From assembly GCA_051251855.1 (NCBI GenBank), contig JBPOGI010000004.1, forward strand, positions 224,001 through 288,000: a stretch of DNA of 64,000 nt. Direction: 5' to 3'. This DNA comes from Roseibacillus sp. Its GTDB lineage: Bacteria > Verrucomicrobiota > Verrucomicrobiia > Verrucomicrobiales > Akkermansiaceae. The translations under genes and the position numbers were made by a program. Position 1 is the first letter of the stretch; every line of letters begins with the position of its first letter. This document shows positions 1-64,000 of the stretch, in pieces. The notes beneath the pieces are model-generated. The model saw only the letters and a list, made by a program, of their open reading frames with translations. It did not search any database and was not told the DNA's origin.

Positions 1-1
1 C

Positions 2-3000
2 TCTGGCGGCACGGCGGTAGCAGTTCCCATCAATGCCAATCAAACCTATCGTCTAGAGGTTCTTGCAGCCTTGGACACTCCCTTCGACTATTCGATCGGT
101 CTCGCCGCCCATACCGTGCAACCGGACTCTTTCGATCTTTACGTCAGTGATACTAATGGAAACCTCGTTGCCAGCCACTCAGGCCTCACTTTTCGAGATG
201 GCGCAAATGCGGTTGATGTCTTTCAAAGATTTCAACTTCTTCTCTTCAACGAACCCGATATCACTTTTGACGATTGGTTCATCACGGATGGCGTCATCGA
301 TAGTCGCGGCTATATTTCGCCCAATGTTTACGAGACACTGTCACTTGCAGACCAACACTTCTTCCGACTTCAAATTTCCGATGGCGATCAAGACGGGGAT
401 GGCATCACAGACTCCGAAGAACACCTCCTCGCTCCACACAACCCCTTTCTCTTTTTTGACTCCGAGACCAGCGCTGGAACCACGGACACTTCAGCCGCAA
501 CGAACCTGATGGCGAATTCAAACGGTCCCATCACCCTTTCTCTCCAAGGCTCGGATGTAGCCGCTTTTGAAGACAACTCCCCTAACATCGACGTTGATAA
601 CGCCACCGTAGTTATCAGCAGAACCGGCCCCTTAACTGCTGTCGACGCCAAGCTTTGCATCGCACCCCTCGCAAACACCGGCAACACCTCCACCATTTGC
701 GATGGGCTTTGCTGCACCCTCGTTGGTTCCGCTGGAGACGAAGCCGCTGAAGTGGAGGACTACACCCTCGTGGACGAAGACGGCCAAGTCATCACCGACA
801 CCGTCTCTTTCGAGTTTGGCGAGATGAGCAAGACCCTCACCGTCATCGCGACCAATGACGGCATCAACGAGTATCCCGAAACCCTGAACCTCGCGCTCTA
901 TCCTGATAGTGCGTATGAAATTTCATCCACCATCAATGGTGCCTCCATTCAACTCTTTGATCTTCCGGACAGCCCTTCTAACTACGCCATCTTCACCGGA
1001 CTCTTCAGCCAAGATGGAGCCGCTGTCATCACTTCTCCTGGGTCGGGATCGACCACCGCCATTCTCAACGGGCCCCGCACCAAACTCTTTCTCACCACCG
1101 AGTTCACCGGCCTCACTTCGAATCAACAGGACGCGCACATCCACAAGTCCAACCCCGGCACCCTCGCCTCAGAGAGAGTGGGCGACATCATCTACGCCAT
1201 CACCAACGTTCCTGGAGCGGAAGGAAGCAATCCCCCCGACTCCGACCCCAAACTTGGTCCGCTGAACAACTACGAGTGGGATCTCGCTGATTCAGCGGGT
1301 GCAGTTCCAACAGCGGGAGGGGCCGCCTCCAAGCAAACCGTCATCGACTCCCTCTTCGGACAAAGCGGCGAAACCCCGCTCTACTTTAACGTTCACACCG
1401 TCTCAAATCCCGCGGGCGAAATTTGGTCCTTTCTTGAACTCACCGGCGGTTCCGTCACCGACCCCGGCGAGCCGATTGCAGCAGCACTCCCAGGTTCCAC
1501 AGAATTCCCGCAACTCTTCGGGGAAGACCTGAGTGCCGAAGTCCGCCGCTTCCTCGATCAAGCCACCTTTGGAGCCACCGAAGAAGAAGTCGCCATTCTG
1601 GTAAGCTCCATTGAAAACGAGCGCCTCACTGATGCCAGCTACCATCGACAAAGCGCCTTCGACAGTTGGATGGATGCCCAAATGGCGGTGCCCCAACACT
1701 TCCATGTCGACTACCAAATCGCGAGCAACTTCCAGCAAATGAAGCTCCGGGGTTGGTTTGACCCCGCACTCAATCCCTCCGATGGCACCACAAATCCTCC
1801 CTCGCTCCCTGCCTCTTGGCCCGTCATCGACCGTTCCAATCCCGACCCTACCAAATGGCACCTCACCGGCACCTATCCAGCCACGAACTCACAAGGCGCT
1901 CTTGCACAAGCCAATGGACGAGGAACCTTTCTCTACAACACCGACCGCCGAACGACTCACACCCAAATGATGACCGGGGCTCCCGATCAACTCCGGCAAA
2001 AAATGGGCTTTGCACTGCAACAAATTGTCGTGGTCTCGGTCGTCGACGACACCCTCCGAAACAGCCCCATGGGCTCCTCAAATTATCAGGACCAGCTCAA
2101 CTACCACGCCTTCTCGCACTACCGCGATATCCTCGGATTCGTAAACTGGAGCCCCATCATGGGAAACTGGCTCTCTTCCATTCAAAATCAGAAGGGACTC
2201 GATATCGATGGCGACGGTCTCAACGACACCTTCCCCGACGAGAACCTCGCTCGCGAAAACATGCAGCTCTTTTCCATCGGCCTCTTCGAACTCTGGCCCG
2301 ACGGCACCTTGCGACTCGGCAGCGACGGTGCTCCTAACAACACCTACACCAATGACGACATCCGCGAATTTGCCAAGGTCATCACCGGACAGTCCTTCTC
2401 AGTCAGCAGCAACCCTTGGGGGGGAGACCCCTTCGATACCCGACCCAAGCTCACCTCCTTTAACACCTCGCAAGGACAGTCCACCATTTACGGCGACCGC
2501 TACAACTATCCTCTCCAGATGTTCGGCGACTACCATGACCGCAGTATCAAAACCTTTGCTGGCACCACCATCGACAACACCAATATCACCGATGCCACCG
2601 AGCACGGCATCGCCGATATGGAGGACGCGCTCAACTGGCTGGCAGGCAAGCCTGGTGACGGCAATCCCGACTTCGACATGGTTCACAGCCACGGCTCCAC
2701 CCCTGCCTTTATCTGTCGTCGACTCATCCAACGCTTTGTTAAGTCCAACCCGTCCCGCGAGTATCTCCACCGCGTCGCCACCGCCTTTAAGAACAACGAA
2801 GGAGACCTTGCACTGACCCTGAAAGCCATTCTCCTCGACCCAGAAGCCCGAGTCATTGACCTCAACGACTCTAGTATCGGAATGAAAAGGTCTCCCCTCG
2901 AATGCTACATTCAGCTCATTCGCAAGCTGGGAGCCTTCACCTACATCCCCTTCACTCCCAGCACCGACTACCCCTTTGACAATGCTCCAGGAGATTATTC

Positions 3001-3721
3001 TAACCCCGACATCTACATCACCAACTTCGGCTATCCCATGAGCCAAGCTACCGGTCATCGACTCGACCAGCGCCTGCACATTGGCGTCACCAATTCAGGG
3101 AACACCAGCTCGCTCATGATGGAGTCCTTCTATCAAGAAACCGTTTTCAACTGGTATCTCCCCGACTACGCGCCCAGCGGCTCCGTTTCCAATGCCGGTC
3201 TCGTTGCTCCCGAGATGCAACTGGCTAACGAACAAGACGTCATCCGCAACATCAACTATTTCCGCCAGCTCTTCGTCAATTCCAATGGCGTCTTTGGACT
3301 CCCCTTTGGAGGCTCGATTACCCCCAGTCAAAAAACAGCCTTCAACGTCACCGACAATAGCGCGAACTCCTACCACAGCACTCGCCTCGATTTCAGCAAG
3401 CTTGTCAACGAGCTCTACCCTCCGACGCCACCCACCCCCACCGGTTCGGAGACCGCAGAATACCTCGCCAACCTGAGCATGCTCGACGAACTGGACCGCC
3501 GTCTCAATTACGGGCATTTTAAGGAGCGCTACCCCATCGATCCTGCGGACGACGGCCCGGATGGCATCTTCCAGAATCCACGCGAATTGATTCTCTCAGC
3601 CGTCACTTATGGAGGTGACAATCCCTATGATGGCAACAACGACTACAACAATCGTCTCAATCGAATTCAGGATGTTCTCTACCTCATCGTTGCGAGTCCC
3701 GAGTTCCAAGTCCGCAAGTAA
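2..3721 (+). CDS. DUF1800 family protein with Calx-beta-like and CHRD domains (5' end lies outside the window)
   Basis: Frame is open from position 2. CHRD motifs FTGLTSNQQDAHIH and LYFNVHTVSNPAGEI. DUF1800 motifs RFLDQATFG, DQLRQKMGFALQQIVVVS, PDENLARENMQLFSIGL, C-terminal YLIVASPEFQVRK. Directly upstream of a DUF1501 gene, the usual pairing. Confidence 0.88.
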   Translation, partial: SGGTAVAVPINANQTYRLEVLAALDTPFDYSIGLAAHTVQPDSFDLYVSDTNGNLVASHSGLTFRDGANAVDVFQRFQLLLFNEPDITFDDWFITDGVIDSRGYISPNVYETLSLADQHFFRLQISDGDQDGDGITDSEEHLLAPHNPFLFFDSETSAGTTDTSAATNLMANSNGPITLSLQGSDVAAFEDNSPNIDVDNATVVISRTGPLTAVDAKLCIAPLANTGNTSTICDGLCCTLVGSAGDEAAEVEDYTLVDEDGQVITDTVSFEFGEMSKTLTVIATNDGINEYPETLNLALYPDSAYEISSTINGASIQLFDLPDSPSNYAIFTGLFSQDGAAVITSPGSGSTTAILNGPRTKLFLTTEFTGLTSNQQDAHIHKSNPGTLASERVGDIIYAITNVPGAEGSNPPDSDPKLGPLNNYEWDLADSAGAVPTAGGAASKQTVIDSLFGQSGETPLYFNVHTVSNPAGEIWSFLELTGGSVTDPGEPIAAALPGSTEFPQLFGEDLSAEVRRFLDQATFGATEEEVAILVSSIENERLTDASYHRQSAFDSWMDAQMAVPQHFHVDYQIASNFQQMKLRGWFDPALNPSDGTTNPPSLPASWPVIDRSNPDPTKWHLTGTYPATNSQGALAQANGRGTFLYNTDRRTTHTQMMTGAPDQLRQKMGFALQQIVVVSVVDDTLRNSPMGSSNYQDQLNYHAFSHYRDILGFVNWSPIMGNWLSSIQNQKGLDIDGDGLNDTFPDENLARENMQLFSIGLFELWPDGTLRLGSDGAPNNTYTNDDIREFAKVITGQSFSVSSNPWGGDPFDTRPKLTSFNTSQGQSTIYGDRYNYPLQMFGDYHDRSIKTFAGTTIDNTNITDATEHGIADMEDALNWLAGKPGDGNPDFDMVHSHGSTPAFICRRLIQRFVKSNPSREYLHRVATAFKNNEGDLALTLKAILLDPEARVIDLNDSSIGMKRSPLECYIQLIRKLGAFTYIPFTPSTDYPFDNAPGDYSNPDIYITNFGYPMSQATGHRLDQRLHIGVTNSGNTSSLMMESFYQETVFNWYLPDYAPSGSVSNAGLVAPEMQLANEQDVIRNINYFRQLFVNSNGVFGLPFGGSITPSQKTAFNVTDNSANSYHSTRLDFSKLVNELYPPTPPTPTGSETAEYLANLSMLDELDRRLNYGHFKERYPIDPADDGPDGIFQNPRELILSAVTYGGDNPYDGNNDYNNRLNRIQDVLYLIVASPEFQVRK

Positions 3722-3744
3722 CAACCCATCTCTTTCCTCCTGCC

Positions 3745-5295
3745 ATGAAACACGAAACCTTCTCCCTCTCTCGCAGAAAATTCCTTCGCTACGGAACCTG
3801 CGGCTCCATGGGCATTGGCTCTCTCGTCAACACCCTCTCACAACTTCAACTCATTAACTCAGCAGCTGCCGCGTCCGTTGGCGGAAGCGATGTCGTGGGT
3901 GATGACTACAAAGCACTCGTCTGCATTTTCCTACGAGGAGGCTGCGATATGAACAACGTTCTCATCCCAGTCGCAGGAAATCCCCAAGCCGCAGCCTACG
4001 CCAATGACCGCGGAGTGGTTGCGGTCCCGAACGGCATCAATGGCCCCAACGACACTATTGCCCTCAACGGTCTCACAGAGCCTTTCGGACTCCATCCCTC
4101 CTTCGTCAACCTCGCCAAAATGTTCAATGGCACCTCTAACAATGCCACCGGACCCGAGGCCACTTTCGTCACCAATGTCGGGACCTTAGCTGAGAAAATC
4201 GAAACCCCCTCCGACTACAATAGCTCTTCCCTTCCCTTGCAACTTTTCTCCCACTCCGATCAAGTGACCGAGTGGATGTCTTCCATTTCCGACCAAGCTT
4301 ACACCTCAGGTTGGGGCGCTCGGGTTGCCGAACTTTATCACTCCACGTGGAATCCACAGAGCGCTTCTTCCATGCTCATTAGCGCGGCTGGAAATAATCA
4401 GTTTCTCGGCGGAAGCCCCACGAGCCCACCCTATAGCGTGACCTCAGCCGGCGCGGTTTCGCTCGCGGGCTTCGGTACAAACTACGGGAGCGCCCTCGAC
4501 AACAACGACAACTACACCAACACCCAGTCGGGGCGTCGACTCAAGGCCCTCGAGCGCATCATGGCCTACAGCCACAGCAATATCATTGAGGACTCCTACT
4601 CCACCGTGGTGCAACGTGCCCGAGAAACAGAGGCCGTCATCATCGAGAGTTCGGCGGTTGCGGCCAGCCTAGGACTCGACCTCGACGCCATCTTTTCCAG
4701 CTACGGAGCGACCGGAAACATTGCCGACGAACTCAAATCGATCGCCCGCCTCATCACGGGACGAAAATGCCTCGGCAACAAGCGCCAAATCTTCTTTGTC
4801 GACCTCGGGGGCTTCGATACTCATCAGGGCATCAACGGCAGCCTCGGCACCCTTCTCTCTCAAGTGGACAACGCCATCGGGGCCTTCAACCAAGCCATGA
4901 AGGACTTGGCAGTAGCCGATAGCGATTTCGAGTATGATAAAGTAACTACCTTCCAAGCCTCTGATTTCAACCGCACTTGGACTCCCAACGGAACGAATCC
5001 AACCACCGCCGGCACCGACCACGCCTGGGGCACCCACGCCTTCGTCTTTGGAGGAGCCGTCAATGGCGGCCAGTTCTTCGGCGAATTCCCCGAACTCACT
5101 GTTGGAGGCAACAACGACGTCCCCTCCGGTTCACGCGGGAGATGGATTCCAACCACCTCCGTGGACGAATATTGCGCCGTCCTCGCCAACTGGTTTGGCG
5201 TCCCGTCTGGCAGCACCCAAATGGAGACCATTCTCCCGAACCTCAGCCGTTTTGATAATCCATTTGCCGCTGGCAGCAATATTGCGTTTCTTTAG
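3745..5295 (+). CDS. DUF1501 family protein, Tat-exported
   Basis: Twin-arginine signal SRRKFLR; YKALVCIFLRGGCD, LFSHSDQ, GGFDTH, SDFNRT, GTDHAWG, GRWIPTTSVD. Confidence 0.92.
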   Translation: MKHETFSLSRRKFLRYGTCGSMGIGSLVNTLSQLQLINSAAAASVGGSDVVGDDYKALVCIFLRGGCDMNNVLIPVAGNPQAAAYANDRGVVAVPNGINGPNDTIALNGLTEPFGLHPSFVNLAKMFNGTSNNATGPEATFVTNVGTLAEKIETPSDYNSSSLPLQLFSHSDQVTEWMSSISDQAYTSGWGARVAELYHSTWNPQSASSMLISAAGNNQFLGGSPTSPPYSVTSAGAVSLAGFGTNYGSALDNNDNYTNTQSGRRLKALERIMAYSHSNIIEDSYSTVVQRARETEAVIIESSAVAASLGLDLDAIFSSYGATGNIADELKSIARLITGRKCLGNKRQIFFVDLGGFDTHQGINGSLGTLLSQVDNAIGAFNQAMKDLAVADSDFEYDKVTTFQASDFNRTWTPNGTNPTTAGTDHAWGTHAFVFGGAVNGGQFFGEFPELTVGGNNDVPSGSRGRWIPTTSVDEYCAVLANWFGVPSGSTQMETILPNLSRFDNPFAAGSNIAFL

Positions 5296-5304
5296 GGCCT
5301 CGCC

Positions 5305-5904
5305 GTGACCAATCCCAAACGAATTTTCTTCATCCTTGGCCTGCTGATCCTTGCGGCAATTTCCTACTATTTCGGAAAATCTAAGCCACCGGTGCAAAAA
5401 GAATCCAACGCCGGCCAAAGCATCCAGGGACAGGAAAGCACCTCCACACCAAAGCCGCTAACCCCAATCTCTCGCGCAGAAGCGCTTCGCAATCGAACAC
5501 CTTCTCCCGAGAAGAACCTCGAAGCAAGGGTGACCCGATACACCGATGGCTCCGCTGATCTCGTCGATGCCATCACCCTAAGCGGTCAGCTACACCAATC
5601 AACCGACCCGCGTAACGACCTCGAAATAATGGCTCAATTATTCGTTCAATACCGGCTCCTCTACCAAGAAAACCCCATCGGAACCGAAAACTTCGAATTT
5701 ACGGCCGCTCTCACCGGAGACAACACGAAAAAGGTCAACTTCATCGACCCTGAAAGCCCAGCCCTGACCTCCGCCAACGAACTCGTCGATCGTTGGGGTA
5801 GCCCCTTTGTCTTCCACCCCCTCAGCGGAAAAGAGATGGAAATCCTCTCCTACGGCCCCGACCAAACGCTCTGGACCAAAGACGACCTGACCCTCGATAA
5901 GTAA
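5305..5904 (+). CDS. Membrane-anchored hypothetical protein with GspG/pseudopilin-like C-terminal segment
   Basis: GTG start 9 nt after the DUF1501 stop; one N-terminal TM helix; C-terminal DRWGSPF...EILSYGPDQTLWTKDD resembles the T2SS-G DPWG...SxGPDG..GTxDD motif. Confidence 0.65.
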   Translation: MTNPKRIFFILGLLILAAISYYFGKSKPPVQKESNAGQSIQGQESTSTPKPLTPISRAEALRNRTPSPEKNLEARVTRYTDGSADLVDAITLSGQLHQSTDPRNDLEIMAQLFVQYRLLYQENPIGTENFEFTAALTGDNTKKVNFIDPESPALTSANELVDRWGSPFVFHPLSGKEMEILSYGPDQTLWTKDDLTLDK

Positions 5905-6003
5905 AGCTTAGGGTTGAGAAGTCACTTTTGCCTTCGCTTTCAATCGATTGGGACTCTTGTCATTCATTCGTATTGCTGTAGTATTCTACTCACCCGAAGA
6001 ACT

Positions 6004-6459
6004 ATGACTCTCTCTGAACTGAAGGCCATTCTCGCTGCGAACCCAGAAAATCCAGTCTCCATCAATCTCCCTGATGGCAACTCAGTCCCTCCCCACTTTC
6101 ACGTCACCGAGGTCGCTTTCTCTAAAAAGGACTTCATCGACTGCGGGGGAACCATCCGACACGAAGGAAAATGCCTCCTCCAAATCTGGGTTGCAGACGA
6201 CATCGAACACCGCGTCAATTCCTCCACCTTGGCTAAAATCCTCGAACATGGTGCCCCCGTCATTCCAACCGACGAACTCCCCGTGGAGATCGAGTACTGT
6301 CTGCCAGGGCTCACCCACATGGAACTCACTGAAGTAAAACCCAACGAAGGAGTTCTTAACCTCATCCTTTCTCATCGCCAAACCGACTGCTTAGCAAAAG
6401 ATGTCTGCGGAATCTCTCCTTCTGGGGATAGCTGCGAACCGGGCTCTGGATGCTGCTAA
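6004..6459 (+). CDS. DUF6428 family protein, Cys-rich C-terminus
   Basis: VPPHFHVTEV, FIDCGG, LQIWVADDIEHR, TDCLAKDVCG...CEPGSGCC. ATG at 6004 preferred over TTG at 5914. Confidence 0.75.
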   Translation: MTLSELKAILAANPENPVSINLPDGNSVPPHFHVTEVAFSKKDFIDCGGTIRHEGKCLLQIWVADDIEHRVNSSTLAKILEHGAPVIPTDELPVEIEYCLPGLTHMELTEVKPNEGVLNLILSHRQTDCLAKDVCGISPSGDSCEPGSGCC

Positions 6460-6478
6460 ACCCAAACAAAGAGCGAAC

Positions 6479-7024
6479 ATAAAAGTAAACCTAACACTCT
6501 TTGTCGGAGCACTCTCTGCAGTCTTTCTAGCTTCGTGTGGAGGCTCTGCATCTGACAACGTCGCCACCACTTCTTCAGATTCAACTGCCGTCCCTGCAGG
6601 CAACCTCGAGAACGAAACCCTCTATCACGTCAATCGCTACCGCACCTCTAAAGGACTTCACTTACTCAAGCCCCACCCCGGCCTCCTAAAGCTCGCACGT
6701 ATCCATTCCAACAATATGGAGAAGCGGGATGAGATGGGCCATTTCGACTTTGAGAAGAGGGCCAAAACTGCCCAAAAGAAGTATAAAATGGGAGCCATGT
6801 CCGAAAACCTTCACCGCTCTTGGGGCGTCGTTCCCAGCGGAAGTTCCATCGCCAATCAGTGGGCTAACTCGCCCAAGCACAAAAAGAATATGGAAGGAAA
6901 CTTCCACTATGCAGGCATGGCAATCACTCAAAAAGAAGATCGTATTTATACCACTCTCCTTCTTGGTAAAGATCTTGGAGCAAGCACCCCTTCTTCTTCA
7001 GCTGCTCCGTTCCTCGTATTTTAG
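6479..7024 (+). CDS. CAP/SCP domain lipoprotein (start uncertain)
   Basis: Lipobox FLASC; VNRYR..KGL, ARIHSNNM, SENL, WANSPKHKKNM. The signal peptide fits a start at ATA 6479; the only in-frame ATG (6401) overlaps the upstream gene. Confidence 0.8.
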   Translation: MKVNLTLFVGALSAVFLASCGGSASDNVATTSSDSTAVPAGNLENETLYHVNRYRTSKGLHLLKPHPGLLKLARIHSNNMEKRDEMGHFDFEKRAKTAQKKYKMGAMSENLHRSWGVVPSGSSIANQWANSPKHKKNMEGNFHYAGMAITQKEDRIYTTLLLGKDLGASTPSSSAAPFLVF

Positions 7025-7098
7025 CAGTCAGCAGTTCATTTTTCCGCACTATTTCTAACGGGTAGCCCAGAGTTGGCCCACCTCGTGCTCAGGGGGCG

Positions 7099-7809
7099 GT
7101 GTCAGAAGACACCACCCTCATGAAATACACTGTTGAAGGCTGCCCGATAGACTGGGAACCACAGCCAATTCGAGAAACCATCCGAAGAGCTCAGATGGAA
7201 GGGCACCACCCTAACCGCCTTCTCCTTGGTCACTGCGAAGCAGGTTCACTGCGCAGATATCTCGGCGAAAACTTCGAGGCCTCGGTTCCTAACTCTTTGC
7301 GAGACACCTACTACCTTGGACTGAAAGTCGAGGAGACAGACGCAGAGCACCTTATCGCCATCGACGGTGAAAAACTCACCGTTCATCCTGAAGACGATCT
7401 ACCACCACTTGAGAACAATCAGTCGCCCAAGTGGCACGACAAAGATCCGGTTGCAGATGAAGATAAGGCCTCCTCTGAACTGGAGTTCAAGACCGAGTGG
7501 GATGCCGCAGCTTTGCGCGAACTCATCAAAAAGAAATCGGCCGCCCAGCGCACCCCTGCATTTCTCTTCCTCGGACGCCACGAGGCCATGCTTCTACGCG
7601 TTCACCTTAACGCCGACTTTGGTCCCTCAGCGGTTCGAACCCTCAAGAATCTCTACTACTCTGGACTGGAAGTCATTGAAGTGGATACCGACCGCTTCCT
7701 TCGCACCGCAGGCACTAAGCGCGTAAAGGCATTCCAAGATGCTTTGGGAAGACGCCCCAAGTGGAAGGACCTACAATATTCCTCCAGCTGGCACTTCCGC
7801 ACAAGCTAG
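7099..7809 (+). CDS. Hypothetical protein built from two tandem copies of a ~75-aa unknown domain
   Basis: 236-aa ORF with clear internal repeat W..(I/L)RE.I...P..L.LG..EA..LR..L...F...L...YY.GL.V.E.D. Alternative start ATG 7120. Confidence 0.75.
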   Translation: MSEDTTLMKYTVEGCPIDWEPQPIRETIRRAQMEGHHPNRLLLGHCEAGSLRRYLGENFEASVPNSLRDTYYLGLKVEETDAEHLIAIDGEKLTVHPEDDLPPLENNQSPKWHDKDPVADEDKASSELEFKTEWDAAALRELIKKKSAAQRTPAFLFLGRHEAMLLRVHLNADFGPSAVRTLKNLYYSGLEVIEVDTDRFLRTAGTKRVKAFQDALGRRPKWKDLQYSSSWHFRTS

Positions 7810-7970
7810 TGCATCGTTTTGAAAATAGGGTTGCGTTTCGGCTCAGGAAATTTTCTGGAGAACAAGGCGCAAATTGCTTGTTGAATGGATATTCCACAGC
7901 TGCTTGCAACGCAGTTATTCTGAAAAAGAACCAGCTGAAATGCAGCGTTATTTTTGAAACGGTGCACTAG
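7806..7970. mobile_element. MITE-like element (157 bp) with ~34-bp imperfect terminal inverted repeats, flanked by CTAG on both sides
   Basis: Left end CTAG-TGCATCGTTTTGAAAATAGGGTTGCGTTTCGGCT versus reverse complement of right end CTAG-TGCACCGTTTCAAAAATAACGCTGCATTTCAGCT: 30/38 identical by manual count. AT-richer than flanks, no credible ORF. Confidence 0.7.
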
Positions 7971-8660
7971 TTAGGCCGGCTTCTCCAAGCCAATCACAAG
8001 GGCGGACTCCCCCTCCACCCTCCACTGAACCTCTTGCCCAGCGACGCGGGCACGGTATTCCCGTGACTCGCCCGCTTGGTAGGCTGGTCCAGGCCGCAGG
8101 GAAATCATCCCCATAATGAGGTCTTGGTCTCCCTCCCCAAGTGCATTCCACTTCCCAATCGCCTCGGGGGAAATGCCCACCGCGATCCGAGTGGGCGGCT
8201 CTGGCGCAAATCCAGCCTGAGCATGGGGAAGTGAATCAACATACGGAACATAAGGTCGAATATCGAGGATAGGCGTTCCATCCACGATATCGACGCCCTT
8301 GACTCGGAGCTTGGGAAAGACGCTTTCAATCTCACAAACCGATAGACCAATTCGATTGGGTCGAAAGGGAGAACGAGTTGCAAAGACGCCCAATTTCTCA
8401 TTCCCACCCAATCGCGGGGGCCTGACTCGAAGCCTCGTCTCCTTGGGATCCACTCGGTCAAAAAGAAAAGTAATCCACAGATGGGAAAACCCCTCCAGTC
8501 CTTCCCTCCCCTCAGGCCCTGAATACCTCTCTACAAACTCCACCTCTCCCCAGGCCTCATCTATCAGTCCGGGTTGCCTCGGCACCCCAAACTTTTCATC
8601 CCAAGGGCTTCGCAAGTAGGCAATTGGTTCTAACTCAATCATGATAGGCTCAGTCATCAC
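7971..8660 (-). CDS. tsaA: tRNA (N6-threonylcarbamoyladenosine(37)-N6)-methyltransferase TrmO
   Basis: KFGVPRQPGL, GLEGFSHLW, VRPPRLGGN, GVFATRSPFRPNRIGLS, DIVDGTPILDIRPY. Confidence 0.93.
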   Translation of the reverse strand: MMTEPIMIELEPIAYLRSPWDEKFGVPRQPGLIDEAWGEVEFVERYSGPEGREGLEGFSHLWITFLFDRVDPKETRLRVRPPRLGGNEKLGVFATRSPFRPNRIGLSVCEIESVFPKLRVKGVDIVDGTPILDIRPYVPYVDSLPHAQAGFAPEPPTRIAVGISPEAIGKWNALGEGDQDLIMGMISLRPGPAYQAGESREYRARVAGQEVQWRVEGESALVIGLEKPA

Positions 8661-9326
8661 TTACGGGAAAACGTTCTGGGATTTACTAAGGAGACCATGG
8701 CTCCGTCCCAGCCACCAGCCTCCTAGAAACCCACAAAGATGAGCCTCCCAAGAAATTCCCCTCTCGGTCGGTAGCACTCCCCAAAGCATCCCCCCATAAA
8801 AGATAGCAACCAAGACTCCTGCCACAATCCACAGCGGCTTTCGCTCCGTCCAAGCTCGCAACAACAGATAGCCAAAATACCCGTAAATCAATCCACTCGC
8901 TCCAATATGAACGCTTCCTCCTCGGCCAATGAGCCATGTTCCGAGCCCGCTGATCAAAACCAGCAAGAAGGTCGTTTTGAGAAAACGTTTTCCCTCCGCC
9001 ACCACCATCAAGAATCCAAGACCCAGAAAGGCGACCGTATTATTAGTAAGGTGTCCCCAATCACCATGCAGCCAAGGCGAGAGAAAGACCCCCACCAACC
9101 CAAAGAACTCGCGCGGATGAATCCCCAACGCATCCAAGGGCAGACCAAATAATCCAAATACCCTGTCCGCGACCTCCACCATCCAGGCCATCGCAATCAA
9201 CCCCAATACAAGCCCACAGCCTGGCCGCGAAACCTTACCATAACCACCTGCCCCCCTAGCAGCGCCTCCCACGATTTCAACGGGAGCCTCTCTAGGCAGT
9301 GGCGGCCTTGGCGTTTCTGATTCCAT
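8661..9326 (-). CDS. Rhomboid family intramembrane serine protease
   Basis: Multiple TM segments; HGDWGHLTNN, HIGASG (catalytic Ser), SWEAHLCG (catalytic His). Abuts tsaA. Confidence 0.9.
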   Translation of the reverse strand: MESETPRPPLPREAPVEIVGGAARGAGGYGKVSRPGCGLVLGLIAMAWMVEVADRVFGLFGLPLDALGIHPREFFGLVGVFLSPWLHGDWGHLTNNTVAFLGLGFLMVVAEGKRFLKTTFLLVLISGLGTWLIGRGGSVHIGASGLIYGYFGYLLLRAWTERKPLWIVAGVLVAIFYGGMLWGVLPTERGISWEAHLCGFLGGWWLGRSHGLLSKSQNVFP

Positions 9327-9389
9327 CTTCAAGCCATACTATGTCACGGGAGAGATTGTCGCGCTCTTAATTTGTGGCAGAGTTATCAC

Positions 9390-10136
9390 GTGAAACTTCT
9401 TTCCTCCTTCTTGAGCCTCCTTCTATTCGCCTGCTCGGCACCATCGCAAAGCAGCACAGCTAAGGTGAGCTTCAGCCAACTCAACATCAAGGCCATCGAA
9501 CTCATGCCCCGTGGAGGAGGTTACTCTGGTAGTGATGCCACAAAAAACAAGCTCCCCCTCGCCTGCACTATCGATCCCATCGGCCTCGTTTTTATTCCCC
9601 AAAAAGCTCAACCCAGTTTTTGTTCGGGAGCCACCTACCTTGTATTTCTTAAATCACTGCAAGCCTCCGAAAAGCTCTCCCCTCAAGTCACTCAGAAACT
9701 CGTTGTCTCTCAGGATCAAAAAGACGGACATGGCATTTTTGGCAGATGGAATGCCAACGGCCCCGGCTGTGCCAAGCTCGTCGCTGACCTTAGCTGCGGC
9801 ATCAACTTTACCGCTTGGAAAAAAGCCCAACCCGGCGACTTTCTTAAAATCTGGTGGACTGATCAGATCGGCGGCAAAGAACGTGGTCACCATGTCGTCT
9901 ACCTAAGCCATAACGAAGACTCGGTCACCTTCTGGTCCAGCAACCAACCCGGAGGCTACGGCGAGAAAACGGTTCCCCTGAGCAAGTGCAAGCGCGTCCT
10001 ATTCACCCGCATCACTTCCCCCAAGAAAATCAGTAACGTCACCAAGCTACCACCCAACGACCCCTGGCTCGAGCGTATGCTACGTGACGACTTCACCTGG
10101 GCCGAAATCGCCAAAAAGTGCCGAGTCCGCGACTAG
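9390..10136 (+). CDS. Hypothetical lipoprotein, possible Cys-His (NlpC/P60-like) hydrolase fold
   Basis: GTG start; lipobox LFAC; FCSGATY, PGDFLKIWW, GHHVVYL, FWSSNQ. Confidence 0.6.
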   Translation: MKLLSSFLSLLLFACSAPSQSSTAKVSFSQLNIKAIELMPRGGGYSGSDATKNKLPLACTIDPIGLVFIPQKAQPSFCSGATYLVFLKSLQASEKLSPQVTQKLVVSQDQKDGHGIFGRWNANGPGCAKLVADLSCGINFTAWKKAQPGDFLKIWWTDQIGGKERGHHVVYLSHNEDSVTFWSSNQPGGYGEKTVPLSKCKRVLFTRITSPKKISNVTKLPPNDPWLERMLRDDFTWAEIAKKCRVRD

Positions 10137-10237
10137 CCATCAGGATGGGTCGACCCCCTACTCATCTCTGCACCTCCTTTTCCTCTCGTCAGAAAATCCC
10201 TCTTTAAAAACGTCCTAATCCACTCCAAACTCCTCCT

Positions 10238-11251
10238 ATGGAAAAACGTCGTTTAGGAGAAAGTGGAGTCGTCGTCAGTGAAATCTGTCTCGGGACCATG
10301 ACCTTTGGCACTCAAGCTAACAAAGAAGAGAGTTTCCGCATCATGGACAAAGCCGTCGAAGCCGGAATTGACTTCTTCGACACCGCCGAACTTTACCCCG
10401 TCCCACCCACCGCCAAGCTCGCAGGCCTCACCGAAGAAATCGTCGGCGATTGGCTCAAGGACAAGCCACGCGACAGCATCATCATCGCCAGCAAAATCGC
10501 CGGCGCCGCCCACGGCTGGTTCAATCCTCCCGTTCGCCATGGCAAAGCAGCTCTTGATCGTGTCCACTTGCGTAAGGCCCTCGAAGGTTCTCTCCGTCGA
10601 CTCGGCACTGACTACATTGACCTCTACCAAATTCACTGGCCCGACCATGGGATGCGCCCCGAGGACACCCTCGAGGAACTCGACAACTTCGTGCGCGAAG
10701 GAAAAGTTCGCACCATCGGCCTCAGTAACGACGACAGCTATGGCGTCATGAAAGGTCTCTGGACAAGCGACACCCACGGCTTTGCGCGCTACGACACCGT
10801 CCAAAACAACTTCTCTCTTAATAACCGTCGCTCCGAAGATGAACTCGCTGAAGTCTGCCGCCGAGAGAAAGTTAGCCTCCTCCCCTACTCCCCACTCGCT
10901 GGTGGAGTCCTCACCGGAAAATACAACGACGGCGTTCCGGACGACGCCCGCTTCTCTGCCTATCTCAAAGCCGGACCTCGCCAAGCCGCCATGGCAGCCC
11001 GCTTCGTCAACGAGCGCTCCATCGAGAGCACCAAGCGCTTTATGGCCATCGGACAAGAAGCGGGCATCGACCCCACCACCCTCGCCACCGCCTGGAGCAA
11101 GCAGCACGACTTCGTTGCCTCCACCATTATCGGCGCGAGCAAGGCCGAACAACTTGACCCCATCCTAGCCGCTGCAGGGCTCGAACTCAGCCCAGAAGTT
11201 CTCGCCAAAATCGACGAAGTCAGCACCGAGATTCGCTACCCCATGGGCTAA
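10238..11251 (+). CDS. Aldo/keto reductase (Tas-like)
   Basis: [54 protein letters not shown]. Confidence 0.93.
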
Positions 11252-11270
11252 GATTCTCCCTTCACAAAAA

Positions 11271-13034
11271 TCACTCTGACTCCGAAACAGCGCTCACCTC
11301 AACGAGTGTGAACTTGTCGAGCTTAGGAATGGAGAGGAGGATCTTGCCTCCCTTGACGGTTACGGGCCCCACCTCGAATTCCTGCACATTCTGGTCGCTA
11401 CCATCCTTAGGACTGAGCTCTTTCGTGACCACTCGAGCAACGACTTGAGCGCCGTCAGGAAAACCCTCTCCTCGAAAATCGACCGGAGACTTTCCAGTAT
11501 GATAATGGCGCCCTGTCTGAATTGTCGCTGGAATCGTCAACTCAGCTCGCTCCAGCCCCGAAGCTCCACTGCCATAGAGAAGCACCGTAAATTTCTTCTG
11601 CGTCCGATTCCATGAAGAGACACGATAACGCTCACTCCCCGTGAAGCCCGCCCCGATGACCGCAATGTCATTTCCACGCTCGCCCGCGATGGCATGACGC
11701 ACCACCTCATCTTTACCTCCTGCAATTTGTGCATACCAACGCCAGACATAGTAGTGAAGATGATTTGGGTCCGCAGGATTCGTGTAGTTCTCGATCGTGA
11801 AATTTGGATTTCTTTCGTCCAGTTCTCTTAAAACAAAGTTCTTGTCCGTCCCTCCCAGCTGAAGCTTCTCCGTCACGACATCAGGTCCTCCGTCATTTGC
11901 TGGAATCACAATCTCGGGCTTAAGTTCCTTAATTCGACCATTGTAGTCCAGCCGCTTGGTGAGGCCCATCGCCCACGAACTCGAATTATCAGACCAAGGA
12001 AGATTGATAGTATTGAGACCACGCTGGAGACATTGCCCAATGATCGTGATTGATTTTTCGTAAGCATCGAGCTCGTTCTTCAACCCGTCCCCATTAACAT
12101 CATTGGCCACCCGACTGCCGTCCCAAGAAATCCACGACTCAGCCGACAGCACCGCCTTGTGATGGAGTCCAACCGCGTCGAGTTTACGACGAGCCATCTC
12201 GTAGTTCCCCCAAACAGAAGGAATCAGAGCACCGTCCATCCCTCCATAACCATCATTCTGATCCGACACGTTCAGATTGAGAGCGTCCACCGTCTCCATC
12301 AGCTCGGGAGTCGCAATCATGAAGTCATAGAACTGATCAATCGCCACCGCACCCACCCCCTCAAGGCCCCCAGCAGTGGGACACTTTCGACAAGGCGACA
12401 TCCCAGTCGTCGAGAGAATCACCGGAAGAGCAGGCTCGGTATCGTAGACCTTACGAATCGCTTTGGCACCGTTCAGGAGGAGTTCGTTGATACGAAAGTG
12501 AATATCGCCCTCCTTAACAAGACCTTCCAGATTAGCCTCATGAGCCAGCTGATAAGCATCGACCCGTCCTTTAAAGTGAGTGGCAATGCGCGTGCAAAAC
12601 TCCGGAAAAACCCCCACCCTGGGAGCGTAGCGGGATTCCCCCTTCTCAGTGGCCCAAGCCGGGCTACCAAAGAAAACGAACTCAACCTTTAAGCCTTCTC
12701 TTTGGCACGCATCGACCGCTCGGTCGATGGCCACTAAGCTACTGGAGGGACTATTAAGGTAATCACAATTCTCCGGATTTCGTTCGATGGCCTCCCAGCC
12801 AATCCAGAACTGAACATAGCTACTATCCTCCGCAATGACCGCCCGCGTCGAATCAAACTGATTATTCTCCGGACGCCCAGCAAAAGGCTGCCACCGCACC
12901 CCCACGTGCATGTGATCCATCGTCCAACGATAAGATGACTCCTCTTGAGCCTGCTCCAGCAAAGCCTCAGGTTCTTGCCCAAAAAGAGGAATAGAAAGTA
13001 GACAGAGAAGGAGCCGTTTCAAAGTGAAAGTCAC
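11271..13034 (-). CDS. Secreted putative glycoside hydrolase, clan GH-A-like, family unassigned
   Basis: Signal peptide; W.AIE..P, GSPAWA, FKGRVDAYQLAHEANL (candidate acid/base Glu), VLSAESW (candidate nucleophile Glu). Confidence 0.55.
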   Translation of the reverse strand: MTFTLKRLLLCLLSIPLFGQEPEALLEQAQEESSYRWTMDHMHVGVRWQPFAGRPENNQFDSTRAVIAEDSSYVQFWIGWEAIERNPENCDYLNSPSSSLVAIDRAVDACQREGLKVEFVFFGSPAWATEKGESRYAPRVGVFPEFCTRIATHFKGRVDAYQLAHEANLEGLVKEGDIHFRINELLLNGAKAIRKVYDTEPALPVILSTTGMSPCRKCPTAGGLEGVGAVAIDQFYDFMIATPELMETVDALNLNVSDQNDGYGGMDGALIPSVWGNYEMARRKLDAVGLHHKAVLSAESWISWDGSRVANDVNGDGLKNELDAYEKSITIIGQCLQRGLNTINLPWSDNSSSWAMGLTKRLDYNGRIKELKPEIVIPANDGGPDVVTEKLQLGGTDKNFVLRELDERNPNFTIENYTNPADPNHLHYYVWRWYAQIAGGKDEVVRHAIAGERGNDIAVIGAGFTGSERYRVSSWNRTQKKFTVLLYGSGASGLERAELTIPATIQTGRHYHTGKSPVDFRGEGFPDGAQVVARVVTKELSPKDGSDQNVQEFEVGPVTVKGGKILLSIPKLDKFTLVEVSAVSESE

Positions 13035-13187
13035 GCGGCCACCTTTAACAACCAGACTCTGATGAGAAGAGAAAAGTTCCTCCCTCCTATAAAATGAGGA
13101 AGCGAGTGCTAACCACTTCGGGGTCCTCTATTTTGGGGATATTCAGCCCTCGGCATCTGTGCCATCCTCCAAGATTCAACCCGTATC

Positions 13188-14003
13188 ATGAAACTATTCT
13201 CCCTCCTTCCCAATTCACTTCTGCTCGGATTCCTCACCTTTGGGAGCCCTCTCCATGGCGAGCTCCCTACCCTTGGAGAACCGTTGTTTGGAGTCTTCGC
13301 AAAAGCAGAAGAAAAAACCGTGGAAATCGTAGTAAATCAAAAGGGAGAGCTCATCATTTCTCCAATACTTAGGAATGGCTCTACCGCCCCCTATCGCAAA
13401 ATTCCAGTGCTCTTTGGCATCGAAGAAACCTTACCAAACGGCAAAATCCACGTCCGACCCATTCTTCCCGAAACCTTGGAATCCCCCCAACCCGCCACCG
13501 ACAAATTCAAAGAAGCCGTCATTACCGGAAAGATCGCGAGAGGAGTGGCCTTCGAACTCACCATTCAACAAAAACGCGGAGTTATCACTATTGGTGGAAA
13601 AATTACCGATCCAGGACCTTTGAAGGTAGAAAACCTTCGCTTCGTCGCTTCTCCTCAAATTCTCAACTTCTATGGCGCAGAAAAACTTCGATTGCAGGAT
13701 GATCCCAAGGCCTTCGAGGAACTGTTAGAGGAATCCTATGTGACCCTCAAGTGGACCGATGGCAAGCGTCACAAGTTCGGCTACATCGAAAGCCTCGGGG
13801 AAGAAAGCAGCGAGGTGAACGGCTCCGGCATTGCCGAAGTGGAAGCCAAGCTTCAAATCCTCGGCAACACCATCAACTTCACGGCCACCAAAGAATCATC
13901 CATCAAATTGCGAAACTTTGGCGCGCCCTATTTTCATTCCGGATTTTTCGTAGACTGGACTTCGCAGGACAACGACGCACAGCTCACTATCGAGGTCGAA
14001 TAG
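13188..14003 (+). CDS. Secreted hypothetical protein
   Basis: 271-aa ORF with signal-peptide-like N-terminus, filling the gap between neighbours; no motif recognised. Confidence 0.7.
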   Translation: MKLFSLLPNSLLLGFLTFGSPLHGELPTLGEPLFGVFAKAEEKTVEIVVNQKGELIISPILRNGSTAPYRKIPVLFGIEETLPNGKIHVRPILPETLESPQPATDKFKEAVITGKIARGVAFELTIQQKRGVITIGGKITDPGPLKVENLRFVASPQILNFYGAEKLRLQDDPKAFEELLEESYVTLKWTDGKRHKFGYIESLGEESSEVNGSGIAEVEAKLQILGNTINFTATKESSIKLRNFGAPYFHSGFFVDWTSQDNDAQLTIEVE

Positions 14004-14259
14004 CGATCAACTGAGCGTCACCGAACCCAGAATGAGAAAACGTCTCACGATACCATCGAATATCTCAGGTAGCGCACCCTTCCATCAACTCAACTTTTTA
14101 AGTTTTTAAGCAGTCAACCCAAGACCCTTGCTTTACCTCCTACAAAATGAGGATGGCGCTCTCTCTCGCATCAAGACCATAATTCTCAGGAAAGGTTGTT
14201 GAACCAGTCAGGACCCTCTTCCTTCTTCTTACCTCGCTAACCAAAACCACCAACTTAAA

Positions 14260-15684
14260 TTGAAAAAACTCAGCCCAACCTCCCTCGCCCTCCTTTATGG
14301 AGTCGCCTTCCCATCCATTGGCAGTGCTGCCACAGTCACAGTGCCAGGCGGTGCCAACACCACCTCGAACTACGAGCAAAATTGGAACAACGCCACCGTT
14401 ACTTCTGGGGGTTCCGGCAATCTTCTTCCAGCGGCTTCGGTTCCTGATAACGCAATCATTAACCAAGGCCGAACCGTTCAAGTGGACTCGGCCATCGATG
14501 TTGCAGCAGGAAATTTAGTCATAAACAACACCAACACCAGTGGCACGACCGCCACTTTGGAAATCAATTCCGGAGGTTCACTGACCAGCGGCACGACCAC
14601 TGTTTCCTCCAATGCTGATGCGGGTGTTTTGAATGTCCAAGGTGGCGCTTTGACGACCGGAGCATTGGATACACGACAGAATGGAACCACAACGGTCAGC
14701 TCGGGTAGCCTAGACTCAGCCTCCGTTCGGGTTCGAGGAAGTGGCGTCGCAGGGACGCCTGCCGGGGTCATGAATGTCACTGGTGGCACCGTCACCACGT
14801 CAGGGACTACGACTTTGGATTCAGGAGCCGAAGGCAACGGATCTCTGAACGTGAGTGGAGGCAGCTATTCCGCGGGAGGAGCGGTCACCGTGGACGGTTC
14901 GGTCAATGTGAGTGGTTCTGGGGCTCTTTCAGCTGGCACCAACAACATCAATGTCAATACGGGTGGCAGCGTCAATGTGAGTGGAGGCACCGTAACCAGC
15001 TCGGCGGCTTTGTCGCTGAACGGAGGTGACTTCAACGTCTCTGGCGGCACTGTAACGATGACCGATCCGATGCCTGGTGGTGGAGCAGGCTCCACCTATA
15101 ACGTGACCACAGCAGGAACAGGTTCACTCAACGTTACCGACGGAAGCTTCATCGTTGCTGGCGCTACGGCCGGATCGGATACCATTCAATTTGCTAACGA
15201 TTCTATCACCGTCAGCGGAGGAATATTTGATGCTTCTGGAGGTCAGGTGATTATGACCAGTAATGTGCAATTCAACGTCGTTGGCGATTCCGCCACCATT
15301 CAATTGGATCGCCTCAACCTCGCCCCAACGAGTCGTCAGGCAACCATCAACTTTGTCTTTGATGAGTCCGGTGTGAGCACCATCGAGAACGCTGCCTTCC
15401 TTTCGCTTTCTTCCGCCACCCTTCTCGTCGACGGTACCGACTACACGGGCGGAGTTGCTTCCCATGTGCTCTTCACTTCCAACAACCTCTCTACCACGAT
15501 CGACCCTGCCAATATCACCGTGACGGGTTTTGGAGTTGAGGGAGTGAACTGGGAAATCGTGCAAGACCAAACCACAACGGAAGACATCTTCTTCAACGTC
15601 TTGGCGGTTGTGCCGGAGCCATCCTCTGCTCTCCTCGCTCTCCTTGGTCTCACGGGTTTGACGCTTCGCCGTCGCCGGAACTAA
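14260..15684 (+). CDS. PEP-CTERM protein with Gly/Thr/Ser-rich beta-solenoid-type repeats
   Basis: TTG start, signal peptide, repeated (L/V)NVSGG units, C-terminal VPEPSSALLALLGLTGLTLRRRRN. Confidence 0.92.
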   Translation: MKKLSPTSLALLYGVAFPSIGSAATVTVPGGANTTSNYEQNWNNATVTSGGSGNLLPAASVPDNAIINQGRTVQVDSAIDVAAGNLVINNTNTSGTTATLEINSGGSLTSGTTTVSSNADAGVLNVQGGALTTGALDTRQNGTTTVSSGSLDSASVRVRGSGVAGTPAGVMNVTGGTVTTSGTTTLDSGAEGNGSLNVSGGSYSAGGAVTVDGSVNVSGSGALSAGTNNINVNTGGSVNVSGGTVTSSAALSLNGGDFNVSGGTVTMTDPMPGGGAGSTYNVTTAGTGSLNVTDGSFIVAGATAGSDTIQFANDSITVSGGIFDASGGQVIMTSNVQFNVVGDSATIQLDRLNLAPTSRQATINFVFDESGVSTIENAAFLSLSSATLLVDGTDYTGGVASHVLFTSNNLSTTIDPANITVTGFGVEGVNWEIVQDQTTTEDIFFNVLAVVPEPSSALLALLGLTGLTLRRRRN

Positions 15685-15708
15685 AGCTTCCCACTTTCCA
15701 GGCAATCC

Positions 15709-15742
15709 AAAAAATGTCGCTCCGAAAGGCGCGGCATTTTTT
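15709..15742 (+). terminator. Intrinsic terminator, likely bidirectional
   Basis: AAAAAATGTCGC-TCC-GAAA-GG-C-GCGGCATTTTTT just after the PEP-CTERM stop. Confidence 0.8.
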
Positions 15743-15802
15743 GTGTTCTTCGTCAGATAAGTTGATGATTCGCGGTTTATCCCCCAAAAAATATCTTCGG
15801 AC

Positions 15803-16092
15803 AGAAGGGTCGACTTCAGTGGAATGGCACTGTGTTAAGCCACCTTATCGTGTCGAGGGCAAGGAAATGGGAGCGTGGTCTTTCCAAGCCGCCACCTTGT
15901 ATTGCCGTCAATTGAGGGTAGGCCTGTTCGTTCCCGAATCCGCTGTTCTTGGGGTGATTCGTCGGCTCTCTTACTAGCGAGATCCTCCCCAGCGGCTAGA
16001 AAAGCCACTCTCCCGAGCCTGCGGCCACTGCTTTTGTAAGCTCCCGATTTTTCGCCTATTACAGTGCCATTCGACAGAACTCAACGCTCCCT
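15803..16092 (-). ncRNA. Candidate large structured non-coding RNA or repeat element, copy A (family unknown)
   Basis: Homologous to 45921-46275. Perfect 12-bp closing helix 15822-15833/16061-16072, extended outer helix and nested internal stems. G-U wobbles mostly favour the minus strand. Confidence 0.65.
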
Positions 16093-16145
16093 TCGATCCA
16101 GTGGTTTCCCCCATCAAGAATCACCAACCTATCTCACGATGATCC

Positions 16146-16174
16146 AAAAAGCGGCCCCGCAATCGCGAGGCCGC
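16146..16174 (-). terminator. Intrinsic terminator of the 16204-19191 gene
   Basis: On + strand AAAAA-GCGGCC-C-CGC-AATC-GCG-A-GGCCGC, i.e. a hairpin followed by a U-tract on the minus strand. Confidence 0.75.
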
Positions 16175-16203
16175 CTGTCGAAAAAGAGCCTATATACCCG
16201 AAA

Positions 16204-19191
16204 TTAAGGAGTAACCACCAAACGAGCAAACTTCTTAGCATCAGGAGCCTGAGGTATGGTCAAAGTGACGGTATCAATTCCGGCTGCAGGAGAATCCTTA
16301 GCGACGGTCACTCCTGGACTCGCAGCAACGGCATTGTCCGAAACTGGATAGACAGCTGGGAAAGTCATCAAATCCGTACCAACCTCCACTTGCACTGCAG
16401 TCGTTCCATCAATCGAGTCTTGGTCACGCTCAAAGGAAAAGACCATGTCGCCGCCATTCACTGTCACACAAGGAACCTTACCCGAATCGTTCGTGTCCTT
16501 GTCTCCTCCGAGAACATACTCCACTCCGTTGGCAACCCCGTCACCATCGAAGTCGTCTTCAGGATTGCCCGCTGGAGCGTTAGTCGATGCCCACGCTGAG
16601 TAACCAGCAATGGCTCCAGTGACTGTGATACTTCCTGTTCCGGAAAGAGACGCTGGATGAGTTGCGGCATCGTAAACGCCCGGCACAAGCGAGGTCCCAT
16701 CAAGAATCAATACTGAAACACTATCCGTTCCGGTATAGTTGAGGTTCAGGACCGCGCCGTCCGCTACACTTACGGTTGCGAAGTTTGGAAGGAAGGCTGA
16801 AGCAATGCTCAGGGTTCCAGCATCAACGGTGGTGTCTCCAGTATAGGTATTGGCTCCCGAGAGAGTCAGAATACCGATTCCACTTTTCACAATCGAAGTC
16901 GTGCTCTCGATAACCCCTTCAAAAGTGGTATCGACATCTTGATTGACGGTCAAAGTGCCACCTCCAGTGATGACGTTGTTGGCCCCTATTCCGAGAGCGG
17001 AGGTACGAGTTTCGATCGAAGCCACGGTCTGATCAAAGCCATTGAGGTCGAGCGCTCCCGTTGAGTTCCCAGTGGTAGTAAAACCAAAGACGAGATCGGA
17101 GGTCGCCGGAATGGCATCCGAGACTCCCAGTTGTATCGTGTGGGAAAACGCAAGACCAGTTTGCCCCCATGTGTTGCCTGACACATTGAACACATTCGTG
17201 CCGCCGCCTCCTCCACTGAAATTACCTGTCCCAAGGTCAACAGTGCTGTTGAATGTGCTGGAGCCAATCGCTGAAAGGCTAACTCCAGTTCCAGTGTGGG
17301 TAATGCCGCCATTGTAGGTCAACGTTCCACCCCCAGTAGGTTGTGTTCGCACTCCAGAGGTCAAGGTAACGAGACCGTCGAGAGTAATGTCCCCATCGGG
17401 TCGAAGTGCGCCCACATTCTGAGTGTCACCGTTTCCTCCAATGGTCAGGTCTTCAGCAAGAGTTAAATCTCCCACGAGATGAAGAGTGGCTCCCGCTTCA
17501 ACAACAGTGCCACTCGCGGCTCCAGAAACACCCAACGCGCCCTCATTTAAGATCCTAAGGAAACCGTCACTCACGGTGGTGACCCCGGTGTAGGTATTTT
17601 CATTTGAGAGAGTCAAGAAACCAGCCCCGTCCTTGTTAAGGCCCAGCCCAGAGGCATCTTCACTGATCACCCCGGAAATCTCAAGATCGTGATCTTCGCC
17701 AAGATTAACTAAGCTGTTACCTCCCGTGAGTTCAATATCGAGCGAAATGCTATCGGTGATGGCATCAGTGCCCGGGGTTGTCACCGCGGTCGAAAGGATG
17801 GGCCCTTCTAGCTGGATACTATTTCCAGCCAAGGTGAAGCTCTCTCCATCTCCTCTATTACTGAACCTGATTTCTCCATAAGAATTACCAGCGGACAGGT
17901 CATTGCTCGTAGCGGCATTGGTTACACCGACAAACTCCAAAACCTCACCTCCTGCCCCTGTTGGAGCGACATCTCCAAGCCAGTTGGTCGCAGTGGACCA
18001 ATTGGCATCAGTCTCACCATCCCAAGTCAAATCAGCTTCACTGAGGCCTGTGATCACGGTAAGGGTAAAGTTGTTGGTAACCGCGCTCTGGGAAAAGGTG
18101 TAATCGACCCCCTCAACCCCGAAGCCCGTGATTGTTACGGAAGGACACTCGGTAGCGATGTTGTTGTAGTCGAAGAGCTCGAAGCTCGCTGGACCACCGT
18201 TATAGGCAGAACCATCAATCGTGATGGTCGTCGTCGAGAGCGAAGCATAGCCAACTCCCTTGAAGTTGCTCACCCCGCTCTCATCAAAGACAAAGTTGAA
18301 TGTCGCGGAACGACCGGCAGTGCTATTATTGAAGCGGTCAATCGTGATGTCCGCGTCATCGCCGATGATATTAAAAACAGTCGCCGCATCACCAAAGGCC
18401 TGCCCCCCTTGGGCACTCATGGTGCCCCCGCTAATATTAATGATTCCTCGAAACTGGATGGTATCGGTCGCTCCAGCGGCACCCGCCACAATGAAGTCGC
18501 CTCCGGAAAGGTTCAGGGTCCCTGTTGTTCCACCTGGCATCACTTGAAAGGTGCCTCCTTCAGGGCTGGGATCCGTCAATGTCACCGCGCCGGCTGATTG
18601 GTTGAACTCACCTCCCGTCAGGCTCAGACCCGCATCCGAAGTCACTGCCCCCCCAGTGACGTTGAACTGACCGGCTGCCACATTAATAACCGAAGTACTA
18701 TTGGCAAGAGACCCGCTACTCACCGTAACCACATTCAAAGGATTGTTAGCCGAAAGTGTCACCCCTGCCGTATTGAGGGTTCCTCCCTGAATGTTGAGAA
18801 CTCCCGCATCATCCCCGTCCCCAAGAAACATGGCGCCAGTGGTCAAAGAGCCACCAGTTTTAACGTTGAGCGTGGCAGGAGAAGCAGTACCAGCCAAATC
18901 ATTGATAAAGACATCGCCAGCCGCAATGTCGATCGCAGTATCCACTTCGATGGTTTGGCCCGGGTCGATGAAGGCGATATCCGGAATGGCCGCATCAGGA
19001 AGGACATTGAAGGGAGCGTTCGCAGAAGCAGTCACTGCTCCATTCCAATTTTGGTCCCAGTTGGTGGTGGTCCCCGCCGCTGCGTCTGAGAAGACCGAAG
19101 CAGCATGGGTAGCGGTCGAAACCGAGAATCCACAAAGAACTGCAAATGCAGTTCCTTTCGGGAAAGATATAAGAGGCTTACAGAATTTCAT
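16204..19191 (-). CDS. Large secreted protein with autotransporter-associated beta-strand repeats
   Basis: Signal peptide; LNKDGAGFLTLSNENTYTGVTTVSDGFL and IVKSGIGILTLSGANTYTGDTTVDAGTL; C-terminal YSAW...DFDGDGVANGVEYVLG...KKFARLVVTP. No beta-barrel seen. Confidence 0.88.
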   Translation of the reverse strand: MKFCKPLISFPKGTAFAVLCGFSVSTATHAASVFSDAAAGTTTNWDQNWNGAVTASANAPFNVLPDAAIPDIAFIDPGQTIEVDTAIDIAAGDVFINDLAGTASPATLNVKTGGSLTTGAMFLGDGDDAGVLNIQGGTLNTAGVTLSANNPLNVVTVSSGSLANSTSVINVAAGQFNVTGGAVTSDAGLSLTGGEFNQSAGAVTLTDPSPEGGTFQVMPGGTTGTLNLSGGDFIVAGAAGATDTIQFRGIINISGGTMSAQGGQAFGDAATVFNIIGDDADITIDRFNNSTAGRSATFNFVFDESGVSNFKGVGYASLSTTTITIDGSAYNGGPASFELFDYNNIATECPSVTITGFGVEGVDYTFSQSAVTNNFTLTVITGLSEADLTWDGETDANWSTATNWLGDVAPTGAGGEVLEFVGVTNAATSNDLSAGNSYGEIRFSNRGDGESFTLAGNSIQLEGPILSTAVTTPGTDAITDSISLDIELTGGNSLVNLGEDHDLEISGVISEDASGLGLNKDGAGFLTLSNENTYTGVTTVSDGFLRILNEGALGVSGAASGTVVEAGATLHLVGDLTLAEDLTIGGNGDTQNVGALRPDGDITLDGLVTLTSGVRTQPTGGGTLTYNGGITHTGTGVSLSAIGSSTFNSTVDLGTGNFSGGGGGTNVFNVSGNTWGQTGLAFSHTIQLGVSDAIPATSDLVFGFTTTGNSTGALDLNGFDQTVASIETRTSALGIGANNVITGGGTLTVNQDVDTTFEGVIESTTSIVKSGIGILTLSGANTYTGDTTVDAGTLSIASAFLPNFATVSVADGAVLNLNYTGTDSVSVLILDGTSLVPGVYDAATHPASLSGTGSITVTGAIAGYSAWASTNAPAGNPEDDFDGDGVANGVEYVLGGDKDTNDSGKVPCVTVNGGDMVFSFERDQDSIDGTTAVQVEVGTDLMTFPAVYPVSDNAVAASPGVTVAKDSPAAGIDTVTLTIPQAPDAKKFARLVVTP

Positions 19192-19416
19192 TGGTTTTTT
19201 GATTAAATTTCACGTGGAGAAGCAATTTCGCCAGTCTCCCAAACTGTCAGAATATCGGCCTTGAGGGTATCCTCAATTTATAGGAGACCCAACGGTTGGC
19301 TGGGACTCTTAAAGCTCCAAAGAGGAACTGCTTCCACGGACCAAAGCCATAAGGCGAGCCACTTCGAATCAAACAATTGATTTGAGATCTCAGGAGAAGA
19401 AGAGGAAAATGCCCGA

Positions 19417-21381
19417 ATGCGAGGACGATTGATTCGGCTAAGTTGGACGTTGGCCCTCGCGGCGAATAGCCTTCTGGGTTCTCCTCATGACGATCTCTCC
19501 CGCACAGAACTTAGAGAGCGCTTGGAATCAATTGACTCTGAGCTGAGCGAGCTGGCAAGCCTGAGTCTCAGAGGAGGAGTGGGAACGATCGGCTATCGTT
19601 CTGACAGCTATCAAGAGAGCGAAAACCGCGAATGGATACAAATTGATCTGGGAGAAGTCGAAACCATCGAGGAGATCGTTCTTGTCCCGACGATCTGGCG
19701 GGATACACGCACCGGATTTCGCGCCGACGGTTTTCCGTTAGAATTCCAAATTGTTGTTGGGACAGACAACGAAACCGGCACAATAGTCGCAAGCTTCACA
19801 GAAAAGGATCGCCTTCTCCCCCGCATTGCGCCCGTTGTCATTCCTTGTCAACGAATCGAGGCCTCTTGGATTCGAATCGAAGCCTTCCGTCTGAGCCCAA
19901 GAGCTTGGGATGGCCGCTATATTCTTCAGCTCTCTCAGATTTTGGCTTTCAATCAACATCTCAATGTAGCCCTCGGAAAAAAAGTCACCACCTCCTCCCA
20001 AGACCCCGCCAAAGGACAAGCAAGAAGCAAGGAGTATCTCGTCAATGGCTCGCTCCCCTACCTGATGGATGCGGCGCAAGGTGAACAAAGCGTGGCCTTT
20101 GTCAGTCGCCCAAGCACCTCTCCCGAAGCAGAATTGTCGATTGATTTAGGCTCCAAACATCTCTTGAAAAGCGCCCACTTCCACGCCACCGATCTCAGCG
20201 ACAGCGTCCCTCGAACGCAAGTTTCGGATTTTGGAATTCCTCTCAGTATGGTTTTGGAGGGAGCCAACCAGCCTGACTTCTCCGATGCCCTTCCTCTCAT
20301 CGACTACCAAAGAAATTCGGTCTATGAAATGAGTCCCATTCTCACCCAAAATTTTCCAGAAACGGAGTGCCGCTATGTCCGTCTCAAAATCCTTAAATCC
20401 TTTAGCGATTCCTTTAAAGGCATCACTAACTATCAAGTAGGCTTTGCCGAAATCGAACTTTTCTCTCAGGGCAAAAACGTCGCACTCGGTAAAGAAGTCC
20501 TGAGCAACCTCCCCCAGTTCACGCAAGGTCGGTCCCTGGAATCGCTCACCGATGGCCGTAATCTCTTTGGGGAGATTCTTCCTTTTCGTAACTGGATGAA
20601 GGAACTCGCACGACGGCATGAACTCGAAGTAGAACGCCCCTTTGTCGTCACCGCCCTCGACTCCAAGTACGCTCGTCAGCGAGTCATTCTTACGAGCCTA
20701 AAATGGCTGGCCGTCCTTTTGGCTGCAGGAATTTTAGTCACCATCTTTCTCACCCATATTTTTCGTCTGAGACACGTGGCACGCATTCGGGAACGACTGG
20801 CCGCTGACTTGCACGACGAGTTGGGAGCCAACCTACACACCATCGGACTTCTGAGTGACTTGGCCTCCGAGTCCGGCGACTCCCCTGAAGAACTAGAAAC
20901 TCTCCACCGTCGCATTCGTTCCGAAACCGAGCGTTCGGGAATCGCAGTGAGACATTGCACTGATATGTTGGAGGGAAAAGAACTCAGCTCGGACCTAGTC
21001 GGCGACATGCAGAGAGCTTCGCGACGAATTATGTCCAAGCTAAAACACGAGATTCTGATTGAAGGAGAAGAACATCTCCCAGCCCTCAAACAACGAATTC
21101 GCCATGACCTCTTTCTCTTCTACAAGGAATGTCTCGTCAACATCAGCCGCCATGCCGAAGCCAGTCAATATCAGACCTCCATCAAATTGGACGGAAAAAA
21201 GCTACGCCTCTCCATCAGTGACAATGGAAAAGGCATCTCCGACTCACTCGTAAACGGAGTCCCCTCTTCCATCAAACGTCGAGCGAGATTGCTCGGAGGT
21301 CGCGTGACCGTAGAAAGCCCCCCGAAGGGAGGCACCCAAGTGGTCCTCAACCTCAACACTAGAAAATGGGGAATCTTATGA
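19417..21381 (+). CDS. Sensor histidine kinase (HisKA_3) with extracytoplasmic discoidin/F5-8 type C-like domains
   Basis: Signal peptide; EWIQIDLG, two NVALGK motifs, one TM helix, LAADLHDELGANL, SDNGKG. Confidence 0.88.
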   Translation: MRGRLIRLSWTLALAANSLLGSPHDDLSRTELRERLESIDSELSELASLSLRGGVGTIGYRSDSYQESENREWIQIDLGEVETIEEIVLVPTIWRDTRTGFRADGFPLEFQIVVGTDNETGTIVASFTEKDRLLPRIAPVVIPCQRIEASWIRIEAFRLSPRAWDGRYILQLSQILAFNQHLNVALGKKVTTSSQDPAKGQARSKEYLVNGSLPYLMDAAQGEQSVAFVSRPSTSPEAELSIDLGSKHLLKSAHFHATDLSDSVPRTQVSDFGIPLSMVLEGANQPDFSDALPLIDYQRNSVYEMSPILTQNFPETECRYVRLKILKSFSDSFKGITNYQVGFAEIELFSQGKNVALGKEVLSNLPQFTQGRSLESLTDGRNLFGEILPFRNWMKELARRHELEVERPFVVTALDSKYARQRVILTSLKWLAVLLAAGILVTIFLTHIFRLRHVARIRERLAADLHDELGANLHTIGLLSDLASESGDSPEELETLHRRIRSETERSGIAVRHCTDMLEGKELSSDLVGDMQRASRRIMSKLKHEILIEGEEHLPALKQRIRHDLFLFYKECLVNISRHAEASQYQTSIKLDGKKLRLSISDNGKGISDSLVNGVPSSIKRRARLLGGRVTVESPPKGGTQVVLNLNTRKWGIL

Positions 21382-21438
21382 GCGCCTTGAAACGTTTCCA
21401 AATCTGTCTATCACTCTCAACCTTCTCCCTTCCCCACC

Positions 21439-22101
21439 ATGTCTGAAAAAATTCGCGTAATGCTCGTCGAGGACCACCCCGAGTATCGAGAAGTCGTAGA
21501 GCTCGCCCTGGGAAAGGAGAAAAGCTGTGAACTTTGGGCTGAATTTGGAACTGCCGAGCGAGCCATCCGTTACCTCCAAGACCATCAAAAAAGCGAAACC
21601 CCCGATGTCATTCTCCTCGATCTCAACTTGCCCGGCATCGACGGCTTGCAAGCCATTCCCCTCATCCTCGACATCGTACCCAACGTCAAAATTATTGTTC
21701 TCACTCAATCCGACCGTGAAGACCACGTCTTGCAGGCAATCGCGCAAGGAGCCTCGGGATATCTTTTAAAATCTTCCACCGTAAGGCAGCTCATCGACGG
21801 CATTTCTTCGGTCGTCAGAGGAGGAGCCTCTCTCGATGCTCGCGTCGCTCATGTAGTACTCACCTCCTTGCGCTCGAAGACTCAGCCAGAGGCTCCAGAG
21901 CTTTCCATTACTGGCCGAGAACTCGAAGTTTTGACTCTACTGGCAGAAGGCTTCTCAAAGAAGATGATCGCAGACCAACTCTCAATCAGCACCACCACGG
22001 TCGTCACTCACGTTACCAATATCTATGCCAAGCTGGATGCACAGAACGCTCCCGCCGCTATCGCAAAGGCTTTCCGTAGTGGTCTCCTAAAGTTGGACTA
22101 G
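21439..22101 (+). CDS. NarL/LuxR family response regulator
   Basis: VMLVEDH, ILLDLNLPG, GASGYLLK, ITGRELEVL...HVTNIYAKL. Confidence 0.93.
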   Translation: MSEKIRVMLVEDHPEYREVVELALGKEKSCELWAEFGTAERAIRYLQDHQKSETPDVILLDLNLPGIDGLQAIPLILDIVPNVKIIVLTQSDREDHVLQAIAQGASGYLLKSSTVRQLIDGISSVVRGGASLDARVAHVVLTSLRSKTQPEAPELSITGRELEVLTLLAEGFSKKMIADQLSISTTTVVTHVTNIYAKLDAQNAPAAIAKAFRSGLLKLD

Positions 22102-22281
22102 CTCCCCGAAGTATTCGCCCCAAGGCAAACTCACTCGAATAAACTCCATTTTCAGGCACCGGAACCCCCGCTTTTTCTCTTCGACTCATGAAATGGAAGA
22201 ACACGCTAGAGAAAACTCGATCACATTTTCCAAGCGGAAAGATTGGTCAAAGCGCTGTTTTCTGGTAGCCAGAAGGTTCTC

Positions 22282-24318
22282 ATGAGCGATGCGGAAAAAA
22301 GCCCCCTTGATTTGACTGGTTTGGACTTCGGTCCAGCTTGGGCAAAAGACAAAACCCCAGCCCGCGATTATTCGAAAGAAGTCGGTCCTCGCGAAAACCG
22401 TGATCGTCGTGGCAAAGGCCCGCGCCGCGAAGGTGGTGGCGGACAAAACGACCGCCGCCAAAGCAATGATCGACGTCAAAGTAACGACAGACGTAACGAC
22501 CAAAGAGGTGATCGGCGCAACAATGATCGACGTAGTAATGATCGTCGCGGAGGTGACCGTCGTGATCAGCATCGCGAACCACGAGTCGAAGTCCCCGCTC
22601 CCGAAGGCTTTAACGGAGGCGTCATGCCCGTCGAAGAAGGACTCGACAATCTCTCCAAAGAAATCCAAGGCGGCGGCCGCACCTACTCCGTCTTTGACCT
22701 CGCTCGCGTCGTCATGGGAGCTCGCGAACGATTCAACGTCACCTTCGAGGCCCCCAAGGGCACCAAGTTTTTCCGCTGCAAGAGCGACGGCTCTCTTTGG
22801 CTCACCAAAGACGAAGCCGTGCGGCACTTTTGGCAAGCCAACCTTCTTTCTGAGCTCTACGAGCAAGTCGAAACCGAAGTCGAAGCTCCCAAAGGAAACT
22901 TCACCTCTGTCGCCAAGTGCGGACTCTCTGGCAAGTGGCTCGCACCTCCGAACTACCATAGCTACCCCACCGCAGTAGCCCAAATGCATGCCGAGCGCTA
23001 CGCCCACATGTCCTTGGAAGACTACAAGCGCAAGATTCGCGTCGAGAACGGCGAGGAAGTGGTTGCCGCTTGGATGGAAACACAAACCAAGAAGACTCAA
23101 TTTCGCCCGCTTTCTACCCAAGAAATTCTCGACCTCCGCGCCCAGCGCAAGGCCGCAGAAGAAGAGGCTAAGGAAGGATCCAAAGGAGACGCCCCAGACA
23201 AGGACGCTCCTCCTTCCGAACCTCAATCCGAAGAAGAACCCGCCCCAGTCGCCGAAGCTCCCACTGCAACTCCGGTAGAAGAACCAGCCACTGAAGAAAC
23301 GACAGAGGCTGTAATAGAAGAAGCTTCCACCAGCGGAGAATCTTCTAACGAAGAGCCTACCGAAGAAGTTGCAACTGAAGCCACCGAAACGACCTCAGAG
23401 ACCGCTGAAGAAGCTCCTCAAAGCGAAGATGAGACTCCTGCAGTCAAAGAAGAGAAGCCCTCCCCGGAAATTCAGCTTTTCGAGAGCCGTCGCGACGTCG
23501 AGCGTCACTTCGCCGACCACCACTTCAAACACATCTTTGCTCAGATTGACCGTGCTTGGGTGCCCGGTAACGTCTCCGCCAAGCTCCTGTCCCCTGCTCT
23601 TCTCACTCTCCTCAAAGCAACCGTCGCCGACGAGCGGCGCTACCCCTCCAAGCTGACTCCCATTCTCTGCCGTCAGCTCTCAGGCCGTCATCTGGCCGTC
23701 TTTAAGTGGAAGAAAAAGCTCAAGGCCGGCCCCGCCCGCCCTCATGCTGTCCCCGAAGATATCCAACTCGCCGAGCGTCCTCAACAAATGCTCGCGTGGA
23801 TCACCGAAAACAGTGGTAAGAACCTCGAAGACCTCTGGAATGGCACCCTTCCTGAGAAGACCGACGAAGAGACCAAGCGGAACTACTACCACGACCTCCA
23901 CTGGCTCCTCAACCAAGGCTTCGTCCTTCTCATGGCGGACAGCACCATTCACCTCGCGAAAGCTAAAGTGGTGGAAACTCCCAAAAAGGAGAAAAAGGAA
24001 AAGTCCGAGCCCAAAGAAGAAGCCAAGACCGAAGAGAGCAAAGCCGAGGAAGCCACCGAACCTGCCGAGCCCAAAGCAGAGGAGCCCAAAGCAGAGGAGC
24101 CCAAAGCAGAGGAGCCCAAAGCAGAGGAGCCCAAAGCAGAGGAGCCTAAAGCAGAGGAGCCTAAAGCAGAGGAGCCTAAAGCAGAGGAGCCTAAAGCAGA
24201 GGAGCCTAAAGCAGAGGAGCCTAAGGCCGAAAAGCCCAAGACCGAAGAGCCAGCAGTCGAGGAACCCAAGGCCGAAGAGCCTAAAGCAGCTACTGAAGCT
24301 CCTACGGAAGAGTCCTAA
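22282..24318 (+). CDS. Hypothetical protein with Arg/Asp-rich N-terminus, acidic linker and EEPKA repeat tail
   Basis: Long ORF with host-like codon use; ATG 22282; two globular-looking regions separated by low-complexity segments. Confidence 0.8.
   Translation: MSDAEKSPLDLTGLDFGPAWAKDKTPARDYSKEVGPRENRDRRGKGPRREGGGGQNDRRQSNDRRQSNDRRNDQRGDRRNNDRRSNDRRGGDRRDQHREPRVEVPAPEGFNGGVMPVEEGLDNLSKEIQGGGRTYSVFDLARVVMGARERFNVTFEAPKGTKFFRCKSDGSLWLTKDEAVRHFWQANLLSELYEQVETEVEAPKGNFTSVAKCGLSGKWLAPPNYHSYPTAVAQMHAERYAHMSLEDYKRKIRVENGEEVVAAWMETQTKKTQFRPLSTQEILDLRAQRKAAEEEAKEGSKGDAPDKDAPPSEPQSEEEPAPVAEAPTATPVEEPATEETTEAVIEEASTSGESSNEEPTEEVATEATETTSETAEEAPQSEDETPAVKEEKPSPEIQLFESRRDVERHFADHHFKHIFAQIDRAWVPGNVSAKLLSPALLTLLKATVADERRYPSKLTPILCRQLSGRHLAVFKWKKKLKAGPARPHAVPEDIQLAERPQQMLAWITENSGKNLEDLWNGTLPEKTDEETKRNYYHDLHWLLNQGFVLLMADSTIHLAKAKVVETPKKEKKEKSEPKEEAKTEESKAEEATEPAEPKAEEPKAEEPKAEEPKAEEPKAEEPKAEEPKAEEPKAEEPKAEEPKAEEPKAEKPKTEEPAVEEPKAEEPKAATEAPTEES
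24067..24216 (+). repeat. 15-bp coding tandem repeat, 10 units (5x GAGCCCAAAGCAGAG then 5x GAGCCTAAAGCAGAG), degenerate copies follow
   Basis: Read directly from the sequence; encodes EPKAE repeats. Confidence 0.95.
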
Positions 24319-24323
24319 CCCGA

Positions 24324-24356
24324 TTTGGAGTGCGGTGCGCAGCACCTCACTCCAAA
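24324..24356. repeat. REP-like hairpin or bidirectional terminator between convergent genes
   Basis: TTTGGAGTG-C-GGTGC-GCA-GCACC-T-CACTCCAAA. Confidence 0.65.
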
Positions 24357-24363
24357 ACTCCCC

Positions 24364-25911
24364 CTACTCGTCCCCACCCAAAATCCCATTCAAAATCCCG
24401 AAGCCAGTCTTCACACCCTCTTCCACGACCCCGCTGCCCTGTTCCAGCACCTCTTCCACTACCTTCGCGCCCTCTTCCAGCACCAAGCCCTGATTCTCTA
24501 GCAAGAGACTTGTTCCTTGGTCGAGAGCTTCGCCACTATACCTCAGGGCCCACAAACCCGTCTCGGGAATCATCTCGAACATCCTCTCTCCCGCCGCCCG
24601 AATCATCCGCTCGCTCAGATCCTCTTTGGGACTCTTCATCGTCCCCGAGAGATTCACAGTCGCCCATAGCATTCCATTCTTCCCAGGTAGAAAAACCTTT
24701 TCTTCCGCACCCGGGATGTGCGCCAGCAAGCCCGGCGGCACTCCCACCTCCAACTGCCCCGAAAGCGCCTCGCTTTGCCCAGCTACCGTTCCCTCCACGC
24801 GCAAAAGACCTTCATCAAACAATTCCAAATCACGAACCTCCCACGAGTCTTCCTCCTTCCGCACCTTCGCCCGAGCCTCCTCAAAAGTCAGTCGCTGCAA
24901 CCGTGCCGTGCCCGCGTAGGCCGCAAGCCGATCCAGAAAAGGCAACCCCTCCACAACCCCTTGCTTCAACTCCAACTCACCCACGAGCGCCTCAGGATTC
25001 CAATCAGCACTTCCACTCAGGCGCCCGCTTATAATTTCTTGCCATTTCAGCGGCAAAAGAGTTTTCAAATCCCAGTCTTCAAACAAAGCGCTCAACCCAC
25101 TCTCTCGACCTAGAGACCCGGTGACCTCCAAAGACTCAAAATCATCGCCCGTCCACTCACTGGCGACAACCTCTAATCCCTCTTCGGAAAGAGCCAAAGC
25201 CCCGGTCTGCAATCGGAGCAACGAGGCCCACTCGTGAGGTGTCTGCAAGCGCCCACCCTCAAGGTTCACAATATTGGAAAATTGCTGTCGAGGTTGGCAA
25301 CTTAAGCTCACCCCATCCCAAGAGTAGTCCCCTGCTTCCGTCCTTACCTCTCCTTCGTAATCGCTCACCAAGACCTCGTGCACCTCCGTACGATTCGGAA
25401 GCCAATTCGCTCCCTTCTTCTTTTCACCCGAAGATTTTCGAGAACTCCCCTGAGTAACACTTTTATCAGCCCCCTTCTCGCGAAGATCCCATTCACTCCT
25501 CGCTTCGCGAATCTCAATCTTTGGAACAATCCAGACCTTGTCCCAAAAACCGCTCAAGTCGATCTCCGCAGCCAAATCGCGAGCCTTCCAATCCCCCGAT
25601 TTCGCACTGATTAACGAAAGCTCCCCCACTTCCATTCTCGATCCTTGCCATTCGAGGAACCCCACCTCGGCCCTTCCGCCCACCGCAGAACCGATTTCTC
25701 GACCCAACTGCTGACGGAACTCCTCGCTGCGGAGATAGCCTTTCAACCAAACAAAGCCCCCTAATAACACAAGAATCAGCACCAACAACAAGCCCAAGGC
25801 CCCCTTGAGCCACCATCCCCCTGAGCCCGAAGACTTTACCTTTGAGGGACTTTTACTAGGGGAGGATTGAGATGAAACTGAAGCCTTCCGCTTTCTCTGC
25901 CGACGGGACAT
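24364..25911 (-). CDS. AsmA-like membrane-anchored hypothetical protein
   Basis: Basic N-terminus, single TM helix, long beta-rich region, C-terminal VNLSGTMKSPKEDL. ATG 25911 preferred. Confidence 0.6.
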   Translation of the reverse strand: MSRRQRKRKASVSSQSSPSKSPSKVKSSGSGGWWLKGALGLLLVLILVLLGGFVWLKGYLRSEEFRQQLGREIGSAVGGRAEVGFLEWQGSRMEVGELSLISAKSGDWKARDLAAEIDLSGFWDKVWIVPKIEIREARSEWDLREKGADKSVTQGSSRKSSGEKKKGANWLPNRTEVHEVLVSDYEGEVRTEAGDYSWDGVSLSCQPRQQFSNIVNLEGGRLQTPHEWASLLRLQTGALALSEEGLEVVASEWTGDDFESLEVTGSLGRESGLSALFEDWDLKTLLPLKWQEIISGRLSGSADWNPEALVGELELKQGVVEGLPFLDRLAAYAGTARLQRLTFEEARAKVRKEEDSWEVRDLELFDEGLLRVEGTVAGQSEALSGQLEVGVPPGLLAHIPGAEEKVFLPGKNGMLWATVNLSGTMKSPKEDLSERMIRAAGERMFEMIPETGLWALRYSGEALDQGTSLLLENQGLVLEEGAKVVEEVLEQGSGVVEEGVKTGFGILNGILGGDE

Positions 25912-26009
25912 GGTCCCCCTACTCTGCCCAATTTTAGAAAAGCAGCAAGATCGATGGCCGCTACAAAACCGAGCCTGTTCTTTTTCGAATATTCTGCCCA
26001 CAATCCCGC

Positions 26010-26483
26010 GTGTCGCCGGACGTCCATATTGAACCTGCTACTATCGAAGACCTCTCGGCTCTAACCGACTTGGTTGTGGACTTACTCGACCTCCAGGATG
26101 ATTTCACTCCCGATCCTTCTCTTCAAGAGAAAGGGATTCGCCACATCCTAGAAGAACCCGCTCGGGGACGTATCTTTGTCGTTCGCGCCCAAGATCGCAT
26201 TGTTGGAATGGCCAACTTGCTTTTCACCGTTTCCACCGCGATGGGAGGCTTTGTATTGATTATGGAAGACGTCATTATCCATCCCGAACACCGCGGCCAA
26301 GGCTACGGGGCCCTACTCGTCGAGGCTGTTGTCGAGTTCGCCCGCGAAAAGGACTTTAAACGCATCACCTTACTCGCCGACAAGCTCTCCAACGACTCTC
26401 AGGCCTTTTTCCAAGGACACGGCTTCCACTACTCCAGCCTCATCCCCATGAGACTCATCCTAGAACCCTCGGCCGTCTCTTGA
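26010..26483 (+). CDS. GNAT family N-acetyltransferase
   Basis: EDVIIHPEHRGQGYGALL acetyl-CoA binding motif; AFFQGHGF. Confidence 0.88.
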   Translation: MSPDVHIEPATIEDLSALTDLVVDLLDLQDDFTPDPSLQEKGIRHILEEPARGRIFVVRAQDRIVGMANLLFTVSTAMGGFVLIMEDVIIHPEHRGQGYGALLVEAVVEFAREKDFKRITLLADKLSNDSQAFFQGHGFHYSSLIPMRLILEPSAVS

Positions 26484-26488
26484 CTGTT

Positions 26489-26740
26489 ATGACAAGCCTC
26501 GTCGCGATCGCCCCAGCCGATGCTCATGCTTTGACCATGGTCGCCATCCTTGCCTTCGCTCTCGGCTCACTCCTCACCATGTTCTTAGTGATGGCGCGCA
26601 ATGGTAAACGCAACGCCGATCTAGACCTCCCGGAGTTCCCTGAAGAAGAGCCTGAGCCCGACAAGAAGCCGACGACTCCCCGCACCAAAGACGAGAAGCC
26701 TCCCAAAAATTGGGAAAAAGACGCTGATTGGTGGAAGTGA
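26489..26740 (+). CDS. Small single-TM hypothetical protein
   Basis: TM helix, charged Pro-rich tail, C-terminal WEKDADWWK; follows the GNAT gene closely. Confidence 0.65.
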   Translation: MTSLVAIAPADAHALTMVAILAFALGSLLTMFLVMARNGKRNADLDLPEFPEEEPEPDKKPTTPRTKDEKPPKNWEKDADWWK

Positions 26741-26744
26741 AGAA

Positions 26745-26933
26745 CTAGCGGAACTGCTTCTGCTCCGCGCGCCACTCGTAGCCACCTTTTGCGAGACATG
26801 CTAGCAACTCCCCTTCTTCGAGACCGTGGGATTTACAAAGGTCTTCCAAGCTATTGGCATTGTTACGCAGCTCAGTATTCACCAAGCCCACCAGAAGATG
26901 TGGGTCCATCGATTGAAAGTTAGAGAGATTCAT
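26745..26933 (-). CDS. DUF4250 family protein
   Basis: MDPHLLVGLVNTELRN...SLEDLC...GYEWRAEQKQFR. Confidence 0.8.
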   Translation of the reverse strand: MNLSNFQSMDPHLLVGLVNTELRNNANSLEDLCKSHGLEEGELLACLAKGGYEWRAEQKQFR

Positions 26934-26937
26934 TTAT

Positions 26938-26996
26938 GGAGCAGGGACATTCCTGTCCCTGAATTCAATAAACAAGGACAGGAATGTCCTTGCTCC
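26938..26996. repeat. Inverted pair of 24-bp REP-like palindromes (REPIN-like)
   Basis: GGAGCAGGGACATTCCTGTCCCTG (26938-26961) and CAAGGACAGGAATGTCCTTGCTCC (26973-26996); same family at 49344-49415. Confidence 0.85.
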
Positions 26997-27001
26997 CGTA
27001 T

Positions 27002-28378
27002 CTAGAAGTGCAGCGCATGCCCATCGGCATCCAAGGTCGCCTCATGGATGGCCTCAGCAATGGTCGGGTGAGCATGAATGGTGCCATGAATCTCGTCGGT
27101 GGTCAGCTCCATCTCTAACGCCAAGCCCATCTCGGCAATCAAGTCAGTCGCATTCTCACCCATGATGTGTGCGCCCAGAAGCTCACCGTGTTCCTTACCG
27201 TAGAGGAGCTTCACAAAACCTTCGGTCTCGCCGATAGCCTGCGCTTTTCCGAGTGCCTGGAACGGGAACTTGCCGACCTTGTAATCAACACCCTCTTCCT
27301 TGAGCGCCTCTTCAGTCTTACCAACCGAAGCAACCTCCGGATAACAATAAGTACAACCAGGGAAGTTCTCCACCTGACGAGGAATGTGTCCTTCCACAAA
27401 GAGTCCATCCACGCACTGCACCGCCTCAAACATTCCAGTATGAGCCAACCAAGGAGGACCATTAATGTCGCCAATCACGAAAACGTTCTTCTGACTCGTC
27501 TCGTAGCGCTCGTTCATTTTCACGTAGCCACGCTCATCCAGCTCAGGATTCGCCCCACCAGGAAGAACCGGAGCCACTCCAATCGCGACGAGGCATGTAT
27601 CTGCCGTCAGCTCTTGAGTGCCCTTTTTATTTTCAACGGTCAGCGTGACGCTATTCCCATTGTTCTTAAACTGAGTCACCTTGGTATCGGTCAGACAATT
27701 GACCCCAAGCTTCTTGTAGGACTTCTCGAGCGCCTTACCCACTTCCTGGTCCTCTACCGGAAGAATGGTCGACTGCATCTCAACCAGAGTCACCTCCGTG
27801 CCAAAGGCCTTATAAACATAAGCAAATTCCACTCCAATCGCGCCCGCACCAATGATGAGCATGGACTTGGGTTGCTCCGCCAAAGTCATCGCATCCTTAG
27901 AAGAAAGCACCGCTTTCCCATCAAACGGAAGTGGTGGCAATTCGCGAGGCTTACACCCAGTCGCAATGATGATGTTCTTCGCTTCGTGAATCTCTTTCTT
28001 ACCGTCTTTCTCAACCCCAACTTTTCCGGGACCTTCGAGAGAACCGAAACCTTTTATGTAATCAACTTTGTTCTTCTTAAAAAGAAACTCAACCCCGCCC
28101 GCGAGACGGTCCGCCACCTTACGGGAACGACCGATCACTTCACTCCAATCATAGGAAAGATTGTCGAACTTCATTCCAAACTCCGCCGCCTGATGAGTCA
28201 TCTGGTGATAGAGGTGAGCGTTCTTCAAAAGTGCCTTCGTAGGAATACAACCCCAGTTGAGACAAGTGCCTCCTGGACGCTCCACTTCCACACAAGCCAC
28301 CTTCTTACCCAACTGTCCCGCGCGAATCGCAGCGATATATCCAGCAGGGCCTCCACCAATCACAATCAAGTCGTACAT
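27002..28378 (-). CDS. lpdA: Dihydrolipoyl dehydrogenase
   Basis: IGGGPAGY, GGTCLNWGCIPTK, IGAGAIGVE, HAHPTIAE. Confidence 0.95.
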   Translation of the reverse strand: MYDLIVIGGGPAGYIAAIRAGQLGKKVACVEVERPGGTCLNWGCIPTKALLKNAHLYHQMTHQAAEFGMKFDNLSYDWSEVIGRSRKVADRLAGGVEFLFKKNKVDYIKGFGSLEGPGKVGVEKDGKKEIHEAKNIIIATGCKPRELPPLPFDGKAVLSSKDAMTLAEQPKSMLIIGAGAIGVEFAYVYKAFGTEVTLVEMQSTILPVEDQEVGKALEKSYKKLGVNCLTDTKVTQFKNNGNSVTLTVENKKGTQELTADTCLVAIGVAPVLPGGANPELDERGYVKMNERYETSQKNVFVIGDINGPPWLAHTGMFEAVQCVDGLFVEGHIPRQVENFPGCTYCYPEVASVGKTEEALKEEGVDYKVGKFPFQALGKAQAIGETEGFVKLLYGKEHGELLGAHIMGENATDLIAEMGLALEMELTTDEIHGTIHAHPTIAEAIHEATLDADGHALHF

Positions 28379-28423
28379 AATCAGAAAATTTAGTTTTTAG
28401 GTCTTTCGTTTTTAGTTTTTCCC

Positions 28424-30106
28424 TTAGTAGGGCATCGGGAAGGCCTTATTAAAAGCAAAGACACGGCTTTGAATATCCGCCAGCTTCGCTTCATCATCCT
28501 TGTTGGTGAGCGCCTCATAAATCAGATCAGCCACCTTTTCAACATCGGCTTCCTTCATTCCACGCGTGGTCACTGCAGGAGTTCCAATCCGAATTCCACT
28601 CGGCTTCATGGGACTGCCAGTATCAAACGGAATCGCGTTCTTGTTCACGGTGATGCCTACTTTATCGAGAGTGATGCTCGCTTCGTTGCCGTTGATTTCA
28701 ATAGGGCGGAGGTCGACCATGAAGACATGGTTATCAGACCCACCTGAAACGATACGCAGGCCATGAGACCCGAGACGGTTGGCAAGTGCGGCAGAGTTTT
28801 TCACGACCTGCTCTTGGTATTCCTTGAAACCAGATTTGAGACACTCGCCGAAACAAACCGCCTTCGCCGCAATCACATGCATCAACGGTCCCCCCTGAAC
28901 CCCAGGGAAAACCCGGCCGTCCACCTTCTTAGCGTGCTCTTCTTTGCAAAGAATAATGCCACCGCGAGGACCACGGAGAGATTTGTGCGTGGTTGAAGTC
29001 ACAAAGTCTGCGTGAGGAACTGGGCTGGGATGAACTCCCGCCGCCACCAAACCGGCAATGTGCGCCATATCCACCATCAGATAAGCACCGACGCTCTTCG
29101 CAATCTCACCCATGCGCTCAAAATCGATGACCCGGGAGTATGCACTCGCGCCACTCGTAATCAGCTTCGGCTTGCACTCTTTGGCCAAAGCTTCCAAGGC
29201 ATCATAATCGATGGTCTCATCGCCCTCCGTAACGCCGTAGTGAACGACATCATAAAGACGGCCCGAGAAGTTGGCAGGGTGCCCGTGAGTCAGATGACCG
29301 CCATGCGCGAGGTCCATTGTCAAAATACGGTCCCCCGGCTTCAACACCGCAAAGTAGACCGCAGTATTCGCCTGACTCCCTGAGTGAGGCTGCACATTGA
29401 CGTGCTCGGCTCCGAAAATTTCTTTTGCACGCTCGATGGCGAGGGTCTCGACCTTGTCGACCTCTTCACAACCACCATACCAACGCTTGCCGGGATAACC
29501 CTCAGCATACTTGTTGGTCAGGACAGAACCCTGCGCTTCCATCACCGCAGGGCTTGCAAAGTTCTCCGAAGCAATGAGCTCCACGTGAGAACGCTGACGC
29601 CCGTGCTCGCCTTCAATGATATCGTAGACTTTTCCATCAGTCACTGCGAGGCGACTTCCCGACCCCTTAATCAAGCGACGCTCATGGCGCCCGCCCTCGA
29701 AAGCAGTCTTCAAAAACGCCTCTGCCATCTCGATGGCCAAAGACGTATCCGCATACATGTTACCGATGCACAGCACATTGGCGTCATTATGGCTACGGGT
29801 CACAGTCGCCTCTTCCACTGAATTCACCTTTGCGGCGCGAATGCCTTGCCAGCGGTTGGCGCTGATCGACATCCCAATCCCGCTTTTGCAGACCAAAATT
29901 CCGAAATCGAAACCGCCGTCGGTCATCGCGCGACAGACATCATTCGCAAAGTCCGAATAATCAACGGAATCTGCTTCATTGGTGCCAAAATCTCCCACCG
30001 TGCAACCCGCACCTTCAAGGTAAGTGCGGAGAGCCGCTTTGATTTCCAAGCCACCATGATCGGCTCCAAGAGCCACTCTAATATTCGGGAATGTTGCCTC
30101 GCTCAT
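28424..30106 (-). CDS. glyA: Fused ribose-5-phosphate isomerase B / serine hydroxymethyltransferase
   Basis: N-terminal Rpi[37 protein letters not shown]. Continues in frame into [39 protein letters not shown]. Confidence 0.93.
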
Positions 30107-30235
30107 AGAATCGACAAATCGTCCCCCCTTCCCTGCCCCTTCCCGGCCAGAAAGGCAACCGCGAAAAGGACGTTTCAGGCCAGTTTTGAGCGAAAACAGC
30201 GGATTTGTTCCCAGCGAAACCAAGTCCACCCACGC

Positions 30236-33200
30236 CTAAGGAATCAAAACCGGACTAATCCTGAGCCGGTAGAAATTTTTCTCCTCATCTTCGAAGCTCA
30301 TAGAATCATGCACGAGAACTGACTCCAACTCGGGTCCAAGAACCACCGACCCGACTTCGCCCGCTCCTAGAACCGGAGTAAAATTCATCAAAGTAGTCGA
30401 ACTCAACAGCTCAACTTGGACATCGGAGGTCAAACGTCGCCGAGCCAGACGGATACCAAACTGCCCCCCGGGAGCATCACCATTGGCTTCTGGAGTAAAC
30501 CTCGGAGCATCCGCAAGACTTGGATTCATTCCGAGCGCATACTCATACCAGAGCGACCATCCGTCGTCATCACTATCGTCATCGGGATGCCCAGGCTGCC
30601 CAAAGGCTTGCTCCTCAGGGAGATAGTTCTCCGCCTGCCATCCGTTAAAGTGAATGAGGAACCCCCCTCCAGCCAATCCGGGGGACCCTTCTGCCTCGAT
30701 ACTGCTTCCCCACGTCTGCGGCTCATCGAAGGCATTGTAGACCGTCGCCAAATCTCGCAGCACAAGCGAAGACCCTTCCCCATCCGAAGGTGGATACCAA
30801 TGGTCAGAATAGGAAAAATCGAGAACGTTCTCACCCACCCTATCGACAATTTGGAGACGCTCTCCCGAGTTCGATAACTCTCCAAAATACGGCCCCAGGA
30901 CTGGCACCGAGAGAGTGGGATACCGCAGCGATAACGCGTTGGGATTATTCGCTAAAATAATGCGCTCCCCAGCACCCAAGGTCGTCCCCACAGGAAAGGT
31001 AAACGTGATGCCGTCATCAAAAGAAGCTCCGTCGAGCACCAGAGGAGAACTTCCCGTATTGACCAATTCGATAAACTCAAAATCATTCTCATTCAAAGCA
31101 GGCGTCACCGCGAGCTCGGCCGAGGTGGGCTCGGTCGGATGATACGAAATCTCACTCACTCGAAGAAATTGCTGAGCGGGAGACGGATTCGACGGAACCG
31201 TAAAGTCGTCCACGAAGGCCCCCGTTTCATTGCGCAGCGTCAAAAGCTCCCCACGCGCCGAGAGTTGACCCGAATAGCCACCTTGAACGTAGCGAAACTC
31301 ATTCCCCGTCGGCCCCGCAGCACGCGCTCGAAAGGCGGCGGCATCCTTCGCAATATGGAGCAATCCCCGATAGCCGGAACTGCTCTGACCACTCCCCGCT
31401 AGAATCACCGTTCCTGCCGGAAAGGTATACTCGATCGCTCCTTCCAGCGTCCAGCCCGAGAGATCCACCGAGGCTCCCGAATTATTCTGAAGGATCACAT
31501 ATTCCTCGTCCTGCGATCCCGAGGCAGGATTCTCATCCATTGATCGAATGATCACATTGGGAGTCGCAGCCTGAGTCGACGGAATGAAGGTGCCGTTAAG
31601 ATTCGCGTTCGAGCCAAAAATCACTCCCCGATGCTGGGGCAGCCATTCGTTATAAATTCGGGCCGAAGCCGCACTCGAGTTCTGCATATCTCCCCATGAA
31701 CCCCAGGCGTTAAAATCTCGATCCGCATCCGAAAACCCAGGCGGATTGATACTCAACTCCACGTCAATCACTCGATTTCGCACCCAATCCGTAGTCACTG
31801 GCGGCGAGGCCGACTGGAACAACTCACGACGCATCGTCTCAAAGCGGCGCACCCACATATCCTGAAACTCGGGCGTGGTATAAATCAGCTCCCAAAGCGG
31901 ATTCGTATTAAAGAGGATCAGCCCCGTTATCAAATCATCGTCAAAATAAAGATCCTGATTATTCCAACGATGCCCAAAGGACAAATCCACATCCCAAGGC
32001 AAAGGCCGCCATTCCCCCGACCCCTCGGTATCGCGATAGAGGTAGTAGTTCTTGTGACCGGTATCTGTAATTCCGATCACTTGGTTGGCCACGAGGTGAT
32101 TGATGGTCGCCGCAATATCGATATTGTCGTAGGCGTTCCTTCTTAGATCCGCTGTGCTAAGAGAAGTATCGATACTGTCGATGAAATCTTGCAAATCCTG
32201 CGTCCCCTCTTCCTTGCGCGTCTTCTTGGCTGAGTTGTTAGGGTTCACCAACTTGTCGTAAATCTTATAGAGCGCACCCTCATCATCAAGACCCAGACGG
32301 TCTAGATAGCGGTCATCTCCATCTTCAATCAAATCCACCACCGAAAAAAAGGAACCATTCCGCTCTACTCGAACTGGGAAAGAATAATGATACCCAGACC
32401 CCACCTCTCGGTAAAATTCGTAACCAAGGGTGTTGCGAACCTTACTTTTATCGGCGTAGTTGGTGATGAGATTGATGTCCTTGACTCTTCTCTCACCCTC
32501 CCTCCACTTGAACCGATTTCCGTTATTAAAATCTAAATCATGACTTTTCTTCGGAAAAGTCGGACCAGCCGTCGACTGCCCGTGCAGGTCCATCTGCACG
32601 TTGTCGTAGAACTCACCCAAGTAGGACAACGAAACGCGATCACCGCTGCGGGTATCAACAGCAGCAGCATCATCCACAAAAGTCTGCAACACCGGTAAAT
32701 TTGCAAGCGCCACTTCAGGATCATTCGCCACCGTGCCATAGTACTGGTCCGCATCCAGCGGGTCCAAATATGGAGGCGAAGTGCGAGTCTTGGCGTTCCC
32801 ATCTACCGCCTCAAACCGCCACCGAAACATCTCCCCTTCCGAAACCTGCGAAGTAGGAAGCGCGCCACTGTAAATTCCATCCGCAGCGACCAAATCAACC
32901 CCCGTGCCATCATCAACGAGCACCACCGCACTCTCCGCTCCGAACATCGTGCGATGATACGCAGTCACCGATTGCACCTCGCTCGTGCCCTCGAACACTT
33001 CGGCAGTCACCTGCAGAGGCGGACTACCTGAACTACCCGTTGGAGCCATTTCTGCAACTTCAGTCACCTCCCCGAAGATGGGCGCTAGTTCGGACTCCCC
33101 AAGCCCATTGCTCTCCCCAGGAGTAGGATTCAAAAAATAGACCGGCGCTCCCGCTACCGAGAAAGACCGAGTCACCACCAACTCCGGCTGCAATAGTAAA

Positions 33201-34168
33201 TCAGAGCTATCAACGGTGCGATTGAAACATTGGAAAGCCAACAGATTCGCCCCCTCGTTGAAAGACGCCGTACTCAGGTCGACATCAAAATAGATCTGCT
33301 CGTCATTGAGACCGTCGTTGCGAGTGGTTGTCGAAATCGAGTCCCAGTTCGCGGGACTCGGGTTTCGATCTGCCGCGACTGGCGCTCCATTTAAAAAGGC
33401 CGCAAAGCCATCGTCCCAGCGCATTCGCAGCGAAGCCGACACAATCTGATTCGCATCAGTGACATTGAAGGGAACCCGAATGAAGGCCGAAGGATTCACA
33501 TCAAACATCCGCGACTGAATATCTCCTCCGGGCCCAATCCAAGCGCCATAAGTTCCGGTCCCCGTCTCATACCCCACCCCCAAATTAACCGCCGTCCAAG
33601 CACTCCCCGAAAAGGCCCCGCTCAAATTCGTGTTCCAACCCGAAAACTGGGAATTGAACTGAGCCTGACTCGTCGGCACTCCCGCCCGCCCCGGAGTTTC
33701 CAGCGCGACCACTGTTTCGGTAGCAGAGCCCTCCTCGCTGCCATAGGAAACATCGGTCGCCTGCACTGGATATTCAGGACTAAACTCGGTCGCGATCGTC
33801 GTGCCATCACTTTCTACCAGTGCAAGATACTCGCCTCCTTTACTCAAAGAAAAATTGGTGTGCAGAGGTAACCCCGCAATCGCTCGATCCCGCCCCGAGG
33901 CAAAAATGACCATTCGCCCATTCGCGGCAATCGTGACCGCCGGAAAACTCCACTTTCCTAGATTAGAGGACTTGTCGGTCAAACTCCAGCCATCGAGGTC
34001 AACCGGCGATACGCCATCATTATAGATTTCGATCCAATCCGGCTCGTCGCCAAAGTCATCCTTCAAGCCATCAGAGTTGGAGGCCACAAACTCCGAGATT
34101 CGAACCTCCCCCAAGGCCGAGGAAAGCACAAAGGGAAGAATGGCTAGAATAGGAAGAAGGGCTCTCAA
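30236..34168 (-). CDS. Secreted CotH kinase family protein with lamin tail domains
   Basis: Signal peptide; lamin-tail motifs ISEFVASN..DWIEIYN..VDLDGWSL, EYVILQN..VDLSGWTL, ISYHP..FEFIELVN; CotH core FPKKSH, HKNYYLY, LPWDVDLSFG. Confidence 0.88.
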   Translation of the reverse strand: MRALLPILAILPFVLSSALGEVRISEFVASNSDGLKDDFGDEPDWIEIYNDGVSPVDLDGWSLTDKSSNLGKWSFPAVTIAANGRMVIFASGRDRAIAGLPLHTNFSLSKGGEYLALVESDGTTIATEFSPEYPVQATDVSYGSEEGSATETVVALETPGRAGVPTSQAQFNSQFSGWNTNLSGAFSGSAWTAVNLGVGYETGTGTYGAWIGPGGDIQSRMFDVNPSAFIRVPFNVTDANQIVSASLRMRWDDGFAAFLNGAPVAADRNPSPANWDSISTTTRNDGLNDEQIYFDVDLSTASFNEGANLLAFQCFNRTVDSSDLLLQPELVVTRSFSVAGAPVYFLNPTPGESNGLGESELAPIFGEVTEVAEMAPTGSSGSPPLQVTAEVFEGTSEVQSVTAYHRTMFGAESAVVLVDDGTGVDLVAADGIYSGALPTSQVSEGEMFRWRFEAVDGNAKTRTSPPYLDPLDADQYYGTVANDPEVALANLPVLQTFVDDAAAVDTRSGDRVSLSYLGEFYDNVQMDLHGQSTAGPTFPKKSHDLDFNNGNRFKWREGERRVKDINLITNYADKSKVRNTLGYEFYREVGSGYHYSFPVRVERNGSFFSVVDLIEDGDDRYLDRLGLDDEGALYKIYDKLVNPNNSAKKTRKEEGTQDLQDFIDSIDTSLSTADLRRNAYDNIDIAATINHLVANQVIGITDTGHKNYYLYRDTEGSGEWRPLPWDVDLSFGHRWNNQDLYFDDDLITGLILFNTNPLWELIYTTPEFQDMWVRRFETMRRELFQSASPPVTTDWVRNRVIDVELSINPPGFSDADRDFNAWGSWGDMQNSSAASARIYNEWLPQHRGVIFGSNANLNGTFIPSTQAATPNVIIRSMDENPASGSQDEEYVILQNNSGASVDLSGWTLEGAIEYTFPAGTVILAGSGQSSSGYRGLLHIAKDAAAFRARAAGPTGNEFRYVQGGYSGQLSARGELLTLRNETGAFVDDFTVPSNPSPAQQFLRVSEISYHPTEPTSAELAVTPALNENDFEFIELVNTGSSPLVLDGASFDDGITFTFPVGTTLGAGERIILANNPNALSLRYPTLSVPVLGPYFGELSNSGERLQIVDRVGENVLDFSYSDHWYPPSDGEGSSLVLRDLATVYNAFDEPQTWGSSIEAEGSPGLAGGGFLIHFNGWQAENYLPEEQAFGQPGHPDDDSDDDGWSLWYEYALGMNPSLADAPRFTPEANGDAPGGQFGIRLARRRLTSDVQVELLSSTTLMNFTPVLGAGEVGSVVLGPELESVLVHDSMSFEDEEKNFYRLRISPVLIP

Positions 34169-34290
34169 ATAGAAAAGGGGTTTTGCTCTAGAAAGGTAAA
34201 TGTCTCTTCGTGACCCATCAATGAAGAAAACTCACCTCGAAAGCTGGGCCACCCCCTTCCAATGATCCCACCCCTCCGAGAGCTTCCCCC

Positions 34291-34965
34291 TTGTCCCCTA
34301 TTCTCGAACTGTTAGCCTCCGAGCAACGCTCCTTCCCTGCTTTGAACAACGACATCGACACCAGCGCCACTCTGCTCCTGCGTCTCCGCGACAAGGCTGA
34401 TCAGGCATCTTGGAACGAATTCGTCGAAATTTACACCCCTCTCCTCTTCGCCTATTGCCAAAAGAGGGCCATCGCACCCCAAGACTCCGCCGATATCGTC
34501 CAAAACGTCTTTCTCTCCGTCTCAAAGGCTCTGAAAACCTTCCAATACGATCCCGCCAAGGGACGCTTCAAGGCTTGGCTCTTCACCGTTCTCCGCAACG
34601 CTATCAACGGCCATTTCCGCAAAGCCAGCCGCACCCCAGACACCACCAGTGAACCCTTTCTCCTCGAGCAGGCCCAAGATGAGGATTTAGAGATGGATTG
34701 GGACCGCGACTATCGCTTGCGGCTTCTCCGCTGGGCCATGGACAAAATCGAGCCCGAGTTCACCCCGCGCTCCTGGAGCATTTTTTACAAGACCGCCATC
34801 GAGGACCAATCCCCCGATCAGGTCGCGCAGGAGCTGGGCATGAACAAAAACGCAGTCACGGTGCAAAAATACCGCGTCGTGCAGCGTCTCCGGCAAAAAC
34901 TGCAATCCATTGATGCCGCGCGCTGGGAGGAAGACCTCGTCGCCGAAAAAGGAGCCCAAGGTTAG
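34291..34965 (+). CDS. ECF sigma-70 factor (start uncertain, TTG 34291 or 34342)
   Basis: TSATLLLRL, WNEFVEIYTPL, DSADIVQNVF, GRFKAWL, VAQELGM..V...KYRV; directly upstream of a Ser/Thr kinase. Confidence 0.9.
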   Translation: MSPILELLASEQRSFPALNNDIDTSATLLLRLRDKADQASWNEFVEIYTPLLFAYCQKRAIAPQDSADIVQNVFLSVSKALKTFQYDPAKGRFKAWLFTVLRNAINGHFRKASRTPDTTSEPFLLEQAQDEDLEMDWDRDYRLRLLRWAMDKIEPEFTPRSWSIFYKTAIEDQSPDQVAQELGMNKNAVTVQKYRVVQRLRQKLQSIDAARWEEDLVAEKGAQG

Positions 34966-35018
34966 AAACCCTGTTATCGCACTCACTCCTTCGTCATAGA
35001 TCTCTTCAGACAATCCTC

Positions 35019-37205
35019 ATGCAAAACGAACGCCCCGATTCCGATCTCATCCAGCGATGGATCGCGGGCACCCTGAATGCCGAGCAAGCCCGAGTGGTCG
35101 AATTCTACTTCGAGCAGCATCCCGAGGAACTTCCTGATCCCCTCGTCCCTCCCTTGCTCAAGGAAGCCGCCCACACTACCTCTCCCGAAGTGGGCGAACT
35201 CATCGAAACCCTTAAAAAACAGTTCACGAACCAAGCCTCGAACGCCGTCGGTATCACGAGCTGGGTCGACCTCCTCACTCCCTCCGACGAACCCGAGTTG
35301 CTCGGTCACTTGGGAGGCTTGGAAGTCCTCGAAGTCGTCGCCACTACCGCGATGGCCATAGTATTGAAAGCTCGCGACCCGAAGAACGACCGCCTCGTCG
35401 CCATCAAGATTCTCTCCCCCGTCTTCGCAACCCAAGACACCGCCCGCGAGCGCTTCCTCCGCGAAGCCAGTGCGATGGCCAGCCTGCAACACGAAAGCAT
35501 TCTCCCCGTCTATCAGGTACAAGCCGATGACATCCCCTGGTTCACGATGCGCTATGTCGAAGGCGGCACCTTACAAGATGCCCTCGACGCAAAAGAACCC
35601 TTTCTATCCACGCCCGAGTTCATCGAACGTCTCGCCACCAAGGTCGCTCAAGCCCTCGCACTCGCCCATCGCGAGGGGCTCATTCATCGCGACATCAAGC
35701 CCGCCAATATCCTCCTCAGTAGCGACCGCGCGCAAATCTGGTTGGCCGACTTCGGCATCGCCCGCGCCACCGACGACCCCAGCCTCACCCAAGGCCAAGC
35801 CCTCGCTGGCACCCCGCGCTACATGTCTCCCGAACAAGCCCACGGAGCGCCCCTCGATAGTCGGAGCGACATTTTTTCACTGGGCGCCGTTCTCTACCAT
35901 TGCGCCACCGGGCACCCTCCCTTTCCCGGTGAATCCAGCACCCAAGTCCTCCATCAAATTTCCACCACAGAACCGACTCCCCTCCCCAGCATCCGTCCCG
36001 GCCTCCCCACTTGGCTCTCCCAACTCATTCACGACTGCCTCCAGAAAAAACCCTCCCAACGCCCCGAGATTCTCACCGCACTGCGCGAACGCTCCGCCCG
36101 TCGAAAGCCCCTCCTCAAATCCATCGCCATCGCCGCAGCAGGCCTGATCGCACTGGGCCTCATTCTCACCGGCGTTCACTTCCTCACCAACGGATCCAAA
36201 AACAAACAACACCAAAAATCTAAAAAATCATCCCTTCAAAAAATCTTCGTCCCTGACACCGGAAAATACTACGCAGACCTCGCCCAAGCCATCCACGAAT
36301 CTCCCCCTAACTCCATCCTCGAATTGGACGGCACCTTCCTCATCCAAGAACGCATCATCACCGAGCCCGGCATCGGATTGCATCTGCGAGCGGCCCCTGG
36401 AACCCAGCCCCAAATCATCATTCGCGGAGCCCTCATTGGATTGGAAATCAACGGCAACACCACTCTCGAAGGAATCCACTTCAAGCACTATGGACTTCCA
36501 GGCGAAAAATCCATCCTCATCGCCCGCAATGCCGAGACCCTCACCGTCTCTGACTGCTCCTTCCTCAGCGATGCCAGAGCGGCCACCGACATCAAGCCCC
36601 TCTGGGCGCTCACCGCGCTCTCGATTGACAAAACCACAGTCGAGCGCTGCACCTTCCAAGGACAAACCATGGGAGCCATCGTGCTTTACGATGCCAAATA
36701 CACCCGCCCCTTCCGCAATGGCAACCTGACCCTCAAGCATTGCCTCTTCAACTGCTCTTGCGGCGTTCACCTCCGTGCCCGCAGCCCACAGTCAGAGTTC
36801 GATATCATAGCTGAAAAAATCATCTTCCGAGGCAACTACTTCCTCGCAGGATCCAGCCACAACGACTTCCGACCCACCCGGTTCACCCTACGCGACAGCC
36901 TCCTCGATGCCACCGAAGCAGTCATCTTCGACTACCAAGGAAACCTCCGAAATTCCAAGAAACAACTCGCCATCACCATCGAGAACAGCCTCTACGCCGG
37001 TCCCGAAGGAGCCCTCGTGGTCACCGGTGAGAAGGCGACCGTTGAGAGACTGCCAGCCATCGACGATGCCAAAGCACTCCTCTTTGGAAAAAAAGAACTG
37101 CTCCCCGGGAGTCTCCCCACCAATCTCACCCATCCCGCGATGGCGACCTTCGAGACCGCACCCCGGCCCAATCCGGACTTTCAGTTTCCGCGCAATCATC
37201 GATAG
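35019..37205 (+). CDS. Membrane-anchored Hanks-type Ser/Thr protein kinase with extracytoplasmic beta-helix-like domain
   Basis: VAIK, RERFLREA, HRDIKPANILL, DFG, GTPRYMSPEQ, SDIFSLG, TM helix; the Gly-rich loop is degenerate. Confidence 0.9.
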   Translation: MQNERPDSDLIQRWIAGTLNAEQARVVEFYFEQHPEELPDPLVPPLLKEAAHTTSPEVGELIETLKKQFTNQASNAVGITSWVDLLTPSDEPELLGHLGGLEVLEVVATTAMAIVLKARDPKNDRLVAIKILSPVFATQDTARERFLREASAMASLQHESILPVYQVQADDIPWFTMRYVEGGTLQDALDAKEPFLSTPEFIERLATKVAQALALAHREGLIHRDIKPANILLSSDRAQIWLADFGIARATDDPSLTQGQALAGTPRYMSPEQAHGAPLDSRSDIFSLGAVLYHCATGHPPFPGESSTQVLHQISTTEPTPLPSIRPGLPTWLSQLIHDCLQKKPSQRPEILTALRERSARRKPLLKSIAIAAAGLIALGLILTGVHFLTNGSKNKQHQKSKKSSLQKIFVPDTGKYYADLAQAIHESPPNSILELDGTFLIQERIITEPGIGLHLRAAPGTQPQIIIRGALIGLEINGNTTLEGIHFKHYGLPGEKSILIARNAETLTVSDCSFLSDARAATDIKPLWALTALSIDKTTVERCTFQGQTMGAIVLYDAKYTRPFRNGNLTLKHCLFNCSCGVHLRARSPQSEFDIIAEKIIFRGNYFLAGSSHNDFRPTRFTLRDSLLDATEAVIFDYQGNLRNSKKQLAITIENSLYAGPEGALVVTGEKATVERLPAIDDAKALLFGKKELLPGSLPTNLTHPAMATFETAPRPNPDFQFPRNHR

Positions 37206-37404
37206 CCTGACCCTCTCTTCCCCCATTTCCGCAGAAGCTTCTACTCCTCGATTTTAACAATCAAGACAACCGAATCAAAGAGAGACCACCAAGGAAACTC
37301 GCAACCTTGCTCCTCGCCCATAGAAAAAAAAGATGTAATCATTATTCGGTTTTGGATCTAAAGGGACCAGAACCCCCGCCCTAACAACGCACTCCTATCC
37401 TTCC

Positions 37405-40400
37405 ATGACTCCCTCTCACCTCAAACACATCACCGCCCGCAGCCTTCTCGTCTTTTTGGTCTCCTGCCTTAGTCTCAATGCGCAAATCTACGTGGACGCC
37501 TCCGCCACCGGGAGCAACAACGGCACCTCTTGGACGAATGCCTACAACAATCTCCAAGACGCTCTTGCGGCCGTGCCATCCTTCGGATCCAGCATTCTCG
37601 TGGCAGAAGGCGTCTACTACCCAGACGAGGGAGGGAGCACCACGAACAATGACTCATCCGCCCGTTTTAGCATTCCTGAAAACGCCATCCTCTTTGGTGG
37701 CTATCCGGCAGGAGGTGGGAGTGCAAGCACCCGCGACCCCTATCATAACCGCACGACCCTCTCGGGAGACATCACGCAGGACGATATCCCAGCAAAAAAA
37801 GGAAACCCCACTGAATTCGTAGGAACGAACTCACTAACTGTCGTTAGTATCACCTCAGGAAACCTGACCTCCCTAGATGGCTTTGAGATCCGAAATGGAG
37901 ACATAGGAATCAATTTTCACGGCTCGGCAGGGGCCGTTTGCGAGCGGACGATCGAGCAATGCTTCATCGTTAACAATTCCATTGGAGTGAGAATGACTTC
38001 ACTCCATAAGTCCTCATTTACGATTCCTCTCTTCATCAACTGTCAGTTCTCTGGAAATTCTGACGAGGCCGTCTTCGTGGATGGTGCCAAACCCTCGTTC
38101 TTGAATTGCACCTTCCAAGGAAACGCGTTTGCGATTTACGCTCTGAATGGAAACATTGGTGTCGCCCTCCCTAATACACAGATCAATAAAAGATCGAACC
38201 TCTCCTTTACCAATTGCATTTTTTGGAACAACTACCCTTTAGATAGTAGTTACCTCTTCGCAGAGGAAGGGAGTGACGGAATTTTTCTAGAGCCCCCTTT
38301 CGTCACGCCTGGTGGAGTGCAACATTTCCAAGCCCAAGCCTCATACACCAACTGCATGCGTCAGACCCCCACCGCAACCGTCTCACCCCAGTTTATCGAA
38401 GAACTCCAGAACGATGAAATCCCAAGCCACCGCGGTCTCCTTCGCCTGGGCCTCGACTCCGATTCGATCGACGCCGGGGTCGCCGCACCCGACGCGGGCA
38501 CTCTAGACTTGGCTGACAATCCTCGTGTTCGCGGAGCGTCTATCGACCAAGGCTGCTTTGAACACCGTGGCTATATTTACGTCGATCAAGCTGCAGGCCC
38601 AGGCGGCAACGGAGCTTCGTGGGCAAGTTCCTTCCAAACCCTCGAAGCGGCCCTCATTGTGAGCGCGCGCGGCCAGCACATCTTGCTCGCGAAGGGAGAC
38701 TATTACCCGGATGAGACAGACAAGCGCTCGGACACCTTCACTATAGACGACATCTTTCTCTATGGCGGCTACCCAGCCGGAGGTGGCCTGCCTAAAGAAC
38801 GGGACCCAAATTTTCACAAAACCACTCTCTCCGGCGACCTCTTGCAAAACGGAAACACCATCAGCGACGACTCCCACCATGTCGTCACCATTCCTCAAAA
38901 ATCCTTCGGCGTGATTGACGGGGTCACCATCATTCGCGGAAACACCGAGGGCGCGACCGATAAGAGAGGCGCAGCCATCTACGCTCCCAGTGAAGCCCAG
39001 CTTTTTCTCCGTAACTCCTCTCTGCTCCAAAACACCTCCACGACGAATGCTGGAGGAATCTACCTTGGAAGCAATAGTGCCGCCAGCATTGAGAATTGCC
39101 TTTTCAATGAGAACAACGCCGCTGGCAAGGGCGGCGGCATCTACGCCTCTTCCTCGGCGGTCCATCTGAGCAACACCACCTTCGACGACAACGCCGCCTT
39201 CCGAGGTGGAGCTATCTATGGCCTCTCCACCTCTGGAGAATGGAACGAGTCACTCTTCGATGGCAACAATGCCAGCGACTCCGGCGGGGCAGCTTATCTC
39301 ATCACCTCCTTACCCGGCCACCGGGTCACCTCGACCACCTTTCGCGACAACGCCGCAGCATCCCAAGACGGGGGCGCTCTGTTAGAGAGCGGGCAACCCT
39401 CCTCGTTCGAAGGCTGTCTTTTCGAGGGAAACAGTGCTGGCGATGATGGCGGCGCGGTCTCCACCAGCAGCGCAGGAAGCGTATTTGAGAATTGTCGCTT
39501 CAAAGGAAATGCAGCCAATGACAATGGAGGCGGTCTGTGGATATTAGCAGCCTCACCTGACATCATTCATTGTGGCTTCCACGGGAACTCCGCAGGTGGA
39601 GACGGTGGCGGGTTTGCTATGAGCTTCAATAGCCAACCCGAGGTGAGCGGCACTTGGATTTGGCAAAATTCCGCCAGCGGAGTCACCAATACCCTTTCCG
39701 CCTCGGCCTTCATTCCTCCCCGAACTGCGGCCACCTTTATCGACTTTATCGACGAGACGAGCTACCTGCATAATTTTCCAGAAGCCCCTCTCCTCTTCGA
39801 CGGTATGAATGGTCCAACGATCCAAGTAGCCAGCGAACTCGATCCCCTCGCCTCCCCCCAGACGGGCGGCGACCTCCACCTCGTCTACCCTTCTCCCAGC
39901 GTCGCCAATTCCGATCCGCTCTTACTAGGACCTGATTTGGCCCAAAAGTTCATCATCGGCGCTGGGGATGTGAGCGGTCTTCGTGCAGCTCTCGCCATCG
40001 CCGAGCCCTTCGACGTCGTTTACCTACCTGCAGGAAACTACGATCTGCTGAATGAAAGTCTCGTCGTCCGGCCTGGCACCCAACTGGGGTCCTCTTCTGC
40101 AAAAATTCCCAGCACTCAGATTGGTGACGATCCCACCGACGTCACTCCCACACAACCTCTAGTCAGAAGACAAGGAACCACCAGGCTTCGGCCCTACCTC
40201 TTCACGACGGGAGATTTCGCCTCGAGAGCACAAACACTCCTCTCACTGCAAGGAAGTGCCACCCTCTTTAACTTGGACATTGGAACCGGGCGAGCCAGCG
40301 AACCTGCCTCTCTCGCCGGTCTAGGGTCAGCGATCCGCACGGTAAGTCTCGGCGAGGTCAAGATACACGATAGCGAACTGTTAGGCGGCGTTCACACCGG

Positions 40401-42864
40401 AGGAAGCGATCTCTCCCTTTACCGAGCCCGAGTCAGCTCTAATTCCTTTTCCAGTGCGAGTATCTCAGGCAGCAATGCCGATATTTCACTAGAAGACACC
40501 TGCTTCCACCGCTCCAGAGGAATACAGATCACCAATGGCTCTCTCACTGCCGTGAACACCGAATTCGGTGGTCTGCGTGACGGAGCCATCATCGCGGACT
40601 TCTCGACCGTCTCTCTCGTCAATTGCGGATTCACCCGCTCGCGCTCTAGCAATGAGGACCATGACATCCAGATTCTGAACAACTCGATTCTCACTGCCAC
40701 CAACTCGTTCGCTTGGGGATACGACCCCAACAACAATTTCGACCTCGATTGGATCGAAATCGATAGCAGCTCCGGCGCGACCTTTTCCCACTGCCTCATC
40801 CAAGGGATGAATCCTGCCGGAACTGGCAATCTCAATGGCAATTTAACCGCCAACGACCCCCTTCTGGTGCGCTTCGATACCGCTACCGACTTACTCGGAT
40901 CTCCGCCCCTCGAACGAGCCCTTCCTAGCCACTTGTCAAACTGCATCGATGCTGGGCTCAGCACTGCCAACACAACGACAAAAGACCTCAACAACTCCCT
41001 TCGCATTCGCGGCAGTAGCATCGACATCGGTCCCCACGAGCACCACCGCATCTATGTTGATGAAACGGCAATCCTCGCCGAAACTGGCGACAATTGGGCC
41101 AACGCCCTTCGCGATCTCCCCGCCGACCTCACTGCTATCCGGGGAGCCACCTCCATCTACGTGGCCAAGGGAAACTATTCGCAAGCAATCCTCGCCCCCG
41201 CCGGCTTGCAACTCTTCGGTGGCTTCCCCAAGGCAGGTTCTACCTTCGCCCTGCGTCAACCAAAGGTACACGAAACCCTTCTCATGGGCGGCATCGAGAA
41301 CTACAATCGCTTTCTCGACAGCGGATCCGTCGAATCATTCACCGGCCGCCCCACCAACGATGTCCCCGGAGTCCTAGACGGCTTCATCATCGAAGACTCC
41401 GTCGATTCCAACTCAGTAATCATCCTCGGAAACATCCACCTCGTGGAGAATTGTATCTTCCGGAACAACGCCAGCACCAGCACCACATTCGGCGGATATC
41501 AACCGGGAGGCTCTTCACTCCGTATTCCAGCAGGAACCTTCTCGAACGTGCGCAATTGTCGCTTCGAAGGAAACACTGCCGCCGCTTGGGGAGGAGCGGT
41601 TCTCGTGTTTGGACAAGAGCAAACTTCTGGCATTGGAGGCTCCGGTTTTCACTATTTTGAGAATTGCCTCTTCCTCTCTAACAGCGCCGGTTTTGGAGGC
41701 GCGGTCATGTTTCATAGTGACAGTGGCAGCTACAGTGCCATCCCTGCAAGATTCCCCACCATGTTCTTTCAATTCGAAGACTGCGCTTTCAAAGGGAATA
41801 GCGCCACCAGCGAAGGTGGAGCCGTCTATATCGGAGCCGGGGCCTATGGCGAATTCCGCGATTGCGTGATGCAAGGCAATCGATCCGACCTCTTCGGCGG
41901 TGCCATCGGGCGGAATATTGGCTTAACCGATGCGGGACAATTTCGCTCCACGGTCGACTTCACGAACTGCACGATACAAGGCAACTTCGCGGCGGTACTG
42001 GGCGGCGGCGTTGATGGCGTTGCGGACTACATCAACACTGTCCTCTGGGGAAATCGCGCTGCGGAAGGAAATAATAATTTCACTGAGCCTATCCCATCGT
42101 TCGGACTCCTCAACAGCTTCGAAAACTGCTTGGTCGATGGCATCAATCTCGAGGAAGAACCCACCGCAACAGCTTCATGGACCGGTAACCTCGACGGCAC
42201 GGATTCGGCTAACAATCCTCGCTTCCGAGTCGAAATCTCAGCTGCCGAAGCACCCACTCTGCGCGGCGACCTGAGGTTAACGACGAGTTCTCCCCTGCTG
42301 CATGCGGGCACCCTTCCCTTCGCTAGCTTTATAGCCTCGAATCCTGTGGATGCCGCTGGTAACTCCCGCCTCCAAGGCCCTGCCATTGCCCTCGGTGCCT
42401 ACGAAACTCCTGTTGCCCCCTTCTACACTCCTACCGAAACCGCGGTCTGGGAAAGCGACCTCGATGGCGACGGAACCTCTCACGGAGCAGAACTCCTCCT
42501 CGGGACTGACCCCAATATCGCAGACCCTTGTCACCCCAACGCCTTCACCCTGGTCAGCGCCGGAAAATCTCCTGGAACCTTGGCCACCAGGTTCGCAAAC
42601 TTCACCCTCGGCGTCAGTCCCACCGCCCCCGCCAATAGCCATTGGGTGGTCACCCGTAGCCTCACCTTGGAACCCGGGAGCTTCCAAGACCTCCTACTCT
42701 ATGATGGCACCGATCTGATTGAGGCCAACCCCTTCGGCCCCGTCAATTCTTCCTCTAACCTCTCCAGCGGCCTCATCAACCTCAACTCCAACACAATCGA
42801 CGTTCCCAAAGTCTTCTACCGCTTCGAGGCGCGCCGAGCACCCGAGGTCAGCTATCCACAGTAG
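37405..42864 (+). CDS. Very large secreted parallel beta-helix repeat protein (Pmp-like GGA/FxxN motifs, choice-of-anchor Q-like segments)
   Basis: Signal peptide; three IYVD...G..W..A modules; many F.(G/N)N.A..GGA motifs; IDAG..DL..N.R..G..ID.G..E segments; C-terminal DLDGDG..ELLLGTDP..VFYRFE. Confidence 0.85.
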   Translation: MTPSHLKHITARSLLVFLVSCLSLNAQIYVDASATGSNNGTSWTNAYNNLQDALAAVPSFGSSILVAEGVYYPDEGGSTTNNDSSARFSIPENAILFGGYPAGGGSASTRDPYHNRTTLSGDITQDDIPAKKGNPTEFVGTNSLTVVSITSGNLTSLDGFEIRNGDIGINFHGSAGAVCERTIEQCFIVNNSIGVRMTSLHKSSFTIPLFINCQFSGNSDEAVFVDGAKPSFLNCTFQGNAFAIYALNGNIGVALPNTQINKRSNLSFTNCIFWNNYPLDSSYLFAEEGSDGIFLEPPFVTPGGVQHFQAQASYTNCMRQTPTATVSPQFIEELQNDEIPSHRGLLRLGLDSDSIDAGVAAPDAGTLDLADNPRVRGASIDQGCFEHRGYIYVDQAAGPGGNGASWASSFQTLEAALIVSARGQHILLAKGDYYPDETDKRSDTFTIDDIFLYGGYPAGGGLPKERDPNFHKTTLSGDLLQNGNTISDDSHHVVTIPQKSFGVIDGVTIIRGNTEGATDKRGAAIYAPSEAQLFLRNSSLLQNTSTTNAGGIYLGSNSAASIENCLFNENNAAGKGGGIYASSSAVHLSNTTFDDNAAFRGGAIYGLSTSGEWNESLFDGNNASDSGGAAYLITSLPGHRVTSTTFRDNAAASQDGGALLESGQPSSFEGCLFEGNSAGDDGGAVSTSSAGSVFENCRFKGNAANDNGGGLWILAASPDIIHCGFHGNSAGGDGGGFAMSFNSQPEVSGTWIWQNSASGVTNTLSASAFIPPRTAATFIDFIDETSYLHNFPEAPLLFDGMNGPTIQVASELDPLASPQTGGDLHLVYPSPSVANSDPLLLGPDLAQKFIIGAGDVSGLRAALAIAEPFDVVYLPAGNYDLLNESLVVRPGTQLGSSSAKIPSTQIGDDPTDVTPTQPLVRRQGTTRLRPYLFTTGDFASRAQTLLSLQGSATLFNLDIGTGRASEPASLAGLGSAIRTVSLGEVKIHDSELLGGVHTGGSDLSLYRARVSSNSFSSASISGSNADISLEDTCFHRSRGIQITNGSLTAVNTEFGGLRDGAIIADFSTVSLVNCGFTRSRSSNEDHDIQILNNSILTATNSFAWGYDPNNNFDLDWIEIDSSSGATFSHCLIQGMNPAGTGNLNGNLTANDPLLVRFDTATDLLGSPPLERALPSHLSNCIDAGLSTANTTTKDLNNSLRIRGSSIDIGPHEHHRIYVDETAILAETGDNWANALRDLPADLTAIRGATSIYVAKGNYSQAILAPAGLQLFGGFPKAGSTFALRQPKVHETLLMGGIENYNRFLDSGSVESFTGRPTNDVPGVLDGFIIEDSVDSNSVIILGNIHLVENCIFRNNASTSTTFGGYQPGGSSLRIPAGTFSNVRNCRFEGNTAAAWGGAVLVFGQEQTSGIGGSGFHYFENCLFLSNSAGFGGAVMFHSDSGSYSAIPARFPTMFFQFEDCAFKGNSATSEGGAVYIGAGAYGEFRDCVMQGNRSDLFGGAIGRNIGLTDAGQFRSTVDFTNCTIQGNFAAVLGGGVDGVADYINTVLWGNRAAEGNNNFTEPIPSFGLLNSFENCLVDGINLEEEPTATASWTGNLDGTDSANNPRFRVEISAAEAPTLRGDLRLTTSSPLLHAGTLPFASFIASNPVDAAGNSRLQGPAIALGAYETPVAPFYTPTETAVWESDLDGDGTSHGAELLLGTDPNIADPCHPNAFTLVSAGKSPGTLATRFANFTLGVSPTAPANSHWVVTRSLTLEPGSFQDLLLYDGTDLIEANPFGPVNSSSNLSSGLINLNSNTIDVPKVFYRFEARRAPEVSYPQ

Positions 42865-42903
42865 AATGCGCTAACAGAAGCCCATCGCTTGGAGCGTCAC
42901 ACC

Positions 42904-43386
42904 CTACTGGTCCTTTTCAGACTGCGCCGCGACCTTCAGAAAACCTAAAATCCCGCCAATCGAAGCCTCTAACTGCTGCGCCACGTCCTCGTAGGCCCGG
43001 CGACCACAGCCAATCGGATCGCTGATGTCTCCGCCCACTTGGCCATCGATTTCCGCAAACTCAGTCACGAGAAAGAGTTTGTCCTGATGCTCCGGAAACA
43101 TCTGCTGGAGAATATGAAGATGCCCACTCGTCAGGCAAAAAACGTGAGAAGCTTCCTCCAAAATATCCTCATCAACCATCCGACTGGCGAAGCCGTCGAT
43201 AGGAGCCTCTTTCTCAGCGAGAATCGCGAGAGTCTCAGGACTGGCCGCTGATCCTCCATAAGCCGACACCCCTGCCGACGACACCTGATAGCCCTTCCCT
43301 TCCGAAGCCTTGCGAAAGAGACCCTCGGCCATGGGACTGCGACAGGTATTTCCTGTGCAGACAAAGAGAACATTCACATCAGCCAT
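42904..43386 (-). CDS. Low molecular weight protein phosphatase, YwlE-like (putative arginine phosphatase)
   Basis: VLFVCTGNTCRSPMAE and DISDPIG; ATG 43386. Confidence 0.88.
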   Translation of the reverse strand: MADVNVLFVCTGNTCRSPMAEGLFRKASEGKGYQVSSAGVSAYGGSAASPETLAILAEKEAPIDGFASRMVDEDILEEASHVFCLTSGHLHILQQMFPEHQDKLFLVTEFAEIDGQVGGDISDPIGCGRRAYEDVAQQLEASIGGILGFLKVAAQSEKDQ

Positions 43387-43495
43387 CGAGAGAATATTCA
43401 CCGAAAACCGCCTCAGGCCAAACCCTTTTCTTGCCGAGCTCGTTGATTGAATCACGGTCCCCACCCCGTAGTCTTTGAGCAGAAATCACCCTCCT

Positions 43496-43894
43496 ATGAA
43501 AATCGCCAAAATCATTTTCTCCCTCCTTTTCCTGCTCGCGATGTATTGGCAGTTCAACGATGCCGAGCAATACGGCAATCACGACGCCTGGTTCTGGATT
43601 TTCTTCTACCTCGCCGCTGCCCTTCTCACTGCCGCCATGGTCAAATGGCAGCAACCCAAATGGCTCCTCCCCGCCATTGTCGGATTTTGCCTCGGTTCGG
43701 CACTTTTCCGAATGCAGGACGAAGTGGGCAACTTCGACTTTACCACCATTGTTCGCGCCACTCCCGTTCCCTCGCAAATGAACGCCACGACCCAAAAGCC
43801 CAACGAGGTCGATGCTCTGTTACTGGTCGGAATTTGGTTTGGAGTGGTCGCCGTCTTGGAACGCAAGAAAGGAAGCTACAAAGGTAAATCGTAA
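43496..43894 (+). CDS. Transmembrane 220-like membrane protein
   Basis: Four hydrophobic segments; QFND...WFWIFFY; E..ALLLV; overlaps the purF 3' end by 19 nt. Confidence 0.6.
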   Translation: MKIAKIIFSLLFLLAMYWQFNDAEQYGNHDAWFWIFFYLAAALLTAAMVKWQQPKWLLPAIVGFCLGSALFRMQDEVGNFDFTTIVRATPVPSQMNATTQKPNEVDALLLVGIWFGVVAVLERKKGSYKGKS

Positions 43895-45804
43895 CTCCGC
43901 CCATCCTTGCCTTCGTAATAGTGCATGTAGGCCGTATTCGCGACCGCAACCCCCCCTTGGGTCGGATAATCACCCGTAAAATACCAATCGCCCGATTTCT
44001 CATCAATGGAGGCGTGAAGGTTCTCAATCGTTTGATAAATCACTTCGATTTCGCCATGCCAACTCATCTCCTCCGGTGTCACTAACAAGGCAATCTCCGC
44101 CGAAATTTCTTCTGGACTCAATCCTTCGTAAACCGCCTTCACCGCATTGACCCGCTCTTCCGCCGGCTTAGCCATCTCAACTTTACACTGTTGATAAGCC
44201 TCTTCCAAAACCGAGGCCTGCCCCCGCTTCTTGCGCAAACTTTCCGCCGCTCGGAAGGCGATGAATTTCCCCATCTCTGACATGTCGATGCCATAGCAAT
44301 CGGGGTAGCGAATCTGCGGCGCAGTCGAGCAAATCACGATCTTCTTGGGCTTGGTACGGGAAAGAATCTTCAGAATCGATTTCTTAAGCGTCGTCCCGCG
44401 CACGATAGAATCGTCCAGCACCACGAGAGCTCCTTCCTCACTCACGAGACCGTAAGTAATATCGTAAACATGAGACACCAATTGGGCCCGCCCTTTTTCC
44501 TGCGAAATAAAGGTCCGCATCTTGATGTCCTTGTGAGCCACCTTTTCTCCGCGTGGCCAGTTCTTCATGATGAGTTCATCGAGCAACTCATCCGTCACCT
44601 CGCCCGCCTTGACCGCAGCCGCAATCTGCGTCTTCACTTGGTCGCGCCGATAGAGCCGCAATCCATCCATTAAACCGTAATAAGCCGTCTCCGCCGTATT
44701 CGGAATGAAGGAGAACACCGCTTTCTCAAAGTTATCACCGATGCTCTCCACGATCTGGGGCACCAATGCCGCCCCCATCGCCTTGCGCTCTTTATAGATG
44801 CCCGGATCATTTCCTCGGGAAAAATAGATGCGCTCAAAGGAACAAGGAGAAGGCTTCTCGTCTTTGCGAAAGCTGGAACGCTTCATTTCACCGTGGCGGT
44901 CCACCGTAATCACCTCACCGGGAGGGACCTCTTCGATATCCTCTTGCTCGGTTTCAAAGACCGTCATCAAGGGCACCCGCTCGCTCGCGAACGCAATGAC
45001 CTCATCATCCATATACATGAAACAAGGCCGAATCCCGCGCGGGTCACGAGTGACGAACATATCGCCATTTCCCACCACTCCCGCGATGGTATAGCCGCCA
45101 TCCCATTGCTCCGCCGACTCCGCGACGATCTTTCCAATATCGAGTTCCTCCGAAATCAAGTCCTGCCGGCTCTGCCCATCGACTTCTTCCGAATCCCGCA
45201 AACGCCGATAGATATCAGTATGCGCCTCATCGAGATGAAAACCCACTTCCTCCAACACAGTCTGAGTATCGGTGCCAAAAATCGGATGCTGCCCCCGCTC
45301 AATGAGCTTGCGATTCAACTCTCCCGCATTGGTCATGTTAAAGTTGCCCAAAACCAACAGCGTCCGAGTCGGCCAGTTGCTGCGACGAAGATAAGGATGG
45401 CAAGACCCCTCGCTAAATTCACCACTGGTCCCGTAGCGCAAGTGCCCCATCAGGACCTCCCCCCCGAACTCAAACTTCTCTTTGATAGAAGCGGGATCAT
45501 TGGTATTTAGAATTTCCCGACGCTCCATCTTATTGAACTTCTTCATCTCGCGCCGGAACATCCCCGCGAGAGAATCCTTCGCCGCATCACGCCTGCGGAA
45601 AATATAAGGTTCCCCCAGCGGCATCCCCAGCTTCACACAGCCCATTCCGACGCCATCATGGCCCCGATTGTGCTGCTTCTCCATCAGGAGCATGAGCTTG
45701 TTGAAGCCCCACAAAGCGGTGCCGTATTTATCGTAATAATATTGCAGTGGCTTGCGCAAACGCACTACCGCCACCCCGCACTCGTGTTTCAGAAAATCGC
45801 TCAA
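43876..45804 (-). CDS. purF: Amidophosphoribosyltransferase (long form)
   Basis: Short propeptide then catalytic Cys (KHE-CG); QHNRGHDG, GHLRYGT, CSFERIYFSR, VLDDSIVRGTT, YPDCYGIDM. Confidence 0.92.
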   Translation of the reverse strand: MSDFLKHECGVAVVRLRKPLQYYYDKYGTALWGFNKLMLLMEKQHNRGHDGVGMGCVKLGMPLGEPYIFRRRDAAKDSLAGMFRREMKKFNKMERREILNTNDPASIKEKFEFGGEVLMGHLRYGTSGEFSEGSCHPYLRRSNWPTRTLLVLGNFNMTNAGELNRKLIERGQHPIFGTDTQTVLEEVGFHLDEAHTDIYRRLRDSEEVDGQSRQDLISEELDIGKIVAESAEQWDGGYTIAGVVGNGDMFVTRDPRGIRPCFMYMDDEVIAFASERVPLMTVFETEQEDIEEVPPGEVITVDRHGEMKRSSFRKDEKPSPCSFERIYFSRGNDPGIYKERKAMGAALVPQIVESIGDNFEKAVFSFIPNTAETAYYGLMDGLRLYRRDQVKTQIAAAVKAGEVTDELLDELIMKNWPRGEKVAHKDIKMRTFISQEKGRAQLVSHVYDITYGLVSEEGALVVLDDSIVRGTTLKKSILKILSRTKPKKIVICSTAPQIRYPDCYGIDMSEMGKFIAFRAAESLRKKRGQASVLEEAYQQCKVEMAKPAEERVNAVKAVYEGLSPEEISAEIALLVTPEEMSWHGEIEVIYQTIENLHASIDEKSGDWYFTGDYPTQGGVAVANTAYMHYYEGKDGRSYDLPL

Positions 45805-45920
45805 AACTATGTTTCAGTGAACCGGACTCCGCGAAGGTGGGCAAAGTCCCCAATGATGCCAAGCCCCAATCCCTTCCTTCTCAAAAATGCTTCGAAACAG
45901 GGTCAAACGCCCATCCAAAT

Positions 45921-46275
45921 AGGAGGATCGACTTCAGTCGTCCACAAACGGTTCCGACCCTCCAAAATCCTTCAACCCGTAGTCTTCGACGACTGAACTC
46001 GAATGGCACTGTGCTGTGTTAAGCCACTCTGTCGTGCCGAGTGCAAGGAGATGGGAGCGCGGTCTTTCCAAGCCGCCACCTTAAAATAAATAATGTTAAG
46101 GGTAGGCCTGTTCGTTTGCGAATCCACTGTTCCTGTATTGATTCGTCCGCCCTCCTCTGAGCGATTTCCACCCCAGCGCCTTAAAAATCCACGCTCCTGA
46201 GCCCTGCGGCCACTTTTTCGTTATCTCCTGATTCTTCACCTATCTCAATGCCATTCGTCTGAATTCGACGCTCCT
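45921..46275 (-). ncRNA. Candidate large structured non-coding RNA or repeat element, copy B (family unknown)
   Basis: Homologous to 15803-16092. Closing helices 45921-45937/46259-46275 and 46000-46011/46246-46257; extra ~60-nt hairpin insert. Confidence 0.65.
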
Positions 46276-46380
46276 CGCTCCCTACACCCCTTCTTAGTAG
46301 CGTGACTCATGAGCAAGTCTCACCGAGAGACCCAAAATTTCCTCTTTCCCTTCCAAGTGAGAAAAGACAGCTTTCCTCCC

Positions 46381-49338
46381 ATGTTGAGGCTCTTACTTTC
46401 TTTCCTTTTCCTATCTCCCCTCCTCTCAGCTCGCGAGGAAATCCCCCTCATGGGCGAATGGCAGTTCAGCCATGAAAGTCAGACCTCTAAAGGTTGGCAA
46501 ACCGTCACCCTCCCCCACGATTGGTCCTGGGAAATGGGCCCCCAGAAGGATGGCGTGCAAAAAGACAAGGGCGGCTACCGCGTCGGAGGCGTCGGCCAGT
46601 ATCGCAAAGATTTCGAGCTCCCCGACTCCTTTGCCGGCCGGCGAGTCTCCATCCACTTCGATGGCGTCTATCGCAACTCCACCGTCTCCATCAACGGCAA
46701 AAAGCTTGGCACCCGACCCTACGGCTACATCCCCTTCTACTACAATCTCACCAAACATCTCCGCGAGGGCTCAAACACCATCGAAGTCCACGTCGATAAC
46801 TCCCGCGAGCCTTCCACCCGTTGGTATCATCCCTGCGGCATCTACGCCCCGGTGCGCTTGATCGCGACCCATCCCGAACACTTCTTCTTTCACGACACCA
46901 CCTTCGTCACCACCCCCGAAATCAACGACACCGAAGCGACTGTCGCCATCAAAACCCAAATCAAAGACCCCACCGGCCTCCAACTCCGCATCGAGATTCA
47001 AGGCCCCAGCGGCAAAGTGGTCGCCACCTCCAACTCCACTCCAAAGAAGGACGAAACAACCCGCCTCACTGTTCCCAACCCCCAACTCTGGGACCTCGAC
47101 TCCCCCTCTCTCTACACCGCCCAATTGACCCTCACCAAAGACGGCCAAGCAGTCGACACCAACAAAGTCACCTTCGGTATCCGCACCATCAAGTGGGACA
47201 AAGACACCGGCTTTCACCTCAACGGCAAGGTCACCAAGCTCCGCGGCGTCTGCGAACACCTCACCGGCGGCCCCGTGGGAGGCGCTTGGACTCCCGAACT
47301 CCTCGAATGGAAACTCCGCGAACTCAAAGCGATGGGCTGCAACGCCATCCGCACTGCCCACAATCCCCATCATCACTTCTTCTACGACCTTTGCGACCAA
47401 CTTGGCATCCTCGTGATGGACGAAATCTTCGATGGTTGGCTCAAAAAAGCCCCCGAGGACTACGGAGCCCTTCACTTTGACAAATGGTGGCGACGCGATC
47501 TGAAAGAGTGGGTTCTTCGCGACCGCAACCATCCTTCCATCGTCATCTGGTCCGTCGGTAACGAGACCCATGGCAAAGTCGCTCCCGAACTCGTCAAGCT
47601 CGTCAACAGCCTAGACGGTACCCGTCCTGTCACCTCCGGAGATTCCGGCCGCAACCAAATGGACGTCATTGGAATCAACGGCGGTTCCGAGAAAAAATCC
47701 TTCTATGAAACCGGCCCCCTTGACCGCGCCTTCATTGCCACCGAAGCGACCCACACTTGGCAAGTGCGCGGATTCTACAAATCGAAAACCTGGTATCGCG
47801 ACGGCTACCCGAACAAGCGGCAGCAGCCATTTTTCATCCCCGACCTCACCGAGAAAGAAGTCTTCCCCAACGCCTTCCTCGCCCCCGAGGCCATGGCCAA
47901 TCGCAAGCAATTTTTCAATTCCTCCTACGACAACGGCACCGTCCGCATCAGCGCTCGCCAACACTGGGAAAAAGTGCGCGACCTTCCTTGGATCGCAGGC
48001 GCCTTTCGCTGGACCGGTTTCGATTACCCCGGAGAATCTTCCTATGTCCACGGCGGTTGGCCCTTCCACGCCTTTGCCGGAGGCACCAACGACCTCGCCG
48101 GCTTTCGAAAAGACCTCTTCTACTTCTACCAAAGTCAATGGACCAGCGAGCCCATGATTCACGTCCTTCCTCACTGGACCCATCACCAAATTCCGCTCGG
48201 AACCCTCATTCCCGTGCAAGCCTACTCCAACGCCGAAGAAGTCGAACTCTTCCTCGATGGAAAATCTCTCGGCATCGACAAGCCCGGCACCAAGGCCCTC
48301 GAAATGCAATGCGACTGGATGGTCCCGTGGCAACCCGGCACTCTCGTTGCCATCGCTCGAAACGGTGGCAAGGAAGTGGCTCGAAACGGCCACATCACCG
48401 CCACTGCACCAACTTGGCTGAAAGCCACCATCGACAAAACCGTTCCGAATCACGACCTCATCACCATCGACACCGTTGACGCTAGCGGAGTGTTCCAGCC
48501 TTATGGCGAAAACCTCATCTTCGCCCACCTCAGCGGAGACGCTCACCTCCTTTCCTTCGAAAACGGGCACCCCGCCGACCCCGCTCCTCCTGTCGCCAAA
48601 AAGCGCCGCGCTTTCATGGGCAAAGCCCGCCTCTTCCTGCAATCTCCGAACAACAACTACAACCTAACCCTCGGGGCTATCCTCGGGGAACGCCGCCAAC
48701 TCAATTCCAACCTCGCCGCCATCGACATCAAGAACATCACCAACGGAGAAGTCACCAGCGGCGAATTCCAAATCCACTACACCCTCGACGGCAGCGAACC
48801 CACTTCCTCTAGCGCGCGCTATGTAGGCCCTTTCCAAACACCCCCAGTTTGCACTGTGAAAGCAATTGTCCTCCGCAACCAGGAAACCATCCTCCAACTC
48901 GAAGAGACCTTCGGACCCAAGCTCGGACTCCACTGGGCCGATCCCAACGAAGCCACCAACAACGCCTCCCCCACCGCCCTCCAAGCCGAAGATGCCAAGT
49001 TCAAAGGCGCGACCGTTATCACGAAAATGGAAGGCTACCATGGCAAGGGCTACCTCGACTTTGACGGCAAGGAAGGCTTCCTCGAATTCTACCAAGAAAA
49101 CGACGGCCCTCCCGGCGACGCCACTCTTCACATTCGCTACCTCAAAACCGAAAAAGGAAGAAAAACTCCTCTCAAAATCACCCTCAACGGCAAGTCCTTC
49201 CCCTCACCACGCCTCTGGTCCAGCGACAAATGGCAAACCGCCAAAATCCCCGTCAAAATTCAATCGGGCGCCAACACCCTCCGCCTCGAAAGCACCGGCC
49301 AATCCGCCCCCCAATTCGACGAAGTCGATTTTCGATAG
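46381..49338 (+). CDS. Glycoside hydrolase family 2 (beta-galactosidase-like) with C-terminal Fn3-like and CBM6/35-like domains
   Basis: Signal peptide; VTLPHDW, FDGVY, AIRTAHNP, RDRNHPSIVIWSVGNE, IATE, WTGFDY, IHYTLDGSEP, LQAEDA..GYHGKGYLDF. Confidence 0.92.
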   Translation: MLRLLLSFLFLSPLLSAREEIPLMGEWQFSHESQTSKGWQTVTLPHDWSWEMGPQKDGVQKDKGGYRVGGVGQYRKDFELPDSFAGRRVSIHFDGVYRNSTVSINGKKLGTRPYGYIPFYYNLTKHLREGSNTIEVHVDNSREPSTRWYHPCGIYAPVRLIATHPEHFFFHDTTFVTTPEINDTEATVAIKTQIKDPTGLQLRIEIQGPSGKVVATSNSTPKKDETTRLTVPNPQLWDLDSPSLYTAQLTLTKDGQAVDTNKVTFGIRTIKWDKDTGFHLNGKVTKLRGVCEHLTGGPVGGAWTPELLEWKLRELKAMGCNAIRTAHNPHHHFFYDLCDQLGILVMDEIFDGWLKKAPEDYGALHFDKWWRRDLKEWVLRDRNHPSIVIWSVGNETHGKVAPELVKLVNSLDGTRPVTSGDSGRNQMDVIGINGGSEKKSFYETGPLDRAFIATEATHTWQVRGFYKSKTWYRDGYPNKRQQPFFIPDLTEKEVFPNAFLAPEAMANRKQFFNSSYDNGTVRISARQHWEKVRDLPWIAGAFRWTGFDYPGESSYVHGGWPFHAFAGGTNDLAGFRKDLFYFYQSQWTSEPMIHVLPHWTHHQIPLGTLIPVQAYSNAEEVELFLDGKSLGIDKPGTKALEMQCDWMVPWQPGTLVAIARNGGKEVARNGHITATAPTWLKATIDKTVPNHDLITIDTVDASGVFQPYGENLIFAHLSGDAHLLSFENGHPADPAPPVAKKRRAFMGKARLFLQSPNNNYNLTLGAILGERRQLNSNLAAIDIKNITNGEVTSGEFQIHYTLDGSEPTSSSARYVGPFQTPPVCTVKAIVLRNQETILQLEETFGPKLGLHWADPNEATNNASPTALQAEDAKFKGATVITKMEGYHGKGYLDFDGKEGFLEFYQENDGPPGDATLHIRYLKTEKGRKTPLKITLNGKSFPSPRLWSSDKWQTAKIPVKIQSGANTLRLESTGQSAPQFDEVDFR

Positions 49339-49343
49339 TGACA

Positions 49344-49415
49344 GGAGCAAGGACATTCCTGTCCTTGAACTCAACCGTTTCCCACTTCTAACAAGGACAG
49401 GAATGTCCTTGCTCC
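49344..49415. repeat. Inverted pair of 24-bp REP-like palindromes (REPIN-like)
   Basis: GGAGCAAGGACATTCCTGTCCTTG (49344-49367) and its exact reverse complement (49392-49415), between convergent genes. Confidence 0.85.
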
Positions 49416-49419
49416 ACTA

Positions 49420-51045
49420 TCACTCCTCCCTCATCTCACCCGCAGCCTTCCAAGTGTTCACCAAATCGGGCCGCTGCTGCTCCAGCACCTGAAAGGTATG
49501 CCTCGCAAAGGCCAGGCCAGCTTCGCCATAGAGGTTGAAAGCTGCATCCACTCCCTCCTTACGAAGCTCTTTCACTTCATGATCCTGCTTTGCGCTCACG
49601 ATCACCACCCCCTCAAAGTGATGGCGCTTGAGAGTTTCAATCGCGTCCAAATGTGCTTTGTGAGAAGGCATCGCGAGAACAACCATATCAAGTTCGCTAT
49701 TGGGACAGACACTTTCCCAGAAATCCGAATCAGTCGCATCCGCGACTCTGACGTTTCTTTCTGCCTCTTGATGCCAACCGACCCGTTCCGGATTGCGATC
49801 AAATCCAATCACGTGCCCGGGAAAGCGGTATTCTAGCGAGTGATAGACCGCCATTCCCACCCGACCCATCCCGAAGACCGCAACTCTCTCCTTTTCATCC
49901 AAAGCCTCAAAATCACCTCGGTGCTCGCCCGGGGTTTCGAAATTTTTCAGCCAATCGCTGATCGGATCGTAGAGGCTCTCAGCCCGCCGATTGAAAGGAG
50001 CCGCCAGTAAAAAGCTCACTGATAAAGCCAACGCAATTGCAATCAACCACTCCGTGCCCAACCAACCCTGGGCCACCCCCAAAGAAGCCACGATCAACCC
50101 GAATTCACTGTAGGTCGAGAGAGACAACGTCGCCATCCAAGCAGTGCGCGCCCGCAGCCGAAAGCGCGTGAGCAAGAGGAAAAAGCCCACACTCTTCAAA
50201 GGCAAAAGCACCAATGCCAAAGCGGCCCACCCCACCGCCGACCAATCAAGCGCTCCCCCCAATCCCACTTGCAGAAAGAAGCCAATCAGAAGCAGATCGG
50301 TAATCTGACTGAGCGATTTTTTCACCTCCACCGCCCGCGGATGCCAGCCCACCATCACGCCAATAAAAAGAGCGCCCAAATCAGCCTTCAAACCCACCAG
50401 TTCAAAACCCTTCGAGCCCACAACGATAGCGAGTACCAGCCCGAACAAAGACAGCAGCTCACCATGACCAGACCGATTCAAAAACCATCCCAAGACAGGC
50501 CGGCCCAAGATGAGAGCAGGAACTAACACCAAAGCCCACCAAGTCGGAAACTTCCCAGTCGAAAAGGTGAGAAACAGGACCGCGATAATGTCCTGCATCA
50601 CGAGGATACCCACCGCCGTCTTTCCATGAATCGAACCCAAGTCGCCATTCTCAGTGAGAGACTTAATTGCAAAGACGGTACTCGAAAAACTAAAGGCAAA
50701 AGCCAGCAACAAAGCCGTCTGCCAGGATAAGCCAACCGCTGGCCCCAACAAGGCGGCCACCCCAAAAACGACGGGCCCGAAAATCACGAGCACCAACAGG
50801 GCGTGTAAACTGGTACCCGCCCAAATTTCCGGACGCGAGAGAGTCTTAAGCTGAAGTTTGAGTCCAATACTAAAAAGAAGCAGCGTCACCCCCAAATCAG
50901 CGATGGATTGGAGGCTCTCCCCCCCCTTTTGCCCCATCGCCTGCAGGACAAACCCCGCCACCAAAAACCCCACCATCGGCGGCAACCGGAACTGCTGAGC
51001 AGCAAGCCCGAAAACGAAAGCAACAGCGATAAGAATGGCATCCAT
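49420..51045 (-). CDS. Cation:proton antiporter (CPA2/KefC-like) with TrkA-N domain
   Basis: LPPMVGFLVAG, LLFSIGL, FSSTV, GILVMQD; C-terminal VFGMGRVG and ADATD. Confidence 0.9.
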   Translation of the reverse strand: MDAILIAVAFVFGLAAQQFRLPPMVGFLVAGFVLQAMGQKGGESLQSIADLGVTLLLFSIGLKLQLKTLSRPEIWAGTSLHALLVLVIFGPVVFGVAALLGPAVGLSWQTALLLAFAFSFSSTVFAIKSLTENGDLGSIHGKTAVGILVMQDIIAVLFLTFSTGKFPTWWALVLVPALILGRPVLGWFLNRSGHGELLSLFGLVLAIVVGSKGFELVGLKADLGALFIGVMVGWHPRAVEVKKSLSQITDLLLIGFFLQVGLGGALDWSAVGWAALALVLLPLKSVGFFLLLTRFRLRARTAWMATLSLSTYSEFGLIVASLGVAQGWLGTEWLIAIALALSVSFLLAAPFNRRAESLYDPISDWLKNFETPGEHRGDFEALDEKERVAVFGMGRVGMAVYHSLEYRFPGHVIGFDRNPERVGWHQEAERNVRVADATDSDFWESVCPNSELDMVVLAMPSHKAHLDAIETLKRHHFEGVVIVSAKQDHEVKELRKEGVDAAFNLYGEAGLAFARHTFQVLEQQRPDLVNTWKAAGEMREE

Positions 51046-51160
51046 AAAGACTCCACAAAGCTAAGCAAGAATCAGACCCCGCATGCACCTCAAATTCGGC
51101 ATCAGACGATTTCTTTCTTATTCGAAAAAAGACCCGCGTCTTACAAGCACCCCAACTTCC

Positions 51161-52390
51161 TCACTGATGCTTCTTACGGTAGGCCGAGGGAGAACAATCG
51201 AAGTGCTTCTTGAAAGTGGTATAAAACGACGAACGCGAATTGAACCCACTATCGTAAGCAATCTGCAGAACCGTTTCATCACTTTCTCGGAGCGCCTTCT
51301 CTGCCTCCCGAGCCCGTAGCCGATTCACGTAACCAAAGAAGGACTCCCCCATCACCGTGTTCAAAGATTGGGACAGATAGTTCGGCCGCACCCCAAGGTG
51401 ATTTGCCAATTTGCCAAGGGAAAGATCCGGATCGAGAAACAGCGAATCCTCAGCCATTACCTTCTCTAACTTCGCGGCAATGCGTTCCGCCCGCTCATCA
51501 CCCAAGCCGGAGTTTTGATATTTTTCAGAGCTTTCCTGAACTCCCATCACCGTCTCAACCACCTCCTCTTCGACTCGCGAAGAACCGCCGTTCACTCCTT
51601 CATCCCCCTCAATTCCATCAGCAGAAATGTCCGACTTCACATCCCAAAGTCCAGGTTTCTGCCTCAAACCCCAAAGTGCAGGGATCCAAATCACCAAAAA
51701 ATTGACCAACAGTTCAAATCCTTCCCCAAGCTTCCAAGGGAATCCAAAGTAGCCCAACACATCGATCAGGGACGTCACCCAGAAGAGCCCCAGCGCCCCA
51801 ATGAGCGCACTCATCCAAATCATTTCGCGGTTCTCCGACGAGGAATGCACCTCTTTCAATCGAGAGCGATAGCGCAACAACCTCCGCCCCGAAGACCACA
51901 GAATCGGAATCGACCAAATCACCCACAACACCTCCGCAAGCAGCAAAACCATCACCGATCGAAAAGCCAATGAGCTCTCAGCATCGCCGGTCCGCATCAA
52001 CTCATATCGCGTCTCACTTCCCAAAAAAAGCACGGGCAAAGCCGCCGCAATTGCCAAGGGAATCGGCCATAGATGCCAATACTCACGACTCCTCATCACC
52101 AATGGCTCGGAGGCCGTCATCACCCGGACGTAGATAAAGAGCGCCCCCAACGCGAGAAACTGCCCTGCTTGTCCAAGAAGCAAAGCCGCGTCACTCCACC
52201 CCGCCCATCCCAATGGCAGAAAGAACCCCGAAGACTGCGCCACGAAGATACCGAGAAACATCAAAAGCAACGGGAGCCGCCCCACCCCTCGTACTCCTCC
52301 CAAGAGCAGTTGCGAAACCACCAAGGCGCATCCCCCCACCAAGGCGAGGTCCACGAAATCGGTCAAAGCATCAAAGGACATTCCCTCCAT
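51161..52390 (-). CDS. Membrane-bound AraC family transcriptional regulator
   Basis: About 7 N-terminal TM helices; KYQNSGL, FLDPDLSL..LA, IAYDSGFNSRSSFYTTFKK...SPSAYR. Start uncertain (52390 or 52411). Confidence 0.9.
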   Translation of the reverse strand: MEGMSFDALTDFVDLALVGGCALVVSQLLLGGVRGVGRLPLLLMFLGIFVAQSSGFFLPLGWAGWSDAALLLGQAGQFLALGALFIYVRVMTASEPLVMRSREYWHLWPIPLAIAAALPVLFLGSETRYELMRTGDAESSLAFRSVMVLLLAEVLWVIWSIPILWSSGRRLLRYRSRLKEVHSSSENREMIWMSALIGALGLFWVTSLIDVLGYFGFPWKLGEGFELLVNFLVIWIPALWGLRQKPGLWDVKSDISADGIEGDEGVNGGSSRVEEEVVETVMGVQESSEKYQNSGLGDERAERIAAKLEKVMAEDSLFLDPDLSLGKLANHLGVRPNYLSQSLNTVMGESFFGYVNRLRAREAEKALRESDETVLQIAYDSGFNSRSSFYTTFKKHFDCSPSAYRKKHQ

Positions 52391-52507
52391 TCTAGGTCCC
52401 AACTTCTTCAATGGGAGAAGAAAGATGTCCTTCCCCTCACCGACGGACGCATTTCCGGCAAAAAACCGTCAAATTGGTCACCTCAGAAAGCTTCTGAGAC
52501 CAAATCA

Positions 52508-53299
52508 ATGAAACACATCCTTCAAAACACGGTCCCTCTTCTCTTCGTCCTCACCTCGACTCCCACCCTCGCCAACGAAATTCTTCCTCGGGAAGGAACT
52601 GCCAACGCCGATGAACGTCACTGGCTCGTCGGTGGCATCTTAGTCGCGCAGGACTCTCCCTATCGTGACGTCTCTCCCTCCCTTTTTCCCATTCCCTACT
52701 TGGCTTGGGAAACCGCGAATCTGCACCTCGGAACCGACAAACTCCAATACGACTTTCTGCACGCGAACTCGGACTCGACGGGTATCGACTTCACCCTCTC
52801 GCTCATCGCCGACCCCCGCTTCGGCACCCCCGATCCCGATGACGACTCTCCTTTGGAAGAACTCTCCCGCGACCTCGCCTTCGAAGCCGGACTCGAAGCC
52901 ACCGCCGAATTCGGCCCCCTCTTTCTCTCCTCCACCACCATGATCGATCTCTTCGGGGTTCATAGCGGACTCCTCAGCACCTTGGAGTTCGGTATCGAAG
53001 TTCCTGTCTGGAAAGGCTCCTTCGAGCTCTCCCTCGCAACCACCTACCAAAGCTCCGACCTCAGCGAATACCTTTATGGAGTCAGTGCCGCCGAAGCCAC
53101 AGCCGACCTCACCAGCTACCAACCCGGCGACACTTGGATCACCTCCATCGAGGCCACCTATCTCCATCCACTCTCTGACTCAGCCTTCCTCGCCGCAGGT
53201 CTTTCAGTCGACCTCCTCAACTCCGCTGCCAGCGACAGTCCTCGCCTTGATGACGACCTCGAACTGCAAGGCTTCTGCGGCCTCATCTGGAAATTCTAA
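52508..53299 (+). CDS. MipA/OmpV family outer membrane protein
   Basis: Signal peptide; SPY..V...PIPYL, YLYGVSAAEA...Y.P, DSP; terminal WKF beta-signal. Confidence 0.85.
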   Translation: MKHILQNTVPLLFVLTSTPTLANEILPREGTANADERHWLVGGILVAQDSPYRDVSPSLFPIPYLAWETANLHLGTDKLQYDFLHANSDSTGIDFTLSLIADPRFGTPDPDDDSPLEELSRDLAFEAGLEATAEFGPLFLSSTTMIDLFGVHSGLLSTLEFGIEVPVWKGSFELSLATTYQSSDLSEYLYGVSAAEATADLTSYQPGDTWITSIEATYLHPLSDSAFLAAGLSVDLLNSAASDSPRLDDDLELQGFCGLIWKF

Positions 53300-53312
53300 C
53301 TCTTAAAAAATC

Positions 53313-54713
53313 ATGCAAACACAAACTCTCATCACCCTTATCACCCTCATGCTCGCCCTTCTTCTTACTTTCGTAGGTTGCAGCCCCACCCAACCCCTCA
53401 CCTCTCAGGAAAAGAACAAACTGGTCGGCGTCTGGCGCTCGGACGGTTACGGCTACCTCGCGGAGGTCACCCCTCAACGCATCCGCCTCTACAGTGAAAA
53501 CGCAAACGGCTCTATCTTGGAAGACGACAGCCCACTCGAATCACTCAAGGGCGAATTCCCCTCCCTCCGCTTTCCCTCTCCCAACATCGTCGAACTCGGA
53601 CGTTCCCCCGACGGCAAACACATCCGCTACCGGCGCATCGACTCCCTTCCTGCTAGCGTTTCCCAGCCCCCGGCCAACACCCCCACCGCCACCTTCGAGG
53701 TCTTCGCCTCCACCCTCGAACAACACTACGCCTTCTTCGACCTTCACGGAGTCAATTGGCAAGAACGAGTCAACCGAACAAGACCTCGCATCCACAACGA
53801 CCTCACCGAAGAAGAACTCTTTGACCTCCTCCTCGGAATGCTGGATGGCATCCAAGACGGTCACCTCGGCATCAAAGCCCATCACCGCAAACAATCCAAA
53901 TACCACCTTCGCGACACCTTCCCCCTTCTTAAGTCCTCATACGCCCAGCAAAGCAAATTCCCCACCATTCGCGACTACACCAATGACTGGAAGAAGAAGG
54001 TCGCCAGCCGCATCGAACCCCAAATCCTCGCCGGCAGCCAACACACCACAGCCCGAGGCCACCTTCGCTGGGGAGTCGTCGATGAAGTCGCTTACCTCAA
54101 CATCGCCCAATTCGGAATGTATGCCCTCATCCCCACCTCAAAAAATGACCTCGCCGCCACCGAAAAAGCGCTCGACCAAATCCTTGTCGACATCAGTTCT
54201 GCGAAAGCACTCGTCATCGACTGCTCCCTCTCCCGAGGCGGCCGCGACGAAGTGGCCCTCGCCATCGCCAATCGCTTCCTCATGGCCAACTCTCCCCCAC
54301 GACTAGCCGCGACCAAGTATCCCGCCGACGCCGCCGATCCCAACCTCACTCCCCTTTATCTCCAGCCTCAGCAGAAGCTCACCTTCCAAGGCCCCATCAT
54401 CTTGGTCACCTCCGATCACACCGTCAGCGCCGCCGAAATTTTCACTCTCGCGATGCGCGCCATCCCTCGCGTCACTCATGTGGGAAGACCTACCAACGGC
54501 TCCCTCTCTGACATGCTCGAAAAGCCCCTTCCCAACGACTGGACCCTCGCTCTCTCCAACGAAATCTACCTCGACCCCACCGGAAAGAACTACGAAAGAA
54601 TCGGAATCACCCCCGATCAAATGAGACCCATTTTCCACTCAGACGCCCTCATCGAAAGTCATTCCCATTCGATTCAGACCATCATGGCCGAACTCCGTGT
54701 AAGAGCGCGCTAA
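53313..54713 (+). CDS. S41 family peptidase lipoprotein
   Basis: Lipobox FVGC; GVWRSDGYG, HYAFFDLHGVNW, DGH, LVID....GG, TVSAAEIF, G.PTNGSLSD, GITPD. Confidence 0.88.
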   Translation: MQTQTLITLITLMLALLLTFVGCSPTQPLTSQEKNKLVGVWRSDGYGYLAEVTPQRIRLYSENANGSILEDDSPLESLKGEFPSLRFPSPNIVELGRSPDGKHIRYRRIDSLPASVSQPPANTPTATFEVFASTLEQHYAFFDLHGVNWQERVNRTRPRIHNDLTEEELFDLLLGMLDGIQDGHLGIKAHHRKQSKYHLRDTFPLLKSSYAQQSKFPTIRDYTNDWKKKVASRIEPQILAGSQHTTARGHLRWGVVDEVAYLNIAQFGMYALIPTSKNDLAATEKALDQILVDISSAKALVIDCSLSRGGRDEVALAIANRFLMANSPPRLAATKYPADAADPNLTPLYLQPQQKLTFQGPIILVTSDHTVSAAEIFTLAMRAIPRVTHVGRPTNGSLSDMLEKPLPNDWTLALSNEIYLDPTGKNYERIGITPDQMRPIFHSDALIESHSHSIQTIMAELRVRAR

Positions 54714-54733
54714 AGAATCGGTAGAAAGTAAGC

Positions 54734-54774
54734 GGTAGGGATGTCTCCGGTAGGGATGTCTCGCCGAGGCATCC
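54734..54774 (+). repeat. GTAG-type REP-like palindrome preceded by a partial direct duplicate
   Basis: GGTAGGGATGTCTC occurs twice; the second copy continues as GTAG-GGATGTCTCG-C-CGAGGCATCC; lies between convergent genes. Confidence 0.65.
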
Positions 54775-54835
54775 GCCACCCAACCCAAGCGAACGCTCAG
54801 ACAAGGCCTACGTGCCATCAGACGACGCAGACAAA

Positions 54836-55825
54836 TCAACCCACCTTCACCGTCACGCCATCGCCATCACGAACCGTTCCCAGCGCCACCCCCCCCGGCC
54901 CAGCCGAAAGAACCCTATCCACATCTTCCGGTGCCACAATCGCGACCCAGCCGATGCCCATGTTGAAGGTGTGGAAACGATCTTCGGCATCCACACTTTC
55001 GAGTACCTTTTGGCACACCGCATTGTCCCAATGAGGAATGGTCAGGTCCGCTCCCTTACCTTGGAACAAACGCTCCAAGTTCTCAGGTAAACCACCACCC
55101 GTAATGTGGGCATAAGCCTTCGGAGTCACCCCCGCTTCGCGAATCTCTTTCACGACATCATGGTAAAGACGAGTCGGAGCCAACATCGCCTTTTCTTCCT
55201 CTTCAGAAAATTCTCCCGGACGTGAAGCCAAAACGCGACGCACCAAACTAAATCCGTTGGCATGAAAACTATCCGAGTGAAAGCCCACCAAAACGTCGCC
55301 ATTTTGAACCGTGGTCGGATCAATCAAGTCCGGCTTTTCGACTGCACCGATGCAGAAGCCCGAAAGCTCCACCACATCCTCCGGCACGATTCCCGGCATT
55401 TCCGCCGTTTCGCCACCTGCCAAAATACAACCACAGGACTCCAAGTAGTCGCACATCCCCGCAATCAGACGCACCAGCTTCGCTTCATCCAGCTTCGCAA
55501 TCCCGAGATAATCTAAGAACATCAGCGGGTCTCCGCCCGTGGTAATAATATCGTTCACCGACATCGCCACCAGGTCCTTACCGGCCACTTCCAGCATGTC
55601 GTGCTTCAGGAGGAGCTCCAACTTGGTCCCCACTCCATCACAACCCGTCACCAGAACGGGCGCCTTGTAATCGCTCAAATCGTAGAGAGCCGCAAAAAGC
55701 CCGAAAGCCCCAAACAGCTGACGCTGCTGCTGGGTTCTCTTCACGTGGGCACCAATATCGCCCACGAAAGCTGCTGCCCTGCGCGTATCTACGCCCGAAT
55801 CCTTGTAGGTCAATTCACCGCTCAT
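54836..55825 (-). CDS. purM: Phosphoribosylformylglycinamidine cyclo-ligase
   Basis: YKDSGVD, DGVGTK, DLVAMSVND, GGETAEMPG, HITGGGLPEN, TFNMGIG; ATG 55825. Confidence 0.95.
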   Translation of the reverse strand: MSGELTYKDSGVDTRRAAAFVGDIGAHVKRTQQQRQLFGAFGLFAALYDLSDYKAPVLVTGCDGVGTKLELLLKHDMLEVAGKDLVAMSVNDIITTGGDPLMFLDYLGIAKLDEAKLVRLIAGMCDYLESCGCILAGGETAEMPGIVPEDVVELSGFCIGAVEKPDLIDPTTVQNGDVLVGFHSDSFHANGFSLVRRVLASRPGEFSEEEEKAMLAPTRLYHDVVKEIREAGVTPKAYAHITGGGLPENLERLFQGKGADLTIPHWDNAVCQKVLESVDAEDRFHTFNMGIGWVAIVAPEDVDRVLSAGPGGVALGTVRDGDGVTVKVG

Positions 55826-55926
55826 CAAGACCGGCAGCATGGAAACCGAATCTCGCCCTGTCACCCCTTTTTCGCAACCAATCGTGGTCGCAGAGCGAAA
55901 AAAGCGCCCAACTCTCAAAAGAAAGG

Positions 55927-57090
55927 CTACCGCCAAGTAATCTTCGCCTCTCTCGTCTCGGTATTCACCCAAACGCTCGCCCGCTCATATTCGCGGGTGA
56001 ACTCCCAGCCCTCCGGCGAAGTGCGCTCGTAAGCCCCCTTCGGAGGACCCAGTGGCTTCCGCAACTCCGGATAATCCACCAACGCGCCACTCGCCAACTT
56101 CCAACCCCAGCTATACATGAAATAAGAATAAGGCTGAGCCCCAATCAAGTAGCAGGCATGGGAAAACTCCAGCTTCTCCTTGGAGAGCTTGGGCATATTC
56201 GGCTTCAAATTGGCCCGCCAAGTGCCCTCCACCCCGAGACGGAATACCGAAATTTTTCCATCCTTCGCCATTCTCAGCATATCCTCCCACGCTGCCAACA
56301 GGTTCTCCTTGCTCGACCTCTGGCGCGCGTAGTTCTCAAACATGATGGCATCGCTCACCTCGTAAACAAGCTGGTCCGAATCATTGTAAGCATTGTTCGC
56401 GAGAAGAATCTTATCCTCCCCCAGCTCCTCTTTGAGGGACGCCATCATCTCACCCATCGCCACCCGAATTTCCTCACGCTTATCTTTACGGTAATCCACA
56501 TTGCCATGCATCTGATCGATAAAGGCCCCATCACAACCCGAGTCGCGAACCCCTTTCGCCACCGTCTCCACCCACCATTTACGGAAAAAAGGATTCAAGA
56601 CATCGTAACAGAAAGCTCCATAGCGCGTCGCCAACTTCCCGGTCTTATGATGAGTCACCAGCGTCTCCTTCAGCTTGGGATTCTTCTTCAACCCCACCTT
56701 CGTAAAAATTTCATTATAGCTCGTATAAGGCCAAGCATAAGCCGCATTGAAATAGAAGAGCACCTTCGCCTTAGGATTCACCTTCTTGAACGCCGCCGCC
56801 TCATGCTTTGCCCCCAATTCGGCAGCCCCCAACTTCCCCAAGCCATGGGACTTCTCAATACAAAGAAACCCCGTCTGCTCGGAAATAAATTGAACCTGCT
56901 TCTGAGACAACAAGCGGTTCTTGTCACCGAACATAAAGTAACGCGGCGTCACCTCCCAACTGAACTCCGGATAAAAGTCCTGCGGCACAAACTGGCTTCC
57001 ATCGCTCACGCGCAATGACGACTCCTCCCCTTGCAGCGGAGCAAGCAAAACCAGAACAAGCGATAGCAAAAGCAGTTTCGAAAAATTCAA
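55927..57090 (-). CDS. Secreted putative glycoside hydrolase (GHL15/GH168 endo-fucanase-like)
   Basis: Signal peptide from TTG 57090; FYPEFSWEVTP, FLCIEKSHG, VLFYFN, WWVETV, DGAFIDQ, IMFEN, LGPPKG, FTREYERASVWVN. Confidence 0.65.
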   Translation of the reverse strand: MNFSKLLLLSLVLVLLAPLQGEESSLRVSDGSQFVPQDFYPEFSWEVTPRYFMFGDKNRLLSQKQVQFISEQTGFLCIEKSHGLGKLGAAELGAKHEAAAFKKVNPKAKVLFYFNAAYAWPYTSYNEIFTKVGLKKNPKLKETLVTHHKTGKLATRYGAFCYDVLNPFFRKWWVETVAKGVRDSGCDGAFIDQMHGNVDYRKDKREEIRVAMGEMMASLKEELGEDKILLANNAYNDSDQLVYEVSDAIMFENYARQRSSKENLLAAWEDMLRMAKDGKISVFRLGVEGTWRANLKPNMPKLSKEKLEFSHACYLIGAQPYSYFMYSWGWKLASGALVDYPELRKPLGPPKGAYERTSPEGWEFTREYERASVWVNTETREAKITWR

Positions 57091-57155
57091 GACAGCCCCA
57101 ATACGATCTTCCCGCGTTCTTCTTTCCCTAAAAGAAAAAACCTCCCCCCTCCACA

Positions 57156-57824
57156 TCAAAGAATGCCCCGCTTTTTCGCCTCGAGAATCGCGCTCCGTTG
57201 CGATTGCACATGCAGCTTTTTATACAAGTTTCCGCAGTGGAAATTCACAGTGGCGGTGCTAATCCCCAGCTTGTCGGCAATCTCCTTTCCATAGAGACCC
57301 TCCGCCAGATGGTTCAGCACTTCGAACTCACGATCAGTCAAACCATGGTCAGAACTCTTCGACTTCTTCTCCTGAAAGGTTCCCAGCATCATACGAGCAA
57401 TGGCACCGTCCAGACTCGATTCACCCCGCGCAAGCTTACGACAGGCTTCCTCAATCTCATCAATAGCCGCGTTCTTGAGCAAATAACCCGAAGCTCCTGC
57501 CGCAATCGCCTCAAAAACCTTCTCGCGTTCATTGCTCACCGTTAAAACAAGCGCCTCGATTTCCGGGCACTTGCGTTTGAACTCAGTAATCCCCTTCGAG
57601 CCACTCATCCCCGGCAACCCGAGGTCAATCAAAAGCACCTGAGGAGGAGGGCAGGCCTCAAGGGCCTCGAGAGCATCTTCACAATTTGAGAAATTACCCG
57701 TGCAATGCAGGTCTTCGGGTTCACTCAAATACTTCACCAAATAACGGCGCAAGCGCGCATTATCTTCCACGATCCAAATGCGAGTGATGTTATCGAAAAT
57801 AGGCTCTTCGTTTTGTTCTGACAT
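57156..57824 (-). CDS. NarL/LuxR family response regulator
   Basis: IWIVEDN, LLIDLGLPG, GASGYLLK, LTDREFEVL...NLYKKL. Confidence 0.93.
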   Translation of the reverse strand: MSEQNEEPIFDNITRIWIVEDNARLRRYLVKYLSEPEDLHCTGNFSNCEDALEALEACPPPQVLLIDLGLPGMSGSKGITEFKRKCPEIEALVLTVSNEREKVFEAIAAGASGYLLKNAAIDEIEEACRKLARGESSLDGAIARMMLGTFQEKKSKSSDHGLTDREFEVLNHLAEGLYGKEIADKLGISTATVNFHCGNLYKKLHVQSQRSAILEAKKRGIL

Positions 57825-57827
57825 GGC

Positions 57828-60440
57828 TTACTTAGCAGATTGAATTCTTGTAGTGAAGTGAACGGTAGTTCCTACCGAAGGTTTGCTTGAGATAATCAAC
57901 TCCCCACCAAGCTGCTCGGCACGGTCTCTCATACTTTGCAAACCAATGCTCTCTCGAACAGTCTCGGTCGAAAAACCACGACCATCATCAGCAACTCGAA
58001 TCGAAAGCTCACCCCCAACCACCTCCATCGTCACCGTGATCGTGTTCGCCTCGGCATGCTTCTGACAATTGTGAATGGCCTCCGTAAAAAGCAAAAAGAG
58101 ATTCCTCTTAAAGACACTAGAAATGGGTAACACCGGCACCCCCTTGGGAGAATCCATCACCAGCTTACAATCATGCACCATCTGCTCCGCCCTCATTTGC
58201 ATGTAGGTGAAGGCCTTGTCGAGAGTCAGAATACTCTTATCAGTGAGCCAAATCACTTCCCGCAAAGACGAAGTCGCCTCCCGAGCACTGCGATTCACAT
58301 CCGCAAGCTCCTCCCGAAATTCCGCAGGCAAATCGGCACGCATCAGATGGCTCGTCACCAACGACACCGTGCCAAGATTGCTTCCAATCTCGTCGTGCAA
58401 ATCTTGCTGAATTCGACGACGAACTCTCAGGTTCTCTGCTCGATTTTTTCGCTTTTGCCAAAAGAGAACCCCGCTAAAGAGAGCCACCAAAAACCCTCCA
58501 CCGCCCACCGCCAAGAGCCGAAAAGTTCTCTGCTTGGCACTTCGCAGCTCGACCATAGCCGCTTCTACCTCAGCCAGCTCAGCAGTCACGACATCCCGCC
58601 GAATCAGCCGAATGATCCAAGGGAGCTGCTCGCCCACGCGGTAGCCATTGGCATGATCATCAATAAAAGACCTAGCCTCCACCGTGGCAGGAAATCCTCG
58701 CAGCGAAATCTCTGCTTCGCCAAGTCTCTGAGCTTCGTTCGCCCGAATCTCGGCAAGACCGAAGAGAGCCTTCTCATCTCTTGCGAAAAGACCCCCAAAT
58801 CTCAAACGAATAAAACTCGCCTCAACGGCCTCAAAGCGAATGCTCAAGGGATTCCCTCCCACCGGAACAGATTGCAACGACTCGGTGGCGTCAATAGCAC
58901 GAATCACCTCCGAAAACTCCGGATCATTCGCAAACTCAATCGTCAGCTCACGCGGGAACGACTGCGAAGGAAGCTCAAAATTTTCAGAATCTACTAAAGG
59001 ATAAAGCTGAATACTCCAAAGCGACTGCTCCTTTGGCAAGGCCAAGACAATCTGCGGTTCAGCCAAGAACCCTACCCCAAATAAAATCGGCTTTTCCGGC
59101 AATCCCGCCGTCTTCTCCATAAAGGTCGGCCCCAGAGAGGTTTTGCCATCTGTCAGATACTCGAGACTCCAAAAGGGCTTGGCAACAACACTGTCCCCCT
59201 CCGAAATTTCAACCCTGGTTTGAATCTGTTCTTCATGCACTGGCCGATAGAGAAACAGCTCCTCCAAAGCAAAAAAATGGCCCTCCTCATTCCCCTCTCC
59301 TCGCACCACCTTGAACTCGATAGAATCATACCTCTGCCAAGGGAACGAGAAAACCACCGGAGTGGTATTCCGCAATGAAAAGTCCTCGCTCCTCCAATCT
59401 GCAATCACCAGCTCGCCTTCGCCATTGGGCAACTGAGCTACAATCGAGAAACGCTTGGGAAAGGCAAATGGTTTCACCGAATCTCCCTCAGCCACCAACG
59501 CCGGAACCAAACAAATCGCTGTAGCAACTCCATCAACTGGCAAAGTGAGAGACCAGAACTCTCCTTCCGGCTTCACACTGCTATGAAAACCAAAAGAGTC
59601 TCCCCCAAACCTTCTCCTCGCCGTCGGCAACTTCTCCAATTCTCGGCGCAAGATTCCGTCAATCGCCTGCAAGCGTTCCAATTGTCTTTGGCTCGTGAAA
59701 GGGTTCACCCACTTCGACTCTCGCGCAGGTTCCTTCCACTCCATTCCCGGCCTCGTTGGAGAATTCAGCCGACGGTGTAAAAGAGTGAGCGAAGACATCC
59801 CCAACACGGTCTCAGAAAGCGCCTTTTCACTCCCCGCCACCAACATCGGCGGCACGCTCCCCGGCAAACTCACCAAATCACCACCAACGAGAAAATTGTG
59901 ATTCTCCCCATCCAGAGGATTGCGGCCATTGAGACCCACCCACACCACATCTCCCACCTGCAACCCATCGAGCTCATCAATCCCAAATCGATAGAGACGC
60001 CCCTCTTCCAACTCTCCTTCCGCTATCGAACCCAGCATTCGCTTCGCGGGAACCTCTGCCGCTCCTTGCGCCGAATCCGCATTTCTCTGCAATAGAAGCA
60101 CATCAACCGGCAAAACCTTCTTTGCATCCCCCTCATGAAGACTGGGAATGGTAAACATAAACTGAGCCGCTCCCTCTTTACTAAACTCATCGAGAAACTC
60201 CTCGTTGATACGAAATGCAAAGAGAACCGCCCCTTCGATTTGCGACTTCGAGCGGATACTCCCCACCAAATAGTCATTGAGACGAAATTCCTCATCCCAA
60301 GCATCACGCCCAAAGACCGCATCTACTGACTCAGGACCAATCAAGCGCCCGCTGAGAACCGGATCCGCTTCCAGAATTTCCACCGCCCCCAGCCCCCTAA
60401 TCATGAGCAAAAGGAGGATGTGATGGAGGCAACGCAACAT
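57828..60440 (-). CDS. Sensor histidine kinase (HisKA_3) with large extracytoplasmic region
   Basis: Signal peptide, one TM helix, IQQDLHDEIGSNL, EAIHNCQKHA, DDGRGF, IGLQSMRDRA. Confidence 0.9.
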   Translation of the reverse strand: MLRCLHHILLLLMIRGLGAVEILEADPVLSGRLIGPESVDAVFGRDAWDEEFRLNDYLVGSIRSKSQIEGAVLFAFRINEEFLDEFSKEGAAQFMFTIPSLHEGDAKKVLPVDVLLLQRNADSAQGAAEVPAKRMLGSIAEGELEEGRLYRFGIDELDGLQVGDVVWVGLNGRNPLDGENHNFLVGGDLVSLPGSVPPMLVAGSEKALSETVLGMSSLTLLHRRLNSPTRPGMEWKEPARESKWVNPFTSQRQLERLQAIDGILRRELEKLPTARRRFGGDSFGFHSSVKPEGEFWSLTLPVDGVATAICLVPALVAEGDSVKPFAFPKRFSIVAQLPNGEGELVIADWRSEDFSLRNTTPVVFSFPWQRYDSIEFKVVRGEGNEEGHFFALEELFLYRPVHEEQIQTRVEISEGDSVVAKPFWSLEYLTDGKTSLGPTFMEKTAGLPEKPILFGVGFLAEPQIVLALPKEQSLWSIQLYPLVDSENFELPSQSFPRELTIEFANDPEFSEVIRAIDATESLQSVPVGGNPLSIRFEAVEASFIRLRFGGLFARDEKALFGLAEIRANEAQRLGEAEISLRGFPATVEARSFIDDHANGYRVGEQLPWIIRLIRRDVVTAELAEVEAAMVELRSAKQRTFRLLAVGGGGFLVALFSGVLFWQKRKNRAENLRVRRRIQQDLHDEIGSNLGTVSLVTSHLMRADLPAEFREELADVNRSAREATSSLREVIWLTDKSILTLDKAFTYMQMRAEQMVHDCKLVMDSPKGVPVLPISSVFKRNLFLLFTEAIHNCQKHAEANTITVTMEVVGGELSIRVADDGRGFSTETVRESIGLQSMRDRAEQLGGELIISSKPSVGTTVHFTTRIQSAK

Positions 60441-60617
60441 TGTTTTCTTAAGTTTTGGCTGGCTAAGTCAGAACAACTAGACGGAAGATCCGTTGGAAAT
60501 GGTCTGGGCACTCATCTTCAAGGGCCAAGAGTCCCAGCGACGAAGGTTTCCGTCAACCTACAACAATCACTAGGTAGACATCCGCCTCATTCGATAAGTA
60601 AGCTATCCCAATCATCC

Positions 60618-62234
60618 ATGAAAAATTCGTTCGGTAAACTCCTTCCACTTCTTGGCATCCTTTCGCTTTCTGCTCAAGCAGACGTTCTTGAGTTACAAAT
60701 GTTGGAAAGCGAGTTCTGGTGGGGAGGATTGAGCGCTGTTGGCTACGAAACTCCCTACGATTCTTCTGCTCAGGTCACCCACGACATGTGGGCGGACAAC
60801 AAAGGCAATCAAGCGCAGCCTATTCTCCTTTCTAACAAAGGACGCTATGTCTGGAGCGAGCAACCGATCAGCTACCAGTTTGACAATGGCACAATCAAGG
60901 TTAGCACTCGATCCGGAGAAATTCTCACAGGCACGAAAGGCACGAACCTCGCCGAGGTCTACCAACATGTTTCCACTAAGTATTTCCCTTCCAATGGAAA
61001 AATCCCCGACAAGCAATTATTCACTCATCCCCAATACAACACCTGGATTGAATTGATGTATGATCAGAACGAAGAGGACATCCTCAAATACGCTCAGGCC
61101 ATCATCGACAACGGCTACCCCCCAGGCGTGATCATGATTGATGACAACTGGCAGGAAAACTACGGCATTTGGGAATTCTCCCCTCGTCGATTCAATGACC
61201 CCAAAGCCATGATCGAAAAGCTCCACGGCATGGGCTTTCAAGTCATGCTCTGGGTCTGCCCTTTTGTGAGTGCAGACTCCGTCGTCTTCCGCCAACTCGC
61301 CGAAGACGGACTTCTCATCCTAGACCCGCAAAAAACACAGGACATCCTCTGGGCCAACACCAGAAACAGGGCCGCCATCATTCGCTGGTGGAACGGCGCC
61401 AGTGCCTGCCTCGACCTAGGCAATCCCAAAGCACGCGATTGGTTCAAAGCGCAGCTCGACCACCTCGTGGAAGAATACGGAGTCGACGGCTTTAAGTTCG
61501 ATGCCGGAGATGCCGATTTTTACGACAATGGCGTTGTGTCTATCAACTCCGAGGCCACTCCTAATGACCACAGCGCCTTCTTCGCCGAACTCGGTCTCCA
61601 CTACCCCTTGAACGAATATCGCGCTTCTTGGAAAATGGCCGGCCTCCCTTTGGCACAGCGACTCCGCGACAAAGGGCACGAGTGGGGCGACCTCGCCAAA
61701 CTCATTCCTGACCTCCTCTCGCAAAGTGTGATGGGCTACGCCTACACCTGCCCCGACATGATCGGAGGTGGCGAGTATCGCTCTTTCCTCAGCACCGACA
61801 AAATCGACGAAGAGCTCGTCGTTCGCTCTGCACAAGTCCACGCCCTCATGCCCATGATGCAATTCTCAGTGGCCCCGTGGCGAATTCTCTCACCAGAGAA
61901 CAACCAGATTTGCCTAGAAATGGCCAATCTTCACCTCGCCATGGGAGAACACATCCTCGAACTCGCTCACCAAGCATCCAAGACCGGCGAGCCCATCGTC
62001 AAACCCATGGCCATGGCCTTCCCCGACGCTGGCTACGAAACCATCAAAGACCAATTCGTACTCGGCAAGTCCATTATCGTAGCCCCAGTTGTTAAAAACG
62101 GTGCCCGCCAGCGCAATGTCATCCTGCCCGAGGGCGAGTGGAAAGCCGAGAACGGTCAAACCTACCAAGGGGGCCAGACCATCGAAATCAAAGTTCCCCT
62201 CGAACGTCTCCCCTATTTCACTCGTTCTCAGTAA
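60618..62234 (+). CDS. Glycoside hydrolase family 31
   Basis: Signal peptide from ATG 60618; PQYNTW, MIDDNWQ, GVDGFKFDAG (nucleophile), CPDMIGG (acid/base), MQFSVAPW, DQFVLG..IIVAPV. Confidence 0.92.
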   Translation: MKNSFGKLLPLLGILSLSAQADVLELQMLESEFWWGGLSAVGYETPYDSSAQVTHDMWADNKGNQAQPILLSNKGRYVWSEQPISYQFDNGTIKVSTRSGEILTGTKGTNLAEVYQHVSTKYFPSNGKIPDKQLFTHPQYNTWIELMYDQNEEDILKYAQAIIDNGYPPGVIMIDDNWQENYGIWEFSPRRFNDPKAMIEKLHGMGFQVMLWVCPFVSADSVVFRQLAEDGLLILDPQKTQDILWANTRNRAAIIRWWNGASACLDLGNPKARDWFKAQLDHLVEEYGVDGFKFDAGDADFYDNGVVSINSEATPNDHSAFFAELGLHYPLNEYRASWKMAGLPLAQRLRDKGHEWGDLAKLIPDLLSQSVMGYAYTCPDMIGGGEYRSFLSTDKIDEELVVRSAQVHALMPMMQFSVAPWRILSPENNQICLEMANLHLAMGEHILELAHQASKTGEPIVKPMAMAFPDAGYETIKDQFVLGKSIIVAPVVKNGARQRNVILPEGEWKAENGQTYQGGQTIEIKVPLERLPYFTRSQ

Positions 62235-62241
62235 CCCCAGC

Positions 62242-62262
62242 GGACCGCGAGCTTCAGCTCGC
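62242..62262. repeat. Short REP-like hairpin
   Basis: GGACC-GCGAGC-TTCA-GCTCGC just after the GH31 stop; no U-tract. Confidence 0.5.
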
Positions 62263-62322
62263 CTCACAGCCAAAGCCACAAGCTCCAGCGCACCTCGTCC
62301 AACCCGCTCACAAGGGCTGGCA

Positions 62323-62484
62323 TCAAGGGGCATTTAATTGCGAAAGCTTCAACTGGTGGGTGAAGAGCTTCTTACCCTCGGAATTGATGGCAGACAGTTG
62401 GACACTTCCTGAGGACCAATCAATCTCGATCAGTCCGGCATTAATTTCCCAGCTGACTTCTCCAATTCGATGAGGATTGGAAGC
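62323..62484 (-). pseudogene. Probable 3' remnant of a PhoD-type alkaline phosphatase gene
   Basis: Manual translation ASNPHRIGEVSWEINAGLIEIDWSSGSVQLSAINSEGKKLFTHQLKLSQLNAP*; in-frame stop immediately upstream; no start codon. Confidence 0.45.
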
Positions 62485-62656
62485 TTACTTTGCCCCCCGC
62501 TAGGCAGGCTCCCCATCAAGAAGAGACCGAACAGAAAAAATAAGAGAGCTGACTTCACTTTCAACAACCTCCACGAATGCTGAGCGCAACACCACGAAAA
62601 TTTATTGATAGAATTTGGAAGTAAGGTTGACCCCTCGAAAGTTTAGGGGAGCCTCG

Positions 62657-64000
62657 CTATCGAAACACCAATCCGGAGACTTCTTGTGCTTCAAATACAA
62701 GAGGATCATTCACCACGGTCTCATCTACCAATTGTCCCGCAATCGAGACGTTGTCGAAGGTCCAATAGCTGATGTTTGCCGCCGAACTCCCGAGCAGTCG
62801 GTTCGTCCAGCCCCATGTCTGCGGGTTTTGATAGTCGATATTTTCCAAACGTATCCCCGACCAGTTGCCCACCTTCGTCGAATAGTCCGTCACGGCATCA
62901 AACGCCAACAAAGGGCGCACTGGGCGGGGATCCGAGACAATGATATTTCGAAAGACAAGGTGTTGTGCTGTGTTGGTGGTGCCATCGAAGTAGCTCGCAC
63001 CCGCAAGCCCCCCCTCACTTGTAATAAGTCCATTCGAAGTTGAGCCTCTGTTAGCGAAAACCCCGCGCGCATAGATGATGTCAATATCCTCAACGACCAG
63101 TTCCTGCGGCAAACCATCGGGAAAATTCGCACTGCGATCGTCGGTAATAAAATCACAACGCAGTGGAGTGCCATTGACATCGGTCCAATACACCGTGCGA
63201 CTGATTCCCATTCCTCTCACATAGGTGCCATCATCCTGATGTCTCAGAAAACAATCCTCGATGTAGCTATTACCCCTCACACCCATGGCATCGTTATTGG
63301 TCCGCCAAGAGATGGTCTTCACCCAGCGGATGTAGTTGCTTTCGCCCACTTCATCCTTCCCCTCGATGTAGACTCCATGAGCAGCTTGGTCCGCAATGGT
63401 AATTCCTTCGTAGACACAGTTGGTCGCCTTACTGAGAAACATCATTCGCACCTCATGCTGCCTCTCTTCCTCTGTGTCTGGGATGGGAGGAATGAGATCA
63501 TACCAATGTGCCATCTTTTCTCCCGATAAAGTCCCGTGCCCAAATACCCGGATATTTTTACTATCCAAGTCGTCCATGTAGTCGTGAAAATTTCCGTAAA
63601 CAATGGCGTCCCCGGGGATGTAGTAGCTTCGATTATTCCCAAGCCTCAGGGGGTCGGTTCGCTCCCACTGTCGCTCTTCGCCAGTTGGCGTCAGTGACAG
63701 ACGATGAACACCGGGTTTAAAGTAAAGGGTGCTCCAACTGCCATCGTCTGCAGGAATCGCGGCTCCGGGCTCCACCTCGTAGACCTCAGCGGTACCCAAC
63801 ACTGGCTTATTCTCGATAAAGGGATTCGCAAAAATGGTCACCGCATGAACGCCATCCATCTCGTTGCGATAGGGAAAAGCACCCTCTCCGAAAAAATTGA
63901 CTTCATTCTCGATGGCGCGCGGAATATCTCGCGAATCCATTTGGCCATCGATATCGACTGCAATCAGCGCCGGTTGGCTCATCGTGACATAGACCTCGCC
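62657..64000 (-). CDS. Parallel beta-helix glycoside hydrolase-like protein (GH49/GH28-like); 5' end outside the window
   Basis: Frame is open to the window edge; IFANP, LYFKPGVH, YYIPGDAIVYG, GHGTLSGE, WRTNNDA, IEDCFLRHQDD. Confidence 0.7.
   Translation of the reverse strand, partial: GEVYVTMSQPALIAVDIDGQMDSRDIPRAIENEVNFFGEGAFPYRNEMDGVHAVTIFANPFIENKPVLGTAEVYEVEPGAAIPADDGSWSTLYFKPGVHRLSLTPTGEERQWERTDPLRLGNNRSYYIPGDAIVYGNFHDYMDDLDSKNIRVFGHGTLSGEKMAHWYDLIPPIPDTEEERQHEVRMMFLSKATNCVYEGITIADQAAHGVYIEGKDEVGESNYIRWVKTISWRTNNDAMGVRGNSYIEDCFLRHQDDGTYVRGMGISRTVYWTDVNGTPLRCDFITDDRSANFPDGLPQELVVEDIDIIYARGVFANRGSTSNGLITSEGGLAGASYFDGTTNTAQHLVFRNIIVSDPRPVRPLLAFDAVTDYSTKVGNWSGIRLENIDYQNPQTWGWTNRLLGSSAANISYWTFDNVSIAGQLVDETVVNDPLVFEAQEVSGLVFR

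What the first reader, a model, noticed from the sequence alone, without database searches (positions are those of the whole stretch)
15803..16092. Two diverged copies of an unrecognised ~290-355 nt highly structured non-coding element (second copy 45921-46275)
Seen: the intergenic stretches 15803-16092 and 45921-46275 align end to end at roughly 75-80% identity (manual count). Invariant blocks include GAATGGCACTGT, GTTAAGCCAC, GGTCTTTCCAAGCCGCCACCTT, AGGGTAGGCCTGTTCGTT and CCTGCGGCCACT. On the minus strand both fold into nested helices: a long closing stem (GAAUGGCACUGU/ACAGUGCCAUUC in A, CGAAUGGCAUUG/CAGUGCCAUUCG in B), then GGGAGC/GCUCCC (A), GCCGC/GCGGC, and hairpins AGUGGCU/AGCCGCU (A) versus AGCGU/GCGCU (B), CGAAUC/GAUUCG and an ACC...GGU-closed variable stem. 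Differences cluster in loops or keep pairing through G-U or compensatory changes. Copy A sits between two convergent genes, each with its own terminator (15709-15742, 16146-16174), so it cannot be an ordinary 5' leader there. I could not find hallmark motifs of RNase P, tmRNA, SRP, group I/II introns, hammerhead, cobalamin or ZTP riboswitches, nor a target-site duplication. Inference: a free-standing, multi-copy structured RNA (possibly a ribozyme or the RNA part of a mobile system) or a structurally complex non-autonomous element.
Basis: partly seen in the sequence, partly recalled or inferred. Interest (0 to 1): 0.9.

Follow-up and report, generated by a model that had tools for sequence, protein, structure and literature searches.

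The report
IS4-type MITE carrying a REP doublet
The two "structured RNA" copies are members of a roughly 40-copy family of miniature, gene-less transposons in this marine bacterium: insertion-sequence ends wrapped around a pair of palindromic DNA repeats and inserted into other palindromic repeats, so this is nested selfish DNA and probably not a new RNA.

Summary
The two copies are real (77% identical) but belong to a ~40-copy repeat family. The unit is ~251 bp (A 15822-16072, B 46001-46256) with IS4-subgroup terminal inverted repeats; the same ends bound full IS4 transposase elements in relatives. 15 of 17 intact copies have 10-11-bp target duplications, B included; A has hybrid flanks. 11 of 17 sit in a second REP family. 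The cargo is a REP doublet whose arms match the repeats flanking a RAYT gene here and in congeners; it also occurs without IS ends, once at a site empty in this genome. Three different IS4 end types carry the same cargo. No IS4 transposase was found in this assembly. The scan noted IS4-MITE-plus-REPIN composites before in other genomes; a MITE holding a REP is published (QMITE2). Unexplained: a conserved 10-mer 24 nt behind the left REP. Transcription untested.

The parts
15822..16072 (.). Copy A: 251-bp IS4-type MITE
   Evidence: TIR pair and family alignment
15822..15839 (+). Copy A left terminal inverted repeat (IS-like end extends to about 15850)
   Evidence: Fits IS4-subgroup end signature -AATR--------WTW (PMC2266710 Table 1); same end on full IS4 elements in relatives
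16055..16072 (-). Copy A right terminal inverted repeat
15870..15892 (+). REP_L: GGAG-tagged REP hairpin with one extra T, left arm of the cargo doublet
   Evidence: 37 sites in the genome; hairpin paired in 241 of 245 cells on the plus strand
15917..15926 (+). Conserved 10-mer GGTAGGCCTG, 24 nt behind REP_L; role unexplained (possible RAYT cleavage or guide site)
   Evidence: 24-nt spacing in 33 of 37 genome copies and 2 of 5 outside rows; GTAG 30 of 35, GCCTG 25 of 35
15992..16013 (-). REP_R: GGAG-tagged REP hairpin, right arm of the cargo doublet, same type as the REPs flanking the RAYT gene at G000 C10:61842-62570
   Evidence: paired in 178 of 182 cells on the minus strand
15804..15821 (+). 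5' part of the target REP (REP_A family) left of copy A, including the 10-bp target at 15812-15821
16073..16091 (-). Inverted REP_A half right of copy A; makes A's flanks hybrid (no direct TSD)
   Evidence: 5 of 10 direct, 7 of 10 inverted
46001..46256 (.). Copy B: 256-bp MITE (left TIR 46001-46023 has a 5-nt duplication; right TIR 46239-46256)
45991..46000 (+). Copy B left target-site duplication
   Evidence: 8 of 10 identical to 46257-46266
46257..46266 (+). Copy B right target-site duplication
45922..45990 (+). Host REP_A doublet of copy B: left REP, spacer and start of the interrupted right REP (which ends at 46267-46274)
   Evidence: Uninterrupted paralogous doublets at G000 C6:712507, C6:343147, C7:548377
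46054..46076 (+). REP_L of copy B
46101..46110 (+). Conserved 10-mer of copy B
46176..46197 (-). REP_R of copy B (worn: substitutions in both hairpin arms)

Best explanation
A non-autonomous IS4-subgroup MITE whose interior is a captured REP doublet (REPIN). Shown from sequence: IS4-type ends, 10-11-bp target duplications, insertion at one fixed point of a second REP family, cargo arms of the type that flanks a RAYT gene, cargo also found without ends. Inferred mechanism: an IS4 DDE transposase acting in trans bound the ~30-bp ends, cut the unit out and inserted it into short palindromic targets; the REP doublet, normally handled as single-stranded DNA by the RAYT, was multiplied as a passenger. 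Three end types, each matching a different IS4 lineage and target, carry the same cargo, so the unit was mobilised by more than one transposase (whether by separate captures or by end replacement is not resolved). No IS4 transposase was found in this assembly and copies are 53-94% identical, so the family is probably inactive now. Copy A most likely arose by recombination between two insertions. The strong fold is a by-product of nested inverted repeats; any effect on the host would be the usual REP/MITE effect on mRNA 3' ends (inferred).
For: Copy number: 40-42 non-overlapping hits at E<=1e-4; depth over the element 438-670 against 27-31 on the flanks in one DNA run. Ends: pattern found in 26 of 251 family genomes, reversed control in 5; TIR-to-TIR elements of 1553-1573 bp encode NF033592 IS4 transposases at 169-200 bits, cut-off 115 (L059, L060, L126, L127, partial L066); size, end signature and 10-13-bp repeats agree with subgroup IS4 (PMC2266710 Table 1). 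One subfamily's end equals the IS end of congener G004 over 27 of 27 and 38 of 41 nt. TSD: peak at 10 bp (mean identity 0.73, other lengths 6-14 at most 0.32); 15 of 17 intact copies at least 80% at 10 or 11 bp; for the 6 copies outside REP_A own flanks score 0.82-1.0 and 0 of 30 cross pairs reach 0.8. Removing unit plus one TSD restores the REP_A text seen at unoccupied sites in several copies. Cargo: REP doublets with the same arms and 3' extensions flank Y1/RAYT genes in G000, G004 (62% identical protein) and G002. Free cargo in G001 at a site where the orthologous gap in G000 is 55 bp. Opposite-strand hairpin pattern. 17 of 37 copies between convergent genes against 177 of 1342 gaps (own crude gene calls).
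Against: No cognate IS4 transposase in the own assembly (95.4% complete), so mobilisation is inferred from relatives. No orthologous empty site for A or B: flanking genes were not syntenic in 5 congeners for the 4 loci tried, and no contig joined across A. A has no TSD and one more copy reaches only 7 of 10; among all 17 copies 56 of 272 cross pairs also reach 80% because many share the same REP target, so TSD evidence in that subfamily is partly target conservation. The RAYT scores 78.7 against the NCBIfam cut-off of 80. REP_L differs from RAYT-flanking REPs by an extra T, and no RAYT flanked by that exact variant was seen. The conserved 10-mer is not explained. The tree of 29 cores is poorly resolved (4 of 26 branches starred); some 'free' cores may be decayed MITEs.
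Confidence: 0.88

Rival explanations
1. The whole 290-bp unit, with its outer REP_A halves, moves as one large REPIN by a RAYT, and the IS4-like ends are only relics.
For: Copy A, C1:1614419 and C1:741470 are flanked by inverted REP_A halves; several RAYT-like genes exist in the genome (8 Y1 matches).
Against: Six intact copies lie outside REP_A with site-specific 10-11-bp duplications; Y1 transposases do not make such duplications (PMC2817692 passage); most REP_A copies have direct, not inverted, flanks; no REP_A was seen beside the 8 Y1 genes (read by eye).
Confidence: 0.05
2. The interior is a functional structured RNA (ribozyme or small RNA) that the MITE spreads.
For: Fold z-scores -4.28 and -3.46. 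A 67-nt module keeps fixed spacing and a possible plus-strand helix (GGTCT with AGGCC, 173 of 175 cells paired, one T-A variant in G001) across diverged copies and a second species. MITE-derived sRNAs exist (PMC5896051, abstract and passages).
Confidence: 0.06
3. A decayed protein-coding gene or plain internal-deletion derivative of an IS4 element.
For: MITEs commonly arise by internal deletion (PMC3189936 passage); one frame is open in 4 of 17 copies.
Against: No frame is open across the family; similarity to the IS elements tested is confined to about 30-45 bp at the ends; no tblastn hit to five IS4 proteins at E<=0.01.
Confidence: 0.01

Closest known systems
IS4 family, subgroup IS4 (De Palmenaer et al. 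2008, PMC2266710; passages and Table 1 read, supplements searched as text only)
   Same: End signature -AATR--------WTW, 10-13-bp direct repeats, strong target specificity; autonomous partners 1.55-1.57 kb.
   Different: No transposase gene; interior is foreign DNA; the paper has 0 occurrences of 'MITE'.
ISRm22 and other REP-targeting ISs (Tobes and Pareja 2006, PMC1525189; passages read)
   Same: IS4-family element inserting at one point of a REP; hybrid flanks explained by recombination between copies, as proposed here for A.
   Different: ISRm22 is autonomous, subgroup IS4Sa, 6-bp repeats, no REP cargo described in the passages seen.
REPINs / BIMEs with RAYT (bioRxiv 10.1101/2021.07.10.451892, PMC3333891, PMC8266576; passages read)
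   Same: Two inverted REPs about 100 nt apart, extragenic, tagged hairpins, matching repeats beside a RAYT gene.
   Different: Tag is GGAG rather than GTAG; left arm has an extra T; part of the spacer is conserved; most copies were spread inside IS4 ends, whereas the preprint treats REPINs and MITEs as distinct classes.
QMITE2 of Coxiella burnetii (PMC5896051; abstract and passages read)
   Same: MITE with TIRs and 7-11-nt direct repeats that contains a REP and also occurs as REP-like truncated forms.
   Different: One GTAG REP that is an IS1111 target; no REP doublet tied to a RAYT, no IS4 partner, no insertion into REPs in the passages seen.
MIC231 mobile insertion cassettes (cited in PMC2266710; modular IS231 passage read, primary papers not read)
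   Same: IS4-family ends carrying passenger DNA.
   Different: Passengers are genes, subgroup IS231, Bacillus cereus group.

Membership tests
MITE | Short, non-coding, multi-copy | tested here: met
   238-264 bp, about 40 copies, no shared open frame
MITE | Terminal inverted repeats shared with an autonomous IS | tested here: met
   partners are in relatives, not in this assembly
MITE | Target-site duplication | tested here: met
   15 of 17 intact copies, 10 or 11 bp; B yes, A no
MITE | Mobilisation in trans / filled-empty polymorphism at orthologous sites | tested here: inconclusive
   No synteny at 4 loci in 5 congeners; no joint across A; paralogous empty targets exist
IS4 family, subgroup IS4 | End signature -AATR--------WTW and 10-13-bp repeats | tested here: met
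IS4 family, subgroup IS4 | Partner transposase of IS4 type | tested here: met
   NF033592 above cut-off for 5 of 5 proteins; subgroup not tested by phylogeny
REPIN (cargo) | Two inverted REP palindromes about 100 nt apart, extragenic | tested here: met
REPIN (cargo) | Same REP beside a RAYT gene | tested here: met
   REP_R type flanks Y1 genes in G000, G004, G002; PF01797 above cut-off, NF047646 78.7 against 80; REP_L is a one-base variant
REPIN (cargo) | GTAG tetranucleotide tag | tested here: not met
   Tag is GGAG; 'most often GTAG' in PMC8266576, so this lowers only membership of the GTAG class
REPIN (cargo) | Cleavage by the cognate RAYT on single-stranded DNA | not testable with these tools
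   Conserved C-T steps noted; no assay
Known structured RNA (any Rfam 15 family) | Covariance-model match | tested here: not met
   0 matches at gathering score in the window; 2 chance snoRNA matches far below cut-off in 8 loci. MISL is recalled, not checked by name: 0 papers for the search, 0 occurrences in the main text of PMC5737381
Structured ncRNA / ribozyme | Covariation-supported fold on one strand | tested here: not met
   shallow, related alignment, R-scape not run
Structured ncRNA / ribozyme | Discrete transcript or self-cleavage | not testable with these tools

The most novel reading that the evidence does not exclude
The cargo is more than a passive REP doublet: the left REP plus the 10-mer held exactly 24 nt behind it form a selected, switchable structure (REP hairpin versus a longer plus-strand fold that hides the GGAG tag), acting as RNA or single-stranded DNA, and IS4 shells of three lineages were reused to spread it into REP sites near gene ends.
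Probability: 0.08. Interest if true: 0.7.

Novelty: new variant of a known kind. Interest (0 to 1): 0.33.

Why it matters
REPINs are thought to spread slowly through their RAYT and to be distinct from MITEs. Here a REP doublet was multiplied inside IS4 ends that themselves target REPs, with three end types sharing one cargo and one shell holding a second REP cargo. That gives a second, DDE-based route for REP spread and a testable system (ends, targets, partner transposases and RAYT all identified). It is also a caution: such nested repeats mimic large structured RNAs. It is lineage-restricted and probably inactive, which limits its weight.

Tried and rejected
Rfam at gathering and E<=10: nothing real. 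Cognate transposase in the own genome: PF01609 0 matches, tblastn best E 0.14, none at E<=0.01. Whole-element DNA search: 2 of 41 genomes, the second (G001) with short REP_L matches only. Module pattern: 0 in genome contigs, 0 in viral contigs, 1 of 301 order genomes; REP_L alone: 3 exact stretches in genome contigs and 1 in metagenome contigs, two of which lack the module; 13 of 251 family genomes at 2 mismatches, but only G000 (37) and G001 (5) with more than 3, and the 6 other loci printed lacked the 10-mer by eye. Expression: no RNA holder listed. Read laying: run X6 covers both flanking genes in pieces but not 15942-16075, with no joint, so not counted as an empty site; X5 holds a 260-nt contig over the element. 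Orthologous empty sites: no synteny. All-against-all column pairing was swamped by purine/pyrimidine skew and not used. Hammerhead, HDV, twister, pistol and intron motifs were compared by eye from recall only, no fit. The idea that the 10-mer is a remnant of a GTAG-type REP remains a resemblance only. Literature searches for an IS4 MITE carrying a REPIN gave none; the library lacks most subscription papers and ISfinder was not searchable, so absence from print is not shown. Rows dropped: 7 of 42 (spacer not 24 nt or no 10-mer), 8 of 37 in the tree (no right REP found), 20 of 37 in the TSD count (ends missing or worn).

Full report
Observation. The two stretches are homologous (76.9% over 286 nt) and copy A folds better than shuffles on both strands (z -4.28 minus, -3.46 plus). 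Rfam gave no match at gathering score in the window and only two chance snoRNA matches in 8 loci. But the genome holds 40-42 copies, and one DNA run shows about 15-25 times the flank depth over the element. Flanks of A are a PEP-CTERM gene and a PATR-repeat gene, convergent; B lies between a GATase-like gene and a GH2 gene, divergent.

Outer layer: IS4-type ends. Aligned copies share 18-bp terminal inverted repeats enclosing 238-264 bp. A pattern for this end occurs in 26 of 251 family genomes. In G220 and G113 two such ends bound 1556- and 1553-bp elements, and G004 holds a partial one; all encode NF033592 IS4 transposases above cut-off. A second end type of the family has its own full elements in G187 and G018; the five proteins are 39-53% identical. 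Table 1 of PMC2266710 gives subgroup IS4 as ends -AATR--------WTW, 1400-1650 bp, 10-13-bp repeats, which fits. One subfamily's end equals the G004 IS end over 27 of 27 and 38 of 41 nt. No IS4 transposase was found in the own assembly (95.4% complete).

Targets. Among 15 copies with both ends at 4 or fewer mismatches, flank identity peaks sharply at 10 bp. With 10 or 11 bp allowed, 15 of 17 intact copies reach 80%. Eleven of the 17 sit at one point of another GGAG-tagged REP family (REP_A, 60 pattern matches), so cross pairs also match often (56 of 272); for the six copies in other targets own flanks score 0.82-1.0 and 0 of 30 cross pairs reach 0.8. Unoccupied REP_A sites and doublets exist; B interrupts the right REP of such a doublet with an 8-of-10 duplication. 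A has a forward REP half on the left and an inverted half on the right; recombination between two insertions is the simplest reading (inference; same explanation for ISRm22 in PMC1525189).

Inner layer: a REP doublet. The interior has two inverted GGAG-tagged palindromes about 100 nt apart. The right one is the repeat that flanks a Y1/RAYT gene in this genome on both sides. The orthologous RAYT genes in G004 and G002 are flanked by doublets that also share the short extensions of the cargo's right and left arms. The cargo occurs without IS ends in this genome (some may be decayed MITEs) and in G001, where a complete end-less doublet lies in a REP cluster at a site whose orthologous gap in G000 is 55 bp. 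Copies are enriched between convergent genes (17 of 37 against 177 of 1342; my own gene calls) and show all four orientations relative to neighbours.

Structure tests. In 35 anchored rows (7 of 42 dropped) the left hairpin is paired in 241 of 245 cells on the plus strand (17 G-T, 1 A-C); in 26 rows the right hairpin is paired in 178 of 182 cells on the minus strand (28 A-C and 0 G-T as read on plus). Each REP thus keeps its structure on the strand that carries its tag, as expected for single-stranded DNA substrates of a RAYT (PMC3333891, PMC8266576 passages), not for one RNA. Consensus folds of 17 copies keep only the TIR stem, the REP-REP stem and a few short helices; 4 of 7 and 4 of 6 pairs with two Watson-Crick types are in the TIRs, where they follow the end subfamilies.

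Three shells, two cargos. Cores cluster by end type (6 label changes against 14.5 shuffled; one end type is a 98/93 clade), but the tree is weak and the order of events is open. One shell in this genome (C1:741470-741716) holds a different, GTAG-type doublet. Of 9 same-ended MITE sequences from 7 relatives, those of G068 and G049 hold other inverted doublets by eye and fold; five genomes' MITEs do not.

What stays unexplained. A 10-mer lies exactly 24 nt behind the left REP in 33 of 37 genome copies and in G001, as conserved as the REP while the bases between vary. It can pair with the left REP's 5' arm on the plus strand (173 of 175 cells), but the columns are nearly invariant and the fold is not dominant (0.28 RNA, 0.03 DNA). 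C-T steps are conserved there (GCCTG 25 of 35), directly behind the left REP (28 of 35) and behind the right REP (16 of 26); E. coli TnpA-REP cuts at C-T, so RAYT cleavage sites are my preferred guess (inference only).

Comparison and verdict. It works like a MITE and meets the sequence criteria for one; the cargo meets those of a REPIN except the GTAG tag. Published neighbours are ISRm22 (IS4 into REPs) and QMITE2 (MITE containing a REP). My six searches found no paper on an IS4 MITE carrying a REPIN, within the library's limits; all papers were seen as passages, none in full. This scan noted the same architecture in two other genomes and a REP-type repeat elsewhere in this genome (unchecked notes, not counted as support); my reading was recorded before those look-ups. 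Verdict: new variant of a known kind, interest 0.33; structured-RNA reading about 0.06.

Noticed in passing
L163, L165, L168, L162 (G002, G007, G004, G001); L169 (G001); L161 (G005): RAYT-like Y1 transposase domains lie in frame inside long housekeeping ORFs in congeners: leucyl-tRNA synthetase in 4 genomes, B12-dependent methionine synthase in one, and an ORF with an adenosine deaminase domain in one. Whether spliced out or kept as a protein insert was not examined.
   Followed up: partly
G000 contigs C2-C5: Short contigs with arrays of small unrelated ORFs separated by a highly repeated unit (top 16-mers up to 31 copies); looks like an integron-type cassette array.
   Followed up: no
G000 C1:741470-741716: Same shell as the finding but with a different, GTAG-tagged REP doublet inside and ends fused to REP_A halves; a similar GTAG doublet lies beside the free cargo in G001.
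   Followed up: partly
G000 C6:435053-435680: Two copies of different end types side by side in opposite orientation.
   Followed up: no
G000 C7:33054-33545: A copy interrupted by about 290 bp of other DNA with its own short inverted ends, possibly a second MITE nested inside.
   Followed up: no
G000 C9:122877-125525: Two tandem long Y1-domain genes (about 427 aa frames) with repeated short spacers and a partial third start; near-identical paralogue at C1:904088-905335.
   Followed up: no
L126, L129 and G000 C6:138983: A further IS4-type end begins directly after the target duplication, suggesting repeated insertion at the same target.
   Followed up: no
L029, L060, L065, L066, L128: IS4 elements and MITEs in relatives insert into GGGGTCAG-type sites, which resemble the flank consensus reported for subclass 2.1 Y1 genes in PMC6006769.
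   Followed up: partly
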